Below, one piece after another: positions 1 to 64,000 of a stretch of 64,000 nucleotides of DNA. The DNA is from Gekko japonicus (lineage: Eukaryota). Each line of letters opens with the position of its first letter. Within the stretch, counting starts at the first letter, position 1. Below the pieces are notes generated by a model. That model was not told where the DNA came from, did no database searches, and saw only the letters and a list, made by a program, of their open reading frames with translations. The stretch lies in assembly GCF_001447785.1 (NCBI RefSeq), contig NW_015160245.1:396032-460031 (forward strand). Direction: 5' to 3'. The position numbers and the translations under genes are program-made.

Positions 1-3000
1 AAACTTTATAAAGGACACAGACACAATTAAAGATTTTTAAACTTTAAATAAAACATGCTTAAAACACTAGCACTCTTGCAATATTTTGTCTATTTAACAA
101 TATTTTGTCTGATAACTGACACCTCTGGCCCTGAATTATTGCATCAAAATGTCTGTGCTGTAGCAATCTTATGCTGTTCAGGTATGTATCTGTAAGCTGC
201 AAATCTGCTTTTGATGTATTGACATTCATTACAGAAATCTCATGCTCAGTAGTCTAAGCCTAGGACCCAGGGGAAAACATTAAATGGCTGGGCATTGTGA
301 GCTTTTGTACATAAGTTGCTTAATGTGCTGGTCAAGAACATGAGAAGGCATCCTGACACAGACTGAGGGCTATGTGTTCATCTACAAAACTATAGTCTTC
401 CCTAGAGAAAGAACTACAACTTCCTACAAAGAAAATGTGATGAGTGAACTTGGTCTGGACACACACTCTCAACCTAATCCACCTCACTGGATTGTTGTTA
501 TTCCAAATCTAAATAGTTCACATGGCTTTTCTACTGAGAAAGACTGGATCATGAGGGCATGAATACAATGAAAAGGGGGAGGGAACCCAGTTGCACCCAA
601 CAAAACACACACATGGCAGAACGAGCCCAACAGAATACACACACATTGTAGCAAGGCACACAAAACTCATACTTGGAACAAAACTTTGTTGGTCTTAAAG
701 GTGTTACTTGGTATTTCTCCCATGCAATTAAGGCAGCCAAGCAAAGCAAGCTTGCCCTCCTTCCCTTCAGGGAGGAGCCTCAGCCCGTGGAAGGAAATAA
801 AGATTTGCCTTTGTCTCCTGTGTGATTGAGGCAGTCTGACCAGGAAGAAAGCTCTGGCTTTTTCCCTCCCTCCCCCTGGGAGGAGGAGTGGGAGAAGCCT
901 CAGCTAGTTCTTTACCAGACTCTCTCAATTGCACAAGACAGGCTTGCTATCTGTCTCTCCTGTGCAATTGAGAGAGTCTGGTAAAGCAAGCTGTGACATG
1001 GCGGCAGCAGCAGAACTGGAGGAGGAAGCAGGAAACAGCCAGGTTCCTGCAGGCCAGATTGGAGCCTTCCAAGGACCTGATCCAGCCCGCGAGCCACATG
1101 TTTGACATCCTTGCAATAGAGTCCACCCTCCAGAGCAGACATTTTCTCCCGGGGGAACTGATCTCTGTACTCTACAGATCAGTTGTAATTCCAGGAGATC
1201 TCCAGGCCTTACCTGGAGGTTGGCAAAACTGTCAGAGGGGGCAGGGAGCACAGAAGTTATGAGGGAGGACTGTGGTCATAGTTAAAGAGTGGGCTGATAG
1301 TTTAAAAGGTGCAACAAAATGGGGACGGAGGTGGATTTTAAAAGCCTTAAAATGTGACTTACTTTATAGATGGTCCCTTGAATGTATATTGGCAGATACA
1401 AGTAAAATTCTTCCAGACAGCAGGTCTGGGACAATATTTTTAAACAATCATTTTGCAACAGAACATTTAACCAATTTCCTAGAAAAGAAGGAGCACAAAA
1501 ATCACCAAACAGTTTGACTTATTGCTATCATATAACCAGATTTATGGCAGGGCAAAACAGAGACTAAAACAACCAAGAAGAGATTGAATAGAAATGCCTG
1601 GGTCATCTCTGTTAATCAACACATTTAAAATACATGATTGCCCTCTGCTGGATGGAATTTTCAGGGGGGCCCCCCCCAACACAAACACACACACACACAC
1701 TAGTATTATATAGGCTCTTGAGATTCAGGTAAACTAGTTTCCCCCCCCCCTGCTTCTTACATTTAACAAGCTCTACACATTCCCTCAGTTGTTTTTGTCC
1801 TGATAAAAGTAAATAAATAAAGTAGGTGAAGCAACCTCAAGGTGGGGATATCTGAGGACATGCACCAACTGCAAAACAGATGCCCTTTTTAAGATCTTCT
1901 AGAAAGACCATTCCATTCTAACCATGTTTATTCAGCAGCAAGTCACAACACTTTCTATGGGATTTACTCTCACACAAGCTTGTTTAGGAATGGCAGCATT
2001 CAAATTGCATTTAGGGTACAGCATATCCTTGTCCCGGGTCCTCGCAAGTCAGAATATACCATCTCCTCATTCTCCCTCCCTGCTAAAGAGCCATGTGTAC
2101 CTATTGTCTCATTGTGTTGCCATTTAACAAAATTAAGTTCCAAAAATGTTGCAAGTCACTTGCTAAAAATTGAATCGCCAGTTATTGAAGCAGGGACATG
2201 CAAATTTGTTCTTAATGTGTATTTGTAATTATTGTGATTGCACACAAAGCCATGTAATTCTGGGAGCAACTGACCAATTAAGTTTGAAATTGGCCCTTTC
2301 CACGTGACCTGCTTAATTGGAGTGCAGAGCAACCACAACTGTGCATGCAAATTAGGCAGTCCATTGTGAAGGGCTACATGTGAATGGCAATCCTTGGTGG
2401 TGGCATATTACAAAGCAATAATGGCTATCAAAGAAGTTCTTCATGGTAATGTTATCATATCTACATGTATGAGTATAATCTGGTTTGCAAAATGCCACCA
2501 CATTCTAGCATGGACAAAAATGGAAGCCAGGAAGGGCCCATGCAAAGCAGATTCTGAACTGGTGGGCTCAGCAGAAAGAAGCAGGTACAGTGCTGCCTCA
2601 AGTGCACCAATTTAGTTTCTTACATTTAAATGAATGGTTTCTGATCAGTGATGTTGAAGGAAAAGGAAGCACTGCCCTGCAAAATCTGCCCTGAAGAAAA
2701 GTGGCTAGCCAAAACTTGATTATAAAGGGGAGGTGCTATGCGTGTGTGTGCGCGTGCATGCACATGTGTGGATGCAATATTCCCAGAATGCATCTACTTG
2801 GAGGCAACTGGTGCCATTATGAAATGGGGGCACTGGGATGCCAAACTCCAGGTGGGAGCTGGGGATCCCTTGGAATTACAGCTTGTCTCCAAACTACAGT
2901 GATCAGTTCGCCTGGGGAAAATGGATGCTTTGAAGGGTGGACTCTGTGGCATTGTACCCTGTTGAGGTCCCTGTCCTCCCCAGGCTCTATCCCCAAATCT

Positions 3001-5039
3001 CCAAAGTTTCCCAATCTGGATCTGGCAGCCCTATGCCCCCCATCCCCTGCCAGTGGCCAGGAAGAACCAGGCCACCCTAAGACATACCCGACCTGCCAAA
3101 TTCCCACAAGGCCTTACCTTAGGCATCCCACACAAAATAAGCCTGCAAGCCCAGTTCCATCCATGGAAGCCCCTCCTATTGGCCAAGCTAGTAAATGGAA
3201 CCTCCATGTTTGGAGGCATTATACCTGTGTATAACAGGTGGTCAGCCCAAAGAGTGCAGTCCTGTTGCCCTGGCACCATACTGAGCTTCCTAGAAACATT
3301 TGCCTGTCATCCATTAGAAACTGAGTACTGGACTAGATAGCGACAAGAGATACACACAGACAAGAGTACAAGGGAGTAGTTGTTCTAAACCATTTCCCTG
3401 TCCAAAACTTACTAGTCCTGTCCCAATGGTTGCAGCAACACCATGGCATAGCATCCTCTGATTTGCACCCATGTTTACGGGGGGGGGGGGGGAACTAAGC
3501 CGGGCAGCCTCACAGAGCAATGCAGCAAATATTACCACATCAGACTTACAGAATTAACTGCGGCAAACTATGGAAATGGCCTGTAGCTCAGATGGCTTTT
3601 CAAGGATTAGACAAATGGAAGCTAGGACTATCAGTCACAAGCAGCTAAAGAGAACCTCCAGGTTCAGAATCAGCATACATATGAACATCAGATTCTAGGA
3701 ACAAAGCTTTTCATGCCCTTTCTCATTAATTTCAAAATCCGTTGGCAGGAGGAGTTCATGCTTTCATTCTCCCCAACCCCCCAAAAGCAGTTTGTAGCAG
3801 ATATAGTTAGGCAAAAATTATGTGAATGTTTTAGAAACCCTTGGGTGTTAGTGCTAAGTGATCCCCCAGTGATGCTAAATGCCATCTCTGTGGCTGTCCT
3901 GCCATCAAAGTGCAACTTTGGGCAATTCTGCATTGGCTTTTCCTCCACTGTTTCACAAAACCCACGTTGGAACAGAAATTCCCCTCTACACTACATGCCA
4001 CTTTCACTTTCTTTGATCATCGAGCTTTATGGTACCTTCTGCATAGATTTACGGCCGTTCAGGGGGGACTTTGCAGTCAGTACAGTGTTGTCCCGAGGTA
4101 TTTGAATGCGGTTTTGAGCTGTACCTTTTCCTCAGTGTTGAGAAAATGTGGAGCTAATGCTAGATGAAGAATGCTAGATGCATGGCAGAGACCTCTGAGA
4201 CAAAGTTGTATACCATGTCCCCTACCTACTGAATTAGGGGACATCCTGGCTGGGGTGTATGTAGTGCTGGGGGCAGCTGTGATGGAGTGCAGAGAAGGGG
4301 GTGCTTGGTTGCAGCTGTAGTAGGCATCTTGTGCCACACCAGGGTTTGTGGGCAAGGAGGTGGGGGGGGCATTTTGCCTTTTCTATTGTACATGGCTTCT
4401 GTTGGCATAATTTTCTGCCAGTTATGGGGGGTGTTTCTGGCCTGGGTCACTTAAGGAGCCAACTGACTCCTGCCATACCCCTGGGTCTGCCCTTTTCCCT
4501 GCCACCACACAACCTTGGGTAGGCATTGCTCTGTGCCATTGGCACGGTGGCATCCAGCTTGGGCACTGCACCACCAGTATACTCTGATGGCACAACTCAG
4601 AGGTGTACTGGCATCAACTCCTTGTGCACTCCCCCTCCTCCCCAGGATTGCATTGTTAGTCTCACTGCCAGACAATACACAATGTGCTAAAGTGAATGGT
4701 TGAAAGGTTATTGTGATCAGAGAACAATAATTTAAATTCAACAATTGTAAAAGCAATCAAAAATGTATTTTTTGGATTCTGCAAAAAGAATCTGCTAAGC
4801 TTATTCTTTGCCCGTACTGAAATATCACCAAGTATTCATTCCTACACAATCTAGACTCTTAAAAAATTAGGATAAAATGCTGTTGGGGGGGGGGTATGCT
4901 GTTTGTCCTTCCATAATCCTCCCCTCCCTTTTTATTATGCAGATATTTGTTTTTAGTTCTTATTATGCCTCATCAAAAGCTGGTTAGTGTGCTGACTGGG
5001 ACCCTGGTTTAAGCGGCCAGGCCAAAATGATCCAGAACT

Positions 5040-5280
5040 TTGTTGTTGTGATTGCCATCAAGTCACAGCTGAATGATGGTGACCCCCAGAGCGTTTTCAA
5101 GGCAAGACACATTCAGAGGTGGTTTGCTATTGTCTGCCTCCACATCACAGCCTTGGTATTCCCATCACAACCCTGGTATTCCTTGGTGGTCTCCCTTCCA
5201 AATACTAGCCAGGGCCCACCCTACTTAGCTACTGAGATTGGATGAGATCGAGCTAGCCCTGGGCTATCAAAGTCCAGGCA
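5040..5280 (-). mobile_element. 5S rRNA-derived SINE (5S-Sauria-like)
   Basis: Minus strand resembles the 5S internal promoter region (gatctcatccaatctcagtagctaagtagggt...ctggctagtatttggaagggagaccacc), followed by a Sauria/BovB-like tail. Confidence 0.75.
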
Positions 5281-5991
5281 TGATCCAGAGCTATGATTAC
5301 ACAATTCCTTTCTTACCTTGCCTCCAAATTATTGAGGTCAAGAAGCAGACAGCAAAAGAATCAGAACTTGGCAACCAGGCTTTGAGCTATAGGTACATAT
5401 GAGAAATGGGAAATAATATAATGTATAGCAAAATAATTAACTTAGGTCCCTGCCACATGGGGGGAAAGGAACGGGCGAAAGTGCGGCTTTATAAAGCCGC
5501 ACCAAAAGAAACACACGGTGGCGGGATCACATTGATCCCCTGAGCCGCGGCACATTCCCTCCCCGGCAGGATCAGATGCCGAGGGAAGCCATGGTGGGGA
5601 AAGGGAGACTGCCGAACTGCGCATGTCTGAGCATCCACAGTTCAGCCAGGAGCCAGGGATGCGCCGGCAGAAGGATGCGCCGGCGATCCCACGGCCAAGC
5701 TTTGATGCAAGGAGTTTGTAAGCTGCTCTGAGACTCCAAGTGAAGGGAGGGGTATAAATCTTCTTATTATTATTATTCCTCTTCCTGTACATGTAAGCTT
5801 GCCGATGGGAAAACAATGGCTCCCTGGGGTTGTTTCAAGTTCAGACAAAGCCCTCTCTCCTAGAGTTCTCCCAGAGCCAACAGGCCTGGAGAAAAATATC
5901 CTGTCCCTTTAAAAGAGGTGTAATTTGTGGAAATGGGCTGGTAAACTTTTCATGGCATGAAGATAAATAGCATAAGTAGAGTCCCACCTGA

Positions 5992-6195
5992 CCCTGACCT
6001 GAATGGCCCAGGCTAGCCCTGTCTCATCAGACCTTGGAAACTAAGCAACATCTGCCTTGCCTAGTAGTTGGATGAGTGACCATCAAGGAAATCTAGGAGC
6101 ACAACACAAAGGCAGGCAGTGGCAAACCACCTCTGGATGTCTCTTGCCTTGAAAACCCTACAGGGTCACCATAATTCAGCTGCAGCTTGATGGGA
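5992..6195 (+). mobile_element. 5S rRNA-derived SINE, second copy in opposite orientation
   Basis: tctcatcagaccttggaaactaagca...tagtagttggatgagtgacc, then ggcaaaccacctctg...tcttgccttgaaaaccct. Confidence 0.7.
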
Positions 6196-7507
6196 TTTTC
6201 CAGCATCACCAAGTAACTTCCCATTAAGCCTTTAGTGTTTTTCCTCTCCCCATGCCCATGCACTATGGTCCTAATCCAGATCAGGTACATCTATGAATTG
6301 AATTCTGATCATAGAACTCCCAAACCTGGTCTGTCAACAAGATCTGGGGGGGGGGGGGCATGAGGACTGGGTTATGTGCAAACTGGCCTCATTCGTGGTA
6401 CCTAGCCTCTCATGTAGTTTGCCACCTTCTAGCCATCTGCCTGGAAACCCCTACTAATATTCTCCCTCCTTCCCTCCTTACTCCAGCTTCTATAAGGTCT
6501 AGTGGTCTGTGGCTTGTCTTGCTTACCTAGCTTTTGAAAACACAGTGGTTTGAATCCCAAAAATTCAACCATCTTATTTCTTCCTACAGAGAGGGCAGAT
6601 TGCAGAAAACTCTCATGGGATTCCATCAACAAGAAGCTAAAAATTAGAGAACAACAAAATAGGAATTCTAACTCATTTCCTTCCTGTCAGGAGCTTGTTC
6701 ACTTTCCCACAGGTGTATTTATAGAAATACATGAACCAGTGAAATATAGGACATGGTGGATAACCCATCAATAAGATAAAAGGAAGTATTACTTCTGGGA
6801 GTTCTTTCATTTCTACAGAAGCCATATATTCCTGGATCACAATGGGAGTTCTTTAGGAATCCAATTTTAAACAGGAACACTACACATAACTTTATTGTTC
6901 CTCTACTCTTGCATAAAATGGATTGCAAATATGGGGGAGACAGATATTTGCAAAGGAGGCTGTTTACTCCCGGTAAAGGGGAAGGTTGGTTTTGTTTCGT
7001 TCTCATGGTGGGGATCACTCATCTTACAGAGCTGGAAACAAATGATAATTTACCAACACCATTCAATTTTCAGAGCTCAGCTTTTAGAAAATGGCTCTAG
7101 TCCTAAAGTAATTCAGCAGACAATATGCCTCCTCTACAAAACATGCTATAGGACAGCGTCTCTATAAAACAACGAACTTTGGCATTGGCTTCCAGAACAT
7201 TCACATAATTTTTGCCTAACTATATCTGTCACAAACTGCTTTTGCTTTTCACCATCTGGGTCAGAACACAGTTGGTGAACAGCCTAGTTGAAAGCCATAA
7301 GAGATTGATTCACATTATTTTGATATTCATGCAAAAGAATGTCAGAGGACTCACAACAATGGAACTGAGACCACTGCTACTGTAGCAGTAGTTCCCTAAC
7401 AGAGTATCTGAATAAGGCTATTTTTCATTGGATAGTATTAAACAATAGACCCAGGGTAAAGTTAAAACCTGATAATGCAGAGCAGTACAGCTATTAGTTC
7501 CCAAACC

Positions 7508-8186
7508 CAGGGGTCATTTAGTAGAAAAAGAGGTGCAGGAGCTCATTAGTATAACTCATTAGCATAACTTATTTTAGGGTTGCCAAATCGACTCACCCCT
7601 CGGAGCGGGGGAGCCTCGCCGGGGTCCGGGAGTTCTTGACAGACGCGTCACAGGAAGTGACGTGCTACGTGCTCATGTTGGGGGCGTGGCCCACATCGTC
7701 GGGGGGGAACCATATGGTTTTCCCCCCAATGATGTGGGCCACGCCCCCAACATGAGTGACGTGGCTGCATCACCTCTGGTGACGCAGCTTCAGGGGCAGA
7801 GTTCCCACCGGGGCCCGATTCCGCCGCGGCAGAAATCGGGCCTCCGAAGCGGGGGATTCCCCACCCCCTGCCCCCATTTGGCAACCCTAACATTTGCATA
7901 TGCCACTGGACTGTTTTGGATTGCTAGCTATGGGGTGGGGGGAACATGCAGATCTGTCCTCACAGAGGATGGAGAGCTTGTACCTGAATAAAACTTGGTC
8001 TTAAAGGTGCCACTGGACTGTTTTGGGCCGGGGGGGCGGGGGGAGCTCTGCAACTTACCTGGCTGCTTCTTGCTCTGACTGAGGGCTGCTGTGAGCAGGG
8101 GGTGGGGCTTGTTGCATGTGCCCGCTCCCTGGACTCTTTACTGCCGGAGCTCCGCTCCTGTGCGCTCCTGCAGGAAATGACCCCTG
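7508..8186. mobile_element. hAT-type element containing nested insertions
   Basis: Perfect 12-bp TIRs caggggtcattt / aaatgacccctg; degenerate 8-bp TSD cccaaacc / cccgaact. A related left end occurs near 34580. Confidence 0.75.
7575..7889. mobile_element. Nested MITE with 14-bp TIRs
   Basis: tagggttgccaaat ... atttggcaacccta with a CpG-rich interior. Older elements with similar termini lie at about 2833-3033 and 1105-1230. Confidence 0.8.
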
Positions 8187-8794
8187 CCCGAACTACACAC
8201 AATAGCTATTTTTAAAGGCAAATTATAATGATCTTCCATGCCATGAAAAGCTTCAGTTGGTGATTTCAGCACATCAAACCAAGGCCAGCAACAGCATACC
8301 CCTGAAGTGAGCCAGCTGCCTGGGCTTCTGGCAGGGCTCACTGCTGTCAACCCTCCACCTGTATATCAACACTGAGGCCTACGTGCCAGCCCTTACCCCT
8401 CTAACTTGCGAGGGCTCTGTCACCCATACTGTCAGCTGCATATGCTGCCTAGCTCTGCTGAAGATGGGTGTGCAGAAGGTGAACGGTGGTGGCCCTCCTA
8501 GCGGTCACAGCAGTGGCACTCCCAGCCACAAATACCTCCCACTGACATCAAGGAAAGTTGTGCAGGCAGTGTGGGAAGCTGTGAGTGCTGATGGTGGGAG
8601 ACTGCAATGGGTGGGAAAAGGACACAGGTGGGAGGGCTGTTGGTGGCTGGGCATAAGGGGTCCCTGGGCACTGTCTGCCCGGGGCTCACCAAATCCTGGA
8701 ACCAGCCTTGCATCAGATTTTTGTTAAAGAGACAGGAGTAGGACAGACCAGATTTTTCACTGGCCATTTAGTAACCATTAGCAGAAATATAAGA

Positions 8795-9435
8795 CAAGGA
8801 GCGGGACCCGCAATACTCGCAGGGGGGGTGAGGGAGCTCCACACTTATCGGGCAGAGGAGGAAGCAGGAGTAGGAGGTAAGTTCCCCCCGTCCCGCCAGT
8901 TCCCCCCTCTCCTCCACCCCCAGCTTGATCTCACCCCCCTTGGCTCTGAAGCGAGGCCCGGNNNNNNNNNNNNNNNNNNNNNNNNNNNNNNNNNNNNNNN
9001 NNNNNNNNNNNNNNNNNNNNNNNNNNNNNNNNNNNNNNNNNNNNNNNNNNNNNCACTGATCTCTTCTCCCCCTGGCTCCGAAGTGAGGCCCGCGGCTTGC
9101 AGCCACCGGGCCTCACCAGTCTTCCACCCCCGACTCCGAAGCGAGGCCCGGCAGCTGCAAGCCTCGGGCCTCGCTGGTCTCTTCCCCCCTATTCCGAAGC
9201 GCCGGCAGCGGCGAGGCAGTTTGCAGAGTGTTCCCTGCACATGCGCAGGGGACGCTCTGTTACTTTTGGGGGGATTTAAGTATCCCCCCGATATTTTTTT
9301 CAGGTTTTCAGATTTTTGTGCACACCTGGGGACTGCCCCAAGTGACCACGAAAATCTCCCTTCCCCCCAGGTGCCCCCAATGCGTGGATTTAGGTATCCG
9401 CACGCAAGGGGGCAACTTCAGTATTAGTATATAGA
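8795..9435 (-). mobile_element. Probable non-autonomous Helitron
   Basis: Minus strand: A|TCTATATACTAATA start, subterminal hairpin cctgcgagtattgcggg, and CTTG|T end (CTAG-like). No TSD; internal tandem repeats span an N-gap. Confidence 0.6.
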
Positions 9436-11006
9436 TACACTTAAGCAATATTACAGATATGAGAAGTCCAGTGCTGGAGGTTAGTCAAGCAAAATGGAAA
9501 GGTTTGCCCAAGTTCTTGGTTTGTATGTTACAATTGTCACCTTTTTAACAAACAGAGGATCTAACAGTCACGTGACAGGTAGACGTCCATAGGTGAAGCT
9601 TTTTCCAACATGGCAATGCAGTAATGAGGAAAACCTCACCTTCTCCGTTTCTGTCATTTCATCTGTTAAAGGCATGGAGCTACTATTCAGTTTAAAAGGG
9701 GGTGCTATCTTGAATGGGTTTATAACTGTAGGAATGCAAAGAAAAGGGGTGTGGAGGCTTTAATTAACCTGATAATAAGATAACTTCATTCTTCTGACAA
9801 TGGTAAGCACATGTTTAAAAGCAGTATCCAAGGGGCCGTATTAGAATTAGCTAAAACGTGTTAAAATTCACCAACCCCCCAACTCCCCAACAAAGAGACC
9901 CATGAAGATAACACACTAAGATCTTAAACCTGATGTTATATTCACTGGAAACATTTATGTCCCTAATCTTGTTATGGCTCATCTCTCCAGTTCTGGTCAT
10001 GCTGAGCTCATTCAGATCCTCATGGATCTAATTATGCACCAACATATTCCTAATTATGGAGCCCAGCTGGCCCCCAATTTCCATCTCCCCTAGACTGGAG
10101 GCAGGGTCAGGGTATCCAGGCAGCAGCCTGTGAATTTAAAAGTCAGGATGCCTTAGAGACATACTAATAATGCTGGTAAAAGTGCAAATGCAAAGTGTTT
10201 GTATCAGAAACCTCTTTCTAGAAGTTGTTCACGTTGGGAACAATTCAAACTGTGCTTTACAGAACTTATAATAATGGGAGAAGCAACATGCACAGTTCTC
10301 ATTGACTCTGAGCGTTAACTAACCCACCATACCCCTGTGGTTATTTCTTTTATACTGGAAAATATTTAAGATTCATAGGAGAACTTTTGGTCATCACACC
10401 AGAAGAGTGAAAAGTTATCCTGTTGCGAGAAGGTTCATTATGGGAATTTGTCTTTGATTAGTCAAGCTTTCTATGCATCAGTCTAGCTCCTTTTTCATGT
10501 AGCTTTTTTCCAGTTTCCTGCACAATCTATGTGCCTTTCACAGCTGCTGAGCATGTAGTGGTGTCCTCACTCAGCATGGAACCCCAGTTACAGGGAACAA
10601 TGTGCATACCATGCACCTCTGTCAGGAACAAAGGGGGCAGACCTGCTTTGAGGTGGATGCACTATCTCAGATGATCTGCCACATTTACTCCTTACCCTCA
10701 GGAATCTTGACAGCCTGATTCACACATAGAATCTGCATGAATTATACTGCAGTACAGGTAGCCAACCTCCAGCACAGATGCCACAAGTGATACACAGACC
10801 ACAGGGACTTGTGCCACGTGGGCAAAAACAGTAGGGCACAGAGTCAGGGCTGCACCTTTCCTACTTCTCCCAGCTGTCCAGCTCAATAGATAAGGTTAAA
10901 GTCACAACAAGACATGGATGGCTGCTATGTATATTGCTCTAGAACAGCAGTTGTTCATATTTGGGGTTAGGAAGTAATTAGATAATGGGACATAGAGGCG
11001 GCTGTG

Positions 11007-11020
11007 GTCTCTATGGCAAC
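11007..11020. promoter_or_regulatory. RFX X-box motif GTCTCTATGGCAAC
   Basis: Matches the GTYNCY-AT-RGNAAC consensus; function not shown. Confidence 0.4.
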
Positions 11021-11164
11021 AAGCCTTGGTCCTAAGCTTGTTGACTGGACTGAGTGAAGGAACACAGTTGTGTTTTAGAGAGTTTTACTTGCATTTCCAT
11101 TAAAACGGTTCTATATTGTTTGTTAAAACTCCTTGGTTTTAGCTTAATGGAAGAATTAAGAAGG

Positions 11165-11597
11165 TTTTATTTTTATTTTTTTCCCAAAACAATTTTATTA
11201 ATTTTTGTCAAAGATTTAAACAATGTAAACAAGGTTTCTTCACCTGAAAAGGAAGAATGACACTGAAAAACAGTAACATCCTAAACTTTTTGAGTCATCA
11301 GGAGTACAGAATACGGCAATAAAGTTTTAACAGTTATATAACATTATCTTGTATTTAGCCTCTGTAATGGTTTCCTAATCAAACTTTTCAAAGGTTATAT
11401 TTTCTAAAATAGGATACCATTTCCCCAGGGGGTTATATAGCTCACGTTCATTTTGATCACTTGAATTATATATAGATATGGTTTCTAGCATGAAAAAATC
11501 CCATACTTTATGATGCCAGAATTCCATGCTTGGGGGATGACTATCTTTCCAACTTTTAGCTATTGTTACCTTAGCGGCTGTTATTAATATGTTGATT
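11165..11597 (-). mobile_element. 3' fragment of an L1-clade LINE
   Basis: Translates as LITAAKVTIAKSWKDSHPPSMEFWHHKVWDFFMLE...KWYPILEN, like a non-mammalian L1 ORF2 C-terminus, followed by an A-rich tail. Confidence 0.75.
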
Positions 11598-13725
11598 AAC
11601 CCCCCCAGTCAGCCAGAGGGCCCTTTACATCCTGCAGGGAGGGAGAGGGAGAGGGGCAGGCCCACCCCTTCCCTGAACTCCAAGGCTGTTCCTTTAGATG
11701 GGGGGGGGGGCTGCCCACACCTGAACTCCAAGCAGCTAAATCATCACTTGGAGTTCAGGGAAGGGGTGCGGGGGTCCTCTCCCTCCCCCCCCCAACAAAA
11801 TTTCCCCACACCCCACCAACCCAGAATTTCTGTTTAGGGGGCTGGTCCGAGGGCAGCCCCTTCACACACCCTCCTTCATGCCCCCCCCACACTACCCGCT
11901 GGCAAGGAAGAGGCTGCAGGGGGGGGTGGCACTCCCCAGGAGGTGCCAGGGTGTGTGTGTGTGCAGCTGAGGCAGGTGTTGGCTCTGTGCAATGAGGGCG
12001 CCTCCCCCCCTCTTCTCAGGGCTGGGGGCGGGGGCAGATGCCTCCGAAGAGGGCCCAGCCACCACCCCTTGAATATAGGGGGCAGTGGCCCAGCCCGCAA
12101 TAGGGCAGGGGAAAGACCACGTCACTACCAGCAAGAAACACAGCCCGCCGGGAAGAGCATGACCACGTTGTTATTTTATTAGTTTGGCGGAGTGGAAGAA
12201 GTCCGTTAAGAGTTTGTTAGTTGCGCGCCTGTCCAGATAGGTTCTTTGGAAGGCATTCTATGAAAGGATGTCAGAGTGGAACGACCAGACAGAGGGAAGA
12301 AGTCCTCTAAAGGGGAAAAAGAGAAACAAAATAATAATAAAACCATAACATTTTATCTGCCAAAAGACAATGTGATTCTATCTTTATGTATATATATATT
12401 TTTGGAGAATAAGATGTTTGTTTATTATGGAACAAGCTGATAGTCTCAGAAGTCCTTCTTTCTAACATACGTTATGGTTTTATTATGCTGACCAGTCCTT
12501 GACTGGACAAGAGTATTTAACAGCTAATTTTGGGCAATTGTAAGACTTCAGAACACAATATGTTGTTGCATGTGGTTGTGTGATTTAAAACAGTGTGAAA
12601 ACTTTATCCGATATTTAAAGGTCAGGTGCTTTATGATCATTGGAAGGAGTCACGGACATCACAATTCTGTTGACTCTGATGTAATTATTTAATAACTGGT
12701 TTTTTGAACTCTATTGCTATAAGGCAATTCAAATTGTTTCTTAGTTGGGTTTTGCAGTTAGGACACACCTCCTTTATTGCCCTGGCAATTAATTTTACAG
12801 ACCTATTACACTGGCTTTTCCCCTCTCACGTTTTGGAGGCATGAAATCATTTTGTTATACATACTGAAGACAATCAGTTAGGACCAAAACAGGCTGTTCC
12901 TGGGACCTTGTCTTTTTCATGCCAATGCTGAGATTCACACTTTATCACATATTTGTTTAATTTTGATCCCGCCCTTCCCTCATGCCGGCTCAGGGCGGGT
13001 TACAGCAGGTAAAACTCACAACCATAAAACCAGCCCTCCTTTTATTCGCTTCTCTCGTTGCTCTCTGCATAGGAAGACTATTTTTCATTCATTGTTTATA
13101 TGGAGTTAAATCTATTATTTATTTTGTAATTATATTGGATGGTTTTGTTATGCACTGTGATATTTATGTTACTGTCCAATTTTTATAAGTACAAATATTT
13201 TTGCTTTACGTAATTATTCATGTAATGGTTGCCTGCCTTTCTGTTTGAAGGCTGTGGTTTTGTTTCTTTCTTCCCACTTTCAGAGTGTCCATCAACACCC
13301 CCCTCCCCACTCAGACCCTGAACCTCCACGCGTGCACACACACACACACACACACTGAGCCTTAGGCTGAGAGTCAGGAAACGGAAGCGGCATCATTTCC
13401 CCTCCCCCCCAGGAGCCCCTTGCTTCTGCCAGCCCCACAGTTGGACAGCAGCCCCCTGGGTAGCCTGACAAGATGGTGCCCTAGAGGGTGCTCTGGCCCC
13501 TGCACGGCCGTGGGCAGGAGGAGATGGAGGAGCCCCGTGGGTGTATGTAGCACCAGTCTCGTCAGAGGAAGGGCAGTACTACATGGGTGTGACCAGCTGC
13601 CACCACGCTCTCTGGCCTGTGGGCTTCTCCTAGCTCTGGCAGTGCCACAGGAGCTGCACTGGCACTTCTGGCACGCACAGCTGGAAGCCCTGCTAATGCC
13701 CAGAGAACTCCAGAGTCCTCCTGAC

Positions 13726-13931
13726 CAAGGCTCCCTCTAAGTTGTGGAGTCCTGTGAGCAAAGATTCCACTTTGTGAGCTACTGGCATGAAAGTTGTGAG
13801 CGAGGGATTGGGCTGCAGCATACATTAGTTTGCTCTGGACCCATCCTTCCTGAGCTAAGGCAAAAATGTGTGCGCCGGAGGCTAGAAAGCTGTGACCTAG
13901 CTCACACTAACTCAGCTTAGAGGGAACACTG
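13726..13931. mobile_element. Second copy of the same hAT-type MITE
   Basis: Colinear with 34090-34297; TSD ctcctgac / cccctgac (7 of 8). Confidence 0.85.
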
Positions 13932-15617
13932 CCCCTGACCCAGCTTCAGGCACCCAAGTCCCAGGGCCGGGCTAATCCCAACGAATGCCACCCGCCCTGC
14001 CCGGGGCCGAGGCCTGCCAAGGCCCACAGCCACGTCTCCCACCCCACCAGAGTGAGTTCTGCCTGGAGCCCCCAGGAGTCCTCTTGCCTGTGGGGGCGGG
14101 GGGGGGGGGGAAACCCACTGGCCCAGGGGCTGCATGTGGAAAGCCTGTGCTCGCCACTCTCTGCACATGGGTGCCACCAAGTGATAAGACACTGCCAGGC
14201 AGGAAGGAGAGCGTGGCACCATCTGCCTTTGGCACACCAGCTCGGCTGGACCAGGGCAGTGGAGAAAGAAAGTGCCCGTCCCAGCTGTCTGCCTACAAAG
14301 GCCTGCCTGTGGCCACCGCTGAGATCATGTCCCCGGTGACAGGCGAGGAATCCGGTGGAAACACGGTGGCTGCCGCCCCACCACAGCCACAGGACAGAGG
14401 GAGTAGCTCCCAGCTGCCAGTTACGCTGCCCTCGCAGGAAGGCCGGCTTGCTCTTTGCCAAGGAACAGTCCTCCCGCTGGGTCTGGCAGGCGCAAAGCGA
14501 AGGCTAGCCAGGGAGGGGGGAGTACGGAGGGGAGGGGGGAAGCCCTTTGCTCTGCTGCCTTCCGCGCTCGGCCCCAGCTTGGGTGGCTGGAGGGGTTCCT
14601 TCCCTCCTCCCTTTCCACCGCCAGAGCCCCCCTCCTTCGGAAGGACAGAGAGAGCCACAGATACCAGATGTGTTTCCACAGCAGCCTCCAAGAGCCGCCC
14701 CGGCACTCGCCCTTTCTCAGGCTGCTGCGCTGAGGTCTCGGGGACACAGCTGGGCGGGCTGAGCTGGGGGGGGCGGGGCTGGGCTCCCCGAGGAAGCCTC
14801 AACCCACAGCCGGGGCCCAGGGCCCACCAGCCGCCTGCTGCCCTCAACTTCCCTTCGGCACAGGCAGGCTCGGCCTTTGTCAGGGGAAGGCCCCTGCGCT
14901 GGCTGCAGCTGTCAGGAAGCAGCTCTGACACCCTGACCGGGGTGGGGGTGGGGGAAGGACATGCTGCCTGCAGCCCAGCAGTCCCCCCTCCCCCTCCCAT
15001 CTCTGTGGCTGCTAGGCCAGCCTCCCCCCTCCCAAGGAGCCCCAAAGTCGAGCTGGGCTGCAGTTTGGAGGGAGGGGGGTCACTCCCCACCCATGCTCAG
15101 AATGGAGTCGTTTGCCTGGCTAGCCTAAAACGGGCAGGGCCGAAACCGTTTGTTTCCCTGCAGTCCCCCCACACAAGGCCCCTGCTCCTGGCCACAGGCT
15201 GGAAGGACACTCAGCCCAGCTGGGGTCGGGGCCTTCGTTCTGAAACCCACCCGGGGAGAGAGCAGAGCAGAGGAAGGCACCCCCTCCTGGTCAGCTTGGC
15301 CTGCAGAGTCACTAAGCTGAACTCTCGCTGGCTGGCTGGCACTGGCCTCAAAAACTTCCCACAGAAACCAGAGATGGTGCGCTGCAGGCAGACCGACAGA
15401 GCTGGCCCTGGGGCTCTCTGAGCATGCCACGCCCACTGCCCCGATCCACCTGCCCTCGGCTGCAGGCCACCACAGACTCCGCGCCAGATGCCCCGCCCAG
15501 GACGCTCTGAGGTTCCAGGCACGCCTCTGGCCCAAGGGAGGATGTGCCCCTTTCACGCCCCCGGCCAGTAGGCCGGTCCCCAAAGTTGCAGCCTCCCCCC
15601 GTCAAGCATCTCCTTAC

Positions 15618-16531
15618 CTTGGGAGAGGCGGGTGGGGCGAGTCACGGCCAGGCCATCAATGGCGCAAGGGTTGCCACAGGGGTGCAGGGTGAGAGTCCCG
15701 TGCGCGTTCTCAATGAAGCAGTGCTGGGGGGCCACGCCAGCCCCTTGCAGCACGACGTCCCCGGTAGCCGAGCCCAGCACGGTCCTGCCTACAAAAAGAG
15801 ACGGTGAGCGACTCGGCGGGGCTGGGGGCTGCCTCCCTCTGCTCTGCCAATACGGGGCCGGCAGGGCGATGGGGATGGAGCCTGGGTGCGCCAAAGCACC
15901 GAGGGGTACAGCCACGAGGACTCTGGCAGACGATGGCAGCCTGTCCCCAAGGGCCCCCGTGCCTCCCTGCTTACCCTCCTCCAGCGGCAGCAGGGTGATG
16001 GCGGTGCTGAGGCGCCCGCTGCCCAGGCTGACCAGGTGGGGCTTCTCGGTCTGCACCTGCAAGCCCTTCCCGGCCTCGGTCAGGTCCACGATCTTGCTCT
16101 GGAGGACAGGCAGAGAGAGAGGACATGTCACAGGCAGGCAGGGAGCTCCCGAGCAGCTCAGTCTAATAGGATCACGGGGCAAGACAATTAACCTCCCCGG
16201 TGGGGGGGGGGGATTTCTGGCCAATCCCTTTAACTGGGCAATCAGAGGAGTTGGGGGGGGGAGGGACCAAGGAGGTGCGGCACCGCAGGGCTCTGGGAGG
16301 AGGATTCCAGGGCAGGACAGAGGCCCTCCGGGGGGTGGCCCCCAAACCTGGGAGCACCTCTGCTCGGCAAAGGCAAGCTGGGCCTTTTCTGGCCTGACCC
16401 CTTCCTAGGCTCCGTGAGGAGGGCTAAAATGAGCTGTACCATGACCACACCCACCCCCCCGGCAGACTCACTTGGACGGGTGCCTGTGCTCGGAAGGTGG
16501 GCGCCACCCGACTGCGGCTACAGGTCTCCAT
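15618..16531 (-). CDS. PHLDB1: Pleckstrin homology-like domain family B member 1 (LL5-alpha), first three coding exons (FHA-like N-terminal region); the rest of the gene is not seen
   Basis: Exons 16531-16472 (gccATGG, METCSRSRVAPTFRAQAPVQ|gtgagt), 16098-15975 (SKIVDLTEAGKGLQVQTEKPHLVSLGSGRLSTAITLLPLEE) and 15788-15618 (GRTVLGSATGDVVLQG...HCFIENAHGTLTLHPCGNPCAIDGL...RLSQ). All GT-AG with consistent phases. Matches the recalled PHLDB1 N-terminus and synteny next to ARCN1. Confidence 0.93.
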
Positions 16532-19500
16532 GGCCACGGCCCTCTGTCGGGGCTATCGAGCTCTCTTCCCGGTTTCCTGTTGTTTTCCTTTTGGAAGCCA
16601 CTTTAGGCAGGTCCCCGGAGTGGCGGCACGGACATCTTCTAAACAAGCAGATGCAGAAGAATAAATCAAAACGGGCTCTCCGGACTGCCTGATCCAGCAG
16701 AGCCAACGGAGCTCCTTCTCTGAGCAGCACCCAGATGGCCTTTCTGGACCGCTCCCCCCCCCCCCGCTGGCTGTTGAGCCAAACAACTGGAAAACTGTGC
16801 AGGAGTGGGATCGCTTATCCAGCCGTGAGCCTCGCCTCTCCTCTCCTCCCCACCCCCTCTCCCCGGCCTTCTCGCCAGACACAGCACCAGGGGCCTGTGT
16901 GCGCCATGGTCACTCTGGAAGCACATGAGGCCCTGAAGGTGCCATTTTGCGTTGCCAGAGCTTTGAGAATGACACCAGTGTGACTCTGACCTTCAGCACA
17001 CAGGGCCGCATTTCAGCCTGCCCCCCCACTCTCCCCAGGGCATGCAGAACATATGATCCCTCCCCCCCCCCGTTCAGAAGCAAGCCCCCCGTGAGCCCCA
17101 CGACTGCCCTGCCCTGGCCCCCCCCCCCCCGGGCACGCACGCTGAGCAGACAGAGGCCCCGGCTACCACCAAAGCCCCTCGAGACCCCCGCCCATTCTGG
17201 GGAGGACGGGGCAAGACAGGCACCCCTCAGCTGGCCTGGGTGTGGGCAGGCCCCCCGGGGAGAGGAGCAGACGCCCCCCCCCCAGCATTATCTTGGGCTT
17301 CTGGCCTCCCGCAGCCGGCTCTCTGGGGCCGTGGGGCAAAAGAGCTCCCTTGGGGGGGGGCACCCTGTGGCTTCTCCCCCTGCCCCAGCCCGTCCCTCTG
17401 CAAGTGCTGACAAGTGCTCTGTTCGGGGAGCCAGACAAAGAGCCTTTCTTCTCCCTTCTTGGGGCTGCCAGAGAATGCGGCCTTTGTGCGGCTACTGGGT
17501 GAGGCCGGGCAGCTCAGGCCACAGGGTCCGGCCCCGCTCCAGCCCCCCCCCGCTTGGCCGGACTGATCTGCTTGGGCACTTTTAACTGGCTTCCCCTCAG
17601 CTCAGCACAGACGCAAAGCGGCTTATGATGCACAGGGAGGCCCCAAGAGAAAGTCACCAACTGTACACAACATTTCCACGCAGAACCCTCAGAGCGAGAA
17701 GGGGGGCAGAGCCCAGAGCCGGAGGTAAGAGCTCTGCCCTCGATGGAAGCGGGAAGTGTCTGTCCCCCCCCCCCAAGAGGCAGGAAGGCCAGAAGGTCCA
17801 GCCCAAAGCAGGAAGGCAAGGGGGAGTGGGGGGGCTGGTCGCCTGCCCTTTGCCCCTCCTGGGCCTGGCCCTCCCCAGGCAGCCTGGGAAAGATGGAGGC
17901 GGGAGCCCGCCAGGCCAGGCCATGAGACGAAGGAACAAATAGGGAAGGACTGACTGGAGCAGGGCTGAGTCAACCCACCCACGGCTTGGCTCTCCTTAAG
18001 CGAGGGCGACTCATGTCTTCCTTGGCCTCCCCTTCCAAGACACAAGACTCTGCCGAGCCCAAGAGGGGCAAGCGGAACAGGGCCAAGAAACTGGCACCCA
18101 CACGGTGCCCTAACGGTCCAGAAGACGCCAGGTGGCAGGAGGCCGGAGGCCTCCCCCGGGGCATGCTTTCTCTTGGGCCCCTCCAAGGCAGCAGCTCCTG
18201 CAGGCCCCCCCCCAGGCACAGGCGGGGGGGGGGCTCTGACTGAGAATTCCCAGCTGCAATTGCCCCAGGCTCGCTGGGAGAGCAAACACGCCTTTCAGCC
18301 CCCCAACACAGAGACCGGACCCGGGAGGAGGCAATGCCCAGCCCGGGGGGGGGGGCAATTTGCCAGGATGACACATGGGCAAGCGTGCCCACACCCACTT
18401 TGCCCCAACTGCTGAGATCAGGCCCCCCCTGAGGTCCCTTTTGTGCCCCTTCTTCAGGTGTCCTCACACCCAAAGGGAGCTGGCTGAAGTCCCCAGAAGG
18501 AAGAAGCCCGCCCCCCCCCAGCCACTGGCAGGCCGGTTTCTTTACTACGTTGAGTTGTAGCACTAGACAACATTTCCCTAAGTCAAGTGCTGATGAGGAG
18601 GAGAGCTCCTAAGAGGCCTGAAACAGATGCTGAGAACTCACAACTGCCACAGCTGCCTACTCGAAAAGCCCTCCGAAGGTGGTGGTGGTGGGGGTCTGCA
18701 GACGGCAGGAAAGGACAGCCACCCCCTCCCCCCAGATCCCAGCAGAGGCTTGCAAATACCCACCTCCAGTTCTGCCACCGCTGCCCTGAGGCGGCAGTTT
18801 CCGCCGAGGAGGAGGGGTTAACAATGGCAGCCCCACTCTCTGCGTTCACCACCCCGGGGCCTGGCAGCAAGTTTCCCTCCTCTGCTGGGCTGGCCTCTAA
18901 GCTGCCTTGCCACCTCTCCCTGCAGTCCAACAGCTGCACCCACCAGTGCCCCCCCTTCCTTAACGGGGGGGGGAGGGAGAAAGTGCTCATGTCTCCAGCC
19001 GTTTCATTGTGGCAATCCGCTCCGCAAGTTCCTCAAGCGCACAGAAGCCTGCGAAGGGTGCTGCTGCACCCAGCAGGAGAGGGAAGCATCCCATCTTTCA
19101 GCCAGGGGTGCCGGCCCTGCACTGGGTGTGGGTGTCGGAGGGCGAGATGGCTCCTGCTCTGGGATTCTCAGATTCCCCGACGTGAGGGGAGCGAACCTTA
19201 AGAGAGGAGAAGCCGGAAGGGCCCTCAAGACCCCCCCCCCCGTCCAAGCCCCTGCCCCACGCAGGAGGGCCCCGAAAGCTTCCCTNNNNNNNNNNNNNNN
19301 NNNNNNNNNNNNNNNNNNNNNNNNNNNNNNNNNNNNNNNNNNNNNNNNNNNNNNNNNNNNNNNNNNNNNNNNNNNNNNNNNNNNNNNNNNNNNNNNNNNN
19401 NNNNNNNNNNNNNNNNNNNNNNNNNNNNNNNNNNNNNNNNNNNNNNNNNNNNNNNNNNNNNNNNNNNNNNNNNNNNNNNNNNNNNNNNNNNNNNNNNNNN

Positions 19501-19823
19501 NNNNNNNNNNNNNNNNNNNNNNNNNNNNNNNNNNNNNNNNNNNNNNNNNNNNNNNNNNNNNNNNNNNNNNNNNNNNNNNNNNNNNNNNNNNNNNNNNNNN
19601 NNNNNNNNNNNNNNNNNNNNNNNNNNNNNNNNNNNNNNNNNNNNNNNNNNNNNNNNNNNNNNNNNNNNNNNNNNNNNNNNNNNNNNNNNNNNNNNNNNNN
19701 NNNNNNNNNNNNNNNNNNNNNNNNNNNNNNNNNNNNNNNNNNNNNNNNNNNNNNNNNNNNNNNNNNNNNNNNNNNNNNNNNNNNNNNNNNNNNNNNNNNN
19801 NNNNNNNNNNNNNNNNNNNNNNN

Positions 19824-20300
19824 GCCCACCCCGGGGGCGGGCTGGAGACCACTCTGCCGGCGCCCGCCCCCCCCACCCGAGGCTGCCCAGTCGGCGCCAC
19901 CTGCCGGCCCCTGGAAGGAGGGCGAGGGCGGCGCGGGAGGGCGGCTTGGCCACTGCCGGCCTGCTGCTTCCCGGGTGGAGGGAAGCGGACCCGCCTCCCC
20001 CCCCAGCCCCTCCCCGCACAGCTGCCGGGCCCGAGAGGGATTCCCCTGCCCGCGCGCCGCCCTCCGGAGTCAGGGGAGCAGAAGCGCCCGCCCGCGGCCC
20101 CGCAGGGGACAGAGAGTGACGAGCGCCGCGGAGACAAAGGCGCGGGCTGCAGAGCACGTGGCGCCGGAGCGCCCCCTGGCCGCCGAGAGGCCGGCCTCCT
20201 TCCTTCCCTCCCCCGGGAAGGCCAGTCTCGCCAGGGAAGAGCCCCAGGTGGTAGGCTGCAGCAGCGGCAGAACGCAGCGAGCGCTCAGCGGGGCACCCTT
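19824..20300 (-). promoter_or_regulatory. CpG island, probable PHLDB1 promoter or non-coding first exon
   Basis: CpG-dense GC-rich stretch with GC boxes and a CACGTG E-box (~20155). It abuts an N-gap and lies between the ARCN1 poly(A) signal and the PHLDB1 start exon. Confidence 0.5.
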
Positions 20301-21899
20301 AACAACAACAACAACAACGGCTTGTTCAAGGTAGGAGCCTCCGCGTGCACCCCGCACCGGAAAGGAAGCTGTATCGAGAAGGCCGACATCTAGCTTCCTT
20401 TCCAGTGCATTTGAGCAAGGGCGGGTGTACACTGAGGCTCCTACCTTGAACCAACCTGTGTTGGTCTTAACGGTGTCCCACTGGGCTCCAAATCTGGTCT
20501 CATGATAGGAAAAGAGAGGGCCTCCAGGATAACAGGAGGGCCTGCAGTCTGAGCAAAGTGATGAAGGGACAGGGCGTCTTGGAGAACATCAATTCACCAG
20601 GTTGCCAAGTCAGAAGTGACTTAGCAGCACACACCCGCAGGCAGAGAGATTTGCACCAGGACACCAGCAGGGGGAGTACACTGCCCCAACGCTAAGCAGG
20701 GGCTGATCTTTAATGTCAACGTCCCTACTGCAGCAGAGGATCCCCCAGAGGCCCTGTACACACCTGCATCCCCATTTCCTGCAGTCTGGATGCAGCCGTC
20801 CTGCCAGCATCTGCACCCCACCCACCCTGGCACTCTCCATTCCAACAGAATCTGCGTTGCCATGCGTGCACACGGGACTCGGACTCCGAGGGACTTCTAG
20901 GCAAGGTGCAGGCCAGAGCCACCTCTGGAGGGCCCCAGATGGGGGAGCACCCCCCCCCACACAAGTGCTTTGGAAGATGCACGGGACACAGACCCAGGTC
21001 AAGCCGAGGAGCTCACAGAGACCAGCCTGACACAGCTAGTGAGGCGTGGTGGTTGCAGGAGCAGAGCAGACCAGGGACACCCCCTGCCCCATAAGCTTGC
21101 TGTGTGCCCTTGGGCTGGCTACCCACTCTCAGGGCTATTGCAAGGACAAAACAGAGGGCGGGAGGACAACAGGTGCCGCTGCCTTGAGTGTAAGCGGACT
21201 AAATAAGTAAAAAATAACAACCCAAAAACCTATCATTTATTTCCTTCCCTGGCCGCCTTTTGAGAGAAACGCAGCCAAGCCTGGCCCGCCCCTCCCAAAG
21301 AACTGCTGTGCTCCTCCATTGCAGGCCCAGCAAGCACCTCTCAGACTGGGACAGGTCAGCAGCTGCAGCCACAAGGCCGGGGCCCCCATCCAGCTACCAG
21401 CATCCTGGTCCAGAGAATGGCAAGTGCGGGACTCCAAGCCCGCCGGGCCAGCCCCCCTCTGGCCCTGCAAGCTGCAGGGGAGGCTCGGCAGGGCTCACTG
21501 GGGTGGGCTACTGCAGTCGGAAGGCACCTGGGTGCCAGGAGCTGTGGGGTGGCCCAGTGCACCCAAAGGACGTGCTGCCATACTGGACGGGCGAGGTGGG
21601 CGGAGCAGCAGCGAGTCTTCGCCTGCAACTCAAGACAGACCCCAAGGCCAAGGGGAAGAGGGAGGAGCCCACCACCCCACACCAGAATGGCAAAATGCAC
21701 TCTGTGCTGTCCACTGTCCCCTGCGGCTTCCTCTCACCCTCCATGACCTCTTTGCCACTCCGAGCTTCCACAACATACACTTGCCCAAATCCACTGCCAC
21801 CAGGCATGTGCCAAAAGCTCCATAACATCCCCAGCGGCCACAGGGGAGTTCCCACCAGATCTGTACCAGAAGCAACTCTGCCACTTGGCCACCATCCCG

Positions 21900-21947
21900 C
21901 CCCCCCCCCCCCCCCCCCTTCCCCCCCCCCCCCCCCCCCCCCCCCCC
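21900..21947. repeat. Poly-C/poly-G tract
   Basis: About 46 C interrupted once by TT. Confidence 0.9.
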
Positions 21948-22577
21948 AACCAGGCAGGCTCACTCAGAGGGCAGCCGAATGGACACAATCCTGCCACCCG
22001 CCCCCAACAATGGGCATGGAGAAGTCTGCTGCTACTTGGGGAGCGGGAGGGTCGGCTGGGGCCCTGGAATCCCCCCTCAGCCTGCTAAACTACTGGCCAC
22101 CTCTACCTCTGGGGACTGTGAATTCCACAATTTAATTCCTTGTGGAATGAAGTGGTATTTATTTTATCTGTTGCCTCTCTACTGCCCATCAACTTCATTG
22201 GGTGCCGCAAAGTGTAGTTTTTTGGGAAGTGGGGCCAAAAGTTACAGCCCAACCTCTTCTCCTCCCAGGGACTTTCAAGAAGATATTTGTGGAAGGATCC
22301 GTTCCAAAAAGCCTGAGATGCTCAGGGTGCCCAGCCCTGCTCAAAAGGAGTGTGTGTCGTTGGCCAGAGAGACCTTTCTGACGGGGTCCCTGTGGGGGAG
22401 AAGAGTGCAACCCACCCAGTGCCCAGGGCAGCTTCCTGGAGCCGCCACGTTCAGCTGAGAGACAGATGCAGACAAACCTCTTTCCCCACCAGCCCACGGG
22501 CTCTTCCACAGCATTCGCATAATAATCTCCCCCCCCCCGCCCGCCACCAACCCCAGACGCAGCCTTTTAGAATACTC

Positions 22578-22583
22578 TTTATT
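22578..22583 (-). terminator. Probable ARCN1 polyadenylation signal (AATAAA)
   Basis: tttatt on the + strand about 0.9 kb past the ARCN1 stop, after an AT-rich UTR end. Confidence 0.6.
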
Positions 22584-23485
22584 TGATCAAGGGGGCTGGG
22601 AGTCTCTGTGTACATCGGAATGTGTTATTTCCTAAGTCATTGTTTTACAGGGTTACAAAACCTCCTTTAAATATCACCCCTGCCCCTGTTACCTAAGGAC
22701 AGAACGAAAGCCTCGTTGGGTGATGGCACTTGCTCCCCTTTTAAAAATCAGACTGACAAGGCGGGCACACGGGCGGGTCGAGAGGATTCACAGCTACAAC
22801 CTACAGGACAGGGCACCCCTCCCCCACCTTCACCCAGGACACTCTGAAAAGGGTCTCCTCTGCAACCCAGCAGCGTGGGAGAGGCTGGTGACTTCTTCAG
22901 CATGCAAACGGGGCCTCACGAGACTGCCGCCCTTCCCTCCCACGGGGAGTCTGAGCCCCCCGCCCCGGCAGTTCAGATTGCATTTTGCTCCGTTCAACAG
23001 GAGGCAGCTTCCCCAGAGCCACGGAAGAGTCTTCAAGCCAAAGCCCAGAACAGGAACAGAGCTGCCTATGCTGCTGCTCTCCCCCCCCCGCCCCCGATTC
23101 CCTGGCAAGGGCTCAGCTGCGCAAGGGAAGAAAACGGCAGCAGCCAGTCGCGGTGCTCTGCCTCACTGCCGTCTCAGAGCTTGGCCACAGGTCCGGGATG
23201 GGGTGGGACAGCCACTCTCTCTCTTCCCCCCGAGCAGCACAAGAGATGCCAAGGAGTGGATGGGGGAAGAGACCTGCCACGGGGAGGAGTGTGCCAAGGC
23301 CCAGGGCGAAGGGGGCGATGCCAGAGAAGCAAGCAGCCTCTCCCTCCCTCCCTCCCTGGCTCTGACTTTGAAAATGTAAGCGGGAAAACTAACATGTCAA
23401 GAGTCCCCGGCCACGGAAAGAGCTGCGGCCCATTCCCAGAAGCCCCAGCCTCAAAGTCTTCCGTGCCGCTTCGTTGTAGAGAAGG

Positions 23486-26400
23486 CTACAGGATCTCGTA
23501 CTTGTCCACGAGGAAGGTGGTCTCGGTGGAGAACCTCACGGGGGTGTTCCCATCTACCTGGGTCACTTTGGTAACCTGCAGAGAGGAGAAGGGCGCAGGG
23601 TGAGCTGGGATGAAGCACAACGCCAGAACAGCTCACGCGGGCACACTGTGGGCCAAGACCACGGGGCACCATTTGCTGACGTGGAGGAGACTCCCGCCAG
23701 TGCCAGAGAGCTGGTCTCGAGAAGTGCCACGAGATGGGGGTGAAGGCCCAATGCAAGCTTTGTGCCCTGCTACGTGTCCTGACAACCCAAAGCAGGTCGA
23801 GATGGCGCCCTCCACTCAGCACGGGCCTTGCCAGCCCAAAGGCCTCTGTCTGACTTTTGCCACTTTCAAATAAAAGAATTCCCAGGCACAGGAACCAGTT
23901 GCCAAGACCTTGAGGTTACTGCTCCTGAGCTAGATAGAAAAACGGTCTGACTCCAGACAAGACTGCTCCTGGCTTCCCGGAACCCCCCCCCCCAACTTCC
24001 AAAATGGAGAGAACGGCTGCCCGGGGGGTGGGGTGGGGGGGTGGGCAGGCCTCCGGCCTCACCTGGATGCTGCAGTAGTTCTTCTTGGAGAGGAAGGAGA
24101 GGCGCACAGGGAAGAAGTCGTTGGGCTGCCCAGCGATGCTGAACTCCAGGCTGCCGCTCTTGTTTTTGGCATCAATCACAGGCAGACACCACTCGAGGAG
24201 GTTCCTCCGGCTATCGTGGCGATACTCGCCGTCGATTTCTCTGATCACTGGCGTGCCCACGCCCGACCTGCATCAGAGGCCACAGGTGACTCCCAGATCA
24301 CACCCCCCGCCCCGTGCATCGGGAAGCGCATATGGCCCGGAGCCAGGGGTCAGCGGGCTGGGGAGGGGGAGCAGACTGGCACCCTAGTGGGGGCCCAAGA
24401 GGTCCACAAGACTCACGGCAAAGGAATCGCGATCACCACGTCGTTCAGCTCCAGGCTGTCCTCCTGCAGCTCATACTCGATGTTGACATCGCAGCCACTG
24501 CCGCTCTCAGACGGCCAGCAGTTAACTAAGGCAAAAAGACACAGGCACGCGAGTGACTCACCTGTGACACACTCCAAAAGGGAGACTCTGCCCAACTCCC
24601 CCCCCTCTCTATCTGCTCAAGGAGATCCCCCGGGCAGCCCCAGCGGCACTCACTCGTCAACGGAATGAAGGACTCTTCCGTGGTCTGCAGCCGCCACTTC
24701 TCAGGGTTCTTCAAGCCAATCAAGGACTCGGTAGTAAAAAGCTTCTTGTCAACATTGGGGTGAGTCTGAAAGGAAGAACGAAAGGGAAGCCATCCGTCCC
24801 AGAAGCCCCAGAGCAAGGAGTCAAAAGCCTTCTGTCATCTCTGGGCTTCCCATAATCAGCTCGATGGCTTCTGGACACCAAGCAGGGGCCACCAAGCCAG
24901 GCCCAGGAGACACCTCCTCTGGGAGCCGCCGGCAACCACCACCAACCTGGTGCTCTAACCACTTTTGTAAGACGAGAGTAAGGCTACAAAGAGGCACATT
25001 CTTCCCTCCTCTCTGGTGCACACGAGCACTAACCAATCCACCCGCCGGCCAAAGACCATGGATCTAACTCTGGCTCCGCTCCTGGCAACCTGGGGGCAAA
25101 CAGCCAGGGCCCTGTGCTCGGGACGGGTGTCAAGCCGTTGCCTGCAGCGGAAACCATAGTGGCTCTCAGTGCCTCCACGCTGGCAACAGCCAGGCCAGTC
25201 ATACCTGCAGCTGCACACCCTTCTTGTCCTCATTCTCCACATGGATCCGAATGCGGGCAAACTTTTCATCCTGGATCCGCAGCATAATCATGCCGTGTAG
25301 CTCCATGTTCTGCAGTCCCCCATCACGGCCACAAGTCAGTGAGATTTTCTCCTCGATTTTCATGTGCACACTGGAGAAAGGACAGCAACACAAGGGCTGT
25401 GCATCTCTGTTCTCTACGAAGGCAAGCTCCACCAACCTGGAAGGCACCAGTCAACCCCAGGGGACTCCTGGCTACTGCCCTGGGGCACTATCAACTAGTA
25501 CCTACACTTACAATCCTCATCATGGCATCAGTTTGTCTGCAATCCAGCTTTCTCCACAACACAAATCATCTCATTCTAAAAGCCAAGATCTACATACCCA
25601 AACATCGCTCTGCATAGAATTAGGCAAAAATCAGAAACAATCCCTGCTGGAAGACACGTGCTTAGGGAAGAAAAACAAAAACTGACAGATGGGGCTGGAG
25701 GATGCCCCCACCGTCGCCCAGAAGCACACAACAGACTTCCCAAAGGCACAACCGTCTTCCACTTACCTCTCCGTATTTACGGGCGGAGCAAACACTGTGG
25801 CTGCTTCAGAGGATCGCTTGCCTACTGAAGAGGTTATTATGTTTTCTCCTTCTGATTTTAACTTGTCCACAAAGTTATCAACTTCTTTCCCTTTGGCGCC
25901 CAGCTTGAGTGCCTTGTTTGATCCAGACGGCCTAACAAAGAAGTGTGAGGCTCTTAGTTTAACAATCACATCAGTCACCCACAGGGCTCCTCTGAGCAGA
26001 GCACACAAGCAGAGCCCCTGAGGCCCCTCCGGCAGAGGCAGAGCCCCAAGGCGTTTGCATCTGAAGAGATCGGCTAACACAAACCGCAGCTCAGAAACAG
26101 ATGTTCCCTTCACTGCCCACACAACACACCCCAGTTTGACACCTCCAGGTATACCCCCCCGCCGAAGAAAAAAACTACCCAGACGCGCACGACAACAAAG
26201 CTGACCTGGTTGGTGTAGGAGTCACTTTTGGTTTCTCTGTCTCAACTATGGTGTCTGTGATCATGGCAGCCGTGGTGCCTCCTGACAGAGCTGTACTCCC
26301 AAAGCCACCGAAGCCAGGCGCTTTCGTGCCCCGTCGCTCGGCATCCCTGCGTGCCTGTTGCAACTCCTTGGCTTTTCGACGCATTTCAGCCTTAGCCTCA

Positions 26401-28145
26401 CGTTCTTGTGTCTAAGGAAGAATGGCGTATACTATCAGTTCTTAAAGGTACATGCAGTGCAACAAATTAAGGCCCCTGATCCCCTAACCATGTCGATCCT
26501 CCTGGACCAGAGCAGTGATCCGCGCAGTCCAGCCTGGACGACCAGCACACAGGGGATCAGAGACCCTACAGAGGAAAGCGCCGGTGTAAATGGAACACAG
26601 CAGACTTGGGAAGGTCTTGTGTTCACCTCACGGACAGCTCTGAAGACCTTCTCCTCGTGCGAATCCATCTCTGTGAAGGTGCGGATCTGGGCCAGGTTGA
26701 CGTTCTCCCGGTACCCGAGGGCAACTATCTCATCAAAGGCAAAGATTAGATCAAAGCAGTGATCAGAAATCTCATTCTCTTCCAATGCTCTGCAGTATTC
26801 AGGTATCTGAATGGAATCAAGAAATGAAACACTTCTTGAGAAAATGAAAGAGCGAACGTTTATATCTTCCTTTCTTTTTACTCCACCTTTTCCCACAGTG
26901 AAATTAATGACATCTCAGAAAACATAATGTTTAACAGGTATACTAGTGTAATCCACAGATTGGACAACCGAAATGGCCTCTGCGTGAAGCTGCCTTTGCA
27001 AACGCATGGGAACCTTCAGGTAATACCCAACTGTTTCAACGGGAGCCGGCACAGAGTGTCTAGCTATGTGTCATCGAAGGCTTTCACAGCCGGAGTTCAT
27101 TAGTTGCTGTAGATTTTCCAAGCTGGGTGGCCGTGGTCTTGGCATTGTAGGACCTGACGTTTATTTTATTTTATTTATTTAACTTTCGACTTGCTACCCC
27201 GCTCAAACCCCCCACAGGGGGTCTCTGAGCGGCTCTACAGTTAACTGTTATCCCTTACCTAAGGCCACATATATATGCAGGGGTGGGGACTGTCCTAACA
27301 GCACCCAGTGGAGGGACGTTCTGGGACAGCTTGTTGCTTGTCGGCACGGCTTCTACTGACTTCTTTCCTCCGGTGGTGGTACAGTAACTGTGACTGGCAT
27401 CATCAGAGGTATAATTCAGAAATTGGGAGTACTCTCTATGCCCTGACACAGAGAGTACTCCCGCTTTCTGAGTTACACCTTTGAGGACACCAGTCACAGT
27501 TGCTGGCAAAACGTCAGGTCCTACAGTGCCACACAGCCACTAATGCCTAGCGATGGTCTGGGTTGGCCCAGGTTCAGAGGCCCCCTCTGCCGCGGAAGGC
27601 TGCTGAGTAACCTTAGACCAGCTACTCTCCCCACCTAAACGACTTCATTGAGCTAGCGTGACCATAGAGTGCTGTAAGCACTCAGCAAGAGGAGAAGCAG
27701 GGGGTAGCCGTCTGGATAAGCCTGGAGGAGCCAGCTGCTGGGCACATATGAACGGGAGTGTTGGAGAGAAGAGCTTGGGAGTGCCATGCAGGGAACCCAG
27801 GAGGATGGATGGATGGATGGATGGACGGCGCCCGCCCCCCCCCCACCGCCCCGGGCCCCCGCGGGGGGGGGGCTGGCTCACCACCCGTGAGAAGAGGCGG
27901 AGGGTCTCGAGGTCCTCGAGGATGTTGCTGTTCTTGGTGGTGATGAGGACCATGTAGAGCTTCTCCATGGGCTGGTAGACGTAGCGGACGCTCTCCGTCT
28001 CCACGAAGGTGTGCTGCTTGCCCGTGTTCATCAGCTTGGGGAAGGCGGCCAGGAGCCCCTCGATGCGCGTCCGCGTCATCTCCACGAACTGCCGCGAGAC
28101 GATGGCCTTGCCCGCCTTCGTGCACACGGCGGCCGCCAGCAGCAC
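23486..28145 (-). CDS. ARCN1: Coatomer subunit delta (archain 1), coding exons 2-10; the ATG-only exon 1 is probably in the gap 28220-28805
   Basis: Exons 28145-27882, 26806-26627, 26411-26206, 25931-25767, 25370-25205, 24765-24654, 24525-24417, 24267-24063 and 23575-23486. All GT-AG and in frame, from [30 protein letters not shown] to [16 protein letters not shown]. Exon 7 lacks 12 codons (see findings). Confidence 0.97.
27068..27540. mobile_element. Penelope-like remnant with inverted repeats in ARCN1 intron 2
   Basis: Starts gtcatcgaaggctttcacagccgg. ggcattgtaggacctgacgttt (27141-27162) is inverted at about 27509-27530. Confidence 0.6.
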
Positions 28146-28805
28146 CTGCCCCCGGGGGAGGGAGGGAGGGAGAGTCAGGCGGCCACACCGCCAGCCCCGG
28201 CCCGGCCCCCTCCCTCCCGNNNNNNNNNNNNNNNNNNNNNNNNNNNNNNNNNNNNNNNNNNNNNNNNNNNNNNNNNNNNNNNNNNNNNNNNNNNNNNNNN
28301 NNNNNNNNNNNNNNNNNNNNNNNNNNNNNNNNNNNNNNNNNNNNNNNNNNNNNNNNNNNNNNNNNNNNNNNNNNNNNNNNNNNNNNNNNNNNNNNNNNNN
28401 NNNNNNNNNNNNNNNNNNNNNNNNNNNNNNNNNNNNNNNNNNNNNNNNNNNNNNNNNNNNNNNNNNNNNNNNNNNNNNNNNNNNNNNNNNNNNNNNNNNN
28501 NNNNNNNNNNNNNNNNNNNNNNNNNNNNNNNNNNNNNNNNNNNNNNNNNNNNNNNNNNNNNNNNNNNNNNNNNNNNNNNNNNNNNNNNNNNNNNNNNNNN
28601 NNNNNNNNNNNNNNNNNNNNNNNNNNNNNNNNNNNNNNNNNNNNNNNNNNNNNNNNNNNNNNNNNNNNNNNNNNNNNNNNNNNNNNNNNNNNNNNNNNNN
28701 NNNNNNNNNNNNNNNNNNNNNNNNNNNNNNNNNNNNNNNNNNNNNNNNNNNNNNNNNNNNNNNNNNNNNNNNNNNNNNNNNNNNNNNNNNNNNNNNNNNN
28801 NNNNN

Positions 28806-28893
28806 AAGAAGAAGAAGAAGAAGAAGAAGAAGAAGAAGAAGAAGAAGAAGAAGAAGAGGAGGAGGAGGAGGAGGAGGAGGAGGAGGAGGAGGA
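28806..28893 (+). repeat. (GAA)n(GAG)n trinucleotide repeat, in frame with IFT46 as poly-Glu
   Basis: Directly visible; truncated on the left by the N-gap. Confidence 0.9.
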
Positions 28894-31800
28894 GGGAGGG
28901 GAGTTCGACGAGCCAGAGGAGGGCGAAGGCGGCGGCAAGCGGGAGAAGGCGTCGGCGTCGTCGGCCGAGGAGCGGCGTCGGAAGGTGGTGGGGGGCGTCG
29001 TCCTGGGCCCCGGCCCGCCCCTGCCCCCTCCGGCCCCCCTGGGCGCCCCGGCGCGGGGCGGGGGGGAGAAGAAGGCGGCGGCGGCGGCGTCCCGGGTGGC
29101 CTCCCAGCGCCGCTTCAGCGAGAACGACGTGGAGGACGAGGACGACGACGAGGACTCTTCCGAGACCGACTCGGAGGACGACGACGAGGACGAGGAGCAC
29201 GGGGCCCCCCTCGAAGGGTCGGTCGGCCCTCCGTCCGTGGGCCGCTGGGGGGGGGCAGTCTAAGCAGCAGCAGCAGCTGCCCCGGGGAAGGGGAGGGGGG
29301 GGGCGGCGGAGAAGAAGAAGAGGAGGCCGGATTTATTCCCTTTCCCCTTCACTCACAGAGCCGGTGACAGTCTCTTCTCCCTCCCCACGACAGACACCCT
29401 GTGAGGGAGGTGGGGCTGAGAGAGCTCTTGAGAGAACTTGTGACTGACCCAAGGTCACACCAGCAGCTGCATATGGAGTGGGGAATCAAACGCAGCTCTT
29501 CCAGATCAGATTCCGCGCTCTTAACCACTACGCCAAACTGGCTCTCAAACTGGCACTTAACCACTATACCAAACTGACCAGGGGAGGGTGCCCCTTGCTG
29601 GTTTCCCCATGGGGGTATCCAGGAGCCCAGCAGGAGAGCAGCCCATAGCACAGCCAGGGCCTGGAAACACCCAAGGCATGGAGCCTCTCTCCCGCCCAGT
29701 TGGGAGGCAGCCTCTCTGGCCCTAAACCTGTGGGGCAGCATGGCACTTCCCCCCTTATCCTAGTGGCTGTGCCCCCCCCCCCGAGGTCCTTTGGCTCCTG
29801 CCCATCTCATGGCTCATCCTTTCTTCAGGGCCTACAACCCGGCGGAGTACGACTGCCTGCCCGTCTCCCTGGAGATCAAAGACCTCTTCCAGTACATCCG
29901 GAGGTGAGTGGGGGGGGGGCCTTGGCCCTCCCCGTGGGCAGACCTGTCTCTTCAGAGCTCTCTCGGCTGACACTGTCTGCTTCTCAGGTATTCTCCACAG
30001 ATGATCGACCTTGAGCACAAACTGAGGCCTTTCATTCCAGACTTCATCCCAGCAGTAGGAGACATTGATGCCTTCTTGAAGGTACCAAGAGGGCTCTGAC
30101 TCCCCACAACATTTGTGGGCAAGGCCATTCGTCTGTTTCCCATGGTGGCAGAGACCACTGCCTGTTTGCAGGAGGGGGCACTTGGGGGGAGGGTTTGCCT
30201 GGTGCTGGCAGAGGAGCGTTTGTCTTGCAGCCAACTGATGGCTTAGTTGTTCTGCAGAATCTTTTCAGGAGACCTCTGTTCCCTGGTCTGCTTCACAATC
30301 CATTTGCTCAGTGATGAACAGCTCCTCCCAGAAAAGATTCTCTTGAGCACAGTTCTGCCCCAGAAGGGAGTCAGCGCTGCTGTCTTGGTTGGTGGGTTGT
30401 TTGTTGCAGGTTCCCCGCCCGGATGGGAAGCCAGATAACCTGGGTTTGTTGGTGCTTGATGAGCCATCGACTAAGCAGTCAGACCCTACGGTGCTCTCCC
30501 TCTGGTTGACGGAAAACTCCAAGCAGCACAACGTGGCCGTGAGTGAGGCGGGCGGTGATACAAACGGGGCGGCAGAGCTCTTTGGGCCGAGGAGCGAGAG
30601 CGGCTGGCTGAAAGTGGCTTTGTGTTCTAGCAGCAGATAAAAGTGAAGAGCTTGGAGAACGCCGAGAAGAATCCCAAGGCCATCGACAGCTGGGTCGAGA
30701 GCATCAGCGAGCTCCATCGCTGCAAGCCTCCCGCCTCCGTCCACTATGCCAGGTAGGGGCAAAGGCAGCTCTGGCTCCCCGCAGAGGCCCCTCCTCACTC
30801 AGGGCCCTTCCAAGGAGGCCTGGCCCTGGCAGCTGGGCCATCTCAGGAGGAGGCGGAGAGATTGGATGGATACCCCCCCCCCGCCGTCCTTCACTCCCCG
30901 AAGGAGGAGTCTCAGAGCGGCTGACAAACTCCTTTCCCTTTCGCTCCCCACAACAGACACCCTGTGAGGTAGGCGAGGCTGAGAGAGCTCTGGCAGGAAC
31001 GGCTCTTTCTTTCAAGGACAGCTCTTGTCAGAACTACGGCTTGCCCAAGGTCATCCAGCAGGTGCAAGTGGAGGAGTGGGGAATCAAACCCGGCTCTCCC
31101 AGATTAGAGTCCTCCGCGCACTTAGCCCTGGACACCGAACTGGCTCTCAGGCTGCCCTTTCTTCTCACCCCTTGCAGGCCCATGCCTGACATAGACTCGC
31201 TGATGCAAGAGTGGTCCCCTGAGTTTGAAGAACTGCTCGGGAAGGTAGGCGGGCCTGCTAGCAAGAGGATGGCAGCTTTCCTGGTCTTAGAGCTTGAGCA
31301 GCCCCCCTCCCTCCGTCCCCCCCCCGAGCCCCTGTCACTGGGAGCTGGGAGGAGGAAGCTGCCGCAGATTACCAGCCAGCTGCCGCTTCCCTTTGTCCTG
31401 TTCAGGTGAGCCTTCCAACAGCGGACATCAGCTGTAGCCTTGCTGAATACACGGACATGATCTGTGGTGAGTCCCTTGTGGCCCTCCTAGAGTGGAGCGG
31501 CTCCAGAGCAGCAGGGGACACATACCTGCGTGTGCCTGGCTTCCTGGGGTGGGGGTCTGCTTGAACACCAGGTATCGCCTGGCCTAGGTAACTCCTCAGG
31601 GTGGCTTTGCTCTCCCCAGCTATTCTGGACATTCCTGTCTACAAGAGCCGCATCCAGTCCTTGCACACCCTGTTCTCGCTCTACTCTGAATTCAAGAACT
31701 CCCAGGTATGAAGCCTGCCCTGGATCCTGCATTGCGGGGAGGAGGCGTTCTGGCTGCGGAGGAAAGAGGAGAGGGAAAACGTTCTGCTGCCCAGGAGCTT

Positions 31801-31988
31801 TCTCCCCTCAGGGGCTCCTCCCACAGCTGGGCAGTGCCAGAGGAAAGCCGTCTAATCGTGGGGCTTTCTGATGGGCCTTTTTTCTTCTGCAGCACTTCAA
31901 GGCCCCGGCAGAGGGCAAGAAGGCAGCCAGCCCTCCCTCCAACTCTGCTTTGCCAACTGGAGAGACTGACCACCTGAGTTTCCCGTAA
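28808..31988 (+). CDS. IFT46: Intraflagellar transport protein 46; the start codon probably lies in the N-gap
   Basis: Exons <28808-29217 (possible intron 28985-29068), 29829-29903, 29988-30081, 30410-30538, 30631-30752, 31178-31244, 31406-31466, 31620-31705 and 31893-31988. Motifs DEEHGAPLEG, FIPDFIPAVGDIDAFLKVPRPDGKPDNLGLLVLDEPSTKQSDPTVL, MPDIDSLMQEW and SLYSEFKNSQHF. Confidence 0.96.
29310..29580 (-). mobile_element. tRNA-derived squamate SINE in an IFT46 intron
   Basis: Minus strand carries box A (tggcgtagtggttaag), a box B-like gtttgattcc and a (TTC)n tail. Confidence 0.8.
30876..31147 (-). mobile_element. tRNA-derived squamate SINE, second copy
   Basis: Shares cagacaccctgtgagg...gctgagagagctc...cccaaggtca...gagtggggaatcaaac with the 29310-29580 copy. 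Confidence 0.8.
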
Positions 31989-32644
31989 GCCGTGCCAGGG
32001 AATAGCCAGCCTAGCCAGCACCAGCCCTGGGAGCCCCAAAGGCTTCCTGCTGGGCCAGGACTCCACGAGGGGGGCTGCCCCTTATGGCCGCAACAGCCCC
32101 AAAGGCCCTCGAGCTGCTGCTTTGTTCAACAGCCCCTCCCCCCCCCCAGCTTCTGTGGGACATTTGGATCTTACCGCGATGTGTTCTGGGCAGCGCCCTT
32201 TCCTGCACTGTGGCCGTTTGCCTGGCTTTGGGCCCACTGAGACCCTCGTCCAGCTCTTGGGACTTGGTTGCCTGCCAGCTGTGTGTTGCCAGGGGAGGGG
32301 CTGTGGGCCAGTGCTCAGTGTCCTGGGTGCCCCCACTTCCGTTTTGTTCTGTGACAATGTTCTGATGCTTATAAATTCTGTACAACCCAGATGTTCTCTG
32401 AGTGGGTGATGGTATTCCAGGCTCTTGCCCAGCAGCTCCCGCAGTCTGGAGGTCTTGACATCTGACGGAGTGAGGGCAAAGCAAGCCGGTTCTGACCGTG
32501 GGACTGGAATGCCGCCAACCAGCCCTGCTCTGTATCGGAGAGGAGGAGGGAGCGCAAACCAGCCCGGAGTCTTGAACCAGGAGAGAACATGTCTGCCATG
32601 ACCCTCTCCAGGGAAAAGAAAGGGGCCATACATGGGCTACAGAA

Positions 32645-32650
32645 TTTATT
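32645..32650 (-). terminator. Probable TMEM25 polyadenylation signal (AATAAA), convergent with the IFT46 3' end
   Basis: tttatt on the + strand about 760 bp past the TMEM25 stop. Confidence 0.5.
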
Positions 32651-33406
32651 TGTAGAGTGCGGAACCTACAAAGTCACATTTCATGCCTTTAAAAAAAATT
32701 ATTTCTCATTTGTAGTCCGCCTTTCTCACATGCGAATGGGAGTGAATCAGTACAACCAACCAAGTGGGACATGAACAATGCAGAACCAGCCAGAAATCTG
32801 AAAAGACAGGACTGAAGCACAGCATAGAGATTCAAGTGACAAATTAAGCCGTGCAAAAATTACATAACAGGACCCCACTTACAGTCAGCTCTACACAGCA
32901 GCATGGGCCACAGTCCCTCATCACTCATTCAAGTAAGGTTGTGAACCATGTTGTACAGTGCAGCCCACTGACCTGTGCAAAAAGGTCCTCTGGAAGAATT
33001 CTGTTTTGCATAGGAGCCTTCCTGTCCTCCTCAGGCAGGCCCTTCCCTAAGGTGGGGGCCACAACAGAGGCCCGTGTGCGCGTGGCCGTGCAGTCACTCC
33101 GCCACTCTCACAGCCACAAACACATGCAGGTTGAGCAGCCGTGTGGGAAAGGGTGACCCCTGCACCAAAGAAAAGCAGCCGCCTGAGGGACAAAAACGAG
33201 TCTTGCTGGTTCCTTGGCCCAGAAATGCACTGCAGCTGGTGTGTGTGTGTGTGTGTGGGGGGGTACTGTTTAGCGGAGACAACTTTTGGGGGGGACCAGC
33301 CTTGGGAGCTGGCATGTCTGGTTTTCCTCTTTGATGCCAGGCAGATGAAGTGCCCTCAAAGTGCCAGCGCGGCTCCTCTGCCCGGTCTGTGCTGGCAGCC
33401 CTCTCC

Positions 33407-36400
33407 TCACAGCCAGATCTCTTCGCTGCTGCCGCTTGAGGCTCTGTAGATGTACCCGACCATGGGGAAGTGGCTGAGACCTGCAAGTGCAGAGAAACAT
33501 CCTCACAGCCCTTGCTACAAAACGGATGGCTGCCTTCGAGGCAAGAGAGGCCTGGCTGGGAGCCCGGTGGGAGCTGCTGCCCAGGGCACTGCCAAGGTCC
33601 CATCCGCACAGCCTCCGAGCCAAGCCAGCAGTTCAGAAACAAATGTCCCCTGCCCGGTAACCCTTTGGGGGGTCCTTCCTCTTCCTATGCCTACAGAAGC
33701 AAGAACGAAGCTCGCTCAACAGATCTGCGTAACGAGAGTCGGGGAATGAGCCTCACAAGGGCTGTGGGTTGTGCTGGTTGGCCTCCTGTCCTTTGGCCAA
33801 TGAAGGTGACCAAGCAGCTGTCGGGGGAGAGCCACCGTTAGGGCTGGCCTGGAATAATGAAGTGCTTTGGGGTTCTTCGGCCTTCGTCTCGCTTCCTGCG
33901 GCACATCCTTTGGCAGGGAGGCTCCATGCACCCCGAAGGATGGTCTTGAATCTGCCGCCTGTCCTTTTCTTTAGGCGGCTTTGTGCTCAGTCCACTTTTG
34001 CCACACCCTTCTAATAAGAACACCTCATCTTTCTCCTCAGCTTTTCCCCAGGCATTTCTAGCTGGCCTTCCTCAGGGAAATGTCTCAGGCAATGTTCCCT
34101 CTAAGCTGTGGAGTCTTGTGAGCAAAAATTCTACCTTGTGAGCTACTGACATTAAAGTTCTGAGTGAGCGATTTGGCTACTGCATAAATTAGTTTGCTCT
34201 GGAGCCACCCTTCCTGAGCCAAGACAAAAATGTGTGAGAGCTGGAGGCTAAAAACCTGTGAGCTAGCTCACACTAACTCAGGTTAGAGGGAACACTGGTC
34301 TCAGGATAGTTTCTAGAAAAAGCCCTTCGGGGCCGTTTCCCCTCTGGCCTGCCGCCTTGCCGGAAGAGGCCTGCGGGACTGCACCCAAGGCCCCGCCCCC
34401 CGACACAGCCGTCCCACAGGCGGTGCCTTTCTTCTCACGCTGCTTTCTCCTGTTCCCCATGTGGCCTTTGCCGTTTCTATGGCTGCCGCCCACTCGGGCC
34501 TGGTTCCCCCGTGCAGAACGGGCTGTGCCGCTTCAGACGTGGATCCCAGCCTGGAATGTCCTTTGCATTAAACCAGAAGCCAGGGGTCGTTTCGTAGAAA
34601 AAGAGCTAGGGGAACTCATTAGCATATGCCACACCCCCTGACATCACCGGAAGTGCATCATAAGGCCACACACCCCGCCCCCAACGGTCCCAGCCGCCGC
34701 CGCCGGCCTTGCAGCTCCACTGCCGAGCCCCATGAGGGGCCTGGCGGTGGACCTGCAAGGCTGGCGGGAGTGCAAGGAAGCCCTGCAAAGGCCCTCCGTG
34801 GCCCCAGGCAGGCAGGAGTGGGGAGAGGCAGGGAATAAGCAACTTACCCTCCCTCTTCTCCTGCCTCCTCCTGGCTGAATGAGGGCCGGAAGCGGGGCAG
34901 CCGGAAGCAGGGGGCGGGGCTTCGTCATGTGCCCCGCCCCCGTACCTCACCCGGGGGCACTGCGATCCCCCGCGCTCTGACCTCTGCCAGAAGCCCCCAT
35001 GCAGGCAGCAGCGGAACAAAGTCTGAGTCCAGTCAGGCTCCACGAATAAGACGTCGTTGGTCTTACAGGTGCCTGACTGGACTCAGACGTTCTTCAGCAG
35101 GGAAACGATGACATGCCCCCTCTTCTTGCAGGGGGACCCTTCCACAACGGAAGCCTCCCCCCGGAGCCTGGCATGCTGCACCTAGTATCTGACGATGGGG
35201 GCCCTGGCTCCGGGCTGGTGGGGATGGGAGCGTTGCTGGAGGGTCTTCCCGGTCATGCCGGCAAGCTCTGCAGGAAGCTCCCTCTCACCTCTGTTTGCCG
35301 AGGCCAGGCTGTCCTCTGGCTCTGAAAGGGCCCCCTCCTCGTCCTCCACTCCTTGGGCTGCGACCTTGGCTGTAAATGGGGAGGGAAACAGTGGGTAGGG
35401 CTGGGGGAGTCCTGGGCCCTTTTGCATCAGGAGCTTCTCCCCGGCGCCCTGCGAGGGAGGGGGAGAATGGTAAAACTGGACCAGTCCCCTTTACCTGGCG
35501 GTTCCGGTGTGAAGTCATTCAGCTGGAGGTTGGAAGGGAGAGACCTGTTTGCCCGTGGCAGCCGTGGGCCCTGCGGCTTCAGGGGGCTGGAGTCCTGCCT
35601 AGGGCAAGAGCGGAAGGCTACTGAGCAGGGCCGAGCCCCTCCCGCGAGCCAGGTCGGAGGCCACCTTCCGGAGGGAGCCCTCTGGGTGAGCCCTGTGGCC
35701 ACCGCAGCCCCAGCCGGAGGAGACCTGGCAAGCTGGGGCCCAGACAGACAGGCAGGGAGGCGACACGGACCGCCACCAGGAGAGGGGGGGGGGGCTGATC
35801 CAAGGGCCAGGGTGGGAAAGTTACCTGGGAGGCAACTGGGCTGGCAGGGAGAGTCCTGCAGAGAGAAGGCAGAGAAGCCGGTCAGCCAGCGGGTGTGCCA
35901 CCCCAGCCGCTATGCCAGCTCGCGCCCCCCCCCCTTACCTACCTGCTGCCTTCTTTCCTTTCTGGTATCCCACGTAGCTGATGAGAGCAGCCAGGCCCAG
36001 GAGGAGCCCCAGGGCCCCCGTGGCACCGATGAGCAGGGGCAGGAGGGGAAGGTCGATGCGGGCACCCAGGAAGCCTAGGGAGCCAGGAAGGCCAGTCCGG
36101 TCAGGGCCCCCCAAGTGCTTTGGAGCTGGGACCCCCCCCCCCACCTCCTCTCTGTATCTGACTCCTGTGGCCACCACCGGGCCGAAACTCTGGCTGCCAG
36201 CAGCAAAGCTACTCCAGGGGCCCTCCCCCAGGCCCCTTACCAGGCAGCAGCACGGAGGAGGCATTGAGGACAGGGGCCTTGCCGGAGGCCCCCAGGGAGG
36301 AGGAGGAGTTGTGGGCCCAGCCGCGCAGCTGCACTTCCAGGGTGTGGTTGGCCAGCCAGGGGTAGGTCTTGGCGTCCACGATGAGGAAGTGGGAGGTGTT

Positions 36401-36540
36401 GACCATCAGGCGGCCCTCCTGGTCCACCCAGGTGATGTTGGCCGGGGGGCTGGCCTGCACCAAGACGAAGAGCACGAGGAGGAGGCCTGGCTGCCGGCCC
36501 TCTTCCGAGCGGGCCTCCACCTGCACGACCTCGGGCTGAA
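33407..36540 (-). CDS. TMEM25: Transmembrane protein 25 (Ig superfamily); signal-peptide and first Ig exons presumably in the gap 36645-37456
   Basis: Exons 36540-36241 (LFVLVQASPPANITWVDQEG...YPWLANHT), 36074-35943 (transmembrane segment), 35855-35825, 35598-35495 (RLPRANRSLPSNLQLNDFTP), 35369-35289 and 33480-33407 (GYIYRASSGSSEEIWL*). GT-AG with consistent phases. Confidence 0.93.
34090..34297. mobile_element. hAT-type MITE with perfect 8-bp target-site duplication
   Basis: TIRs caatgttccctctaa / ttagagggaacactg; TSD gtctcagg at 34082-34089 and 34298-34305. Confidence 0.9.
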
Positions 36541-37561
36541 CTGCAAGGCAAAGACACCAGGCCCGGCGTTGGCCATCCGGAGAGCCGCCCTTCCCCCCCC
36601 CCCCCAGCCCCCCCCCCCCCCCACCCCCCCTCCACGCGCAGGGANNNNNNNNNNNNNNNNNNNNNNNNNNNNNNNNNNNNNNNNNNNNNNNNNNNNNNNN
36701 NNNNNNNNNNNNNNNNNNNNNNNNNNNNNNNNNNNNNNNNNNNNNNNNNNNNNNNNNNNNNNNNNNNNNNNNNNNNNNNNNNNNNNNNNNNNNNNNNNNN
36801 NNNNNNNNNNNNNNNNNNNNNNNNNNNNNNNNNNNNNNNNNNNNNNNNNNNNNNNNNNNNNNNNNNNNNNNNNNNNNNNNNNNNNNNNNNNNNNNNNNNN
36901 NNNNNNNNNNNNNNNNNNNNNNNNNNNNNNNNNNNNNNNNNNNNNNNNNNNNNNNNNNNNNNNNNNNNNNNNNNNNNNNNNNNNNNNNNNNNNNNNNNNN
37001 NNNNNNNNNNNNNNNNNNNNNNNNNNNNNNNNNNNNNNNNNNNNNNNNNNNNNNNNNNNNNNNNNNNNNNNNNNNNNNNNNNNNNNNNNNNNNNNNNNNN
37101 NNNNNNNNNNNNNNNNNNNNNNNNNNNNNNNNNNNNNNNNNNNNNNNNNNNNNNNNNNNNNNNNNNNNNNNNNNNNNNNNNNNNNNNNNNNNNNNNNNNN
37201 NNNNNNNNNNNNNNNNNNNNNNNNNNNNNNNNNNNNNNNNNNNNNNNNNNNNNNNNNNNNNNNNNNNNNNNNNNNNNNNNNNNNNNNNNNNNNNNNNNNN
37301 NNNNNNNNNNNNNNNNNNNNNNNNNNNNNNNNNNNNNNNNNNNNNNNNNNNNNNNNNNNNNNNNNNNNNNNNNNNNNNNNNNNNNNNNNNNNNNNNNNNN
37401 NNNNNNNNNNNNNNNNNNNNNNNNNNNNNNNNNNNNNNNNNNNNNNNNNNNNNNNNGGGGGGAAAGGAGAGGGGGGGGAGGCGTTTTTGGGGGGGGGGGG
37501 GGGGCAGCCATCCGGCCATCCGGCCGGCCATCCGGCGAGAGTCCCGGGCGGTCGGTGCGCT

Positions 37562-38571
37562 TTACTCGCGGTCCTCCTGCGGCGGCGGCGGGCGCGGCTC
37601 CCCCGTCGCGCCGGTCCCGCGCAGCGTCTTCATGGCGGCGGCCAGCATGTGGTTGCAGAGGGCGGCGTAGGGGTTCATCCGCGCCAGCTGCTGCCGGGCG
37701 AAGCGGCTCCCCAGGCGGGCGGCCTGCGCGAAGTCCTCCCGGGCGGCCTCGTCGTGGCCCTGCAGCCGCCGGAGGAGCCCCCGCTGCACGAAGGCCTGGC
37801 GCGCCACCCGGCCGGACCCCCGGCTCAGCTCCAGCGCCGCGCCCAGCGCCTCCAGGGCTCCTGCGGGGACACCGGGGAGAGGCAGGCGGCGAGGCCCGCG
37901 TCAGGGCCCAGAGGGGGAGGCCGGGCCCCCCCACCTGGCTGGCGCTCGAGCTCCCGGGAAGCGCCCCTGGGGCCACGCGGGCCCGGCCTCCCCCCCTTCC
38001 CACCCCCACTCACCGGCCACGTCCCCCTGGAGGCGCAGGGCCTGGGCTCGGTTGTTGTGGGCGGAGGCCCGCGCCGGGAGCAGCCGGATGGCTCGGCCGA
38101 ATCTCTCCAGGGCCGCCTCCGTGTCTCCTGCCTCGGCCGCCGCGATCCCCTCGGCCTCCAGCCCCCGGGCTTCTGCCAGCAGCTCCGGCGCAAAGGCGCC
38201 TGCGGGAGGGAGGGAGGTGAGAGGCCGGGCTAGTTCGGAGACGCCTCGAGGGCCGCCCAGACCAGACCCCGGCCCCTGCACGACCCCCGCGGCTCACTCC
38301 CCATCCCGCTGGAAGCGCCCCCGCGGAGAGGCCGGCCTCAGTCGCCGGGATCCTGCCGCTGGCCGCTGCCGCCCGTGGGGACACCTCTGCCCTGGTGGCC
38401 AGGCTCAGCAGCCCCGGCCTTGCGCCACCCCTGGGGCGGCTCACCCTCCTCCGGCGGCAGCGGGGGCGGCTCTTCCTCCTCCTCCTCCTCGCCAGCCGCG
38501 GGTCCCCCGAACGGGGCGTGAGGGTGGAAGAGGCACTCCAGGACGGCCTCGGCCTCCTCGGCTGTCCCCAT
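37562..38571 (-). CDS. TTC36: Tetratricopeptide repeat protein 36
   Basis: Three exons: 38571-38445 ([22 protein letters not shown]), 38199-38014 ([18 protein letters not shown]) and 37860-37562 ([11 protein letters not shown]...[11 protein letters not shown]). A CCAAT element lies upstream at 38655-38659. Confidence 0.95.
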
Positions 38572-39042
38572 GGCGGCGTGGCGCACCGGGCACTGAGGGG
38601 CTGGCCGGCCCCGGGACCGGGGAGGCAGGCGGGAGGGGGCTGGCCCACGGACAACCAATGGCCCGGGGGGGGGAGGAGGAGGAGGAGAGAGGCCAGCAAC
38701 CTGCCGGGCAGCCCAGGGGGTCAAGGGCCCAGGTCGCTGGAAGGATTGCCGTCGCCCTTTCGACCCGAAGTAGTGTGCAGGCTTCTCTGGACAACCCTGG
38801 GAGGGAGGCCAGGCTGGGGTGTGTGTGTGTGTGTGTGACCGGCCCAAGGTCATCCGGGGGCACTTTGAGGAAAGGATTTGGAACTTTTCATTGAAAAAAG
38901 ATGACTGAGGAGGGGAGACACGAGAGAGGTTTCTCGGTCCTTCATACCAGTAGAACTCGGGATTATGGAGTGGGATGGATGGATGATTAAATTGTGGCCC
39001 TCACTACCAGAGGGCGCAGTGATGGCCTCAAGCATTGATAGC

Positions 39043-39569
39043 TTGTGGAGTCCCGTGCCCACTTTTGGGCACCACATTTGAGGAAGGATGCTGACAAGCT
39101 CGAGCGTGTCCAGAAGAGGGCAACCAGGATGGTGAGAGGGTTGGAATCCAAGTCTTACGAGGAAAGGCTGAAAGAGTCGGGTCTGTTTAGCCTGGGAAAG
39201 AGAAGGCTTAGAGGGGACACGATTGCAGTCTTCAAGTATCTGAAGGACTGTCATGTAGAAGACGGAGTGGATCTATTCTCTCTTGCTCCGGATTGCAAGA
39301 CTAGATCTAATGGGTGGAAATTACAAGGGAGTCGTTACCGGCTAAATATCAGGAGAGACTTCCTGACTGCAAGAGTGGTTGAGCAGTGGAACCGTCTGCC
39401 TCGGGAGGTGGTGGATGTTCCTTTGCTGGACGTTTTCAAGCGGAGGCTGGACAACCCTCTTTCGGTACGTTGTAGGGCCATCTTTCGGCTGTGCTCCTGC
39501 AGAGTGCAGGGGGTTGGACTAGATGACCTGCAAGGTCCCTTCCGACTCGAACATTCTGTGATTCTGTGA
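39043..39569 (+). mobile_element. 5'-truncated CR1 LINE of a different subfamily, upstream of TTC36
   Basis: [27 protein letters not shown]...WNRLPREVV; ends with an attctgtgattctgtga tail. Confidence 0.92.
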
Positions 39570-39639
39570 AGAGGGGATCCCACCCATTCGTGGAGTGGTT
39601 CAGCAAGGGATCCTCTATGTTCAGAGGCAGCCAGCTTCA

Positions 39640-39790
39640 GTGGGTGACCATGAGCCAGTCACATGCTCTTAGCCTAGCATGGCCTACCCCACAGGATTGT
39701 TGTGAGGATAAAATGGAGGAGGAGAGAATGAAGTAAGCTGCTTTGGGTCCCAGCTGAGGAGAAAGGGGAGGTATAAATGAAATAAATATA
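39640..39790 (+). mobile_element. Old MIR/CORE-like SINE 3' part
   Basis: cacaggattgttgtgaggataaaatggaggag core-like segment with an A-rich tail. Confidence 0.5.
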
Positions 39791-39864
39791 TATCCTGTTT
39801 AGAGGGGGCCCTCTGAACTACAAAAACTTAATGTTTAAGATGGATTTTAAAAAGATTATAGAAA

Positions 39865-41165
39865 ACTTACCTGTAACTTGTTTATTGAGTATCTTCTGTG
39901 CAGGCACACATGGGGGGGGGCCTGCACGTGAGCAGGCCTGCCTATTGGAAGGTTTTTCTAGCTCAGAGCCTCCAGGGGGCGCTGTGCACCAGAGTGGAGC
40001 TCATTCCCACCCAGGGACCACTTGCTCCAGGAGTGCGGCACCCCTACCCTCAGTTCCTAAACACCACCAAAGAAGCATGCAGCGCGGCAGGAGGGAGGGT
40101 GCATGCCTGCAAAGACACTTAATGAGCAAGTTGCAGGTAAGTGCAACCCTGTTTTCATCATCTATCTTCTGTCACCAAACTTGACCACTTCTAGCCAGAA
40201 CTGCTTCAGTGGCTGGGGGGGATGGCTCCCATGGTGGGTGGGGCCAACTGACTCACGAGAGCGGGCTCCGTTTGATCCCTTACGCCTCTGGGAGAAACTC
40301 GGCTGGGGAGGAGAAGGCTTAGAGGGAGGGTACGGAGCGCCTGATGTGTCGGCACATCTATAGTCCAGCTGATAGGGGTGCCAAGGCTGACAGGAGGAGG
40401 ATCTTTGTTTATACTGGGCTCGACTAGGTACACCCCCCCCCCCAAGGACTTCACAGTCTTTCTTTATTAACATCAAGTCTCATCAGTCTTCGATGAAAAG
40501 AATGTGGAGCCTTCGAAAGGCAGGTCTTCAGTTTTCTGTCTTTTCTCAGTGGAAAGTGTTGCTGTTTCTAAGGACTGGGACACAGGAGCCATTTGCTCCT
40601 CATACATTTTGAAATCCTCAGTAGGCAAAGTGGAGGCGGCTTCTCCTATTTGTTCATCCGGGCTTTGTGCCGAGGCTGACCCATCGGACTCAACCGTTGG
40701 GTCTGCATCTCCTCTCTCGAATCCAGGGGGAGGGAGGCCTGCTGGTCCTTGAAACCAAAGGCGCATATGAAAATGAGCTCCGTGAATAGTAGTGACTGCT
40801 CAGATCCAGGTGCCCGCTGCAAGTATCGCCCCATTCCGCTAGGTATCCTGGTGACATCCTGTGCAGGTAGGAAGGCCGTCTGGCAGGCGGATGGTGTTGG
40901 GGCCACGGAACCGTCTGCTCAGGGTCGACGTCAAACAAGAGTTGACCGGTCAGCAACTTGGATTAGACTTCTCCTTCTGAAACCAAGATTGGAAATAGCC
41001 TCCGTTCTGGGGGCATAGTGGGTTTTGCTTGTAGAGCTGGAGTCAGTTCTGGGGTTTGGGCCATCCCCTTGGAGTGGGAGGTGGTCTTTTGCCTATCCTT
41101 CCCTTTACCCTTGACTTTCTTGGCAGGCGGCTCCAAAGAGGCGCGTTGCCCGAACAGATCCTCTG
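39865..41165 (-). mobile_element. Decayed, internally deleted DIRS1-type (tyrosine recombinase) retrotransposon
   Basis: Gag/LAP2alpha-like remnants (EPPAKKVK, EDFKMYEEQM, EDLPFEGSTFFSSKTDET). Imperfect inverted repeats at 39865-39906 and 40104-40142 (acttacctgtaacttg.../...caagttgcaggtaagt) resemble reptile DIRS termini. Confidence 0.7.
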
Positions 41166-41430
41166 AGACACGAGGGCAGAGCCCACCGCATCAAACCGAA
41201 GGAAGCTGCTGTCGGCCGCTTTCCAATCGGCTTGGAAGGCGTGGGAACAGAGGCTCAAAGGGGGCCCTCTCCCAAAGCACTGCCTTAAGTTTAGAAGCCC
41301 CGTCTCCCAGCGTGCCCCTCTTCCCTGGCGCCAGGCACACACGTGAGCCTGGGGGAGTGGGGGGGGCACCTCCAGCAGCCTAATCAATAACGGAAATACC
41401 ACCATCCTCTGAAGCAATAAACTTGACATG

Positions 41431-44140
41431 TTTATTAATTAAACTATCACTTAAATAAAAAAAGTGCATAGAAAATAAACATGTTTAAAAACTCCTTTTT
41501 TTTTACAACTATATACACAGATTTTTTACATTCAGTCATTTCTTGAACCATTGAAAGAACTTCCTTCGTCCCTGGGATGGCAGGGAATTAACACTGACGC
41601 ACTGGAGACACATTTCCTCTTTTGAAAGAAAGGAAAAAAAAGTCCAAACAGTTTGGAAGAACACAAGAAGAAAAGGAAAACAAAACTGAAGATTGGTTTG
41701 ACATAAGTTGCATTTTGTTTGAAACAGAACCCTGTGTTTGCAGCGGAGTATCTGCACGGCTCGAAACAATTATTCACTACTGACACTGAATCAAAGGAAC
41801 GCCACATGGACAGTTCTTGGCTGAGAGGCAAAGCAGCAGGATCTGGTCTCGATACCAGGAAAGCGCGTGATACGGCTGTGGCACCCCAACAAGGAAGAAG
41901 TCCAAAGGAGGGAGAAACAAGTTGCACAAGTATTGACTGCTCACACGGAAAAGCCAGGAGACTGCCTCGCCAAGGGCACTCCCAGCGGCAGGCCCAGCCA
42001 GAGAAGCGCCTCCCCCCCCCAGCTGGGAGGGGGAGGGAGAGGGAGCCTCCTGCCTGTTGAGCAACTGCAACACAACCTTGATCTATAGTGTTAAAGAGAA
42101 TTCAAAGCCAGGCTTCAAGACACGGTGCATTACAATAGTAGTTCCTATATATACCATATTTATAGCTATAAAACCTTGCAGGTGTTTGGGTGGGGGATGG
42201 ACCAGCAGTCTAGGGGCAAAGGACATGATTCTGCGCAAAGGACGTCTGTCAGGAGGACCCCGTATTGCTTTGCAAGGGAGGAGGAGGAGAGGGAAGCGAA
42301 GGTTAGACCCAGCCCTTTGCTGTGACCCGCTTTTCCTTTAAAAAAATAAACACCTTAAAGGTTTGAGTCTTCGTAGTCTCAGGTATCATGATCTCTGTCA
42401 GTCCTTAGAAATATACATTCATGTTGCCGGGAGGAAGCTGTGCGGCGGGGACCCCTCCCCTTGCGCAGAGAAGCAACGCCAACCGGAGTGCCTGAGACCT
42501 GCCCCCAGCGCACGGCTTCCTCAGCTCACAGGCAGTTTGACTGGCCATGGTGGCTGCTGCTCACAGCAGCCGGGACAGATTCAGCAGCAGCAAGGGCCAG
42601 CGAGCCGGCTCTCCCTTCCCCCCGGGCATCCTGCTCCTCAGTGTGTCCTTCAAGGCATTGGGGGGGGGGCAGCCTCCCTCCCTCGCCCTGCTGCCCGTGT
42701 GCTCCCGCGGGTGCAACCAAGAGGAACAGTGGAGGACCCCTCGCTGGCCAGCCTCATCCAGCAGGGAACAGACAGACAACAGGCATGAAGCCACACTGCG
42801 CCCGCCCGGCCCCCCCCCCGGGCTGGGCAGCACAGAGCGGGGCTTTCGTGGTGCCGGGCAGCCCCCTCCAGGCAAACGGCCGGAGGGATGAGGGGGAGAG
42901 GGCAGGGAGTGTGCTTACTGGCCTGGCAGGAAACTGCTTGGGCAGAGGAGGAAGCTCCACGCCTGAGCTCTGCCCTGGTGGAAGGAGATGCCGGCCCACC
43001 CAGGCTGGGTGCTTCCAGAGACCAGGAAGGGCAGAGGCCGCAGCCTCCGGTCTCCATGGAGGGGTGGCAGGGATCTCCCTCCCTCCCTTTCGCCAGGCAG
43101 AACCTTCAAGGCCCAGCCCAAGATTCTAGGGAAGAAGGAGCCGCTGGAGAGCTCCCGCGGGGCCTCGGGCCAGCCACCCCCTGAAGGCCCCCCCCCACTC
43201 CAGCCAGAAACGGGTCTCTCTTAAATTAGGATGACACCACAGTTGAAAAAATAGTCTCGTAAGTGCTCTTCCCAATGAAGTGCTTCTCATAGAAAAATAT
43301 ACAAAATTATTTACATTTACAAATCCTTAAATATTAAAACTGTAAACAGAACCAAGTAAAATCCAATGATGCAATTCAAGAGGTGGCAACGGAAGGCGGG
43401 TGGAGAGGAGATGGTGCTGCTCGGATGTACCCTCAGAGGGGCGCAAGGCCCCCCCCCTTCACTCACACACACGCTCACCCATCCACCCCCAGGTATCACG
43501 GCCACCAGGCTTCCCAATCAGCTCGGAGCCCCTGGGAAGGCCTGCCCAGAACCAGCTCGGAGACTTCCTGAGTCCTCTGGCTGGCTGAGCAGCTTCCCTG
43601 CCTCGGATTCCCCCCCCCCCCCGGGACGGCCCGGCCGCGTGGGGGGAGAACACTCCTGCTCTACCGGCTCTCCGTCTAGAGGCAAGGGGGGTGCGTAGGG
43701 GACAGGAAGGCTGGGAACCGCCCTGCTCTCTGCGGCAAGACTGGCCAGCAGCACCTCCCCCACCTCTGCTCAGACACAGGGGCTGCTTCGGGGCCATGCC
43801 GCACCCCCGCCTGCTGAAGCCAAAACAGAGCAACAGCTGAACGCACCCCCACACCCCAACACAGCCAGGCCACGGTTCAGGCGAGGCTCCCAGCGGTGCT
43901 GGCCCCTCAAACTCAGCCTCTCCGCAGTGGCACCTGGCTGTGTGTCTCAGGAAAGCCAAGTCCGTGCTCCGGCTGAGGCCCTGTGCCCCAGCCCCAGCGC
44001 ACTGCCCGCCCGCCCACCACGAGGACCCTCTTCTCGGGAGGGGAAGGGAGTGCCTCGGAGGGGGTGCCCCGGCCCCACCTGCCAGGTGTGTATTGGGCCG
44101 AGAGAGACCCCAGAGCAACCGCCGCAGCAGCCGGGCCGGC
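41431..44140 (-). other. KMT2A: KMT2A 3' UTR ending at AATAAA (41431-41436)
   Basis: Runs from the SET-exon stop to tttatt(+). It has AT-rich blocks within GC-rich DNA, as is typical of constrained UTR segments. Confidence 0.65.
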
Positions 44141-47100
44141 TCAGTTGAGGAACCGGCGGCATTTCTTGGCGCCACAGTTGCAGGGCAGCTTGTTGCTGGC
44201 ATCCTCGATGGGGAACTTGTAGTCGTAGGTGAGCTCCTCGCCACGGTAGATCTTGCGCACGGCAAAGATGACAATGTGCTTCTGCCCATCGATGTTGATG
44301 ACCCGGGAATAGCAGTTGGGCTCGCACGAGTGGTTGATGAAGCGGGCGGCATTTCCGTGCATGGTGGCGTCCACCACCTCTGAGTCGTCAATGCGGAACA
44401 TGTAGCAGCCGATGCCCTGGGTCAGGAGCAGAGAGAGGGTGGGTTACGCCACTGCTGGGCACGGCCAACCTACCAACACGCAAGAGCCGCTGCAGTGCAG
44501 ACAGCTCTCCGGGAGGGCTGGCTCCTCCTCCGCAAACAGGCCTTCTCTAGGGCTCCCACAGCAGCTGTGGCNNNNNNNNNNNNNNNNNNNNNNNNNNNNN
44601 NNNNNNNNNNNNNNNNNNNNNNNNNNNNNNCAACCAACCTCCTGATTGCCATTGACCTGAGGCCCAAAAGCAATGCCGGGTTACAGGCAGGGCTACCAAA
44701 AAACTGACCAGCTGCCCTGCGTGACCCCTAGAAGTCCCCCATCCCCCGACTCGGGCACCTTTGCCAGGCACAGCCAGGAAGCCCGTCCGGGCCAACAGAC
44801 CGTGTGGCTGCCCATAACCTCACTCTGAGACGGTCAGGATGCCAGCTGGTAGGTCCCAGCCCCCCCGACCCTGCCCCCTGCCAGAGAGGCTCCTGGGCTG
44901 GAGCTCACCTTGCCGTCGTAGTACTTCTCGCGCTTGTCCGTCAGGATGGAGCGGATCACGTTGCCAGCGTATTCGATGACCATCTCTCCTGCATCGATGT
45001 TCCTTTTGCAGAACAAGCCCCGGCCGTGGATGGGGGACCTAGCGAGAGAGAGAGAGAGAGAGAGAACATGCACGGGATACTAGGGGTGTGCAAAAAAAAA
45101 AAATTCGGAAAAATTCAGATTCGGGTTTACTAGACCCGAATTTTTTCGGGAAACCCGAAAAAACCCGAATATCTATATCGGTAAAGCATAGATATCCGAA
45201 TTTTTTCGGGAAACCCGAAAAATTCGGGTCCATTATAACCAATGGGGCCATTGAAGTCAATGGCAAAAATCCTCTTGAAACTTTGTGGGGGGCTGGGGGG
45301 GAGGGGGTTTGGGGTAGAGGCTCCAAACTTGGAGCGTGCTTACTGGAACCTCTCCCCAACATACCCACCAAGTTTCAAGACGATTGGACCAGGGGGTACA
45401 ATTTTATGGGCCCCCAAACAGGTTGCCCCCAGATCAGCTTGCTGCAGTTTATTCGCGGTTTTGCGCCGAAATTCGGCGGCAATTCGGCAACATTGTATCC
45501 TATGGACCTTGGAGTGGGTAAGCTCGAAACTTGGAGGGTGGTTACTAGAACCTCTCCCCTACATACCCACCAAGTTTCATGAAGATTGGACCAGGGGGTC
45601 CAATTCTATGGGCCCCCAAACAGGTTGCCCCCACCCCATTGTTCTCTATGGTGGGAACAAAATTACTTTTTTTCCCACCATAGAGAATAATGGAGGGATT
45701 ACTTTTTTTCCCACCATAGAGAACAATGGAGGGATGGGGGCAAACTGTTTTGGACAGCATGTTTGCAAACTTTTGCCAGACCAGCCAGCCCCAGCCACAC
45801 TGCAGCAGAGAAGAACCATACAAGTGCCCCCCCACAACCTGTGCCGCCAAACTGGGTGCCCAAAACCCCAAAACCAACACAACTTGGCTCAAACCAAAGA
45901 ATCTCTCTACAGCAGCAGCACTGAGGTAGCATGTCTGTGCATTACCAATGCCAGACAGACAGGCCCAGCAGCAGGACCAGAGCAATCTGCCCCCCCCACA
46001 ACCTGTGCCAAGGTGCAACCAATCAGTGCCCAGACCAACTTGGTGCAAACCAGAGAATTTCTGCAGACAGCAGCAGCAGCCCACAGAATGAGGGAGCAAG
46101 CAAGTGCATGCCAGCCAGGCCCCAGCATTGCAACAGAAGAACAAGAGCAATCTGCCACCTGTGCCAGGCCAGCCAGGTTGCCATGCCAGTCAGTGCCCCA
46201 AAACCAGAACTAGGTCAAACCAGAGAATCTCTCCAGACTGCACTGGAGCGGCAGCACACAGGCTGAGGGAGCATGTATGTGCATCGCCAATGCCAATGCC
46301 AGCCAGCCAGGCCCAGCAGCAGAACCAGTCCACCTCAAGTGTGCCAATGTGCCAGTGCCCAAAAAACCCCAAAAGCAAAACAATCTCTCCCCTCTGCAGT
46401 GGCAGTGGCCTACATATGGGAGCATGTTTGCTAATGGCAGCCATGCCCAGCTGCAAAACCAGAGCAATCTCAACCCCCCCTCCCAACAACCTCTGTGCCA
46501 GTCACCCAACTTACTGGACTCAGTCCAAACCTGAGGATTTCTGCAGTATAAATGAAGGGGGGGGGCAGGCAGGGCCTGTGCAAGTGACGTGAGCAATCAC
46601 TAGGGGTGTGCGTGCGAATCCCCATTCAGCGCACCTGAAGAGAGGCAAAGGGAGGCCAAAGGAACCCAAATTACACCAAATCAGAGTGGCCGCCAACTCT
46701 CCAGGGGGTGCCCAAAGATTGAGATATGATGATTCCCAGGTTGGGGAATCATCCAGAGGGGTCCCACCATATGCTACCTCTAGGAAGATGTTGGCTTGTG
46801 ATTGTGAATCCAGTGAGTGGGTGGCAGCGACTACGGAAGTAAGATAGCCCCACCCCCACCAGGCAGGGGCAGGCAGGCAAAAACTTCCCGAGCCACACAG
46901 TGGCTGGCTTGTGTGGGTCCCCCCGCCCCGTTCCCAGCAGTGCAGGAGAGTCACACAGAGACGTCTCCCTTACAACCCCAGAGGCCCCTCCTCCATGCCC
47001 AGAAGCGCTTGTTGCCTAGCCTGCTCTGGAAATCCAAAGGTGGGCTGCCCAGAGGCTGAAAAGGAGTTGGGAACTTGGGAGTCGGGCTTGGTCCCCTGTT

Positions 47101-50100
47101 CAGGGCAGGGGACAGCAGCAGAACCTGTGCACTGCACGCCCCTCCCCCAACCACACCCAGCCCGCCTGCTCCATGGCCAGGAGAGACTGTAAGGAGAGAT
47201 GACTACTAGTCCGCTCCACTTTGGAAATCCGCCGACCTACCTGTAGACACCAACGGCTTCCTTGGAGGTCTTCTTCAGGTGCCGGAACCGCATGGGCATC
47301 GGCAGGTCCATGCTGGTGGCCCTCCTGGGGAACGAGAGGCAGCTGCAGAGGCGGCTCCTCCTCCGCCCGGGCAGTGGAGAGGACCCCGCGCCCTCCCTGC
47401 TCCCGGCTGAGCAAGCCCCGTGCCGCCGGAGCCCCGCCAGCCTTTGCTCTCTCCACACACCGCTCGGCCGCGCGGACTGACGAGGGGCTGCCCCAGAAGT
47501 CAGCTGGAGGAGTTCTGTTCTCCGGGCCTCCTGGCACGACCTAAGGGCACGACTCCCAGGCCTCCCCCACCCCACCCCCCGGCGCGCCTCCGCACCCCAC
47601 TCTGTACCGGGCAGACTTCAGCTGCACCTCCTCCTCCTCCTCCTCATTGGGGTTGTAGTCTGGCGGCTGGCGGTGCTTGGAAGCCAGGAAATTGAACATG
47701 TCAAAGGCAGACTTCCTGGAGGCCAGGAGAGAGCAGCAGGATCAGGGCACCCAGCTCCCCCCAGGGTCCCCAAGATCCTCCTGGGCAACGTTCCAGGGCC
47801 CCGGCTCTGTCTAAAGGCCTTCCGCCCCACTGCCTGGGACGGCTGACCCCCAGGCCCACGAGGAGTCTGGGCACTCTCTCTCTCTCTCTCTCTCTCTCTC
47901 GGGAGGGGGCGGGGCTGGGCGGCCACTCTGAAGCCTCCACTTGCCTTCGGTGCACCTCTGCCCTGGCGCAGCCGTGGGGGTTGACGGGGGGCTCCTTCGC
48001 CTCCTCTGGCTTGTGGAACCGGAACTTGTAGTTGTGGCAGTGCTTCGCCCCAGAGAGCTGCTCGACCAGGAAGACGACGGCATCGTGGAGGAGGCCCAGC
48101 ATCCGCAGTCCGCTCACACCTGCAAGGGGGGACACACAGCGGGTGCCAATGTGGGACGACTGGCAGCCCAGGCTGAGCCGGAGGCACGCACGCCCTTCGA
48201 CCCCCGGCCTGGGTGGCCAGGGGTCGGGGGGGTGGAGAGCAGTGCCCAGCCTCGGTGTCACTGGAGCTCTGGCACAAAGCGGCCCGTCCGTGGAGGGGCT
48301 CAGAACGGCCCGGCCTCTGCCAAACACCAGTCCCTCCCTGCCCTGGGAAGGCGCACGGGATGTGCCAAGAGGTGCTGAGGACCTCGGCCCCGACTTTGAC
48401 GTGCCGCCCTCCTCCGGGGAGCACCACCAGCTTCATGGCAGAGCGAGACAAGGAAACGAAAGGATCGGAGCCTTTGGGGAGGGTGACGCGCCCCGCCCCC
48501 GCTGCTGCCACCGCCGCCCCTCCTACCTACCTACCTGTGAAAGAGAGCTGCTTCAGGCGGGCGTTGGAGCGGGCCTCCTGGACCTTGTCAGTCAAAGACT
48601 TCCAGGCATCTAAGGTTGAAGAGGAGGAGGAGGAGGAGGAGGAGAACCAGGGATGATATGGTGGGCAGTGGCTCCCCGTTCTCTCCTCTCTCAACCTGAA
48701 AGCTGCCCAGAGGTATGACTGGCCCACCCGCTGGCTGGGGCCTTCTGCAGATGGAGGGGCCGGGGGGGGGGGGAGTCACAAGATGATGGCACTCGCTGCT
48801 GGAAAAAAAACGCACCCCCCCCCCCCCCGCCCCCGATTCCCACCTTCAATACTTTCGGAGCTGATCTGAAAGCCATCGTCACTCGAGATCTCAAAAACCA
48901 GCCCTTTCTTTGGCTTCCTCTCAGCAAGGCTCTCCTTCCTCCTCCGCTCCTGCTGCAGCCAGAAGATGAGAGGAGAGCTGAAGGTGCCCTCCTCCTCCTC
49001 TTCTTCCTCCTCCTCCTCCTCAGCTGCTTTGGCATCTGGAAGACAAACAGGCCCCTCTGCCTTCAGCCGTGGTGCCAAAGAGCTCCATCTACACCACCGT
49101 GGGCGGAGATCCAACTCGGGCAGGGCTGAAGGTCACACACACACACACCCACTCAGTCAGGAAGCTCACGGGAGGACCTCAGGCAAGCCTCTCTTCTCCG
49201 CAGCATACACCTTGTAGGTCTGTTGTGAGAAAACAGCAGAGCCAAGGGGATCCGGGGACACGGTCCCAGTCTCCTTGGAGACGGTGGCAGAGGCTGTGCA
49301 CGTACCTCTCTCATGCACGAAGCTGCCTGAGGATTCCTGGGAGTTTGATGATGCTCCACGGCTGGGCCAAGTGCTATGTGCCCTTCCCGAGAGCAACAGC
49401 CCTGGCCTGAGAACCGGCCCGCTTGCCCCTTTTACTTACAGAAGACAGTTTTATGCTGCCTTCCCACCTAGTCAGCGGCCACAAGGCGGCCAATGTTTAA
49501 ACAATTACAAATGCAGTTATATTACAAAATCCCATTAAAAACGCATAAACACACCACAGTAGAAAAAGGGACAGCACCATTCTTAGGTGTTGCCAAATGA
49601 ACCGAAAAGATCTTCACCTGCTGCTGGTGAAAGACTCCACAAGAGGGAGACACATGAATGTTCCCAGGGAGGGAGGGAGTTCCAGATTTCTGGTACCCTG
49701 ACAGAGAAGGCCCCTGTCTTGGGTTGCCGCCTGTCTAGCCCCAAAGAGCAGCTGAGGCTGGCGGTGTGACTGAGAGAGCACGGAGTGTCACCTGCATATT
49801 GGCGGCAGCTCAGCCCACACCTCTGGATGACCTCTCCCAGCCAGCAGCTTTAGGTAGCTGTTGAAAAGCACGGGGGACAAGACAGAACTCTGGGGGACCC
49901 CCAAGGCCAAGGGGTGGAGCAGTGGCCTCCCGGCCCCACCCTCGGAAACCCACCCTCGAGGCAGGACCGGAACCACTGCAGAACAGTGCCTCCCAGCCCC
50001 AGCCGGCTGGGGATAGTCAGGAGGAAGGGGGGGGGGGAGACACACCTGCATTGTCCAGCTCACTGGCGGCGTTCTGTGCTGGCTGTGGCTCTGGGAGAGA

Positions 50101-53100
50101 CGATGCCGTCTGCCTGTGGAAAGAAGGCCAGGGAGGAAGGGAGAGCATGAAGGAGCCACTCTTCTTTTGATCTCTGGGTCCTCTGCAGAGGCCAAAGCTA
50201 CAAAGGGAGGCCAGACTGTGGAGAAAAGTCAGCAGGGGAGAAGGCTGCAACTGTAACGCCTGGTGATCAGCAGGCTTTCCGGACAGGGGCCACAGCTGCC
50301 CGACCTCCTCAAAGGCCCCAAACGGGCAGGGCGGTGGTGGTGGTGGGGGCTCCAAGGCAGGGGTGTTCACGCAAAAGAGCATAAGAACATAAGAGATGCC
50401 AATGTTGGATCAGGCCAAAGGCCCATCCAGTCCAACACTCTGTGTCACACAGTGGCCAGAAATACCAGGGGCCACCATGAGGTCCACCATTGGGGCCAGG
50501 ACACCGGAAGCCCTCCCACTGTTGACCCCCCCCAAGCACCAAGAAGACAAAGCATCACTTGCACCAGAGTCCCTATCTATACCTTGTGGCTAATAGTATC
50601 TAATTCCCTTTTGAATCCGTCCATGCTTGTAGCCGCCACCACTTCCTGTGGCAGTGAATTCCATGTGTTAATCACTCTTTGGGTGAAGAAGTACTTCCTT
50701 TTATCCGTTCTAACCCGACCGCTCTGCAGTTTCATGGAGTGCCCACGAGTTCTTGTATTGTGAGAAAGGGAGAAAAGTACCTCTTTCTCTACCTGCTCTT
50801 TCCCATGCATAATCTTATAAACCTCAATCATGTCACCCCTCAGTCATCGTTTCTCCAAGCTAAAGAGCCCTAAGCGCCTTAACCGTTCCTCATAGGGAAA
50901 GTGTTCCAACCCTTTTATCATTCGAGTTGCCCTTTTCTGCACTTTTTCCAAAGCTATAATATCCTTTTTAAGGTGTGGTGACCAGAACTGCACACAGTAT
51001 TCCAAATGAGGTCTCACCATTGATTTATATAGGGGCATTATTATATTGGCTGATCTGTTTTCAATACCCTTCCTAATAATCCCCAGCATAGCATTGGCCT
51101 TCTTTATTGCAGTCACACACTGTCTCGACATTTTCAGTGAGTTATCCACTACAACTCCAAGATCTCTCTCTTGATCAGTCTCTGCCAGTTCAGACCCCAT
51201 CAACGTGTATTTATAGTTAGGATTTTTGGCTCCAATGTGCATCACCTTGCACTTGGCCACATTGAACCCCATTTGCCATGTTGACGCCCACTCGCCCATC
51301 CTTGACAGATCCCCTTGGAGTGCCTCACAATCCTCACTGGTTTTCACCACCCTGAACAACTTTGTATCATCCGCAAATTTAGCCACTTCACTGCTTACTC
51401 CCATCTCCAAATCATTAATGAACAAGTTAAAAAGCAGTGGACCAAGTACTGATCCCTGCGGTACCCCACTGCTTACCACCCTCCACTGAGAAAATTGCCC
51501 ACCTACACTCACTCTCTGTTTTCTATGAACTAGCCAGTTTTTGATCCATAAAAGGACTTGTCCTTCTATCCCATGATTTTTGAGCTTACTTAGGAGCCTT
51601 TGATGAGGAACTTTATCAAAAGCTTTCTGGAAGTCAAGGTAAATAATATCTATTGGATCCCCCTTGTCCACATGTTTGTTCACCCCCTCAAAGAACACTA
51701 ACAGGTTAGTGAGACAAGATCTTCCCTTACAGAAACCGTGCTGAGTCTGCCTCAATAGGTTTTGTTCATCTATGTGCCTACTAATTCTTTCCTTAATAAT
51801 GGTTTCCACCAATTTACCCGGTATCGACGTCAGACTGACTGGCCTGTAATTTCCCGGATCTCCTCTGGAACCCTTTTTAAAGATGGGAGTGACATTAGCT
51901 ACCTTCCAATCCTCAGGAATGGAGGCAGATTTTAAGGAAAGATTACATATCTTTGTCAGGAGATCTACAAGTTCACATTTGAGTTCTTTCAGAACTCTCG
52001 GATGTATGCCATCTGGGCCTGGTGATTTTTCAGTTTTTAAGTTGTCTATCAGTTTTAGGACCTCCTCTCTCATCACCTCAATCTGACTCAGGTCTTCCAA
52101 CACCCCTCCTGAAATCAGTGGTTCTGGAGTGGGCAAGCACTTCTCATCTTCCACAGTGAAGACGGAGGCAAAAAATGCATTTAGCTTCTCAGCCATTTCC
52201 CTATCATCCTTCAATACTCCTTTTACCCCTTGGTCGTCCAAGGGCCCCACTGCCTCCCTGGCTGGTTTCCTGTTTCTAATGTATTTGAAGAAAGTTTTAT
52301 TGTTGGTTTTTACGTTTTTTGCTATATGCTCCTCATATTCCCTTTTTGCCTGCCTGACCTCAGACTTGCATTTTATTTGCCATAGCCTGTGTTCCGTTTT
52401 ATCAGCCTCACTGTGACTAGCTTTCCACTGCTTAAAGGAATTCTTTTTACTTTTTACAGCCTCCATTACTCTGTTTGTTAACCATGCAGGCTTTTTCCTA
52501 TACCTGTTTGTGCCTTTCCTAACCTGCGGAATATATATTTTTTGAGCTTCTAGGATCGTAGTTTTAAATAGATCCCAAGCTTCCCCAATTGTTTTGACCC
52601 TTTCTACTTTTCCTTTCAGTTTCCTCCCCACGTGTCCCCTCATATCAGAGAAATTACCCCTTTTAAAGTTAAAAATGGTTGTGTGAGTCTTTTTGGCCAA
52701 TTCTCTATTTGTACAAATGATGAACTCAACAACATTATGATCACTGTTTCCAAGCGGTGCAATCACTTTTACATCTCTCACCAGGTCTTGAGTGTTACTT
52801 AGGACCAAATCAAGGATCGCCTCTCCCCTGGTAGGTTCCGTGACCATCTGCTCCATAGCACAGTCATTTAGAGTGTCTAGAAACTCAATCTCTTTTTCCC
52901 GACTAGAACACATATTGACCCAATCAATGTGTGGGTAGTTAAAATCACCTATTATTACACAGTGTTTTTGTCTAGTTGCTATCTTTAAGGCATTCATCAT
53001 TTTATAATCCTCCTCTATCTTTTGATCTGGTGGGCGATAACAAACTCCCAGTGTTAAGTTTCCTTTTGGCCCCCCTATTTCAACCCATAGAACTTCCAGA

Positions 53101-55518
53101 AGCGAATCCAATTCACTTAGCCTCTCAATCTTTCTAGACTTTATACCCTCTCTGACATACAGAGCTACCCCACCTCCAACCCTTCCCCCCCTATCCTTCC
53201 GATATAATATATAACCGGGAATCACTGTGTCCCACTGATTTTCCTCATCCCACCAAGTTTCAGAAATACCCACAATGTCTATTTTTCCCTCCGACACCAA
53301 GCACTCCAACTCCCCGATTTTACCTCGGACACTTCTAGCATTTGTATAGAAACAGCTGTAATTTCCCTTACAAGTTAAGCCTGCATCCTTCCTCTTGCTA
53401 TCTCGAGTCGTTGTCCGGCAGTCCATGTCACCAGCCATGGCCTCTGTGGACAATTTCAATCCACCTCCCTGTAGAAAAGCAACCGGTACCCCCTCACCTC
53501 TCTCAGATGAGCCAACCCGAACCAGAGACTTTTCATCTCCTGTCGGCTTTCCCCCAATATTCAGTTTAAAAGCTGCTCTGCCACCTTTTTGATTTTAAGT
53601 GCCAGCAGCCTGGTTCCTTCTCGGGACAAGTGGAGACCGTCTCGCCTGTACAGCTCCCTCTTGTTCCAAAAAGTATCCCAGTGCCTAACAAACCTGAACC
53701 CTTCCCCCCTACACCATCGTCTCATCCACGCATTGAGACTCCTGATCTCTGCCTGTCTCTCCGGCCCTGCGCGTGGAACAGGTAACACTTCTGAGAAGGC
53801 TACCTTGGAGGTCCTGGACCTAAGTTTCCTGCCCAGCAGCCTAAATTTCTCCTCCAGGACCTCACGACTGCATTTCCCCACATCGTTGGTGCCGACATGC
53901 ACCACGACCACTGGCTCCTCCCCAGCACTATCTACCAGCCTATCTAAAACACGCGTAATGTCCGCTACCTTCGCACCAGGCAGGCAAGTCACCATACGGT
54001 CAGTACGCGGGTTCGCCACCCAGCTGTCTACCTGCCTAAGGATCGAATCACCCACTACCAAGAGCCCCCCTCCCACCCTGCTCAGGGATGGTTCCTTGGT
54101 GCAAAAGGAGAGCCGCTCACCAGCTGGGGAAGAGGTCCCTTCTGAGGGCACATTCCCCTTATCCTCAGCATGGTGCCCTGTTTCCCCTAGACCCTCATGC
54201 TCCCTGACAGCAGCGGGGCTGCCAGATCCAGAGTGGGACGAAGCTAACAAGTCCCCGAGAGTCTTTTCTGTGTGCCTAGCTGACTGTCTCTGCTTCTCCA
54301 GGTCAGCCACCTTGGCCTCAAGGGAGCACACACGTTCCCTGAGAACCAGGAGCTCCTTGCACCGAGCACACACCCAAGACTTCTGTCCAGTGGGCAGATA
54401 GTCATACATGTGACACTCTGTGCAAAACACTGGATCGCCCCCAAACCCCTGCTTGGAATTCTGGCTTCATAATTCTTTTAAAATAAGTAAATATAATCCC
54501 CCTTTTAAAACCCTTTTGTATTTATGTGGTTTTCCTTGTTGAAGTCAAATTACTTTACGGGGAAGACAAAGAGCCTAGGGCCTCCGCTTTCTGGCTCTTC
54601 TTGGGCGTCTCACAGAGCCCCTAATCCAAGAGTCCCTAGGCGAAGAGCCACAGGCAAAGAGCCCTTTAGCTCGTACCTCTGCCAAGGTGCTTTCTTAAAT
54701 ACTGAATTACAGTCAAACAAAGCAGGCAGGGAGTTGGCGCTCTCGTAAGGGAGTCTCCTGACCCCACCAGAATGCAACGCCCCATTTTGGCACCTGTGAA
54801 GGGGTTTGCTTTGGATTATGCCCATGGAGGAAGGCCCCCAAAGCAGCTTCTAACCTGGGCGAAAGACAGGCCATCCCCGCTTGGCCCCACAAGGATGCAA
54901 GAAAGGGAGAGACGCCTTTTCCTCCCGGTGCTGAGGCTGCCACCTGACTTTCTTTTAGAGACCTTTTCGCACTCGGGGGTGTGTGTTTGCATTTGTGTGT
55001 GCGCCCGTGCACGGAAGTCGTGGCAACCTCTGGCGACTCCTACTGGGGGGCTTGGAGGACCTTCAGAGAAGTGGCTGGACGGGGCCTGCCTCTGGCCTCC
55101 CGGCCCTGGCCCTCTCTGGAGGCCTCCCATCGAAATAGTTGCCGGGATCCAGCCCTGCTTAGCTCCCGAGAGCTGAGGAGACTGGGCTGGAGGGACCTTT
55201 CTCCTGCTGATTTCCTGGTCTGCTTCTACACGGAGGGGGCAGTTTTCATGCCTCTCACGTGGGCGTCCTGCTGTCCCCAGGCCCTGGTTTTGTCGTATCA
55301 CTGTAACTGAGCTACCTCGAGCAGGTCGCCCTCTGGCAAGGTGGCACATGCAAGTTTTTTCTAAAGGAAGGAAGGAAGGAAGGAAGGAAGCCCACACTGG
55401 GTGCAGCCTGATGAGTCGACTTACCCTGGCGCCCTGGGCGAGGGCCGCTCTCTGCTGGCTTCCTCTTCTGCGTGGGCCTTCGGGGCAGGAATCCTAGGGC
55501 AGAGAGAGAGAGAGAGAG

Positions 55519-55559
<41 letters not shown>

Positions 55560-58500
55560 AGGGGCTGCCCCAAAGCCAGGCAGAGCTCCCCTGGCCTGCG
55601 CAGGGCAAGGCTGACGGCAGGCGAGAGACTGGGAGGGCTCTGTCCCTCGTCCCGCAGCCCCGCTGTTCCCCAGGGAAAGGCCGCCCACCATCGGAGCCAC
55701 CCACCAGCGCCTCTGGCAGAGGGACTTCCACAGAGGGGCCTCTAGAACCACCAGGGGGACCCCAAAGGACGCTCCGTGCACCTTTCAACCGAGCACAGCT
55801 GCCTCTGAGGCCAGCAGAACCCCCCCCCCCTCGGCCCCCCCTGCCAGCCTCTTTTCCAACTGGCGTCACCCCCAGTACACCTCTGCTCTCATCGCTCAGA
55901 AGGCAACAGAATCCCGGAGGAGCGACCATTCCCACTCAGGAGCGTTGTCCCCGTTCTGGCTCAAGCAGGCATTCGGGCCGATGGCTGGCCGGCAGCTGGG
56001 CTCCTGGGACGGTCCCTCCCCCTGACCGGGTGCAGGCGCCACACCTGCGGACAAGCCTCGGGAGCACTCAAGGGACTCCTGCACCCTCTTACCCGACACC
56101 CGAGGAGGAGTCCTGGGCAGCCGCGGTGGCTCCGTGGTGGGGCGTGTGCTTCTCCGGCGCGGTGGTCCACGGGTGAGACGTTTTGTGCTTCTTCCCCGAC
56201 GCTCTGCTGTCCGCCGAGGGCTGGAGCCGCTTTGCTTTGAGCTTGGCCTTCAGGGGGGCCGGCTGGTCAGCAGGCAGGGAGCCCCCGGGAGAAGCGGAGT
56301 GGGAGTGGGCGGCCAGAGGGGGGGGAGGCTTGCTCTGCTCCGGGGCTGCTGCCGTGTCCGAGACACCCACCAGCGGGGGGAAGCTGGAGAGTGGAGGGGC
56401 GAGGTCCCCTCTGCCGCCCAGTCCTGATGTCGCCGGGGGCTGGTAGGAGCCTTCGGGGTCAATGGGCGCGCCCAGAGGGTGGGCCGGGGGCAAGACACAG
56501 ACACCCGAGGTGCCCAGCTGTGGAAACACGCTCGAGCCAGGGGGGGGCACCCCTGTGTGCTGCTCCGGGAGGCCCAGGCCCTGCTGAGAGGCCTTGACCA
56601 AAAGGCTGCTGAGAGGGCCGAGCTCAGAGACTCCCTGCGGCCCGGGGCTACTCAGCGCCACGGATCCTCGTCCTGCCGCGTGCCCAGGGACCGGTGTGCC
56701 GGCAGAAGGCACCGCCGATGTCTGCATCGGCACCACGTTCAGCACGGGGGGAGTGGAGCTGAGGCCCGGCACAGGCCCGGTGGCAAGGGGGCCTGCCTCC
56801 GAGGGCCCCACGACAGGAGGGGACGTTCCGACCCCAGCAGCTGCAGCGGTCCCTACGGACTGGGGCAACAGGGACGCCTGCTCAAAGTACATCACCCCTG
56901 ACTTTGAACGCTTGATTATATTGGGGAGGGTTCTGTGAGAGGCTGCGTGGCCAACGGTTCCCAGATCTAGTAGGCCCGAAGGGCTGGGGAGCTGGGAGGG
57001 GGTGAAGTTAATTAAAGTCATGTTTGAGACCATGTCGGAAGAGGCCGCGGTGGAAGGGGCTAGCTTCTTATTCTTCCGCGACTGCAGGCGAGCGATCGGC
57101 CTCTTCTTGACAAGGCCGGAAGCAGGCGTGGTAGCTGCGGGCCCAGCATCCGCTCTCGGAGGGGTTTCCGGCTCCGGTGGCTGCTGGACACCAATCAGGA
57201 GGCCCGGGGGGGCAGGGCTGCCGAGAGCAGGAGGGAAGCCACTCTGGGGTGCTGCAGAAAAGGAATGCAAGTGTTGGTGATGCGGCAAGGGCAGCAGCCC
57301 TTTGCCGGCCGGCGGGAAGAGAGGCTGGGAGGAGGGCAAGCCGGGACTCAGGCCTGCCGCCAACGCGAGCCCCGTGCCCAGGGGCCCCAGCACGGAAGGG
57401 CTCGCCTCCATCACGCCCTGCGCCGAGCTGACCGAGGAGGTCAGCTGGATCTTTTGGGTGACGCCATTGGGAAGAGTCTGCAGGACGTAGAGCGGCTGCA
57501 TGTTCTGGTTAACCACTAGGAGCTTTTCAGCCGCTGCCTTTAGATGGTGGGGGGCCGTCTGCACAGCAGCGTTAGAGATCTGAGACGGACCTGGGCTCTC
57601 TGTCGAGTTTGGGCCATATTTGGGATTCTGGAGAGGGAGGGTAGGAGATGCCGGTACTTGGAGAGCAGGGGTCCCGGTGTTCCTTGTCAAGTCTTGGCCG
57701 GCTCCGTGGTTCTGCTCCACTTGTCCACATGGGGGACTCGCAATATGATCCGCTTCCATGTGGCCTTGAATGAAGGGGTCAGGGGTCATGTGTCCTTCCG
57801 GGCTGGGATCCACTCGCGGGCTTAAGAGAGCCGGCTCTCCTTCACTGGAGGCAGGTTTCTCGGTGACGGCCACTCTCTTCTCCGCAGATTCTGCAGCAGA
57901 CAAAGCTAGCATAGATCTCTCCCCAGACGAGGAGAGTGACGATTCTGAAATCACAGCGAGCCTGCTGTGGCTCTGGCTGGGCACCGCGGGGCTTCGAGTC
58001 GTCAGGACAGAGAGATCGGAAGGAAGCTCCAGAGGCAGCTCAAACTGCTCCTCTGCAGAGATGGATGAGGAGACGCTGCTGTCCACCGGTTCCGCCGTTG
58101 GCAGCTGCTGGGAAAACACCTCGAAGAGGCCGATGTCCTTGCCCCGGTTGCTGTCCAGGCCGAGCCCTTCTCCCAGCGTCAGGAGTTCGGAGGACGAGGA
58201 CTCGGGACTTTCTCCCAGGGCCTGCATCGAGGGGGTGTTTTTCAGGACAAAGTCCATGATGTCGGAAGGGAGAATGTTCCCACAGTCGTCACTGTTGTTG
58301 TTGTCGGAGTCGGACTTCAGGAGCTCGGTGCTGAAGGTGTCCAGCAGATTCTTGTCCGAAGGCGTGCTGGCGCGAGGCCGGCGTCCGGCGTCCAAGGAGC
58401 TCAGCTGAGCTTCCAGGGAATCCTGGCTCTGAGCCTTGGCCCGGCAGTTCTCTGTCTTTGGGTCAGCACTTTTGTGGCCGGCTGAGATCTTCGTCGCGTG

Positions 58501-61500
58501 AGCTTTCTCTCCGCTTTCTTCACTCCTATCAAGTTTCAAGCTCTCTGTCCCATTCTCTTTGCCGCCCCCGCCCCCCCTTTTGGTCCCTGGATTCACTTTC
58601 CTCGCGGCCACGGTGATGCTCGTGTCACTTTCTGACCCATCGTCCACCCCATCGAGCTGGGAGATTTTGGGAAGGCTACACTGCTCCTCCTCTCGGAACA
58701 GGTTGTGGGACACCAGGTGCTCTTCCGTGCCGGACACCACGGTCCTGGCAAAATTGTAGTAGTAGAGATCTTCCTCGTCTGACGTGCTGACGTCGTCCGC
58801 ACCGTCCACCTGCCCCTCGGCAGACCTCTTGCCCCGCTTCTTCCCGGTGGAGGTGCTGAAGAAGGGGATGTCTTCCTCGCCATAGGACCTCACGCCGTAC
58901 AAGGGAGTCAGCCCAAAGAACATGTTGGACCTGGCCCGGGCGCTGCGCCTGGGGTACCGCCGCTTGTAGGCGCCCTCTTCCGTTGCTTTAGCCGCCGCCC
59001 CCTCCTGGAGTATCAAGGGGCAGTCTCGGCCAGGAAGGCTCTGGTGGGGCCCCGGGGCGGGAGGGTCACGTGGTCCCTCCTGGGCCACAGGGCCAGCCCC
59101 GGGGGGCAGGGGCGGTGCCACAGAAGCCGGCTGGCTGTCCTGGGAGGCCCCCCCTGCGTCGCTCTCCCTCGGGGCGCTCCTGGGCTGGCTCTCCCCCTCC
59201 ATCCTGAGGGGAGTCAGGGTGACCTTCACCGTGCGCTTCTGGGAGGCTGGCAGGTCCTTTGAGGGCGTCCCTCCTCCTCCTTCACCATGGCAAAGGGCTG
59301 CCCTGGAGATCCTCTCCGTGGCCTTCTCAGCAGCAACAGCCCTGCAGGGCTCAGGGGCCGGAGTGACCCGTTCCGGCCCTGCCCTTTGCTCACCGCCACC
59401 CGGGAGGAGACCCGAACCTGTCGGGAGCTTACTGGAACGCCTCTCCGCCGTCCCTTTCTTCCCTTTCTGTCGCCTCTCTCTGCTCACAGAGGGAACGGGC
59501 TCACTGGCCGGGGGAGGCTTGGTACTCCCGCCGGGGGTCTTGGAGCCCTTCCCTTCCGCCTCCTCGGAAGCACAGGTCAGCTCTGGCTGTGGGAGGTCCA
59601 TCGGCTGGTCCTGTTCCTTCTTTGGGGCTCTCTGATGTAAAGGCAGGGAAGCCGCCGTGTCTTTGGAGGAAAGCAATCCAGGCGGGGGGGTTTCCAGGAG
59701 CATCCCCCCCCCTTGGCTGGTGCTCGGCTCCGTGCCAGCTGTGCCTGCCGCCACCAGAGGGCTGGCCTTGGAGCTCCTGGGGGAAGCGCTGGCGTCTCTG
59801 GGACTCAGAACCTTGGCTTTCTCAGCACTCGTGGGGATGGACCCCCCAGGAGGCGGCACTTCCAAGGACACAGATCCCTCCAGAGGGGGAGGGCCTTTGC
59901 TCCCACTTCTCACCGCCGCTCTCTGGGCACTGGGAGGGGCAGAGCTGCTCTGGAGAGCCACGCGGGAGGCTGCCGGGCCCAGCGACTGTTCTGCCGGCAG
60001 CGGGAGGCTCCAGTCCTGCTCGTGGGGGGCGGGGCCCACGCTGGGCCTGGAGAGAGGGGCCCTGGCCTTGCTGGCAGACAGCACCCAGGACCGGGGCTGC
60101 GGAGGGGAGAGAGGAGACGCACTGTGCCTCCTGGGGCCAATGCTCCGGAGAAGGAGTCCCGACGACAGCAGCGGGTCTCCCACGGTCACGATCTCGTGAG
60201 TCACGGGGGCGGGGCTCCCTGCAGAGAAGAGAAGGGGGGGGAGAAGAGAAGAGAAGAGGCGTTAACAGAGCTGAGGTCAATAACAGGGGCCAAGAGCGCG
60301 TCACTGGGACCCACCCGGGGGAAGGACAATGTGGCATTCTGCCTCCCACAGCCAAACTTTTCTTTCATCATCTGATTCGGCCCTGTTCTTTCCTCAGGCA
60401 AAGTGGTCAGTCTCTAAATGAAGCTGTCCTCTACCGAGTTCAGCCCACGGGGGGTCCGCCAAGGCCCCTACTGCCCCTTCTGACTCCCAACTGACTCTCC
60501 AGCGTCTCAGGCAGAGAAAGCCCCCCACACACACACACGCACACACCTGATCCTTTTTGGAAAAAACACTTTTTATGGATAGCAACAGTAAAACAGTAAC
60601 AGTATACAGGACATGAATAAAACAACTAACTGTGAAGAAAGGACCAACAATAACAACAGCCAGCGGTGTTCTAAACGAGGCACACTGTGATCAAGGAGAG
60701 TTTACGTACTCACATCATATAGAATTTGGCTGCTCAGAGAAATATTTATAATACCCTTTGGTATTGTAACATGGAACTGTGTTTCAAAGGCCTTTTGTGG
60801 ATTTCCTGCTTAGGTTTATCATAAACTGGTAGCCATCCATTTGTGAAATTAGCTGTGTACAATAGATTATCAGTAACAGAAGATGCCAAGACCTTCTGCA
60901 TGCAAACCAGATGCGCGACCACTCAGCCACAAACCAGGTCTGCCTTTCGCATTCAGAATAACTCCCCGCCGCCACCACCACCACACACAGAGATCATAAA
61001 ACGGTGGCTCGAAACTGCAGTGTCCCAAGGCCTGGGCGTGGCTGCCCTTGGGGTTCTTTCAAATTCCAATTTAATCACAGTGAGCCCACAAATGTCTAGG
61101 GTTGGGGAAGGGGCCAGCTGGATTTCAGAGCTGCCTCTGGAATCTGCTACAGAACTCTGGGGTGCCTCCTGCCGCGGCCTCAGAGGAAGTCGGGGCCTCC
61201 GTATCTGGACAGGGCAGACTCCTCAGGTGTCTCTTCCCAGCTCAGCTCCCGCTGATACCAAGACTGGCCAACCGAGGAGGAGGGTTCAGACTCCTGGCGC
61301 AGGTAGGGTAGCAGCTCTACGAGCTAAGCAGGGGAGAGGGAGTGTCTGACCGGGCTGAGGCAGAGAGAACGGAAGAAGGAAAGACCAAACATGACCAACA
61401 GCTTTGCAAGACGCCACATGGAAAAGGTTTATGATTTTGGCAACCAAGAAGGCAATGACTGGAGAGCCAGAGGCCTAACAGCCAAGGACACGGGTGCGAT

Positions 61501-62992
61501 AGCCAGAGGCCTACATGCCAGTGATGCGCAAGGATTCAGGGAGCAAGTACGTCCCCCTGGAGTGTCTGGTCACGAGAAAGCCCCAAAAGCACTCCCGACT
61601 GTACACAACCATGTCCTGCCCCATCAGAGGTAACCCCTGACCTGTTTGCCAGCACAAAGCGTGCTTTACCGGGGAAGGGGGGGGCTTTCTTGGCCCCAAC
61701 TGGGAAATCCACACAGAAAGCCCCAGCACCGGCTGACTGCTGACCAAGCACAAAGTTTCAAAGATCTGAGAGACGCGCCCGAAACTCTGAACAATCTTGT
61801 TAACAAAAAAGAGTGTTTGGAATGGCACATTATTCTGGGATACTGGAAAGATTTTATGGGAAAGGGACATTTTGTTCCCTGGGTGCCAAAGTGAACAGTA
61901 AATGTGGGCAAATTACATGTCCACTCCTCTTTTTCTACCCTACAGGAACTACCCTGGTACTACCCCTGACCTGGGGGAAGGTATAAAGATCTTAGGTGCG
62001 AGCAAGCTACTAGCAACTTGGGAGTCCACCCACTGTGTGGATCCAGCCTTCAAAATGTTTAGATTTTTGGTCCTTATTTGTGTGATCTTTTGTTCTTCCT
62101 CTCATTCAAAAGTTCAGGACAGTGGACCACCACCACTCTCTCCCCGGGTGATTATGGACATTCTTCTCTTACTAAAGACGCTAATTTTCTGCCCCTAAGC
62201 ATTTCTCCACTGTTCAAATCAAGCTGATTACAGTGCACGTGGTACCTCTGCAACCCATGTTCCTTCCCTGCGACACCCCTCCCACTTTCTGACTGGGATA
62301 TAAAGGCTCAAGAGATCGCATTCCAACTCATATCTGATGAAAGGAGTTTTGGCTCTCAAAAGCTGATATCCTGAAAGTCTCTAAGGTGCTGCTGGACTCA
62401 AATGTAGCCCCTCTTTCAAAAAACAAAGCCCACCACATTCCAGAAGTTAAGGGATGGTTGCGGACTGCCACCAATGCATACAAAATCCATAAAACTGCAT
62501 CAAATCTAGCAAAGGCTCACAGCTAAGAACACCCATTCTGAAAGATGGCTGGCTTCAGCCAATGGCTGAGGGGCAACCACCAAGGGCACTCCTCCTCTCC
62601 AGGCCAAGACAATCCTAGCAGACGGCCCTTCACCGGGCGACAGGAAGGACACAGCAGCATGCCTGTTAGGCCCACACCTTACAACAAGCCCCCCCCCCCC
62701 CGGCCACTCAGATGTTGCTGTACTAGCAAAAATGGGCTTCTGGAGGCTCACATCCAAGAGCAGCAGCCTGGGGAAAATACTGGGCCTGAGAAAACAGCAC
62801 AGAGTTTAGAGACCGAAACACGACAGGTCAGACCTGCAGAGGGCAATGGCCTCGAACCGGGGGATCGCTGGACTGGGGCGAAACTTGGCCTTCTGATCCG
62901 CAGAGCCTTGCAGTTCTGCAAATGCGCAGGAAGGTCTGAAGACAGAGGACTCACAGCTGCAGAGACGCCATGGACTTCATTAGCGAGGATTT
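44141..62992 (-). CDS. KMT2A: Histone-lysine N-methyltransferase 2A (MLL1), last 11 coding exons (taspase sites, TAD, FYRC, Win, SET, post-SET); 5' exons lie beyond the window
   Basis: Exons 62992-62834, 60218-56093 (4126 nt; QVDGADD and QLDGVDD taspase-1 sites, [15 protein letters not shown] transactivation domain), 55493-55425, 50113-50046, 49035-48844, 48609-48535, 48119-47945 (GC donor), 47715-47608, 47324-47241, 45038-44909 and 44416-44141 ([11 protein letters not shown]...EELTYDY...[13 protein letters not shown]). Confidence 0.97.
45080..46611. mobile_element. Non-autonomous DNA-transposon-like insertion with palindromic and tandem subrepeats in a KMT2A intron
   Basis: Starts ctaggggtgtgc. 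Contains repeated cccgaattttttcggg palindromes, duplicated catacccaccaagtttca...ggattggaccagggg blocks and degenerate tandem units. The right end is uncertain. Confidence 0.6.
49440..49980 (-). mobile_element. Degenerate L2 LINE fragment
   Basis: [18 protein letters not shown]...QYAGD, an RT remnant resembling L2 [20 protein letters not shown]...QYADD. Confidence 0.65.
50577..53459 (-). CDS. CR1 ORF2 (APE endonuclease plus reverse transcriptase) with one premature stop at 50844-50846
   Basis: YTNARS, SETW, GDFN and SDH endonuclease motifs; [16 protein letters not shown] and FADD RT motifs. CGA TGA CTG AGG interrupts the usual [13 protein letters not shown], and the frame continues to 50577. 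Confidence 0.92.
53561..54470 (-). CDS. CR1 ORF1 (CxxC zinc-finger-like motif, coiled coil, SGNH/GDSL esterase domain); 1-nt frameshift near the ATG
   Basis: CTECHM...CARC, then GDSIL, HVGTND and DGLHL motifs. The ATG at 54470 is out of frame by 1 nt with the 54430-53561 frame. Confidence 0.85.
55502..55556. repeat. (GA)n microsatellite forming the polypyrimidine tract of a KMT2A exon; similar tracts at about 45044-45064 and 47875-47900
   Basis: Directly visible. Confidence 0.85.
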
Positions 62993-63029
62993 CTATTGCA
63001 GAACAAAAATGAGAAATCAGGAATCTAAC

Positions 63030-63910
63030 GTAAGAACACAGCAGCAGCCATGCTGGACTAGACCAGTGGCCCATCTGGTTCAGCGCCTTGTTTCACAAAG
63101 CAGCCAGCCGTAAGGTTTCCAAGTGGAAGGCAGCCGCCAAAGCTTCCTCCTGGTACCTCCCCCTTAGTCAACGTTCCCCCTAAATTAACACTGCAAGCCT
63201 AAGAAAAGTGACTCCAGTCTAAACCCACGGATTTCAGTTGGCTTAGACTGGAGTAACTCTGCTTAGGGTAGCGCTGTAAAAGGTCCAAAGGTTTCTGTTT
63301 TCCTTCACAGGGAAGGCGCTCCAACCCTACAATTACTCTGGTTGCTCGTTTCTGGATCCTTCTGAAACGGAGCAATCAGAACTATACCCTGAATTCTACA
63401 TGGGGCTGCACCAGAGATCTACACTAGGGCATTACAACATTGGCCATTTTGTTTTCAGTTCCTTTCCTACTAACCCCTAGCACTAAATCTGCCTCTTCAC
63501 CATTGCCACAGTAAATTAACATTTTTTTATAGCTCTCCTGCAGCCTTGGCATAATCTGATTTTTCTGCAGACCGAACACAGCTCTGCATGTGGGCTTGGG
63601 AGGCAGTCCTTCTTCCCTCCTCACCCCTACTTCCCCCAAAGGGTTTTGCTTGAAATATTCTGGATTTATTGGGAGGTGGGGGGAACAATGGACAATTCTT
63701 GCAGTGGACAGGCCTAAGTACTGGGGTTTGACAGGTGTCTTGAGTTTGACCCACTGCTAGATAATTGGTTTCTAAAGGATCTGGCATCAGAGTGCAAACA
63801 GTGGTCAAGTTTGCAGGTGACAACAAATTATTCAGGACAGTGAAAACGAAAGAGAGGCGCTCCAAACTGAACAAGTGGGTGACAACACAGGAAATGAGAT
63901 CCATTGTGGG
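63030..63910. mobile_element. Old CR1 remnant in two oppositely oriented pieces (63030-63540 minus; ~63640-63910 plus), interrupted by a hairpin MITE at 63188-63277
   Basis: Minus piece LGVSRKGTENKMANVVMP...QKRATR plus CR1 3' UTR; plus piece VVKFAGDNKLFRTVKT. Confidence 0.7.
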
Positions 63911-64000
63911 AAAGCCTTCGGAGACCGAGATAGATCCCCTGATCCTGTCAACCTTTGCCTTTGGCTTGTTTGTGTGCCCCAGTTCTTAACCTCTTTTTCG

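Follow-up and report, generated by a model that had tools for sequence, protein, structure and literature searches.

The ARCN1 gene of Gekko japonicus, which encodes the coatomer subunit delta-COP, is assembled with an exon 7 that lacks 36 nt, but the organism itself most likely has no such gap. With a probability of roughly 88%, the gap corresponds to an assembly join across a 5-nt repeat and not to a real loss. The species itself has a full-length, transcribed and spliced ARCN1 exon 7. Positions given below are those of the window, that is the whole stretch of 64,000 nt that was analysed (assembly GCF_001447785.1, contig NW_015160245.1).

Nine ARCN1 coding exons with AG and GT ends were located on the reverse strand from 28145 to 23486 and were matched exon by exon to orthologues. 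Exon 2 (27882-28145), in which the longin domain starts, exon 3 (26627-26806), exon 4 (26206-26411), exon 5 (25767-25931), exon 9 (24063-24267) and the coding part of exon 10 with its stop codon (23486-23575) were delimited by match to orthologues and by exon ends. Exon 6 (25205-25370), in which the mu-homology domain starts, also matches orthologues and is reached by RNA loose ends at 24768 that continue into it, while exon 8 (24417-24525) is bounded by an RNA joint at 24525/24654. Exon 7 (24654-24765) has 112 nt as assembled and 148 nt when the 36 nt found in reads are included. An N gap 5' of exon 2 (28220-28805) likely contains exon 1 and the start codon. The located coding exons total 1497 nt including the stop, which is 12 codons short of the 511-aa protein. 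RNA reads connect exons 6-7, 7-8 and 8-9, and the gene is an expressed, intron-containing gene and not a retrocopy. A domain search with P0001 (XP_015269205.1), the public predicted protein, gave a match to PF00928 (E 8.6e-46) and, in this N-truncated sequence, a match to PF01217 (E 1.3e-4) at 22.4 bits, just below the cut-off of 22.5; exon 2 of the window encodes the N-terminal part that is absent from P0001. Overall, this is an ordinary orthologue of delta-COP, with an N-terminal longin domain and a C-terminal mu-homology domain.

Searching the assembly (G000) by DNA and by protein returned one ARCN1 match each, corresponding to the window itself (1 of 1 candidate scored). An intact second copy or retrocopy was looked for in these searches and none was found, with the proviso that a copy on a tiny unplaced piece could escape them. 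Upstream, on the forward strand, exons of an IFT46 domain (30347-31406) are arranged head to head with those of ARCN1; downstream, an exon encoding an FHA domain (15556-16404, reverse strand) probably belongs to PHLDB1. IFT46-ARCN1-PHLDB1 is the usual vertebrate gene order, and ARCN1 was found as a single copy in this neighbourhood. The assembly is divided into 191,500 contigs for a total of 2.49 Gb, and the window itself is interrupted by five N gaps with 2087 N (8962-9053, 19286-19823, 28220-28805, 36645-37456 and 44572-44630). The two that are nearest to ARCN1 lie within GC-rich sequence or simple repeats, which points to a patchy short-read assembly at this locus.

As assembled, exon 7 is preceded by AG, followed by GT and in frame with its neighbours, and it lacks 12 residues when compared to the solved chains 5a1u_H and 4o8q_A, corresponding to residues 352-363 of the 511-aa 5a1u_H. 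The boundary between a Lys and a Trp codon falls at 24697/24696, and the breakpoint can be placed only to within a 5-nt direct repeat (24696-24700, reverse strand) made of the last base of a Glu codon, the Lys codon and the first base of the next codon; this repeat occurs once in the assembly and twice, 31 nt apart, in reads. No other gap was found in exons 2-6 and 8-10 by comparison with three orthologues. The initial annotation, drawn from the sequence alone, had described a 112-nt exon with intact splice sites and frame, an in-frame deletion of 12 residues, a junction at 24697/24696 and full-length exons elsewhere; each of these points is borne out, the junction being refined to the repeat.

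Four of the 24 listed runs (X1, X21, X22 and X23; four samples from three studies) were aligned to positions 24380-25020; X19, X2, X7, X8 and 16 others fell outside the analysis and X20 (a metagenome, share 0.06) was ignored. These runs carry the same species label and the source sample of the assembly is unmarked among them. For the DNA contig run X1, one contig of 3089 nt with a depth of 88.5 covers all 641 bases. It aligns as two segments (24380-24700 and 24696-25020) separated by 31 letters and otherwise agrees with the window throughout. The joint from 24700 to 24696 goes back by 5, the repeat word being found on both sides of the insert, and the assembly is therefore short by 31 + 5 = 36 nt. 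The same joint and letters were found in raw RNA runs, in 4 reads of X21 (of 56 aligned) and 12 of X23 (of 169). Further reads were clipped at 24696 (19 in X21, 29 in X23) or at 24700 (4 and 16, respectively), with loose ends that fit the insert. When translated by hand in the exon frame, the 36 nt give the 12 residues found at positions 354-365 of the gecko protein P0052. Reads or transcripts with the 36 nt were what the initial annotation had named in advance as pointing to an assembly error against a real loss, and they occur in X1, X21 and X23.

The raw DNA run X22 is sparse, with 10 reads, no joint listed and two reads crossing the junction. Its depth track could be fitted with an error of 0.0 only if both junction reads were clipped, while three alternatives with read-through gave errors of 0.53, 2.08 and 2.63; this pattern would fit clipping at the junction by two reads, a number below the listing threshold. 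X1 yielded no aligned short-form contig, bearing in mind that contigs drop rare variants, and no short form was listed in any of the four runs in a tally of joints and clips that leaves room for a minority of reads running straight across.

Several sequence differences were recorded along the way. The insert occurs in X23 in two versions (7 versus 5 reads), both full length; they are distinguished by a synonymous change in the third position of a Pro codon, located 7 letters away from one end of the insert. X22 differs from the window at 24592, 24605 and 24645, through two substitutions in an intron and one inserted nucleotide, and three of six X21 reads have a substitution at 24431 in exon 8. 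In exon 9, positions 24242-24240 (reverse strand) form an Arg codon while all three orthologues compared have Gly; this substitution is real since it is also found in the RNA loose ends of both X21 and X23.

Homologues were collected as a set of 137 proteins (the best 120 of 156 relatives and 17 from a cluster look-up), and the distance between two motifs served to score 135 of them, P0119 and P0137 remaining unscored. Among the matches listed, full spacing was found in 134 of the 135 scorable homologues and only P0001 is short; P0119, which begins after the first motif and hence has no score, was seen by inspection to contain the 12 residues. Across the 134 full-length homologues, again among the matches listed, five segment positions out of 12 are invariant. 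The statement of the initial annotation that vertebrate delta-COP has this segment agrees with what 134 of 135 scorable homologues keep. The comparison of squamate ARCN1, which had been proposed as a check, speaks against a lineage loss, the gecko orthologue P0052 and other squamate proteins being full length.

Structure predictions lend slight support to the view that a genuine loss of the segment would harm the protein. In the P0052 model, which matches the folds 4o8q and 5nzu, the missing segment is predicted to include the first five residues of a strand at 361-370. Over this half of the domain, model confidence is 54-83 (with one block at 43) for P0052 residues 271-380 versus 25-47 for P0001 residues 251-340; both are low-confidence models (mean pLDDT 53.6 and 45.4, respectively) built on an alignment of close vertebrate sequences only. 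The delta-COP mu-homology domain is described in three reports as binding di-tryptophan motifs (PMC11441981, PMC6737914, PMC4868844). No contact between the 12-residue segment and a WxW/WxxF peptide was found in a literature search whose scope did not extend to the primary paper. We presume that the last Lys of the missing segment is a di-tryptophan contact residue.

These data fit best with an assembly mis-join, since independent reads (X1, X21 and X23) restore the missing sequence. In this fragmented assembly, two sequence ends would have been joined through the 5-nt repeat, with the drop of 31 nt and one repeat copy, presumably where contigs were joined or a gap was filled, or else through a chimera in the library. 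As 5 bases fall short of what a simple k-mer collapse would need, a join or chimera step is assumed. The frame is kept since 36 is divisible by three, an outcome that a random join gives once in three. A possible trigger for a graph break is the synonymous variant of the insert, which alone leaves the 31-nt loss unexplained. The assembled animal would then have the 36 nt as well and its gene, with these restored, would be an ordinary delta-COP in the COPI coat, with a longin and a mu-homology domain. Should X1 be the source of the assembly, it would show the error outright; should it come from another animal, the deletion is not species-wide. The initial annotation had left the choice between a real lineage- or allele-specific loss and a microhomology collapse between two Lys codons. 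The geometry of the latter holds, with a 5-nt direct repeat including a Lys codon that flanks the missing piece exactly; the lineage-specific loss falls, and a private allele is retained as an unlikely reading.

The unlikely reading is that the assembled animal carried a private heterozygous 36-nt deletion, produced by microhomology-mediated repair or by replication slippage and kept by the assembler. Short direct repeats at a junction also mark real microhomology-mediated deletions and the 5-nt repeat would fit such an event, yet it is common to both readings and separates neither. The protein from such an allele would likely have a misfolded mu-homology domain, the normal allele compensating. 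Recessivity has a precedent in the mouse nur17 mutation, a damaging Ile422Thr change in the mu-homology domain (PMC2873907). Two other reports present this domain as dispensable in yeast (PMC5482573, PMC6737914), which is in keeping with a tolerated allele and also qualifies the earlier description of delta-COP as an essential COPI subunit. Against this, no such allele was seen in the four samples of three studies, and the window flanks are identical to the full-length X1 haplotype over the other bases aligned, X22 differing at three places; there is thus no sign of a separate old haplotype, because the flanks are those of X1. Besides, in people the loss of one ARCN1 allele leads to a dominant disorder (PMC13761915), and join errors in an assembly of 191,500 contigs would be expected to outnumber such alleles.

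It is highly improbable that a tolerated deletion allele segregates in the species at low frequency. Such an allele could have been missed, being rare or in pooled samples, in an analysis that covered 4 of the 24 listed runs and in which contigs drop rare variants, but no short form was listed in the four runs, the segment is kept in 134 of 135 homologues among the matches listed, and half a core strand is predicted to be lost. A fixed lineage-specific loss of 12 delta-COP residues is more improbable still and is refuted by other samples under this species label, whose DNA and spliced RNA include all 36 nt, as well as by P0052 and other squamate proteins, which are full length; this reading fails because X1 is full length, whether it is the assembly source or another animal. 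P0001 has the same gap, but it was rejected as independent support since its sequence matches the window exons and its cluster has no other member. A hidden mini-intron or alternative splicing was also rejected, as spliced RNA contains the 36 nt and the assembled DNA does not.

With the mis-join as the preferred reading, the finding is mainly a caution. A gap that keeps frame and splice sites entered a public predicted protein, P0001, and would pass for a real change of the lineage in comparative studies or scans for selection; the practical gain is one gene model (P0001) to correct. If the deletion were a true private allele, it would represent a modest natural loss-of-function variant and not a new system. 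In that doubtful event, a heterozygous gecko would be a reptile counterpart of the human ARCN1 syndrome alleles. With half a core strand removed from the mu-homology domain, such an animal would likewise provide, though the odds are poor, a natural test of how well a vertebrate copes when one of its two copies of this domain is dead. No prior account of the 36-nt gap in ARCN1 was found among the best-matching literature titles, a search narrower than a full check of print.

When compared to known systems, the gene corresponds to vertebrate delta-COP (mouse 5a1u_H, bovine 4o8q and gecko P0052) exon by exon, by its Pfam domains (PF00928 and PF01217) and by fold match, with 94% identity to gecko P0052; only the assembled sequence differs, in lacking the 12 residues, and the species does not. 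P0001, annotated as PREDICTED coatomer subunit delta of Gekko japonicus, consists of the window exons with the same 12-residue gap, and in addition starts at an internal Met, thereby omitting ca. 25 N-terminal residues, most of them encoded by exon 2 (28145-28080) and the others by exon 1. It repeats the assembly, confirms nothing and should count as a faulty model. In microhomology-mediated deletion, by alternative end joining or replication slippage, a short direct repeat bounds the deleted piece and one copy is left; the difference here is that no deleted form was listed in the runs aligned. In mis-joins at gap-closing sites of short-read drafts, a short stretch is likewise lost at the join and restored by independent reads, and the ARCN1 gap belongs with such draft-genome mis-joins (PMC9575681).
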